24,907 nucleotides of DNA from an uncultured bacterium (GCA_967755155.1 CBRAFF010000001.1:1-24907); one strand, 5' to 3'; shown: positions 1 to 24,907, counted from the stretch's first letter. Notes: a model not told the origin generated them from the letters alone. Program-made: numbers and translations.

Positions 1-192
1 CCAGGTGATGAGCAGGGTGCCGGCCGCGGTCGAGCCGTCGGCGCGATAGATGACGTCGCTGATGGTGGTGGTCGCCGGCGGCGTCTGCGGCGGTGGCGCG
101 CCGCGGGAAACACCCACGGCCACCAGTACCGAGATCAGGCAATAAAAAAGCCGCCCCGCAGGGCGGCCCGGATGGAGGTTCAGTCGTCTCAT
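1..192 (-). CDS. 5' part of a probable secreted protein (continues off the window)
   Basis: Read by hand from ATG at 192, open to base 1: MRRLNLHPGRPAGRLFYCLISVLVAVGVSRGAPPPQTPPATTTISDVIYRADGSTAAGTLLITW. Basic N-region, hydrophobic core, then a Pro/Thr linker. Not in the ORF track. Confidence 0.7.
   Translation of the reverse strand, partial: MRRLNLHPGRPAGRLFYCLISVLVAVGVSRGAPPPQTPPATTTISDVIYRADGSTAAGTLLITW
144..167 (-). terminator. Intrinsic terminator-like hairpin inside the 5' end of the CDS at 1-192
   Basis: Minus strand GCCGCCC-TGCG-GGGCGGC-TTTTTT: perfect 7-bp stem, 4-nt loop, U6 tract. Confidence 0.7.
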
Positions 193-305
193 TTGCTTTC
201 GTGCGAGAAAGGCTTTCGGATTCGAGGTCTTACCGTTGGGCGGACGTGTAGAAGCGGGGTTTCCCTGTTGCGTTCCTGCGAAAAGAGGCTGCGAGGGGCG
301 AGGCG

Positions 306-758
306 TTATTTCTGAGCGGCGGCGTAGGAGCGCATGAAGTCCTCCACGCTGCGCACGTACACGTGGGCGAAATCGGCGGCGTAGCGCCGCGTCTGGATGA
401 GGGTGCAAGCGTCGTTCAGCTCCCAGCCCTGGGCGCGCAGCACCGCCAGCGCCATCATGGGAGCGCGGTGCACGCCGGCCGCGCAGTGGATGAGGATCTT
501 CGACCGGTCCTGCTCCAGCGCCGTGAGCGCGAAGTCCACGCCCCGCTGGAAGAGTTCCGGAGGCTTGGGCTGGAAGTCGTCGTCCACCGGGTTCCACAGC
601 ACTTCAATGCCGTGAGGCTCGGCCAGGGGCGTGTCGTCGAACTCGATCTGCATGTCGATGACGTGGGTGATGCCGGCGCGGGCTACTTCCGCCATGCGCA
701 CCGCGTTCCAGATGCCCCCGCCGACCGCGATGCGGCCGGTGACCCAGCTCATGTCCAT
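306..758 (-). CDS. Dual-specificity / PTP-superfamily phosphatase
   Basis: P-loop HCAAGVHR (HCxxGxxR), upstream acid loop PVDDD, GITHVID motif; 150 aa. Confidence 0.88.
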   Translation of the reverse strand: MDMSWVTGRIAVGGGIWNAVRMAEVARAGITHVIDMQIEFDDTPLAEPHGIEVLWNPVDDDFQPKPPELFQRGVDFALTALEQDRSKILIHCAAGVHRAPMMALAVLRAQGWELNDACTLIQTRRYAADFAHVYVRSVEDFMRSYAAAQK

Positions 759-806
759 GAGTGCGTCCCGTGCGGAGCCATGGAACAGCCTCCGCGCGAA
801 GAAATG

Positions 807-1154
807 TCATTCTACAGGACGCTCGTCCTCCGCCGCCGCCGTTTCCTTCGCCATCTGGTCCACCGTTTCCAGGAACAGACGGGCCAGCGAGGGCTGCTCC
901 GCCTCGGACTCGGACTCGGACGGCAGCGAGGCCGCGGAGATCCCGGCAAAGTCGAACAACAGCTTGGCGTGCAGATGGCTGCCCTCCGCGGCCTTGCCGA
1001 TCATCGCCTGCACGATGGTTCCCAGGTTCCTGAACACCGCGGCCACCGCCTCGCGCGTGGCCTGCTGTGGTGAGCAAGGCTCCTGCGCGGGCGCGGGCGG
1101 GTGGTACTTGCCGTTTCCCGGCTGGTACTTGCCGTTTTTGGGCTGCTGGGCCAT
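807..1154 (-). CDS. Hypothetical protein, possibly terminase-small-subunit-like
   Basis: 115 aa with helical core IVQAMIGKAAEGSHLHAKLLFDFAGI and a 21-nt-period duplication (KNGKYQP/GNGKYHP; 15-mer at 1102-1116 and 1123-1137). The functional call rests only on position and weak resemblance. Confidence 0.6.
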   Translation of the reverse strand: MAQQPKNGKYQPGNGKYHPPAPAQEPCSPQQATREAVAAVFRNLGTIVQAMIGKAAEGSHLHAKLLFDFAGISAASLPSESESEAEQPSLARLFLETVDQMAKETAAAEDERPVE

Positions 1155-1174
1155 GAGAGGGCGAATGCCGATCC

Positions 1175-1203
1175 AAAAAGATGGGGCGCGACCGGCGCGC
1201 CCC
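1175..1203 (-). terminator. Terminator-like hairpin upstream of the 115-aa gene
   Basis: Minus strand GGGGCGCG-CCGGT-CGCGCCCC-ATC-TTTTT. The U tract is offset by 3 nt, so it is imperfect. Confidence 0.45.
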
Positions 1204-1234
1204 GCATGATTCCACTTTTTCCCTACTTAAGTTA

Positions 1235-1243
1235 AGGATAGCA
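1235..1243 (-). promoter_or_regulatory. Candidate extended -10 promoter element
   Basis: Minus strand TGCTATCCT fits TGnTAnnnT in an AT-rich patch; no clear -35. Confidence 0.3.
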
Positions 1244-1280
1244 GTTCGCCAGGGGGGAGAGGGCCACCTTGCGCCGAACT

Positions 1281-1754
1281 CTATTTCCTTTCCCCACAGC
1301 GCTTTGCGTGGTTTCCACCGTCTTCGCCCTCTTGACACGGCAAAGGACGCAGCAGTTCCGCCTCCAGGAACAGCTCGCTCAACCGGTCGAGCGCCCTGGG
1401 ATAGCGCCGCACCACGGTGCGGCGCCCGCAGCCTAGCAGCCCCGCCGTTTCCTCCAGCGTGTAGTCCTGGAAGACGATGCGGGCGATGAGCTGCTGCCCC
1501 AGCGGATCCAGCCGCGCCAGGCAGCTCTCGGTGTCGTGGACGAAGATGACCGCGTCCTCGAAGGTGTGCATGCGGTAGGAGGTCACGCGCGAGCGGAAGA
1601 ACTCGCGCCCCACCAACGAGGGCAGCCGCCCCAGCTCGATGGACATGCGGAAGTAGCGCCGCAGCAGCGCCCGCGTGCGGTCGCGGTAGAGGTGCAGGTC
1701 CTGAGCAGCGATGGCGGCTGCAGCGGAAGCTGAGGAGGAGGACGAAGGCTTCAT
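1281..1754 (-). CDS. Sigma-70 region-4-like HTH transcriptional regulator
   Basis: ATG at 1754 preceded by GGAGGTG; 157 aa. C-terminal QDYTLEETAGLLGCGRRTVVRRYPRALDRL fits a sigma region-4-type HTH. The ORF-track extension to 2021 is probably spurious. Confidence 0.72.
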   Translation of the reverse strand: MKPSSSSSASAAAAIAAQDLHLYRDRTRALLRRYFRMSIELGRLPSLVGREFFRSRVTSYRMHTFEDAVIFVHDTESCLARLDPLGQQLIARIVFQDYTLEETAGLLGCGRRTVVRRYPRALDRLSELFLEAELLRPLPCQEGEDGGNHAKRCGERK

Positions 1755-1924
1755 GCGCACCTCCCCGCATCCGCAGACGAGGCCGGCGCCATTTCTGCCC
1801 AGCGGCGCGCGCAGCCCTCGCAGTAGATGGCCTGGCTGCCCGCCGGCCGCAGCCGGATGGCGCCGCAGCCTTCGCAGTATTTGGGTTCCAGTGTGGTGAA
1901 AAGGGCGGGAGAAGATTCCTGCAT
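1751..1924 (-). CDS. Small zinc-ribbon protein (57 aa), absent from the ORF track
   Basis: AGGAGG-N6-ATG; MQESSPALFTTLEPKYCEGCGAIRLRPAGSQAIYCEGCARRWAEMAPASSADAGRCA. Two CxxC motifs; the TGA overlaps the next ATG (ATGA). Confidence 0.75.
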   Translation of the reverse strand: MQESSPALFTTLEPKYCEGCGAIRLRPAGSQAIYCEGCARRWAEMAPASSADAGRCA

Positions 1925-1964
1925 GGCAGACCTCCTGCGCCTTCCGGCGCGAAAGATGAAGCGG

Positions 1965-2052
1965 AAAACAAAAAAGCCCCACGTCGTCCCGCGGGTGTGT
2001 GATGGATGCCGGCGAGTACAACGGTCCGCAACCCGCGGGACGACGCCGGGCT
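1965..2052 (-). terminator. Long hairpin with U tract (terminator/attenuator candidate)
   Basis: Perfect 15-bp inverted repeat at 1982-1996 and 2031-2045, extended by AGCCC/GGGCT, with a 34-nt loop, then TTTTTGTTTT on the minus strand. Confidence 0.65.
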
Positions 2053-2091
2053 CGTTGGTGTTACGACGACCTGCTCGGGCTATTTAGTTAT

Positions 2092-2181
2092 TGAGCCATT
2101 TGGCCATCGGGTCATTGAGTCATTGAACGATCCCCGCAGCGGAGGTGAAATGACTCAATGGCCCGATGACTCAATGGCTCA
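2092..2181. repeat. 33-bp imperfect inverted repeat built from 8-nt units
   Basis: Arms 2092-2124 and 2149-2181 are 29/33 complementary; units TGAGCCAT/TTGGCCAT/CGGGTCAT/TGAGTCAT. Confidence 0.8.
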
Positions 2182-2182
2182 T

Positions 2183-2404
2183 TCACTCGATCATCCTCAC
2201 ATCCTTCCTCCGTGAGAAATATCCCTCCTCGTACCCGGATTTCAGCACCCGTCCGTTCTGCACCACCACGCTCAGGCGCCCGGTGAAGCGCAGCGCCAGC
2301 AGCAGGCGCTCGGTCGCGGCGGAGAGCACTTCCGACTCCCGCACTTTGCGGCGAAACTCCAGGAACTGCCGCTCGGCAGCGCCGGCTTCTTCTATCTCGG
2401 GCAT
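2183..2404 (-). CDS. Small hypothetical protein (73 aa), divergent from the repressor
   Basis: Lies downstream of a near-consensus promoter. LRFTGRLSVVVQNGRVLKSG loosely resembles DUF2292/YezD-type proteins; no HTH evident. Confidence 0.65.
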   Translation of the reverse strand: MPEIEEAGAAERQFLEFRRKVRESEVLSAATERLLLALRFTGRLSVVVQNGRVLKSGYEEGYFSRRKDVRMIE

Positions 2405-2454
2405 GAGGGCCTTTCCGAATCTGTGCTATACGGTATCATCTGTGTATATCTCTA

Positions 2455-2483
2455 CGTATAGACTCCGGCGCGCCCCTTGTCAA
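2455..2483 (-). promoter_or_regulatory. Sigma-70 promoter for the leftward operon
   Basis: Minus strand TTGACA-17 nt-TATACG. Confidence 0.6.
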
Positions 2484-2511
2484 GGACTTTATTCCCTTTG
2501 CGTTATTACAC

Positions 2512-2540
2512 TTGCATTCCTTATTGCCATTTGTTATAAA
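2512..2540 (+). promoter_or_regulatory. Sigma-70 promoter for the repressor (probably leaderless mRNA)
   Basis: TTGCAT-17 nt-TATAAA with extended TG; the ATG begins 6 nt after the -10; no SD. Confidence 0.6.
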
Positions 2541-2546
2541 CGGGAC

Positions 2547-3263
2547 ATGAAAGTCAAGGCCATGCAGGAGAACCTCCGCAAGCTGCTGTGGGGGCGCATT
2601 GAGGCGGGCGAACTCACCGGCCTCAGGCTGGCCCAGCAGACCGGCTTCAAGCAGGCTCACATCTCCAACTTCCTCAATCGCAAGCGCCAGCTGAGCATCG
2701 CCGGCATGGACAAGGTGCTCACGGTGCAGCACCTGTCGGCGCTCGACCTGCTCGACCCCGACGAGATCAACAAGCGCGCCAGCATCCTGCCCCCCAGCGA
2801 GGGCGACTTCGAGGACGTGCTGCTGGTGGAGGGCGAGGTGGCCGCCGGCGAGCCCCTCATCACCAACGAGAACGTGAAGGACATCCTCAAGTTCAAGAAA
2901 AGCTTCCTGGCGAAGCTGCGCGCCGAACCGGAGACGGTGCGCGACGACTGGCGCCGCTTCGTACTGGTGAAGGTGGACGCCCGCGACGGCATGAGCATGT
3001 ATCCCCGCCTGCTCCCCGGCTCCACCGTGTTGGTGGACCGCCACTACAACTCGCTCAAGCCCTACCACAAGGGCGAGCAGAACATGTACGCGGTGAAGAA
3101 GGAGGGCGGCTGCACGGTGAAGTACGTGGAACTGGCGGGCAAGAACCTGGTGCTGCGCCCCCACAACCAGGCCTATCCCGTGGACGTCCTGGCCATCGAG
3201 GAGGACAAGACCTTCGCCGACTACATCGTCGGCCGCGTCTGCCACGTGGCTATCGAGACCTGA
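2547..3263 (+). CDS. XRE-HTH / S24 peptidase repressor (phage CI-like, LexA-type autocleavage)
   Basis: HTH LTGLRLAQQTGFKQAHISNFLN; cleavage motif EVAAGEP (A100-G101); GMSMYP (S150); TVKY (K192). Alternative start at 2562. Confidence 0.88.
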   Translation: MKVKAMQENLRKLLWGRIEAGELTGLRLAQQTGFKQAHISNFLNRKRQLSIAGMDKVLTVQHLSALDLLDPDEINKRASILPPSEGDFEDVLLVEGEVAAGEPLITNENVKDILKFKKSFLAKLRAEPETVRDDWRRFVLVKVDARDGMSMYPRLLPGSTVLVDRHYNSLKPYHKGEQNMYAVKKEGGCTVKYVELAGKNLVLRPHNQAYPVDVLAIEEDKTFADYIVGRVCHVAIET

Positions 3264-3292
3264 GCGGGCGGGTAGCGCCGGCGGCAGCCAAT

Positions 3293-3320
3293 AAAAAACC
3301 GCGGCCGGAGCCGCGGTTTT
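3293..3320. terminator. Bidirectional intrinsic terminator
   Basis: AAAAAA-CCGCGGC-CGGA-GCCGCGG-TTTT between convergent genes. Confidence 0.85.
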
Positions 3321-3339
3321 CTTGTGTCTCGGATGTCTT

Positions 3340-3723
3340 TCAGCGGCGCCTTCGCCCGCCCTTCTTCTTCTTCGCGGCCTTCTTTTTTCCGCGCTTCTTT
3401 GCCGCCTTCTTGGGCCCGCGACGCGAGGACTTGGCCTTCTTCCCGCTCTTCTTCTTCTTCGCCGCTTTCTTCTTCTTCCCGGCTTTCCTCTTGGGGGCGG
3501 CCTTGCGCGCCGGGGCCGCAGGCTTGCTGCTCGTCGCCAGCCCGCTGCCGGGGACTGTGGTCATGGCCCCGCCGCGAGGGGTCACGGACGAAGGCTCGCC
3601 CCTCTCCTCCTCTTCTTCTTCTTCGTACTCCTCTTCCATGGAGTCATCGTAGGCGCCGATGTCGCCGTAGTCCTCCATGTCATCGTCGTTGCGGGCGTAG
3701 AGGGTCTTGTCGGGAACGCTCAT
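3340..3723 (-). CDS. Lys/Ala-rich histone-H1-like protein with an acidic N-terminus
   Basis: GGAGGAG SD before the ATG at 3723; 127 aa; D/E-rich first half and a KKKAAKKKK-type basic tail. Confidence 0.75.
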   Translation of the reverse strand: MSVPDKTLYARNDDDMEDYGDIGAYDDSMEEEYEEEEEEERGEPSSVTPRGGAMTTVPGSGLATSSKPAAPARKAAPKRKAGKKKKAAKKKKSGKKAKSSRRGPKKAAKKRGKKKAAKKKKGGRRRR

Positions 3724-3780
3724 ATCTCCTCCTGCGATCGCAGCCAGGCCCGCCGCTTCGCGGATGCCGGCCAAAAAGCC

Positions 3781-3810
3781 ACTATAGGCCGGGAACCCCC
3801 TCCGCGTAAA
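3781..3810 (-). promoter_or_regulatory. Proximal promoter of the histone-like gene
   Basis: Minus strand TTTACG-18 nt-TATAGT. Confidence 0.4.
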
Positions 3811-3887
3811 CCGGGCCGTTGGACTTTACATTTCGAGCCCGCCGGCGGGCCAGAAATCCCTACCTCCAACCCAACAGTCCCGCTGAA

Positions 3888-3923
3888 GTAGGGCTCCCTC
3901 TCCCGCTCCGCGGGATCGGGATG
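3888..3923 (-). repeat. CATCCYGA-family intergenic repeat
   Basis: Minus strand CATCCCGA...GAGGGAGCCCT matches the copy at 20873-20897. Confidence 0.55.
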
Positions 3924-3939
3924 TTCGAGAGAGGCGCGG

Positions 3940-3967
3940 ATTATAGCAACCGCGCTTGGCCTGTCAA
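3940..3967 (-). promoter_or_regulatory. Near-consensus sigma-70 promoter with a GC-rich discriminator
   Basis: Minus strand TTGACA-16 nt (ending TGC)-TATAAT-CCGCGCC. Confidence 0.65.
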
Positions 3968-3971
3968 CCGC

Positions 3972-5872
3972 TCAGGGTTGGCCGTGGATGACCAGCTTGT
4001 CGCCGGGCTGGAGCCGGCCGGAGGTGAGCTGGTTGTCGCGTCGCAACGCCTCGACCGTCGTCTTGTTGGCGGCGGCGATGCTGTAGAGCGTCTCGCCGGG
4101 CTGCACGGTGTGGACCCGCTTCCCGCCCGCCGAGGTTTGCGACCCGCTCGGGCTGCGGGACTTGGAGGACTTCGCCGGCCGCCCCCCGAGGCCCGGCTCT
4201 CCCCCACCGGGCGGTAGATCTTGAGCACCCGGCCGGGGCGCAGCTCGTTGCCCTTGAGGCGGTTCCACTTGCGCAGCCGCGAGGGCGGGACCCCGAAGTC
4301 GTCGGCCACCGAGAGCACGGTGTCGCCCTTGCGCACGCGGTAGCGCGTGGCGCGCTTGGAGAAGGCCATGCTCTCCGGGTCGTCCAGGCTGCGGCCCGGC
4401 GCGATGGGAAGGATGAGCTTGCTGTCGGGAGCGAGCTCGCTGCCCTCCAGGTTGTTGGCGTCGGTGATGGCGGCCGCGGTCGTCCGATATCGCTTGGCAA
4501 CGCTCGCCAGCGTGTCTCCGGGAGCCACCTTGTAGTAGCGCCACCACACCCGCTTGTCCACCGGGATGGCGGCGATGGCCGCCTGGTATTTGTCGGCCGT
4601 GCCCCCGGGCAGCTTCAGGTCGAAGGAGCCCTGCTTGGGCGTGGTCATGCGCAGCAGGCTGGGGTTCAGGTCCTGCAGCGCCTCCACCGAGCCGTCCACG
4701 CACTCCGCCACCAGGCGCAGGTCCACGGGATAGTCCACCGTCACCGTATCGATCTCCGGCGCGGACTCCGGGATGACGTTGTCCAGGCCGTACTGCGCCG
4801 GATTCTTGGCCACGATGGTGGCGGCGATGATGATGGGGACGTAGTTCTTGGTCTCGCGCGGCAGCGCGTCGCGGCGGTAGAGCTCCCAGAAGTCGGCGTA
4901 GCCGGTGCGCTCTACGCCGCGCTGCACGTTCCCCGGGCCCGAGTTGTACGCCGCCAGCGCCAGGTACCAGTCGCCGAACTGCGCGTACAGGTCCTTGAGA
5001 TGCCGCGCCGCGGCCCGCGTAGCCTTCTCCGGGTCCTGACGCTCGTCCACCCACCAGTTGCGCTCCAATCCGTATTCGCTGGCCCGGCTGGCCATGAACT
5101 GCCACATGCCTCGCGCCCCGGCGCGCGACAGCGCCAGGTTCCGGAACCCGGACTCCGCCTGCGCCAGGTAGATCAGGTCCTGCGGCACGCCCTCTTCCCG
5201 CAGGATGCGCGAGATCATCTCGCGATAGCGCCCGGCGCGGGTGAGCGAGTTCACCGCCGTGTTATGCCCCTTGGTGCTGCGGGAAAAGAAGTTCACGTAG
5301 CTGGCGACGATGTCATTCATCACCAGCGGCAGGTCGGACGGGGTGGTCCTCACGTCCGCCGCGGCCTGGGCGGCGAGGTTCGGGTCCACCGGGAAGGTGA
5401 TCTCACTGGCCTCGTCGATGGGCGCCGGTTCCGAGTTCTGCTCGCTGAAGCCGTCGCCTTCCTTCAGCGCCAGCAGCTCCAGCCCATGGACTCCCTCCAC
5501 GATCTTCTCGAACTCGTCCTGCAGCCGCCGGTCGGAGCGCACCGGCACCGGGCCTTCCAGCAGCAGGGTCACCGCCCGGTCGAAGTTCTGTTTGGCGGCC
5601 TCCAGGTGTCCGGCGCGGTAGTTCTCCTGCCCCGCCTGGTACTCCTTTTCCGCCTGGGCGATAAGGACTTCCACCTGGTCCGCCTTGAGCGCGGGCTTCG
5701 CCTCCGGCTTGGGAGGCGGAGCGGGCGCGGCGGATGCCTGGAGCGTGGGAGCGGTGGCCGCGGGCGGCGGCGTGGCGGTCTTCCGCTTGCTCTCCGTGGT
5801 CTCGCAGGAGGAAAGCCCCAGGACCAGGCCGCCGAGAACGGGCAACAGATATGGTTTCCGCAGCGTCATCAC
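3972..5872 (-). CDS. mltD: MltD-like lytic transglycosylase lipoprotein with LysM domains, frameshifted near 4182-4205
   Basis: Lipobox LSSC; SLT motifs AESGF, GARGMWQFM, AAYNSG; two LysM domains in frame. A third LysM (HTVQPGETLYSIA) is in another frame ending at 3972. Confidence 0.88.
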
Positions 5873-5930
5873 CTCAGAGGTTCAGCGGCGCCGGTGGCCG
5901 GGCCAGAGTCGAGGAAAACCAAGTGCCGGC

Positions 5931-5960
5931 ATCGTACTATGCTCTGATTTGACGGGTCAA
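5931..5960 (-). promoter_or_regulatory. Candidate mltD promoter
   Basis: Minus strand TTGACC-18 nt-TACGAT. Confidence 0.35.
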
Positions 5961-6009
5961 TCGTCCCGCGGTGAGCGGGATCACACGCGAACCACGAAGG
6001 AAAACGCGC

Positions 6010-7215
6010 TCAGGCGCGCGCCAGCGCCTGCCGCAGGTCGGCCATCAGGTCCTCGGCATCTTCGATGCCGACCGAGAGCCGCACCGTCGCTTCCGACACA
6101 TCCATCAGCCGCAACCGCTCCCGCGAGATCCCCACGTGCGAGGAAAGCAGCGGGTAGCTGACGGTGGACTCCACTCCGCCCAGGCTGGTGGCCAGGTACC
6201 AGAGCTTCAGCCCGTCGATGAAGCGCTCCGCCGCCGGGCCGCCGCCTTTGGTCTCGAAGGCCACCATCATCCCGAAGTCGCGCATCTGCCGCCGCGCGGC
6301 CTCGTGGCCCTCGTTCCCGGGGAAGCCGGGATACATCACGCGCCGCACCTTGGGATGGCGGCGCAGCATCTCGGCGATGAGCTGCGTGCTGCGGCAGGCG
6401 CGCTCCACCCGCAGCTCCAGCGTCTTCAGTCCGCGGATCAGCAGGTAGGAAGCCAGCGGCGCCAGCGACGCCCCCGATTGCAGCATCCGCTGCCGCGCCT
6501 CCGCGATGAATCCGGCGCCGCCCACAATGGCCCCCGCGGTCACGTCGCTGTGCCCGCCCAGGTACTTGGTGGCCGAGTGCACCACCACGTCCGCGCCCAG
6601 CTCCAGCGGCTTCTGCAGGATGGGCGTGGCAAAGGTGTTGTCCACCACCACGCACGCCCGGCGCTTCCGCCCCGCGGCCGCCAGCTTGGCGATGTCGGCG
6701 CAGCGCAAAGTTGGATTGGTGGGCGTCTCCAGGAACAGCATGCGGGTCTTCTTGCTGAAGAACCGCGGAAGCTTGCCCAGGTCTTTGTACGGGACGAAGC
6801 GCGTGCGGATGCCGAAGCGCGCCAGCACGTCTTCGAACAACTTGAGCGTGCCGCCATAGATGTCGAGCATGGAGACGATCTCATCGCCCGCCCGGCAGGT
6901 GGCCAGCACCGTCACCAGGGTGGCCGCCATGCCGCTCGACGTCACCACGCAGCCCTCGCCGCCCTCGAGCGCCGCAATCTTCTTTTCCGCCGCTTCGGTG
7001 GTGGGATTGGCGTAGCGGGTGTAGGTGTAGCCCTGGTCCTTGCCTTCGGCGATGCGCCGCAGCACGTCCAGCTCCGGCAGGACGAACACCGCGGTCTGCG
7101 CGATGTCGGTGGCCAGCGACGCCCGCTGCCCGTGCCGCTCCTCTCCCGCGTGGACGCAGTGGGTAGAGTCGGCGCGCGCCTTGCGCACGCCGCCGGCGGT
7201 CGAGCGTGGACTCAT
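6010..7215 (-). CDS. PLP-dependent Cys/Met transsulfuration enzyme (cystathionine gamma-synthase/lyase family)
   Basis: YTRYANPT, SSGMAA, ETPTNP, DNTFATP and HSATKYLGGHSD (PLP lysine). Start at 7215 or 7233. Confidence 0.9.
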   Translation of the reverse strand: MSPRSTAGGVRKARADSTHCVHAGEERHGQRASLATDIAQTAVFVLPELDVLRRIAEGKDQGYTYTRYANPTTEAAEKKIAALEGGEGCVVTSSGMAATLVTVLATCRAGDEIVSMLDIYGGTLKLFEDVLARFGIRTRFVPYKDLGKLPRFFSKKTRMLFLETPTNPTLRCADIAKLAAAGRKRRACVVVDNTFATPILQKPLELGADVVVHSATKYLGGHSDVTAGAIVGGAGFIAEARQRMLQSGASLAPLASYLLIRGLKTLELRVERACRSTQLIAEMLRRHPKVRRVMYPGFPGNEGHEAARRQMRDFGMMVAFETKGGGPAAERFIDGLKLWYLATSLGGVESTVSYPLLSSHVGISRERLRLMDVSEATVRLSVGIEDAEDLMADLRQALARA

Positions 7216-7320
7216 GGGGTTCTCAGAAGCCACTCATCATAGCCCAGCCGATGCATCCGCCCGCGCCCGAAAAACAACGGGCCCCGGCATTGCCGAGGCC
7301 CGGTCGGGACTCTCGTGCTG

Positions 7321-10300
7321 CTAGAAGGAGAGCTTCAGCGCGAACTGGAACTGCCGCGGGTCGAACGACGCCGCCGGCCGCCCCGCGTTGCAGGAGGTGG
7401 AGGAGCACAGCAGGCTCACGTCCGCCACGTTGAAGCGGTTCAGCAGGTTGAACATGTCGGTGATGGCGTCCAACTTCACCCGCTCGGTGATGTGGAAGCG
7501 CCGCGCCAGGCGGAAGTCGGTGAACACCGTGTAGGGACGATTCGCCGAGTTGCGTCCCAGGTTGCCGTCCAGCGCCTCCAGCGTGATGTTGCCGGAGAGC
7601 GCCGCGTCGATGAAGCACGGCGTCTGGAAGAATCCGCTGGGCGAGAGGGACGAGGGCTGCGCCGGGAAGCCGCAGGTGTTGGTGGCGGTGCCCGCCGGCA
7701 CGATGTTGGGCCGCGCCGTGTTGGGCGAGAACTGGAAGTTCACCGGCTCCGCCGTCAGGATGGTGAAGGGCCGGCCCGCCGCGATCTCGATGATGGGCGC
7801 CACCGTCCAGTCGCTGAACACCTTGCTGAAGAAGCCGTCCCCGGAGAGCTTGCCGCTCTGGTAGATCCCGCTCAGCACCAGCCGGTGCCGCTGGTCGAAG
7901 GTGGAGTTGGCCCGCTCCTTGAAGGGGAAGTAGCTGTTCTGCGGCGAGAGCAGCGATTGCAGGTCGGTGGAATCGTCGATGGTGTGCGACCAGGTGTACG
8001 ACGCCAGGAACTCGTACTTGTGGCTGAAGCGCTTGCGCATCTGCGCCGTCAGCCCGTGGTACACCGAGCTCCCGTTGGAGAAGTTGGCCACCATGTCGCT
8101 GAAGGGCACGCTCACTCCCAGTCCCAGGCCCTGGGCGGAGATCACGCCGCTGGCAAAGGCCGTGCATGGGCCTCCGAACACCGGCGCCATCGAGGGATTG
8201 ATGCCCGAGGGACGGAAGAAGCTCACCAGCGACGCCGGCACCACGTTCACCGGTCCGCCCGCGGTCGCGAACACACCGCAACTGGTCACCGCCAGCGGAG
8301 AGGTGGTCACCGGGATCAGCCCGGCGTTCACCGCGTTGAACCAGTTCTGCACCAGCAGGTCGCCCCGCACCGGGTTGGCGTTGATGGGCCGGTTCAGGTG
8401 TACCCCGTGGGTGTAGTTGTAGGTGAGGCTGAAGGCGAAGTTGCCCCCGAAGTCATGCTCCATGGAAACGCTCGCCTGCTCCGCATAGGCATGCTCGAAG
8501 TCTTTGCCCGTGGGGAAGCCGAAGGGCTGCGAGATCAGCGGCTGGAAGGTCGCCGGGTTCAGGTAGTTCTGGTTGATGAAAGTCGAATTGGGGAAGAAGG
8601 GGTCGAAGCGCTGTTCATCCGGCAGGTATCCCATGTTGCCTGCTGCGGCGGGGCCCAGGCAGGTGCCCTGGTCCAGGATGCCCTGGAACACGTTGGTCGC
8701 GTTGAGCGTGAGCGAAGGCACGGCCGGCGCCACCGTGGAGCAGGGCGCGCCTCCGAACAACAGCAACTGCGGCGTTCCCACCCCGTCGGTCGCGTTCCCC
8801 AGGAAGAGCAGCCCCAGCAGCGGGTTGTCGTAGAACAGCCCGATGCTGGCGCGAAAGACCGTTGTGCCGTCGTTCCACGGGTCCCAGGCGATGCCGATGC
8901 GCGGCTGGAAGTTGTTGGTGTCGGTGCCGAAGCCCTTCTGGATGCCCAGCGCCTCATACGCGGCTGCGTTGTCCACTGCGGTTCCGCTGGGGAACCCGAA
9001 GGTTGGCGCCAGTTCCACGTCGTAGCGCACGCCATAGTTCAGCGTGAGGTTGGGGCGGATCCTCCACGAATCCTGCGCGTAGAAGCCGATGGGCGTCACG
9101 CTGAACGTCGCATTGGGATTGCCGATGCCCTGCACCATGGTCGAGGGGATGCCCAGGCCGTAGGCCTGCACCGAGGAAAAGCCCGGCAAGCCTGCGAACA
9201 GCGGAGTGATGGATGTGGCGCTCAGGGCGCTGAAGTTGTACACGTTGCCGAAGTTCACGGTGAAGGCGGCTTCGAGCGGAATGTGCTGGAAGTCGGCGCC
9301 GAATTTGAAGCTGTGGTTCCCCTTCACCCAGGAGAAGTTGTCCACGAACTGGTAGCGCTTCTCCACCCGGTCCACGAAGGAGAACGGCTCGCGGCCCAGG
9401 AAGGCGAATCCTACGATGTTCACCGCGGACTTGGCGCCGTCCGGAGTCGCGTCGTTGAAGTTGTAGCGCAGCCCGCGCCGCGCGTACTGGAAGCGGAACT
9501 CGTTGACCTTGTTGTTCCCGATCAGCCAGGTATCCTGCGCCGTGATGGTGAAGTCGCGGTACTGCTGCCAGGAAGTGCGGGAGTAGGCGTTCTGTCCGAA
9601 AGGTTGGTTCTGAGCGTTCACCTGGATGCCGTCCTGCAGGCTGGGCGAGACGTTCGCCCGCAGCAACAGGCTGTTGTTGTTGTTGAAGCGATGGTCCAGC
9701 CGCGCCGACCACAGGCTGGTGCCTTCGAACACCGGATAGTTCCCGATCTGCGTGGTCAGCGGCGTGTAGTCCGCCGGCAAGCCCTGGCACATGAAGTTGG
9801 GGGAGGCGCCATTGCAGCTGGTGGAGAACTGCGAAGGGCCGAAGGCGTTGAAAAGGTTGAATGGAGTCAGATGCAGGCCGACGGCTCCGGTTCCCACCAG
9901 CGTCCCGTTCAACGCAATGGCGGAAGCCGAACCCACGAAGAACGAGTACGCCTGCGCCCCCAGTCCGACAAAGGCCGGGTTACCTAGGACCGCCGCCTGC
10001 GCCGGTGTCGCCTGGATCACGAAGGACCCGGCAGGCGCGCCGAATTTGGCGGAAACGTCCGTCGTCACCAGCCCGAAGCAGCTCGTGGTGCCCAGGCAGT
10101 CCCGCCCTACGTCCGAGAACCCGGTCTCGTGCCGCCGCGTAGTCTCATAAGAGAAGAAGAAGAAGGTCTTGTCCTTCTTGATGGGACCGCTCAGCGTGAA
10201 GCCCGCCTGTAGCCGCGTGTAGGCCGGGTCGGGGACGTTGGTGAAGGGATTGTCGGCCTGGATGGAGCGGTGCCGCAGGAACCCGAAGCCGGTACCGTGG

Positions 10301-11046
10301 AAGGCGTTCCCGCCCGAACGCGTGATGATGTTCACCACGCCGCCCGAGGCGCGCCCATATTCCGCCGCGTAGCTGTTGTTGATGATCTGGAATTCCTGCA
10401 CCGCCTCCTGCGAAACCGTCGAGCGGATGCCGTTGACCGACGCGTCCACGTTGTCGGCTCCGTCCACGTTCACCAGGTTGGCGCGGGCGCGCTGCCCGCC
10501 GAAGTTCAGCCCGGAGGTGGGCGCGGCCCCGATCGAGGGCGCGACGTCCCGCGCCACTTGCGAATCCGTCAGGCTGAAGTTGATGTAGCTGCGCCCGTTG
10601 ATGGGCAAGTTGTCGATGCGCTCCTGGTCGATGGTCGTGGTCGAGGAAGTGCGCTGCGTCTCCACCAGCGCCGCCTCTCCCGTCACCGTGACTTCCGTGG
10701 CTGCCGCCGCCACCTTCAGCGTCACCGAGTACTCCGCCTGCTGGCCCACCGTGATCCCTACGTCCTTGGCCACCAGCTTGCCGAACCCGGCCGCCTCCAC
10801 CGTCAGCGTGTAGTGCCCGGGCGGCAGCAGCGGCAACTGATAGTTGCCGTTCGCGTCCGTCTTGGTGGTCCGCTCGAAGGCCTGCGCCTCATTCCGCGCC
10901 GTCACCGTGGCATTGCTGACCACGGCGCCGTTGGGATCCTTCACCGTGCCGTACAGGTCGGCCGTGGCCACGCTCTGGGCCATCGCCCCCGCCACTAGCA
11001 CCATCCCGGCCGCTACTACGCAAGCGAGTTTCAGCGCTCGATTCAT
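7321..11046 (-). CDS. Oar-like TonB-dependent outer-membrane receptor with a carboxypeptidase-regulatory-like N-domain
   Basis: 1241 aa; signal peptide, GTVKDPNGAVV, plug motifs LPINGRSY and AEYGRASGGVVN, C-terminal PRQFQFALKLSF. Confidence 0.9.
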   Translation of the reverse strand: MNRALKLACVVAAGMVLVAGAMAQSVATADLYGTVKDPNGAVVSNATVTARNEAQAFERTTKTDANGNYQLPLLPPGHYTLTVEAAGFGKLVAKDVGITVGQQAEYSVTLKVAAAATEVTVTGEAALVETQRTSSTTTIDQERIDNLPINGRSYINFSLTDSQVARDVAPSIGAAPTSGLNFGGQRARANLVNVDGADNVDASVNGIRSTVSQEAVQEFQIINNSYAAEYGRASGGVVNIITRSGGNAFHGTGFGFLRHRSIQADNPFTNVPDPAYTRLQAGFTLSGPIKKDKTFFFFSYETTRRHETGFSDVGRDCLGTTSCFGLVTTDVSAKFGAPAGSFVIQATPAQAAVLGNPAFVGLGAQAYSFFVGSASAIALNGTLVGTGAVGLHLTPFNLFNAFGPSQFSTSCNGASPNFMCQGLPADYTPLTTQIGNYPVFEGTSLWSARLDHRFNNNNSLLLRANVSPSLQDGIQVNAQNQPFGQNAYSRTSWQQYRDFTITAQDTWLIGNNKVNEFRFQYARRGLRYNFNDATPDGAKSAVNIVGFAFLGREPFSFVDRVEKRYQFVDNFSWVKGNHSFKFGADFQHIPLEAAFTVNFGNVYNFSALSATSITPLFAGLPGFSSVQAYGLGIPSTMVQGIGNPNATFSVTPIGFYAQDSWRIRPNLTLNYGVRYDVELAPTFGFPSGTAVDNAAAYEALGIQKGFGTDTNNFQPRIGIAWDPWNDGTTVFRASIGLFYDNPLLGLLFLGNATDGVGTPQLLLFGGAPCSTVAPAVPSLTLNATNVFQGILDQGTCLGPAAAGNMGYLPDEQRFDPFFPNSTFINQNYLNPATFQPLISQPFGFPTGKDFEHAYAEQASVSMEHDFGGNFAFSLTYNYTHGVHLNRPINANPVRGDLLVQNWFNAVNAGLIPVTTSPLAVTSCGVFATAGGPVNVVPASLVSFFRPSGINPSMAPVFGGPCTAFASGVISAQGLGLGVSVPFSDMVANFSNGSSVYHGLTAQMRKRFSHKYEFLASYTWSHTIDDSTDLQSLLSPQNSYFPFKERANSTFDQRHRLVLSGIYQSGKLSGDGFFSKVFSDWTVAPIIEIAAGRPFTILTAEPVNFQFSPNTARPNIVPAGTATNTCGFPAQPSSLSPSGFFQTPCFIDAALSGNITLEALDGNLGRNSANRPYTVFTDFRLARRFHITERVKLDAITDMFNLLNRFNVADVSLLCSSTSCNAGRPAASFDPRQFQFALKLSF

Positions 11047-11179
11047 GATTTCACCCTTCGTATCAAAGGATTTCAGTTCGCAGGGCAGACTCCCTTACTC
11101 CCCACCCAGGTAGGAAACGTGGCCGTTGTACAACAGGAGGGAGTGGCAAGGCAAGCAAGAAGGGGGGTAGGCGCAAGGG

Positions 11180-12118
11180 CTAGGCTGGTTCCGGCCGGCT
11201 GGGACAGGAGATGCCGCTGGCCTCCTGGCTCGCGGTTTTCCAGGCCCAGGCCATGCGCGGCGTGTTGTGGGCCAGCCCCATCCGGCCCCGGGCGTCCAGC
11301 AAGAGGATGCCCCCGTGGCCGTCCAGGCGGCGCGCCAGCAGCTCCATGGCCCCCCACGCGGCCTGCGCCGGCGCTATGCCCTCCGCCACCCGGTCCGCGG
11401 CCCACTTGCCCAGCACCAGCTTCATGATGGGCTCGCCCCAGCCCGTGCAGGAGACCGCGGCGCTCGCGTTGTCGGCGTAGCACCCGCAGCCGATCAGCGA
11501 CGAATCTCCCACCCGCCCCGGCGCCTTGTTCAGCGTGCCTCCGGTCGAGGTCCCGGCCGCCAGGTTCCCGCTCGCATCCAGGGCCAGCGCCCCTACCGTG
11601 TCGTGAGAAGGGTCCGAGGCCGCAAAGATCTCCTGCGGTCTTCCCGCGGCCGCTTGCGCCTGGGCTTGCTTCAGGCGCTCCACCTCCCGCTCGATCACCA
11701 GTTCGCGGTTGTCGCACAGCGGGATGCCGTGCTCCTGGGCGAAGCGCTCCGCGCCCTCGCCCACGAAATAGACGTGAGGACTCTCTTCCAGGACCTTGCG
11801 CGCCGCGCGGATGGGATTGCGGATGCGCTCCACGCAGCCCACGCCGCCCGCCCGCAGCGTGCCCCCTTCCATCAGCAGGGCGTCGAGTTGCACGCGCCCG
11901 TCGCGGTTGAGGAAGCTGCCCCGACCGGCGTCGAAGGTGTCGTCCTCCTCCATCAGCGCGATGGCCTCTTCCACCGCCTCCAGCGCCGGGCCGCCGCGTC
12001 CCAGCACTTGCCAGCCCGCGGCCAGGGCCGCCCGCGTCCCGCGCTGGTGCGCCTCCACCATCCCGTCCGGAATGTTCCAGGCGCCTCCGTGCACCACCAG
12101 GACGGGAGTTCCGCTCAC
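11180..12118 (-). CDS. iaaA: Isoaspartyl peptidase / L-asparaginase type 2 (Ntn hydrolase)
   Basis: VVHGGAW, FDAGRGS, HDTVGA (nucleophile Thr), TSTGG, GRVGDS. The GTG start overlaps the upstream TGA. Confidence 0.9.
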   Translation of the reverse strand: MSGTPVLVVHGGAWNIPDGMVEAHQRGTRAALAAGWQVLGRGGPALEAVEEAIALMEEDDTFDAGRGSFLNRDGRVQLDALLMEGGTLRAGGVGCVERIRNPIRAARKVLEESPHVYFVGEGAERFAQEHGIPLCDNRELVIEREVERLKQAQAQAAAGRPQEIFAASDPSHDTVGALALDASGNLAAGTSTGGTLNKAPGRVGDSSLIGCGCYADNASAAVSCTGWGEPIMKLVLGKWAADRVAEGIAPAQAAWGAMELLARRLDGHGGILLLDARGRMGLAHNTPRMAWAWKTASQEASGISCPSRPEPA

Positions 12119-12741
12119 GCGCCGGTGCCCCCGGTCTCGAGCGGCTTGGTCATCTGCCGGGTATACAGGATGCGATGCACCACGGTGATGCTGGAGATGA
12201 CGGCGATCACCCACAGCACCGGCGCCATGCGGTTGAACATCCCGCCGATGATGATGAGCACCAGCCGCTCCGGCCGTTCCATGAAGCCCACCTTGCAGGT
12301 CCCGATGAGCGACTCCGCCCGCGCCCGCGTATAGCTGACCATCACCGAGCTGATCATCACCACCGCCGTCAGCACCACGTAGAAGAACCGGTTGGCCCGC
12401 GCGTAGTACACCAGCAGGCCGAAGAAGAGTGCCGCGTCGCTGTAACGGTCCAGCACCGAATCCAGGAATGCCCCGAAGACCGTGGCCCGATTGCTGGCCC
12501 GCGCCACCTGCCCATCCACCATGTCCAGGAACCCCGCCAGCAGGATCACCAGCGCGGCGTAGCGGAACAACCGTGGCTGATCTTCCCCCGCCGCGTAGCC
12601 GAACAGCAGCGCCGCCACGATGCTGAACACCAGGCCGATGTAGGTGTAGGCGTTGGGCGAGATGCGGGTCAGCACCAGCGCCCGCACGATCAGGTTGATC
12701 AGGAATTGCGCCGACCTTCCCACCGCGCTGGTCCAGCTCAT
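12115..12741 (-). CDS. CDP-alcohol phosphatidyltransferase, PIP/AIP-synthase-like
   Basis: DMVDGQVAR-x7-GAFLDSVLD signature; YTRARAE and ERPERL; multiple TM segments. Confidence 0.88.
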   Translation of the reverse strand: MSWTSAVGRSAQFLINLIVRALVLTRISPNAYTYIGLVFSIVAALLFGYAAGEDQPRLFRYAALVILLAGFLDMVDGQVARASNRATVFGAFLDSVLDRYSDAALFFGLLVYYARANRFFYVVLTAVVMISSVMVSYTRARAESLIGTCKVGFMERPERLVLIIIGGMFNRMAPVLWVIAVISSITVVHRILYTRQMTKPLETGGTGA

Positions 12742-13250
12742 TTGGCCTCGGAGGACGGGCCCGGCCCGGTTGCGCCGGGCTCGGCTTCGTCGTGGATGGT
12801 GGTCAGCTTCAGGATCTCCATCTCCCGGCTGCCTCCGGGCGTGACCGCGGTGGCCGTGTCCCCCACCTTCTTCCCCATCAGCCCTCGCCCGATGGGCGAC
12901 GAGGTGGAGATCAGCCCCTTGGATACGTCCGACTCCTCAGTGGTCACCAGCCGGTATTCGATCTGCTCGTCCCGCGTCGAGTCGTAGACCACCACCGTCG
13001 AGCCCAGGCCCGCCTTGTCGCGGGGGATGCTGTTCATGTTGATGAGCGAAAGATCGGCCATGCGCTGCTTGAGCTGGCCCAGGCGGGCGCGCACGATCTC
13101 CTGCCGCTGCTTGGCCATGTGGTACTCGGCGTTCTCCGTCAGGTCGCCGTGCGCGATGGCCTTCTTCAGTTCCTTGGGCAGTTCGTGATTCAACTCGTGC
13201 TCGAGGACTCGAATCTCCTCCTCGAGCCTCTTTCTCACATGTTCTGGCAT
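12738..13250 (-). CDS. greA: Transcription elongation factor GreA
   Basis: HGDLTENAEY, GSTVVV, ISTSSPIGRGL. Confidence 0.93.
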   Translation of the reverse strand: MPEHVRKRLEEEIRVLEHELNHELPKELKKAIAHGDLTENAEYHMAKQRQEIVRARLGQLKQRMADLSLINMNSIPRDKAGLGSTVVVYDSTRDEQIEYRLVTTEESDVSKGLISTSSPIGRGLMGKKVGDTATAVTPGGSREMEILKLTTIHDEAEPGATGPGPSSEAK

Positions 13251-13545
13251 GTTCGGACCTTTTCGCCATGCGGCGGTTCCGCATGGAGCCGGCTCCGGAA
13301 CGCCGGGCGGGCGCGGTCAGGGCCGGGATCTCGCCTCCCCGCCCCTTGCTGCCCGACATTATATTTCCCGCCCTTCCCGGCTGTATAGCGCCTCGGCGCC
13401 GGCGCCCGCCCTTCCGCCATTGACACATCCGTTAGTTGCCGGGGCCGCTGCGGCCTTCCCTCCCGGCTAAACTGCGCGCTTCCCTGCTGCCTCTGCGGCT
13501 CCCGCCTAACATTTGTGTTTTCTGCACCTTGTCGCCTCCCGCCGT

Positions 13546-13574
13546 TTGCTTTTCACCTCCCCGCGGTCTATACT
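13546..13574 (+). promoter_or_regulatory. Candidate carD promoter
   Basis: TTGCTT-17 nt-TATACT. Confidence 0.5.
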
Positions 13575-13620
13575 TTATGGTTGTTCCCCCGATAACCCTT
13601 CAGACTTGCAGGTGCCCTGA

Positions 13621-14151
13621 ATGAACGGCAACGGTCTCTTCCAGATTGGCGACAAGGTCGTTTATCCCAACCACGGCGTAGGAGTCATTGAACAGATCGG
13701 CAGCCGCACCCTCGGGCTCACCGTGGAGAAGTTCTACATGCTCAAGATCAACGGTGGCAGCCTGAAGGTGATGGTCCCCTTCCACAACGTGGCCAGCGTG
13801 GGCCTGCGGCGGGTGATCCGCAACGGCGAGGTGCAGAAGGTCCTCGACTTCCTCACCGACTGCAAGTGCGACAATCACGCCGACTGGAAATACCGCTTCA
13901 AGGAAAACTCCGAGAAGATGCGCACCGGCTCGCTGCAGGAAGTCTGCGGCGTGTTGAAGAGCCTGCTGCTGCTCAACCGAACCAAGCCGCTCTCCTTCCG
14001 CGAGAAGAAGATGCTGGACCGCGCCCGCTACCTGCTGGTCAGCGAGATCGCCCTCGCCAAGAACCTTCCCGAGGACGAGATCGAGCACCTGCTCACCCGC
14101 GCCCTGGCCAAGTCCAAGCTGAAGTTCCCCGAAGTCACCGCCCAGGCCTGA
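13621..14151 (+). CDS. carD: CarD family transcriptional regulator
   Basis: FQIGDKVVYPNHGVGVI, VMVPF, WKYRF, LSFREKKML. Confidence 0.93.
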   Translation: MNGNGLFQIGDKVVYPNHGVGVIEQIGSRTLGLTVEKFYMLKINGGSLKVMVPFHNVASVGLRRVIRNGEVQKVLDFLTDCKCDNHADWKYRFKENSEKMRTGSLQEVCGVLKSLLLLNRTKPLSFREKKMLDRARYLLVSEIALAKNLPEDEIEHLLTRALAKSKLKFPEVTAQA

Positions 14152-14220
14152 TCGCTTCCCGATTCGCGAGCGCCGCGCCCTGTGCGCGGCGTTTTGCTTT
14201 TCACCCTCTATAATCCCGCT

Positions 14221-14664
14221 GTGCCGTCCGCTTCTTCTCCCCGCATCCTGGCTCTCGACGTCGGTGCCCGCAGGATCGGACTGGCCGTCTCCGACCCTCT
14301 GGGCATCACCGCCCAGGGACTCCAGACCCTGCACCGCACCAACAAGCGCACCGACCTGGCCCGCCTGGAATCGCTCATCGCCGAGTACCAGGTGGCCGAG
14401 ATCGTGGTCGGATATCCCCTGAAGATGAGCGGCCACCCGGGTGCGCAGGCGGAAAAGGTCTCCACCTTCGCCGAGGAACTTCGCCGCCGCTTCGGTCTTC
14501 CCGTGCATCTGTGGGACGAGCGCCTCAGCTCCGCCCAGGCCAACCGCGTCCTCCGCCAGAGTGAGATCAGCATCGAGCGCCGCGGCCGGGCCGTGGACCG
14601 CCTGGCCGCCGTCCTCATCCTGCAGAATTTTCTCGAAAGCCGCGCCGCTCGAGACAATCCGTAG
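14221..14664 (+). CDS. ruvX: RuvX/YqgF RNase H-fold nuclease
   Basis: RILALDVGARRIGLAVSD, VVGYP, WDERLSS, VDRLAAVLIL; GTG start 6 nt after TATAAT. Confidence 0.92.
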   Translation: MPSASSPRILALDVGARRIGLAVSDPLGITAQGLQTLHRTNKRTDLARLESLIAEYQVAEIVVGYPLKMSGHPGAQAEKVSTFAEELRRRFGLPVHLWDERLSSAQANRVLRQSEISIERRGRAVDRLAAVLILQNFLESRAARDNP

Positions 14665-14685
14665 GCGCGAGCGACTCGCTCGCGC
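14661..14685 (+). repeat. GTAG-type REP-like palindrome overlapping the ruvX stop
   Basis: GTAG then GCGCGAGCGA-C-TCGCTCGCGC (perfect 10-bp arms). Confidence 0.6.
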
Positions 14686-14709
14686 GGAGAATCATCTAAA
14701 CTGAACAGC

Positions 14710-15696
14710 GTGTTCCGCGCCCTGGTAATCCTGGTCCTGCTCGCTGCCCTGCTCACCGCAGGCTGGATGGCCTGGAGCCTCTACCAGCCCATCGGCCCGC
14801 TGACGGAAAAGTTCGTCCTGGTGCGCCCGGGCTCTTCGGCGCGGCGTATCGCGCGCGACCTGGAGAACGCCGGCCTCGTCCGCAGTTCCTCCGCCTTCCT
14901 CGCGCTGCACGCCTGGCAGGGCCGGCCGCCGCTCAAGGCCGGCGAATACCGCTTCGATCGCGCCGCCGACGCCTTCGAGGTCCACGACCGCCTGGCCCGC
15001 GGCGATATCGTCATCCGCACCGTCACCATTCCCGAGGGCTACAACCTCTTCGAAGTCGCCGCCGCCGTCGAGGCCGCCGGGCTCGGCACCCGCCAGCAAT
15101 TCCTCGACCTGGCTCGCTCCGACCTCTCGCTGGTCTCCGACCTCGACCCCACCGCCCGCTCCCTCGAGGGATACCTCTTTCCCGACACCTACCATTTCAC
15201 CCGCACCCAGAGCCTGCACGACATCGCCGCCACCATGGTGCGCCGCTTCCGCCAGGAGGCCCGCTCCCTCGGCCTCGATTCCAATTTCCACGGCATCGTC
15301 ACCCTGGCTTCCATCGTGGAAGAGGAAACCGCCGCGCCCGAGGAGCGCCCCGTGGTCGCCGGCGTCTTCCAGAACCGGATGGACCGCGACATGCTGCTCG
15401 CCACCGACCCCAGCGTGGTCTACGCCGCCCTGCTCGCCGGACGCTACCGCGGCGTCATTCATCAATCCGACCTCGACTTCGACTCGCCCTACAACACCTA
15501 TCGCTATCTCGGCCTGCCTCCCGGCCCCATCGCCAACCCCGGTCGCAGTTCGCTTCAGGCGGCCATGCACCCGGCGCAGACCGATTACTACTACTTCGTC
15601 AGCGACAACCAGGGCCGCCACCGCTTCGCCGCCACCGCTCAGGAACACTCCCGCAACGTGGCGCGCTATCGCCGCGACCTGGCTCGCAGTCGCTGA
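14710..15696 (+). CDS. mltG: Endolytic transglycosylase MltG (YceG)
   Basis: N-terminal TM, LKAGEY, TIPEG, LEGYLFPDTY, LASIVEEE, SPYNTY, LPPGPIANPG. Confidence 0.93.
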   Translation: MFRALVILVLLAALLTAGWMAWSLYQPIGPLTEKFVLVRPGSSARRIARDLENAGLVRSSSAFLALHAWQGRPPLKAGEYRFDRAADAFEVHDRLARGDIVIRTVTIPEGYNLFEVAAAVEAAGLGTRQQFLDLARSDLSLVSDLDPTARSLEGYLFPDTYHFTRTQSLHDIAATMVRRFRQEARSLGLDSNFHGIVTLASIVEEETAAPEERPVVAGVFQNRMDRDMLLATDPSVVYAALLAGRYRGVIHQSDLDFDSPYNTYRYLGLPPGPIANPGRSSLQAAMHPAQTDYYYFVSDNQGRHRFAATAQEHSRNVARYRRDLARSR

Positions 15697-15721
15697 TTCG
15701 CCTCGCACTGCTGCTTTCGGA

Positions 15722-15780
15722 GGGGCACGGCTTCAGCCGTGCCGTTGGGACCGGCGTCGTCCGGGCTTTAGCCCCTGAGG
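15722..15780 (+). repeat. REP-like element, family A, copy 1
   Basis: GGCACGGCT-TC-AGCCGTGCC...GGGCTTTAGCCCCTGAGG; second copy at 17693-17753. Confidence 0.85.
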
Positions 15781-15898
15781 GAATCGAAAGTTGCTTGTCT
15801 GTGGTGTGAAGCTGACCTGCTCTTTCCTCGGCAAGCAGGCGACAAGGTACAATCCAAAGCTTCGCTGCTGCTCGCCAGGGAAACATGGACCACCTCCC

Positions 15899-17008
15899 AT
15901 GATGAACAAGATGATCGTCTCCAACGTGGCGCACCGGCCCATCCGGTCGCTCATCAGCGCCTTCGCCATTGCCGTGGAGGTGACGCTCATCCTGCTGCTC
16001 GTGGGCCTGGCCACCGGTATCCTCAACGACTCCAAGGAGCGCCAGGTGGGCGTCGGCTTCGACATCATGGTCCGCCCGCCCGGCTCCTCCTTCATCATGG
16101 GCGTCACCGGCTCTCCGGTCTCCATGAAGGTGGCGGACGTGCTCCGCAAGGTGCCGCACGTGGTCGCGGTCGCCCCCGTGGTCACCCAGATCTCCACCAG
16201 CGGAGGCACGGTCGAGGTGCTCTACGGCATCGAGCTGGCCAGCTTCGAATCCATGGGCGGGCCCTTCCACTATCTGCAGGGCGGACCCTTCCAGGGGCCC
16301 GACGAGATCATCGTGGACGACTTCTTCGCCGACTCGAAGAACGTGAAGGTCGGCTCCACCATGGAAGTCCTGAACCACGACTTCCGCGTGGCCGGCATCG
16401 TGGAGCACGGCAAGGGCGCGCGCAAGTTCATGCCCATTGAGACCGTGCAGGACCTGGTCGGCGCCCAGGGCAAGGCCTCCATCTTCTACCTGAAGCTCGA
16501 CAACCCCGCCAACGCCGACCTGGTGGTGGCCGAGGTCAAGCGCATCCCGGGCATGGAGAAGTACGGCGTGCAGTCGCTCCGGGAATGGCTCTCGCTCATG
16601 ACCCCGGCCAATCTTCCCGGCTTCTCCACCTTCATCAACGTGGTCATCGGCGTGGCGGTGTGCATCGGCTTCATCGTCACCTTCCAGACCATGTACACCG
16701 CGGTCATGGAGCGCACCCGCGAGATCGGCATCCTCAAGTCGCTGGGCGCTTCCAAGGGGTACATCGTCCAGATCATCCTGCGCGAGACGCTGCTCATCGC
16801 GCTGCTGGGAATCGTGCTCGGCATCCTGCTCAGCCTGGCCACCGCCGAGGGCATCCGCCACAAGTTCCCTACCCTGCGCATCCTCATCGCCTACTCCTGG
16901 ATCCTGCGCGCCGCCGCCATCGCCTTCGCCGGCGCCTTCCTCGGCGCCATCTATCCCGCCTTCAAAGCCGCGCAAAAAGACCCGGTGGACGCCCTCGCCT
17001 ACGAGTAG
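15899..17008 (+). CDS. ABC transporter permease, MacB/FtsX family
   Basis: N-terminal TM, periplasmic domain, VMERTREIGILKSLGA, C-terminal DPVDALAYE; no ATPase gene adjacent. Confidence 0.88.
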   Translation: MMNKMIVSNVAHRPIRSLISAFAIAVEVTLILLLVGLATGILNDSKERQVGVGFDIMVRPPGSSFIMGVTGSPVSMKVADVLRKVPHVVAVAPVVTQISTSGGTVEVLYGIELASFESMGGPFHYLQGGPFQGPDEIIVDDFFADSKNVKVGSTMEVLNHDFRVAGIVEHGKGARKFMPIETVQDLVGAQGKASIFYLKLDNPANADLVVAEVKRIPGMEKYGVQSLREWLSLMTPANLPGFSTFINVVIGVAVCIGFIVTFQTMYTAVMERTREIGILKSLGASKGYIVQIILRETLLIALLGIVLGILLSLATAEGIRHKFPTLRILIAYSWILRAAAIAFAGAFLGAIYPAFKAAQKDPVDALAYE

Positions 17009-17026
17009 CCGGAAGCCCCGTCCGCG

Positions 17027-17056
17027 TTGACAATCCGCGCCTTTTTCCGCTATCTT
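17027..17056 (+). promoter_or_regulatory. rplM-rpsI promoter
   Basis: TTGACA-18 nt-TATCTT. Confidence 0.55.
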
Positions 17057-17159
17057 GAATATTCAGCTGTCTTGCAGTTGCCCGCCTGAGGTTCCTATCA
17101 GCAGTGTTCCGATAGGGTGGACTTGAGCGGTTTTCTTTCTATCTCTGGGAGAGTCTGGA

Positions 17160-17603
17160 ATGTCTACCTATTTCCCCGGCGCCGGGGAAATCGAGCGTAA
17201 GTGGTACGTCGTGGACGCGGCGGGGCTGACCCTCGGCCGCCTCGCTACCCGTGTGGCCACCATCCTGAGCGGCAAGGACCGCCCGCGCTACACCCCGTTC
17301 CTCGATACCGGCGACCACGTCATCGTCATCAACGCCTCCCAGATCCGCGTCACCGGCCTGCGCGCCGACCAGAAGGTCTATCACCGCTACACCGGCTTCC
17401 CCGGCGGCCACCGCAGCGAGAGCTTCAAGAAGCGCTTTGCCCGCAAGCCGGAAGGCATCGTCGAAGACGCCATCGTGGGCATGCTGCCCAAGACCAAGCT
17501 GGGCCGCGCCATGGCTAAGAAACTCAAGGTCTATCGCGACGACAAGCACCTGCACCAGGCCCAGAAGCCGCAGGCCCTGTCGCTGGCCCGCAAACGGGCA
17601 TAA
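17160..17603 (+). CDS. rplM: 50S ribosomal protein L13
   Basis: [32 protein letters not shown]. Confidence 0.97.
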
Positions 17604-17692
17604 GTTTTTCGCAGCCGCTTTCCGCTGCTATTTTTTTGAATGGATGGAAGCCGGGGGCTGAGCAGGACCGCCGCCGGGGCAAGGCAAACGAG

Positions 17693-17753
17693 AGGGCACG
17701 ACTTCAGTCGTGCCGATAAGAACGAATGGATGGCGGGGCTTTAGCCCCTGAGG
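17693..17753 (+). repeat. REP-like element, family A, copy 2
   Basis: GGCACGACT-TC-AGTCGTGCC...GGGCTTTAGCCCCTGAGG; one compensatory base-pair change versus copy 1. Confidence 0.85.
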
Positions 17754-17758
17754 AGAGC

Positions 17759-18154
17759 ATGGCAGAGCAGACTCAGTACTACGGCACCGGACGCCGCAAG
17801 ACCTCGATCGCCCGGGTGTATTTGCGCCCCGGCAGCGGCACGTTCCAGATCAACGGCCGCCCCTTCGAGAGTTACTTCGTGACCGAAGCGCAGCGCAACC
17901 GGGCCCGCCAGCCGCTGGTACTCACCGAGACCTCCGCCACCTTCAACGTCAGCGCCACCGTCTGCGGCGGCGGCATCGACGGCCAGGCCGGAGCGGTCAA
18001 GCTGGGCATCGCCCGCGCCCTGCTCGGCTTCAACCTCGAGTTGCGGCCCAAGCTCAAGGCCGCCGGCATGCTCACGCGCGATTCGCGCTCCAAGGAGCGC
18101 AAGAAGTACGGGCAGAAGGGCGCCCGCAAGCGGTTCCAATATTCGAAGCGCTAG
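17759..18154 (+). CDS. rpsI: 30S ribosomal protein S9
   Basis: [36 protein letters not shown]. Confidence 0.97.
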
Positions 18155-18185
18155 CGAATGTGACTGAGGGCCTTCAGGCCCGAAG

Positions 18186-18213
18186 CCCTGAGCGAGCGAA
18201 GCGAGTCGAAGGG
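18186..18213 (+). repeat. CCTGAGCG-family intergenic repeat
   Basis: CCCTGAGCGAGCGAAGCGAGTCGAAGGG shares motifs with 19238-19284 and 23332-23388. Confidence 0.6.
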
Positions 18214-18295
18214 GATAAAAATCTCCCCGCGGTGCGGGGAAGGAATCCGGAGCGGGCTCTAAGCCGCGAAGGATGCAATTCAACGAGGAGGTAGT

Positions 18296-19189
18296 TTGGC
18301 GAATATCACCATGAAGGAGTTGCTCGAAGCGGGCGTCCACTTCGGGCACCAGACCAAGCGCTGGAATCCCAAGATGAAGGAATTCATCTTCGGCGAGCGC
18401 AACGGCATTTACATCATCGACCTGCAGAAGACCCTCAAGATGTTCAAGGACGCCTCCAAGTTCGTCCAGGACCAGGCCGCCGCGGGCAAGACCCTGCTGT
18501 TTGTCGGCACCAAGCGCCAGGCGCAGGACGCCATCTCCGAGGAAGCCCAGCGCTGCGGCATGTTCTACGTGAACCAGCGCTGGCTGGGCGGGCTGCTCAC
18601 CAACTGGGTGACCGTGCAGAAGTCGGTCAAGCGCCTCAAAGAGCTCGACGACATGGCCACCGACGGCCGCTACGACCTGCTGCCCAAGAAGGAAGTCATC
18701 AAGCTGGAGCGCGAGCGCAAGCACCTGCAGACGAACCTGGCCGGCATCAAGAGCATGACTCGCCTGCCCGACGCGCTGTTCGTCATCGACTCCAACAAGG
18801 AACAGATCGCCGTCAAGGAAGCCCGCAAGCTCGGCATCCCCGTGGTCGCCGTGGTCGACACCAACTGCGACCCCAGCGAAGTGGATTACGTCATCCCCGG
18901 CAACGACGACGCCCTGCGCGCCATCCGCCTCTTTGCCTCCAAGGTCGCCGACTCGGTCGCCGAAGGCGCTCAGTTGCTCACCGACCAGCAGACCGCGGAA
19001 ATGTCCGCCATGGCCGAGGCCGCCCCTGCCGAAGACGAAGCCGCCGCCGGCGAGGCCTCCGAAGTCCCCGCCGAGGCCGCCGCTGCGGAAGCCGAAGACG
19101 TCAGCATGGAAGACGTCCTGGGCCAGGGCACGCGCAAGCGCCCCGCCGCCAAGGCCGAGACCGATCCGGTCGAGTCCAAGACGTACTAG
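18296..19189 (+). CDS. rpsB: 30S ribosomal protein S2
   Basis: TTG start after GAGGAGG; [33 protein letters not shown]; acidic Ala-rich tail. Confidence 0.97.
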
Positions 19190-19206
19190 CCGGCCGGAAC
19201 TGTGTG

Positions 19207-19284
19207 GCACAGCCGCCCTCGGCTGTGCGCTCTAGGTTGTCATCCTGAGCGAGATGATTCTGCTTCACATCGAGCGAAGGATCT
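19207..19284 (+). repeat. Cluster of two different REP-like elements between rpsB and tsf
   Basis: Hairpin GCACAGCCG-CCCT-CGGCTGTGC (19207-19228), then TGTCATCCTGAGCG...GAGCGAAGGATCT (19238-19284). Confidence 0.7.
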
Positions 19285-19377
19285 GGGCGCGCCGATTCGC
19301 GCCCGGGCGCGGCGCAGCCCGCCCGGAATAACCGCGCGAAAGGCGCGCATCCTTTGTAGAAAGGCTTTATAAATAGA

Positions 19378-20037
19378 ATGGGTACTACCACCGTGACCAT
19401 CTCAGCCGCACAAGTCAAAGAACTCCGCCAGAAGACCGGCGCCCCCATGATGGACTGCAAGCAGGCGCTCGAGGAAGCCAAGGGCGACCTGGAGCAGGCC
19501 ATCGTCCACCTGCGCAAGAAGGGCGTAGCCACCGCCGCCAAGAAGGCGACGCGCGTCACCAGCGAGGGCTCCGTCGCCAGCTACATCCACGCCGGCGGCA
19601 AGATCGGCGTGCTGGTCGAGATCAACTGCGAATCCGATTTCGTCGCCCGCACCGACGACTTCAAGGACCTGGTGCACGATATCGCCATGCACATCGCCGC
19701 CAGCGATCCCAAGTTCATCCGCCGCGAGGACGTCACCCCCGAGGCCTACGAGCGCGAGAAGGAGATCTACCGCGAGCAGGCCAAGGCCACCGGCAAGCCT
19801 GAGAACGTGGTGGAGAAGATCGTCGAGGGCAAGATGGGCAAGTTCTACGAGGAGGTCTGCCTCTACGACCAGCCCTTCATCAAGGAGCAGACCATCACCA
19901 TCTCCCAGCTCATCGCCTCCAAGATCGGCAAGCTGGGCGAGAACGTCTCCGTCCGCCGCTTCGCCCGCTTCAAGGTGGGCGACGTGGGCGAGACCGTCGC
20001 CATCGGCAAGCCGCCCCAGGAGCCCAAATCCGAGTAG
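19378..20037 (+). CDS. tsf: Elongation factor Ts (short form)
   Basis: [33 protein letters not shown]. Confidence 0.96.
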
Positions 20038-20052
20038 CTTAGGTTTTTCCGG

Positions 20053-20083
20053 ACGGCGGGCTGCGGCCCGCCGTTTTCCTTTT
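20053..20083 (+). terminator. Intrinsic terminator after tsf
   Basis: ACGGCGGGC-TGCG-GCCCGCCGT-TTTCCTTTT. Confidence 0.75.
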
Positions 20084-20155
20084 GTTCCCCAGGTCCTGGA
20101 AGCGGACGCCCTGCCCCGCCTCTTCTTTCCGCCGCGCCTGTATACTTATTTGGAT

Positions 20156-20863
20156 ATGCCACTGGTCTTCAAACGCATTCTGCTCAAGCTCTCCGGCGAA
20201 GCTCTCGCCGGCGGCCATGATTTTGGCGTGGACGCCAAGCGCGTCGAGGAGATCGCCCTCGAGCTGCAGGACGTCCACTCCCTCGGCATCCAGATCGCCA
20301 TCGTGGTGGGCGGCGGCAACTTCTTCCGCGGCACCGAGCAGGCGGAGATGGACCGCGTGGCCGCCGACCACATGGGCATGCTGGCCACCGTCATCAACGC
20401 CCTCGCCCTGCAGGACGCCCTGGAAAAACTCGGCATCTACACCCGCGTCATGTCGGCCATCGAGATGCACCAAGTGGCCGAGCCCTTCATCCGCCGCCGC
20501 GCCATGCGCCACCTGGAGAAGGGCCGCATCATCGTCTTCGCCGCCGGCACCGGCAATCCCTACTTCTCCACCGACACCGCCGCCTCCCTCCGCGCCATGG
20601 AGATCAAGGCCGACGCCATCCTCAAGGCCACCAAGGTGGACGGCATCTACGACGCCGACCCCGTCCAGGTGAAGGACGCCCACATGTTCGACCGCATCAC
20701 CTACATGGACGTCCTCAAGAAGGGCCTCAAGGTCATGGACTCCACCGCCATCAGCCTGTGCAAGGACAACAACCTTCCCATCGTCATCTTCAACCTCAAC
20801 AAGCGCGGCAACATCCGCCGCGTGGTGACGGGCGAGAAGATCGGCTCCCTGGTCGGCGCCTAG
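20156..20863 (+). CDS. pyrH: Uridylate kinase
   Basis: [40 protein letters not shown]. Confidence 0.96.
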
Positions 20864-20872
20864 CTGCTTCTA

Positions 20873-20897
20873 CATCCTGAGCGCAGCGAGGGAGCCC
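20873..20897 (+). repeat. CATCCYGA-family intergenic repeat
   Basis: CATCCTGAGCGCAGCGAGGGAGCCC. Confidence 0.6.
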
Positions 20898-20976
20898 TTT
20901 CCCGCTCCGCCAGCCAGCCGCGAGCCGCTTGTGTTTATAATGTGCGCTTCGAATTCCTTCATCCCGCGGAGCCACC

Positions 20977-21564
20977 ATGACCCAGCTCACGATGGTAAGC
21001 GTTCCCGCTCTCAAGGAATCCTATCTGCAGCTCAAGGCCCGCATGGACAAAGCGGTGGAAGACTTCCGCCGCGAGCTCACCGGCGTGCGCACCGGCCGCG
21101 CCTCCGTGCACATGCTGGACTCCGTCCATGTGGATTACTACGGCTCGCAGATGCCGCTCAACCAGATTGCGCAGGTGCATGCACCGGAGCCGCAACTGCT
21201 CACCGTGCAGCCCTTCGACCCGACGTCTTTGCCGGTCCTCGAGAAGGCCATCCGCTCCGCCGACCTCGGCCTGAATCCCATGAACGACGGCAAGATCATC
21301 CGCGTCCCGGTGCCAGCCTTGACCGAGGAGCGGCGCAAGGAGATGGTCAAGCACCTGCACAAGGTGCTGGAAGACCACCGCACCGCCGTGCGCAACATCC
21401 GCCGCGACGGCAACGAGCTCATCAAGAAGGCGATGAAGGATAAGAAGATCTCCGAGGACGAGGAGCGTCGCTCCCTCGACGAGATCCAGAAACTCACCGA
21501 CACCGAGATCAAGAAGATGGAAGAGATGGGCGCCGGCAAGGAGAAGGAAGTGATGCAGGTGTAG
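20977..21564 (+). CDS. frr: Ribosome recycling factor
   Basis: RMDKAVE, RTGRAS, LGLNPMNDG, LTEERRK, RNIRRD, DEIQKLTD. Confidence 0.96.
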   Translation: MTQLTMVSVPALKESYLQLKARMDKAVEDFRRELTGVRTGRASVHMLDSVHVDYYGSQMPLNQIAQVHAPEPQLLTVQPFDPTSLPVLEKAIRSADLGLNPMNDGKIIRVPVPALTEERRKEMVKHLHKVLEDHRTAVRNIRRDGNELIKKAMKDKKISEDEERRSLDEIQKLTDTEIKKMEEMGAGKEKEVMQV

Positions 21565-21612
21565 CTCCGGCGTCGCGCCGGCGTCTCGCCGGTGTCGCGC
21601 CGGCGTCTCGCC
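21561..21612 (+). repeat. GTAG-initiated tandem REP-like repeat overlapping the frr stop
   Basis: GTAG includes the stop codon; 19-mer GTCGCGCCGGCGTCTCGCC at 21572-21590 and 21594-21612. Confidence 0.65.
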
Positions 21613-21683
21613 CGCGCTCGTCCTTGCCCGAAGAACCACGACATCCTCGCGTGCTCTGCGACCTCCCAGCCCTCTGTGGTTAA

Positions 21684-23936
21684 ATGGAACCCGTGAAGCG
21701 CGTAGTCCATGCCGCCTGCCCGCACGACTGCCCCGACGCCTGCGGCGTGCTCATCACCGTGGAAGACGGCCGCGCCATCAAGCTCCAGGGCGACCCCAAG
21801 CATCCCGTCACCCGCGGGTTCCTCTGCGCCAAGGTCGCCAAGTACCTGGACCGCGTCTACTCCCCCGACCGCGTGCTCTATCCCATGCGCCGCCGGAAGG
21901 ACGCGCCCAAGGGCGCAGGCCACAAGGGTCCCGCGGATTTCGAGCGCATCTCCTGGGACGCGGCGCTCGACCAGGTCTGCGAGCGCTTCCGCCAAATCTC
22001 GAAGGAGTTCGGCCCGGAAGCCATCCTGCCTTACTCCTATGGCGGGACGCTGGGCGTTCTGAACGGCGCCTCCATGGACCGGCGCTTCTTCCACCGCCTG
22101 GGCGCCTCGCAACTCAATCGCACCATCTGCGCCACCGCCGGAGGCGACGCGCTCATCTCGGTCATCGGGGTGAAGGAAGGCACCGAGCCCGAGCAGTTCC
22201 GCCATTCCAAGTACATCCTGGCCTGGGGCGCGAACATCCACGGCGCCAACGTGCACCTGTGGCCCTTTATCGAGGAGGCGCGCCGCGCCGGCGGCAAGCT
22301 GGTGGTCATCGATCCCTACCGCACGCGCACCGCCGCCTGCGCCGACTGGTATCTGCCCATCCATCCCGGCACCGACGTGGCCCTGGCGCTGGGCATGATG
22401 CACGTCATCATCGGCGAGAACCTGCACGACGCCGATTACGTCGCCCGCCACACCGTGGGCTTCGACGAGCTGCGCAAGCGGGTCGAGGAGTATCCGCCGG
22501 AGCGCGTCGCCGCCTCCACCGGCATCGCCGCCGCGGACATCGTCAAGCTGGCGCGCGAGTACGCCACCTGCCGCCCCGCCGCCATCCGCGTGAACTACGG
22601 CGTGCAGCGCTCGGAGAACGGCGGCATGGCCATGCGCTCCATCGCCATGCTGCCCTGCATCACCGGCTCCTGGAAGGAGGTGGGCGGCGGCCTGCAGCTT
22701 TCCACCAGCGGCGGGTTCCCGCTGGATAAGGCCGCGCTCGAGCGCGCCGACCTGATGGACTCCAGCCCGCTCGGCCGCCCCGCCCGCTCGGTCAACATGA
22801 CGGAACTGGGCAAGGTGCTCACCTCGCCGGGCTCGCCGCCCGTCCAGGCGCTCTTCGTGTACTGCTCCAACCCCGCCGCCATCGCTCCCAACCACAACGA
22901 CGTCGTCCGCGGCCTGCGCCGGGACGACCTGTTCACCGTGGTGCACGAGCAGTTCTTCACCGACACCACCGACTACGCCGACGTCCTGCTGCCCGCGACC
23001 ACATTCTTCGAGCACAAGGACCTGCAGGCTTCTTACGGTCACTACTACCTGCAGATGTCGGAGCAGGCCATCGCCCCCCTGGGCGAGTGCCGCTCCAACG
23101 TCGAACTGTTCCGCGCCCTGGCCCAGCGCATGGGCTTTGACGACGACTGCTTCCGCCAGTCCGTGGACGAGATGATGGACCTCGCCCTGGCCGGCGGCCA
23201 CCCGCGCTTGGCCGGCATCGACCGCCAGCGACTGGAGGCGGAAGGCCACGTGCGGCTGAACCTCCCGGTAGAGACGCCCGTCAGGGCGTCTCTCTCTTCA
23301 GATTGTCATCCCGAGCAAAACCTTACGGATGGTCATCCCGAGCGAGCGAGCGGGAGCGAAGGCGACCAAGCGCGAGTCGAGGGACCTCGGGTTTCAGGTT
23401 CGCCAACGACCAACGACCAAAGACCAGCGGCGTTCTTTCTCCCCTTCGCCGCAGGCAACTTCCCCACCTCCAGCGGCAAGGCCGAGCTTTACAGCGACGC
23501 CCTGGCCGCTCAGGGGCTCGACCCGGTGGCTTGCTTCATCCCGCCGCGCGAGTCGCGCCACACCGAGTTGGCCCGCTCCTTCCCCCTGGAGCTGCTGGCG
23601 CGCAAGGCGGACAACTTCCTCAACTCCAGCTTCTGCAATGTGGAATCGCTGCAGGCGCTGGAACAACCCGAGCTTCTCGAACTTCACGCCGGCGACGCGG
23701 CGGCGCGCGCCATCTGCGACGGCGACCAGGTACGGGTGTTCAACCAGCGCGGCGAGATAGTGCTCACCGCGCGCGTCAATGGCTCGGTCCCTCGCGGCGT
23801 GGTGGCCGCCCGCCTCCATTGGGCCAAGCTGACCCCGGGCGGACGCAACATCAACGTGCTCACCTCGGAGCGCCTCACCGACATCGGCGCCGCCGCCACC
23901 TTCTACTCCGTGCTGGTCGAAGTGGAGCGCGCCTGA
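21684..23936 (+). CDS. Molybdopterin oxidoreductase family protein (4Fe-4S, Mo/W-bisPGD) with an in-frame insertion
   Basis: CPHDCPDAC...LCAK, RISWD, AWGAN, VIDPYRT, PGTDVALALG, FTDTTDYADVLLPA, C-terminal cofactor-binding domain. Confidence 0.9.
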   Translation: MEPVKRVVHAACPHDCPDACGVLITVEDGRAIKLQGDPKHPVTRGFLCAKVAKYLDRVYSPDRVLYPMRRRKDAPKGAGHKGPADFERISWDAALDQVCERFRQISKEFGPEAILPYSYGGTLGVLNGASMDRRFFHRLGASQLNRTICATAGGDALISVIGVKEGTEPEQFRHSKYILAWGANIHGANVHLWPFIEEARRAGGKLVVIDPYRTRTAACADWYLPIHPGTDVALALGMMHVIIGENLHDADYVARHTVGFDELRKRVEEYPPERVAASTGIAAADIVKLAREYATCRPAAIRVNYGVQRSENGGMAMRSIAMLPCITGSWKEVGGGLQLSTSGGFPLDKAALERADLMDSSPLGRPARSVNMTELGKVLTSPGSPPVQALFVYCSNPAAIAPNHNDVVRGLRRDDLFTVVHEQFFTDTTDYADVLLPATTFFEHKDLQASYGHYYLQMSEQAIAPLGECRSNVELFRALAQRMGFDDDCFRQSVDEMMDLALAGGHPRLAGIDRQRLEAEGHVRLNLPVETPVRASLSSDCHPEQNLTDGHPERASGSEGDQARVEGPRVSGSPTTNDQRPAAFFLPFAAGNFPTSSGKAELYSDALAAQGLDPVACFIPPRESRHTELARSFPLELLARKADNFLNSSFCNVESLQALEQPELLELHAGDAAARAICDGDQVRVFNQRGEIVLTARVNGSVPRGVVAARLHWAKLTPGGRNINVLTSERLTDIGAAATFYSVLVEVERA
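23268..23426 (+). repeat. Composite REP-like insertion translated in frame
   Basis: GTAG hairpin, two GTCATCCCGAGC copies and a 7-nt tandem; 159 nt with no stop. Confidence 0.8.
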
Positions 23937-24008
23937 CCTTGCGTTCGGGCGACCTGTGGGAGCTGGGGGGCGGGGATTTCTGTCAATACTCTCGCTCGAT
24001 CCTCCAGG

Positions 24009-24106
24009 ATCAATGAGTTAGCGAGCGCAATCCCCACTGAATCCCCGAAAAATCCCCAGGGGATTTGAAATCCCCGGGAATCCCCAGGGGATTCCCTTGG
24101 GGACTC
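24009..24106. repeat. AATCCCC repeat array with an IHF-like site (possible mobile-element end)
   Basis: ATCAATGAGTTA at 24009-24020; AATCCCC at 24029, 24040, 24051, 24069, 24079; palindrome AATCCCC-A-GGGGATT at 24051-24065 and 24079-24093. Confidence 0.65.
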
Positions 24107-24152
24107 GAAGCTGCTGGCTGCCGCCGGCTGGCTGCCGACTGGCGCCCTCGCA

Positions 24153-24907
24153 TCAAGGGCACTTAAGCGACGGCGGCGGGAACTTCGCCACGGCTATACC
24201 CTTGGTCAGGTAACCCTCCGTGTGATATATACCAAAGTAGCCGTTGCCTTCGATCGGCAAGCCTGGATCGCTGCATCCGGGCTTGCATCCGGTTGACGGA
24301 CAGACATCGGAGTATGCAAACAGGAACGTAGGAAATCCCGAGGCTGATGGGACCGAGCAGGTCGAAGTTTTTAGATCGCTTATGAAAGTCTGTTCGTCGC
24401 TGATCGTCGTGGATGGCACGTTGGTGCTGTTGGGGCATCCCGTATTGTAGCCGGTCTCACCAATAAAGGTGTGCGATGCGCCACAATACTTTTGCGATAT
24501 CGTGCTGAACAGGGTTTGTACTTGCTTCCAGCATTGCGCTCCGTCGTTGGGCCACTGCGGGGGAACGCTCGCGACGTTGTCGCAGTATGGATGAGCCGCG
24601 ATGGCGTCAACGTTGGCCGGGGGCAAGCCGCCAGCACAGAAAGTCTGCTCTTGGCCCAACACCAGAGAAACGACGATCGGTATTTTAGTGAAGCCGCGCG
24701 CGTTGAGCGCCGTGCGCAGTGTTAGTGCGGCGTCGCTGATCGTCTTCGCCGTAATCGTCTGGCCATTGACGGTCACGCCGAGCGCTTCATTGCCTAACTG
24801 GATCCCGATGATCGTTCCGTCCTCGATGAATTGGCCGGTCGAGCCCGTCGGAAAATTCAGCGCTTCGATATATGCTCCTCCCCCGCAGAATGTCGCAGGG
24901 TTCCACG
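24153..24907 (-). CDS. Glycoside hydrolase, GH17-like (clan GH-A), start beyond the window
   Basis: Frame stays open upstream of the ORF-track start. IQLGNE (acid/base), AHPY, FIGETGY (nucleophile), GYFGIY; many A/T-ending codons. Confidence 0.62.
   Translation of the reverse strand, partial: WNPATFCGGGAYIEALNFPTGSTGQFIEDGTIIGIQLGNEALGVTVNGQTITAKTISDAALTLRTALNARGFTKIPIVVSLVLGQEQTFCAGGLPPANVDAIAAHPYCDNVASVPPQWPNDGAQCWKQVQTLFSTISQKYCGASHTFIGETGYNTGCPNSTNVPSTTISDEQTFISDLKTSTCSVPSASGFPTFLFAYSDVCPSTGCKPGCSDPGLPIEGNGYFGIYHTEGYLTKGIAVAKFPPPSLKCP

Follow-up and report, generated by a model that had tools for sequence, protein, structure and literature searches.

PBSX of Bacillus subtilis joins an Xre repressor and a sigma-like late factor, Xpf, to a defective particle that packages DNA. 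To our knowledge, GTA-like elements are well studied only in the Alphaproteobacteria and a few other groups; the Terriglobales, to which the locus described here belongs, rank with the most abundant bacteria in soil. In the Caulobacter GTA, GafYZ acts both in promoter activation and in read-through of a terminator located behind the cluster's first gene (PMC11150451). Similar acidobacterial regions were listed as prophage clusters by Eichorst et al. 2018 (PMC5900883), and we found no paper in the literature that describes the Terriglobales locus as host-owned.

The window analysed here is a stretch of 24,907 nucleotides from an uncultured bacterium (genome G000), and we read its first 3,320 nucleotides as the orphaned control arm of a vertically inherited, phage-derived particle locus of the Terriglobales, with a probability of roughly 0.7. 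The arm would be orphaned because the structural part of the locus, about 20 kb, has been deleted in this lineage. A sequence-only reading had described this segment as a CI-type repressor gene divergent from a five-gene series and a secreted protein, and all of the genes are present at the positions given to them, in the order S24 repressor, then on the other strand a 73-aa gene, a Zn ribbon, a protein with sigma region 4 only, a 115-aa gene, a Cys-phosphatase and an ORF with a signal peptide (Table 1). The genes and order of the series are thus borne out, but it is not one uninterrupted operon, since hairpins of the intrinsic-terminator type follow p73 and sig157 and a third lies within the last ORF. 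The repressor gene does end at a terminator shared with a convergent host-type gene, and no integrase or replication gene was found in the window, both as proposed. The codon style is host-like, as had also been suspected, with GC3 of 0.76-0.95 in the cassette genes vs 0.89-0.91 in the neighbouring host genes. To the right of the repressor gene ten ORFs were scanned against Pfam; three had no match, and the seven that did are all host-type, including an SLT/LysM (mltD-like) protein, a Cys/Met PLP enzyme, a TonB-like OMP, asparaginase, EF-Ts and a molybdoenzyme.

Table 1. Features of the cassette at the left end of the window.
Feature	Position	Strand	Description
Signal-peptide ORF	192-1	-	First 64 of 76 codons; stump of a tail-fibre-like secreted giant
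T2	142..169	-	Intrinsic terminator inside codons 9-16, in the signal peptide
DSP phosphatase	758-306	-	PF00782, E 3e-13; HCAAGVHR motif (HCX5R)
Conserved CCTGTAGAATGA	807..818	-	At p115 stop codon; -10-like TAGAAT upstream of DSP
p115	1154-807	-	No family; first gene past P_late-T1
T1	1175..1203	-	Intrinsic terminator ~30-50 nt downstream of P_late
P_late	1235..1267	-	Upstream hexamer TGGCCC, 17 nt, extended -10 TGCTATCCT
sig157	1754-1281	-	Sigma70_r4 domain
Zn57	1924-1751	-	Zinc ribbon, CxxC-x14-CxxC
T0 leader	1964..2102	-	Conserved element, small hairpin, long GC hairpin and U-run
Palindromic repeat	2086..2187		Host REP/MITE-like; self-complementary; inserted after p73
p73	2404-2183	-	No family; first early gene, in Cro position
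Divergent control region	2405..2546		Early and rep promoters, read from sequence
Inverted repeat CTATACG/CGTATAG	2426-2432 and 2455-2461		Overlaps early promoter; putative operator
Early promoter	-35 TTGACA 2483-2478; -10 TATACG 2460-2455	-	Read from sequence
rep promoter	TTGCAT 2512-2517; TATAAA 2535-2540	+	Read from sequence
rep	2547-3263	+	238 aa; CI/LexA-type S24 repressor
Bidirectional terminator hairpin	3295-3320		Common to rep and convergent Lys-rich gene

Related genera carry the same cassette at the head of a phage-derived cluster that is fixed in place and has no integrase. In it, a tail-fibre-like giant is followed by TerL (phrog_2, E 2.5e-27), portal (PF04860, E 1.3e-46), an HK97-type capsid (atlas HK97/SU10 score 0.98), an adaptor (phrog_442, E 5.6e-10) and a further six or so genes; we saw no tape-measure gene in the cluster. 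The portal gene is held by at least 572 genomes, and from at least 572 portal matches 80 species loci were kept. All 80 have an identical order from TerL to g360, and a 2-oxoacid dehydrogenase E2 gene adjoins the cluster in 56 of them, a fixed position beside E2. On the control side, the genes for the repressor, p73, Zn ribbon, sigma-like protein, phosphatase and secreted protein are ordered alike in 12 genera or more. Identities of portal (0.77) and capsid (0.81) reach the level of E2 (0.76) and are correlated with it (Spearman rho 0.46-0.75). Judged from these comparisons, the locus is an inheritance of very long standing in the Terriglobales (Acidobacteriota), passed on vertically at a fixed chromosomal position and under purifying selection. 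The cassette is phage-derived and integrase-free, as first thought, its relatives carrying terminase, portal and capsid genes at this one position. The further idea of a domesticated, GTA-like control module holds for the family, in which head, packaging and tail genes occur without integration or replication functions, and fails for the genome at hand, from which the block is deleted.

That the locus is instead an ordinary inducible prophage, mobile and patchily distributed, is hardly credible. The CI-like repressor and phage-type late control are what such a prophage would have, fragments of the locus have been filed as viral contigs in IMG/VR, and there is the prophage-cluster listing noted above; against these stand the absence of a tyrosine integrase within 40 kb of the locus in five genomes and of replication genes between rep and E2, the same neighbouring gene in 56 species loci, presence in single copy with divergence that tracks the host gene E2, and the host-like GC3.

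The sequence-only reading had placed a particle or tail system to the left of the window, which is indeed where it lies in most related genera, and the G000 contig ends within the first late gene, leaving the left flank outside it. A second contig, L159, is 100% identical to positions 1-1000 of the window and reaches 229 nt beyond base 1, where the ORF of the supposed secreted protein stops after 12 further codons, to give a stump of 76 aa; full-length orthologues have 1041-2210 aa. Both the sister species of the same genus (G001) and the closest relative (L032/L033) have, behind the stump, a membrane ORF of 116 aa and then the convergent E2 gene. Searches for portal, TerL and capsid found none of them in G000 (69% complete), and no capsid was found in G001 (100% complete). 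Taken together, the stump, the layout in the two relatives and the missing portal, TerL and capsid indicate that phage-like structural genes are lacking downstream in this lineage, the very result that the earlier proposal had named as counting against itself, and a particle system directly left of the window in this genome is very improbable. We conclude from the gene layouts that a structural block of about 20 kb is deleted in this genus-level lineage, the E2 junction here being the one predicted from G001 and L032. Deletions with different breakpoints have arisen independently in G002, G015 and G017, and the control arm and the phosphatase gene have been retained after at least three such events.

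The repressor matches Peptidase_S24 (PF00717, E 4.9e-10) and the phrog_4 repressor family (E 7e-14, covering residues 5-213); its N-terminus gives a HipB-type XRE HTH match (E 0.003, residues 22-64) and no Pfam HTH at E 0.1. It is 60-93% identical across genera. Its predicted cleavage site, VAA-GEP, we take to be the same as that of LexA, and it has the serine (Ser150, in GMSM) and lysine (Lys192, in TVKY) of the catalytic dyad, both kept in 10 of 11 orthologues and both lost in G022. The scissile Ala-Gly bond of the window is replaced in other genera by AAD, AAS, AAC or AAT, and since this site is unconserved and the G022 dyad is lost, RecA-type cleavage is, as far as the alignments show, not shared by the whole family. 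A canonical LexA is encoded elsewhere in 29 of the 31 family genomes, from which it follows that the repressor is presumably not the SOS master repressor. TATAAA stands 6 nt ahead of the repressor ATG with no SD, and translation is probably from a leaderless mRNA. The layout TATAnT-N6-ATG and the palindrome GCTATA-N14/15-TATAGC recur in 10 other loci.

The first early gene, p73, has no match in Pfam, PHROG or NCBIfam; 25 of its residues are invariant in 13 genera, and a low-confidence AF2 model shows a helix and a beta-hairpin. There is a weak DUF2292/YezD-like lead (atlas, DUF2292 score 0.83). The palindromic repeat behind it has copies on at least five other G000 contigs and occurs also in G001. 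Overlapping this repeat, the T0 leader contains a conserved AACTAAATA at 2089-2081 and a small hairpin, TCGT-AACACCA-ACGA, at 2066-2052, and then a long GC hairpin with a U-run just upstream of Zn57. The element recurs in 13 loci of different genera with 95.8% of cells paired; in the small hairpin, pair four is T-A in eight sequences and C-G in five. No Rfam family was matched, and the stems of T0 and T1 are kept mostly by sequence with little covariation. Zn57 is syntenic in all loci, including a distant subclade without p73 and DSP, and overlaps sig157 by ATGA, an arrangement of translational coupling.

The sigma-like protein has a Sigma70_r4 match (PF04545, E 1.3e-6) in residues 78-128 only. 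Its AF2 model (pLDDT 73) has a long helix (17-40), a disordered linker and a four-helix domain (65-131), and its best PDB matches, with a TM of 0.8-0.9 by target, are to sigma-4 of M. tuberculosis SigL; a sigma-2 is lacking. A complete, ECF-type sigma factor was considered and rejected, since region 4 is present and region 2 is absent (no Pfam region-2 match, and a single long helix with the linker in the model). Of 24 family genomes 22 have the gene in single copy, and none of 16 genomes of the sister family has it; its product is a candidate late activator or antiterminator; by Pfam, PHROG or NCBIfam neither it nor p73 or Zn57 shows homology to Q, N or GafZ. Ten of 12 loci and four distant genomes have P_late directly behind the sig157 stop codon; it has a conserved initial transcribed stretch downstream of the -10, and is matched only once in G000. 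At the T1 position every locus inspected has a GC hairpin with a U-run, of differing sequence. The late genes can be reached only by way of promoter-proximal terminators, T1 within about 50 nt past P_late and T2 among the initial codons of the large gene that comes next. T2 is found in 17 genomes with 88% of cells paired, four pairs with compensatory changes, and a fit equalled by none of 500 shuffles.

Between these terminators, p115 has a conserved K(L/Y)LF(D/E)xxG motif, lies immediately upstream of TerL in G057, has an atlas lead to viral DUF5681 clusters (score 0.92), and is a candidate small terminase (TerS-like). The element CCTGTAGAATGA is present in all 11 loci compared, including G002, which lacks p115, and is aligned at the same position in 10. 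The phosphatase is 62-72% identical across genera.

A leaderless repressor gene, putative palindromic operators at the early promoter, T0, T1 and T2 in series, and P_late ahead of T1 make up a new predicted anatomy that is shared across genera and, by analogy, suggests an antitermination cascade like those of lambda Q and GafYZ. The CI-like repressor, made from its leaderless mRNA, would bind the GCTATA...TATAGC palindromes over the early-promoter -10; a RecA-type signal, presumably arising from DNA damage, would lead to self-cleavage at Ala-Gly. The early transcript would then yield p73 and have to pass the T0 attenuator for the coupled Zn57-sig157 pair to be expressed, and this pair would act at P_late, such that RNA polymerase reads through T1 and T2. 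In complete loci the read-through would transcribe p115, the phosphatase, the exported fibre-like giant, TerL, portal, capsid and neck/tail genes; in the present lineage it would reach only p115, the phosphatase, the 76-aa stump and the small membrane protein. A look for the stretch among RNA runs gave no match.

Whether such a shortened circuit still serves its host bears on a further explanation, that the arm is a functionless relic, purposeless since the particle was lost, eroding neutrally and intact only because little time has passed. The arm may simply be decaying: a 1.05-kb deletion in G001 removes p73, Zn57 and most of sig157, showing these early regulators to be dispensable once the particle genes are gone; IS elements interrupt the control arm in G012, G021 and G022; and a host repeat has been inserted after p73. 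On the other side, none of the six reading frames is broken in the window, L032/L033 or L158/L159, and dN/dS between the window and L032, two lineages that share the deletion, is 0.07 for p73, 0.10 for the repressor, 0.16 for the phosphatase, 0.28 for sig157, 0.31 for Zn57 and 0.36 for p115, much like the 0.23 of the neighbouring SLT/LysM gene. The intact frames and low dN/dS suggest that the reduced circuit is still in use; the repressor, p115 and the phosphatase are kept even in G001, and retention after the other deletions likewise speaks against a relic, which we regard as unlikely. An orphaned control arm thus remains our preferred reading, and to it we would add, tentatively and against the odds, that the Zn-ribbon/sigma-4-only pair could be a new kind of processive antiterminator, loaded at the promoter and acting through T1 and T2, with T0 a separate gate controlled by p73 or RNA, and that in particle-less lineages the switch might have been exapted to form a second damage-inducible circuit, independent of LexA, that drives the Cys-phosphatase.

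The window supplies the switch, the part needed for any experiment, as a concrete and testable circuit: a predicted self-cleaving CI-type repressor, early-promoter operators, three conserved terminators, a sigma-4-only factor with its Zn-ribbon partner, and a late promoter. The repeated loss of the particle genes with retention of the switch and phosphatase prompts one to ask what purpose the switch still serves.

Among described systems, PBSX resembles the proposed circuit in having a damage-responsive HTH repressor (HTH and response both putative here) and an adjoining small sigma-like factor that switches on one long late operon for a non-infectious, chromosomally fixed, phage-derived particle, the particle here being predicted. 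It differs in that the repressor here has its own predicted S24 self-cleaving domain, and the factor is sigma-4-only and coupled to a Zn ribbon; our searches showed no sequence homology between this factor and Xpf. Three terminators would gate the cascade, and the capsid is SU10/HK97-like, the predicted particle being non-contractile and no tape-measure gene having been seen. The GafYZ and GafA systems of CcGTA and RcGTA (PMC11150451) share with it a head-tail cluster that is domesticated, lacks an integrase and keeps to one fixed locus, an activator gene (a candidate here) outside the structural operon with a binding element (putative here) at the cluster promoter, and an early-cluster terminator that needs, or here would need, to be bypassed. 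We detected nothing homologous to GafY or GafZ, and the Terriglobales locus, in another phylum and known from genes rather than from packaged DNA, has a master repressor of the phage CI/LexA type in place of host regulators of the RogA/CtrA type. The lambdoid switch (cI with PRM and PR, N-nut, and Q at PR'-tR') offers divergent promoters, a leaderless repressor mRNA (probable here) like that of cI from PRM, operators (putative here) that overlap the lytic promoter, a conserved leader that here, ahead of T0, is boxA/boxB-like, and a late promoter followed at once by a terminator. It is set apart by its Cro-type HTH, by N and Q, of which no homologues were found here by Pfam or PHROGs, and by its replication and integration modules; the Terriglobales locus has none of these and, rather than being mobile, is inherited with its host.

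The window forms the beginning of contig C1 of G000, a metagenome-assembled genome that is 69% complete, and because of this position the assembly has no sequence to the left of base 1. ORF reading and family scans recover the gene list proposed by the sequence-only reading at the coordinates tabulated here, and the host-like codon style that it described also holds, the GC3 of the cassette genes agreeing with that of host genes. Single-protein scans of IMG/VR yielded no relatives of sig157 or rep, and a search of sequencing runs for the stretch listed no RNA run. To the right of rep, all ORFs with a Pfam match are of host type, and 3 of the 10 ORFs scanned have no match.

Features of the window, with their database matches or characteristics
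Feature	Position	Strand	Match or character
144-aa protein	3340-3774	-	convergent with rep; acidic N-terminal half, Lys/Ala-rich histone-H1-like tail
sigma-70 promoter	3940-3967	-	perfect 12/12 consensus, extended -10; ~170 nt upstream of the 144-aa gene
rep	2547-3263	+	Peptidase_S24 (E 4.9e-10); PHROG 'transcriptional repressor' (E 7e-14)
p73	2404-2183	-	no match in Pfam, PHROGs or NCBIfam
palindromic repeat	2086-2187		~100 nt, after p73; arms of 8-nt period (GTCATTGA-like)
Zn57	1924-1751	-	two CxxC pairs; TGA overlaps ATG of sig157; sub-threshold matches only in Pfam, none in PHROGs or NCBIfam
sig157	1754-1281	-	Sigma70_r4 (E 1.3e-6), residues 78-128 only
p115	1154-807	-	no match in Pfam, PHROGs or NCBIfam
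dual-specificity phosphatase (DSP)	758-306	-	PF00782 (E 3e-13); HCX5R motif
signal-peptide ORF	192-1	-	ORF reading

The phage-particle ancestry suggested by the sequence-only reading is evident in relatives, where this arm heads a cluster of terminase, portal and capsid genes. Every locus retrieved has the order rep, p73, Zn, sig, phosphatase and secreted protein. The last of these, which gives weak tail-fibre, BppL_N and pectate-lyase signals, combines a conserved N-terminal domain (~100 aa) with a highly variable total length (1041-2210 aa in intact orthologues, at most 392 aa in truncated ones). In the complete genome G007, the secreted gene is followed by genes for a beta-helix/deacetylase protein, TerL (phrog_2, E 2.5e-27), a HipA_2-like and a DUF3037 protein, a portal (PF04860, E 1.3e-46), a coiled-coil scaffold-like protein, a 350-aa capsid candidate (placed with HK97/SU10 capsids in the Atlas, score 0.98), a head-tail adaptor (phrog_442, E 5.6e-10) and five further conserved genes, and then by a convergent 2-oxoacid dehydrogenase E2 gene. 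The HipA_2-like (61-77% identical across genera) and DUF3037 proteins between TerL and portal (L021:2101-3773) are an unusual cargo for a head module; the pair is retained in 71-73 of 80 loci (L051-L130), both members being missing in four and DUF3037 alone in one more.

Relatives identified with the portal profile occur in at least 572 species genomes. The order of the genes present is identical in all 80 kept loci, with the cluster abutting E2 in 56. A portal was found in 29 of 41 genomes of the family sample. sig157 occurs as a single copy in 22 of 24 same-family genomes (one for each genus), and none of 16 sister-family genomes yielded it. Five genomes, including three closed ones, have no tyrosine integrase within 40 kb. 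Conservation of the portal (0.77) and capsid (0.81) compares with 0.76 for E2, and across 34 species the pairwise identities of both proteins are correlated with E2 identity (Spearman rho 0.46-0.75), a descriptive value, as related genomes are not independent. By these genomic features the locus is a vertically inherited, phage-derived particle locus and not a prophage. IMG/VR contains 26 fragments of it, and the acidobacterial 'prophage clusters' described by Eichorst et al. 2018 (PMC5900883) may include it.

The particle genes that the sequence-only reading placed to the left of the window are missing in this lineage. Among relatives represented by a long contig, the nearest (L032/L033) has an 88% identical sig and the same right-hand flank; its fibre gene is cut to 76 aa and followed by a 116-aa membrane ORF and then the convergent E2 operon. 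Contig L159, found by the exact phosphatase sequence of the window, is 100% identical to window positions 1-1000 and extends 229 nt further; its ORF stops after 76 codons, and the same 116-aa ORF is next. G001, a 100% complete genome of the same genus, has p115, the phosphatase, the 76-aa stump and the 116-aa ORF, and then E2. Searches of the 69% complete G000 detected neither portal nor TerL, nor the 116-aa ORF or E2; the capsid went undetected in G001, G002, G015, G017 and G018. The stump-116-aa-E2 arrangement, together with these absences of portal, TerL and capsid, points to a single deletion of the structural block in an ancestor of the window's lineage. G002, G015 and G017 lost the block independently, with other breakpoints, and all three kept the arm and the phosphatase. 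The split portal of G014, in two pieces by a frameshift (G014:C1:45359-46569), and G017, where only the last structural gene (the g360 homologue) is left beside E2 (L026:7728), are snapshots of structural-block decay. Separately, two independent assemblies, the window's own contig and L158 from ENA, break at the identical base, 12 codons before the stump stop, which a repeat or strain variation could cause.

All that is left of the late operon in this genome is p115, the phosphatase, the stump and the membrane protein, and we read the cassette as an orphaned, still-intact control arm. Since dN/dS between the window and L032, which have the deletion in common, is 0.07-0.36 for arm genes compared with 0.23 for the neighbouring SLT/LysM gene, continued use of the arm seems favoured. 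Continued use of the whole arm is, however, countered by the sister species G001 (L161, G001:C118:5482-6356), where a 1.05-kb deletion joining window position 2444 to 1387 removes p73, the terminator T0, Zn57 and most of sig157, keeps rep, p115 and the phosphatase, and leaves one operator arm and the early promoter facing P_late-p115-DSP. Either a reduced circuit has rep controlling p115 and DSP, or the arm is in slow decay.

In the repressor, a LexA-like VAA-GEP site occurs together with the GMSM serine and the TVK lysine. That rep serves as this lineage's LexA was ruled out, since 29 of 31 genomes of the family have a canonical LexA at another place (a tally that, like those of sig157 and portal, takes in the unpublished genomes G003 and G042, on which alone no claim rests). 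In the minus-strand early promoter, the TTGACA element matches the consensus and the -10, TATACG, sits within one arm of the inverted repeat CTATACG-N22-CGTATAG; the equivalent position in other genera carries GCTATA-N14/15-TATAGC. The rep promoter, TTGCAT-17-TATAAA, ends 6 nt 5' of the ATG with no Shine-Dalgarno, so the rep mRNA is probably leaderless. Elsewhere, the G022 repressor (L022:8256-8969) no longer has the catalytic Ser or Lys (GMGM, SVRY), and an IS1595 lies between sig and phosphatase in that genome; IS66 or IS1595 elements occupy the expected repressor position in G012 and G021 (L025 and L012), and no repressor match was seen beside p73 in G056 (L040).

An AlphaFold model of sig157 (pLDDT 73) shows a single long helix joined through a disordered linker to a domain of four helices, which can be superposed on the sigma-4 domain of ECF sigma factors; sigma-2 is absent, and the protein is not a complete sigma factor. 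In a distant subclade the arm consists of rep, Zn and sig only, with late genes directly after, which makes the Zn-sig pair the candidate core activator. The best guess for p115, always the first gene past P_late-T1, directly preceding TerL in G057 and with a viral DUF5681 lead, is a small terminase. A weak DUF2292 lead and an uncertain predicted fold (pLDDT 58) were obtained for p73.

Between p73 and Zn57, T0 has a common series in 13 loci that opens with AACTAAATA, followed by a hairpin of 4 bp whose 7-nt loop is rich in purines (closing pair T-A in 8 sequences, C-G in 5) and, next, a strong GC hairpin plus U-run. As an attenuator-like alternative, CCTG of the terminator 5' arm could instead pair with a CAGG lying upstream. 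Directly after the sig157 stop, P_late comprises a hexamer TGGCAC or TGTCCC, 17 nt, the extended -10 TGCTATTCT and a conserved AAATTTAGAGA-like start, after which come the terminator T1 (GC hairpin and U-run) and the p115 start. This series is present in 10 of 12 loci and also in four distant genomes with repressor identity of only 35-40%; a search of G000 for additional P_late copies returned the cassette copy only. A sigma-54 promoter at TGGCAC was ruled out by wrong spacing to any GC dinucleotide. T2 is a 7-bp GC hairpin and U6 within signal-peptide codons 9-16 in 17 genomes; four of its pairs are compensated, a level reached by 0 of 500 shuffles, although the encoded residues vary. A start of the secreted ORF downstream of T2, without a signal peptide, was rejected, as the upstream strong SD and ATG are conserved and downstream starts are not. 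CCGTAGAATGA, a promoter-like element for DSP located at the stop codon of p115, shows nucleotide-level conservation. Rfam has no families for T0, T1 or T2, its sole match being a sub-threshold sX6 at the rep terminator.

Two repeats were also observed. The palindromic repeat after p73 is dispersed in the genome (G000 contigs C264, C395, C32, C87 and C4) and in G001, and L032 has a similar element at the equivalent spot. Tandem 8-mers (AGTTCTCA-like, up to ~10 copies) fill the phosphatase-fibre gene spacer of several genera (L012, L016, L026 and L027) and are absent from that of the window and L032.

From the parts, their order, their conservation and the deletion, all shown by the analysis, we infer how the circuit would work: cleavage of rep would release the early transcript, its passage through T0 would yield Zn57-sig157, and these would act at P_late and permit read-through of T1 and T2. 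The locus offers a detailed, testable circuit and evidence for repeated loss of particle genes with retention of the switch. The proposed logic resembles that of lambda Q at PR'-tR', with a late promoter, an immediate terminator and a further terminator on the sole path to the late genes, and the same late promoter-terminator series logic is seen with GafYZ of the Caulobacter GTA (PMC11150451), although the arm factors have no detected homology to either.
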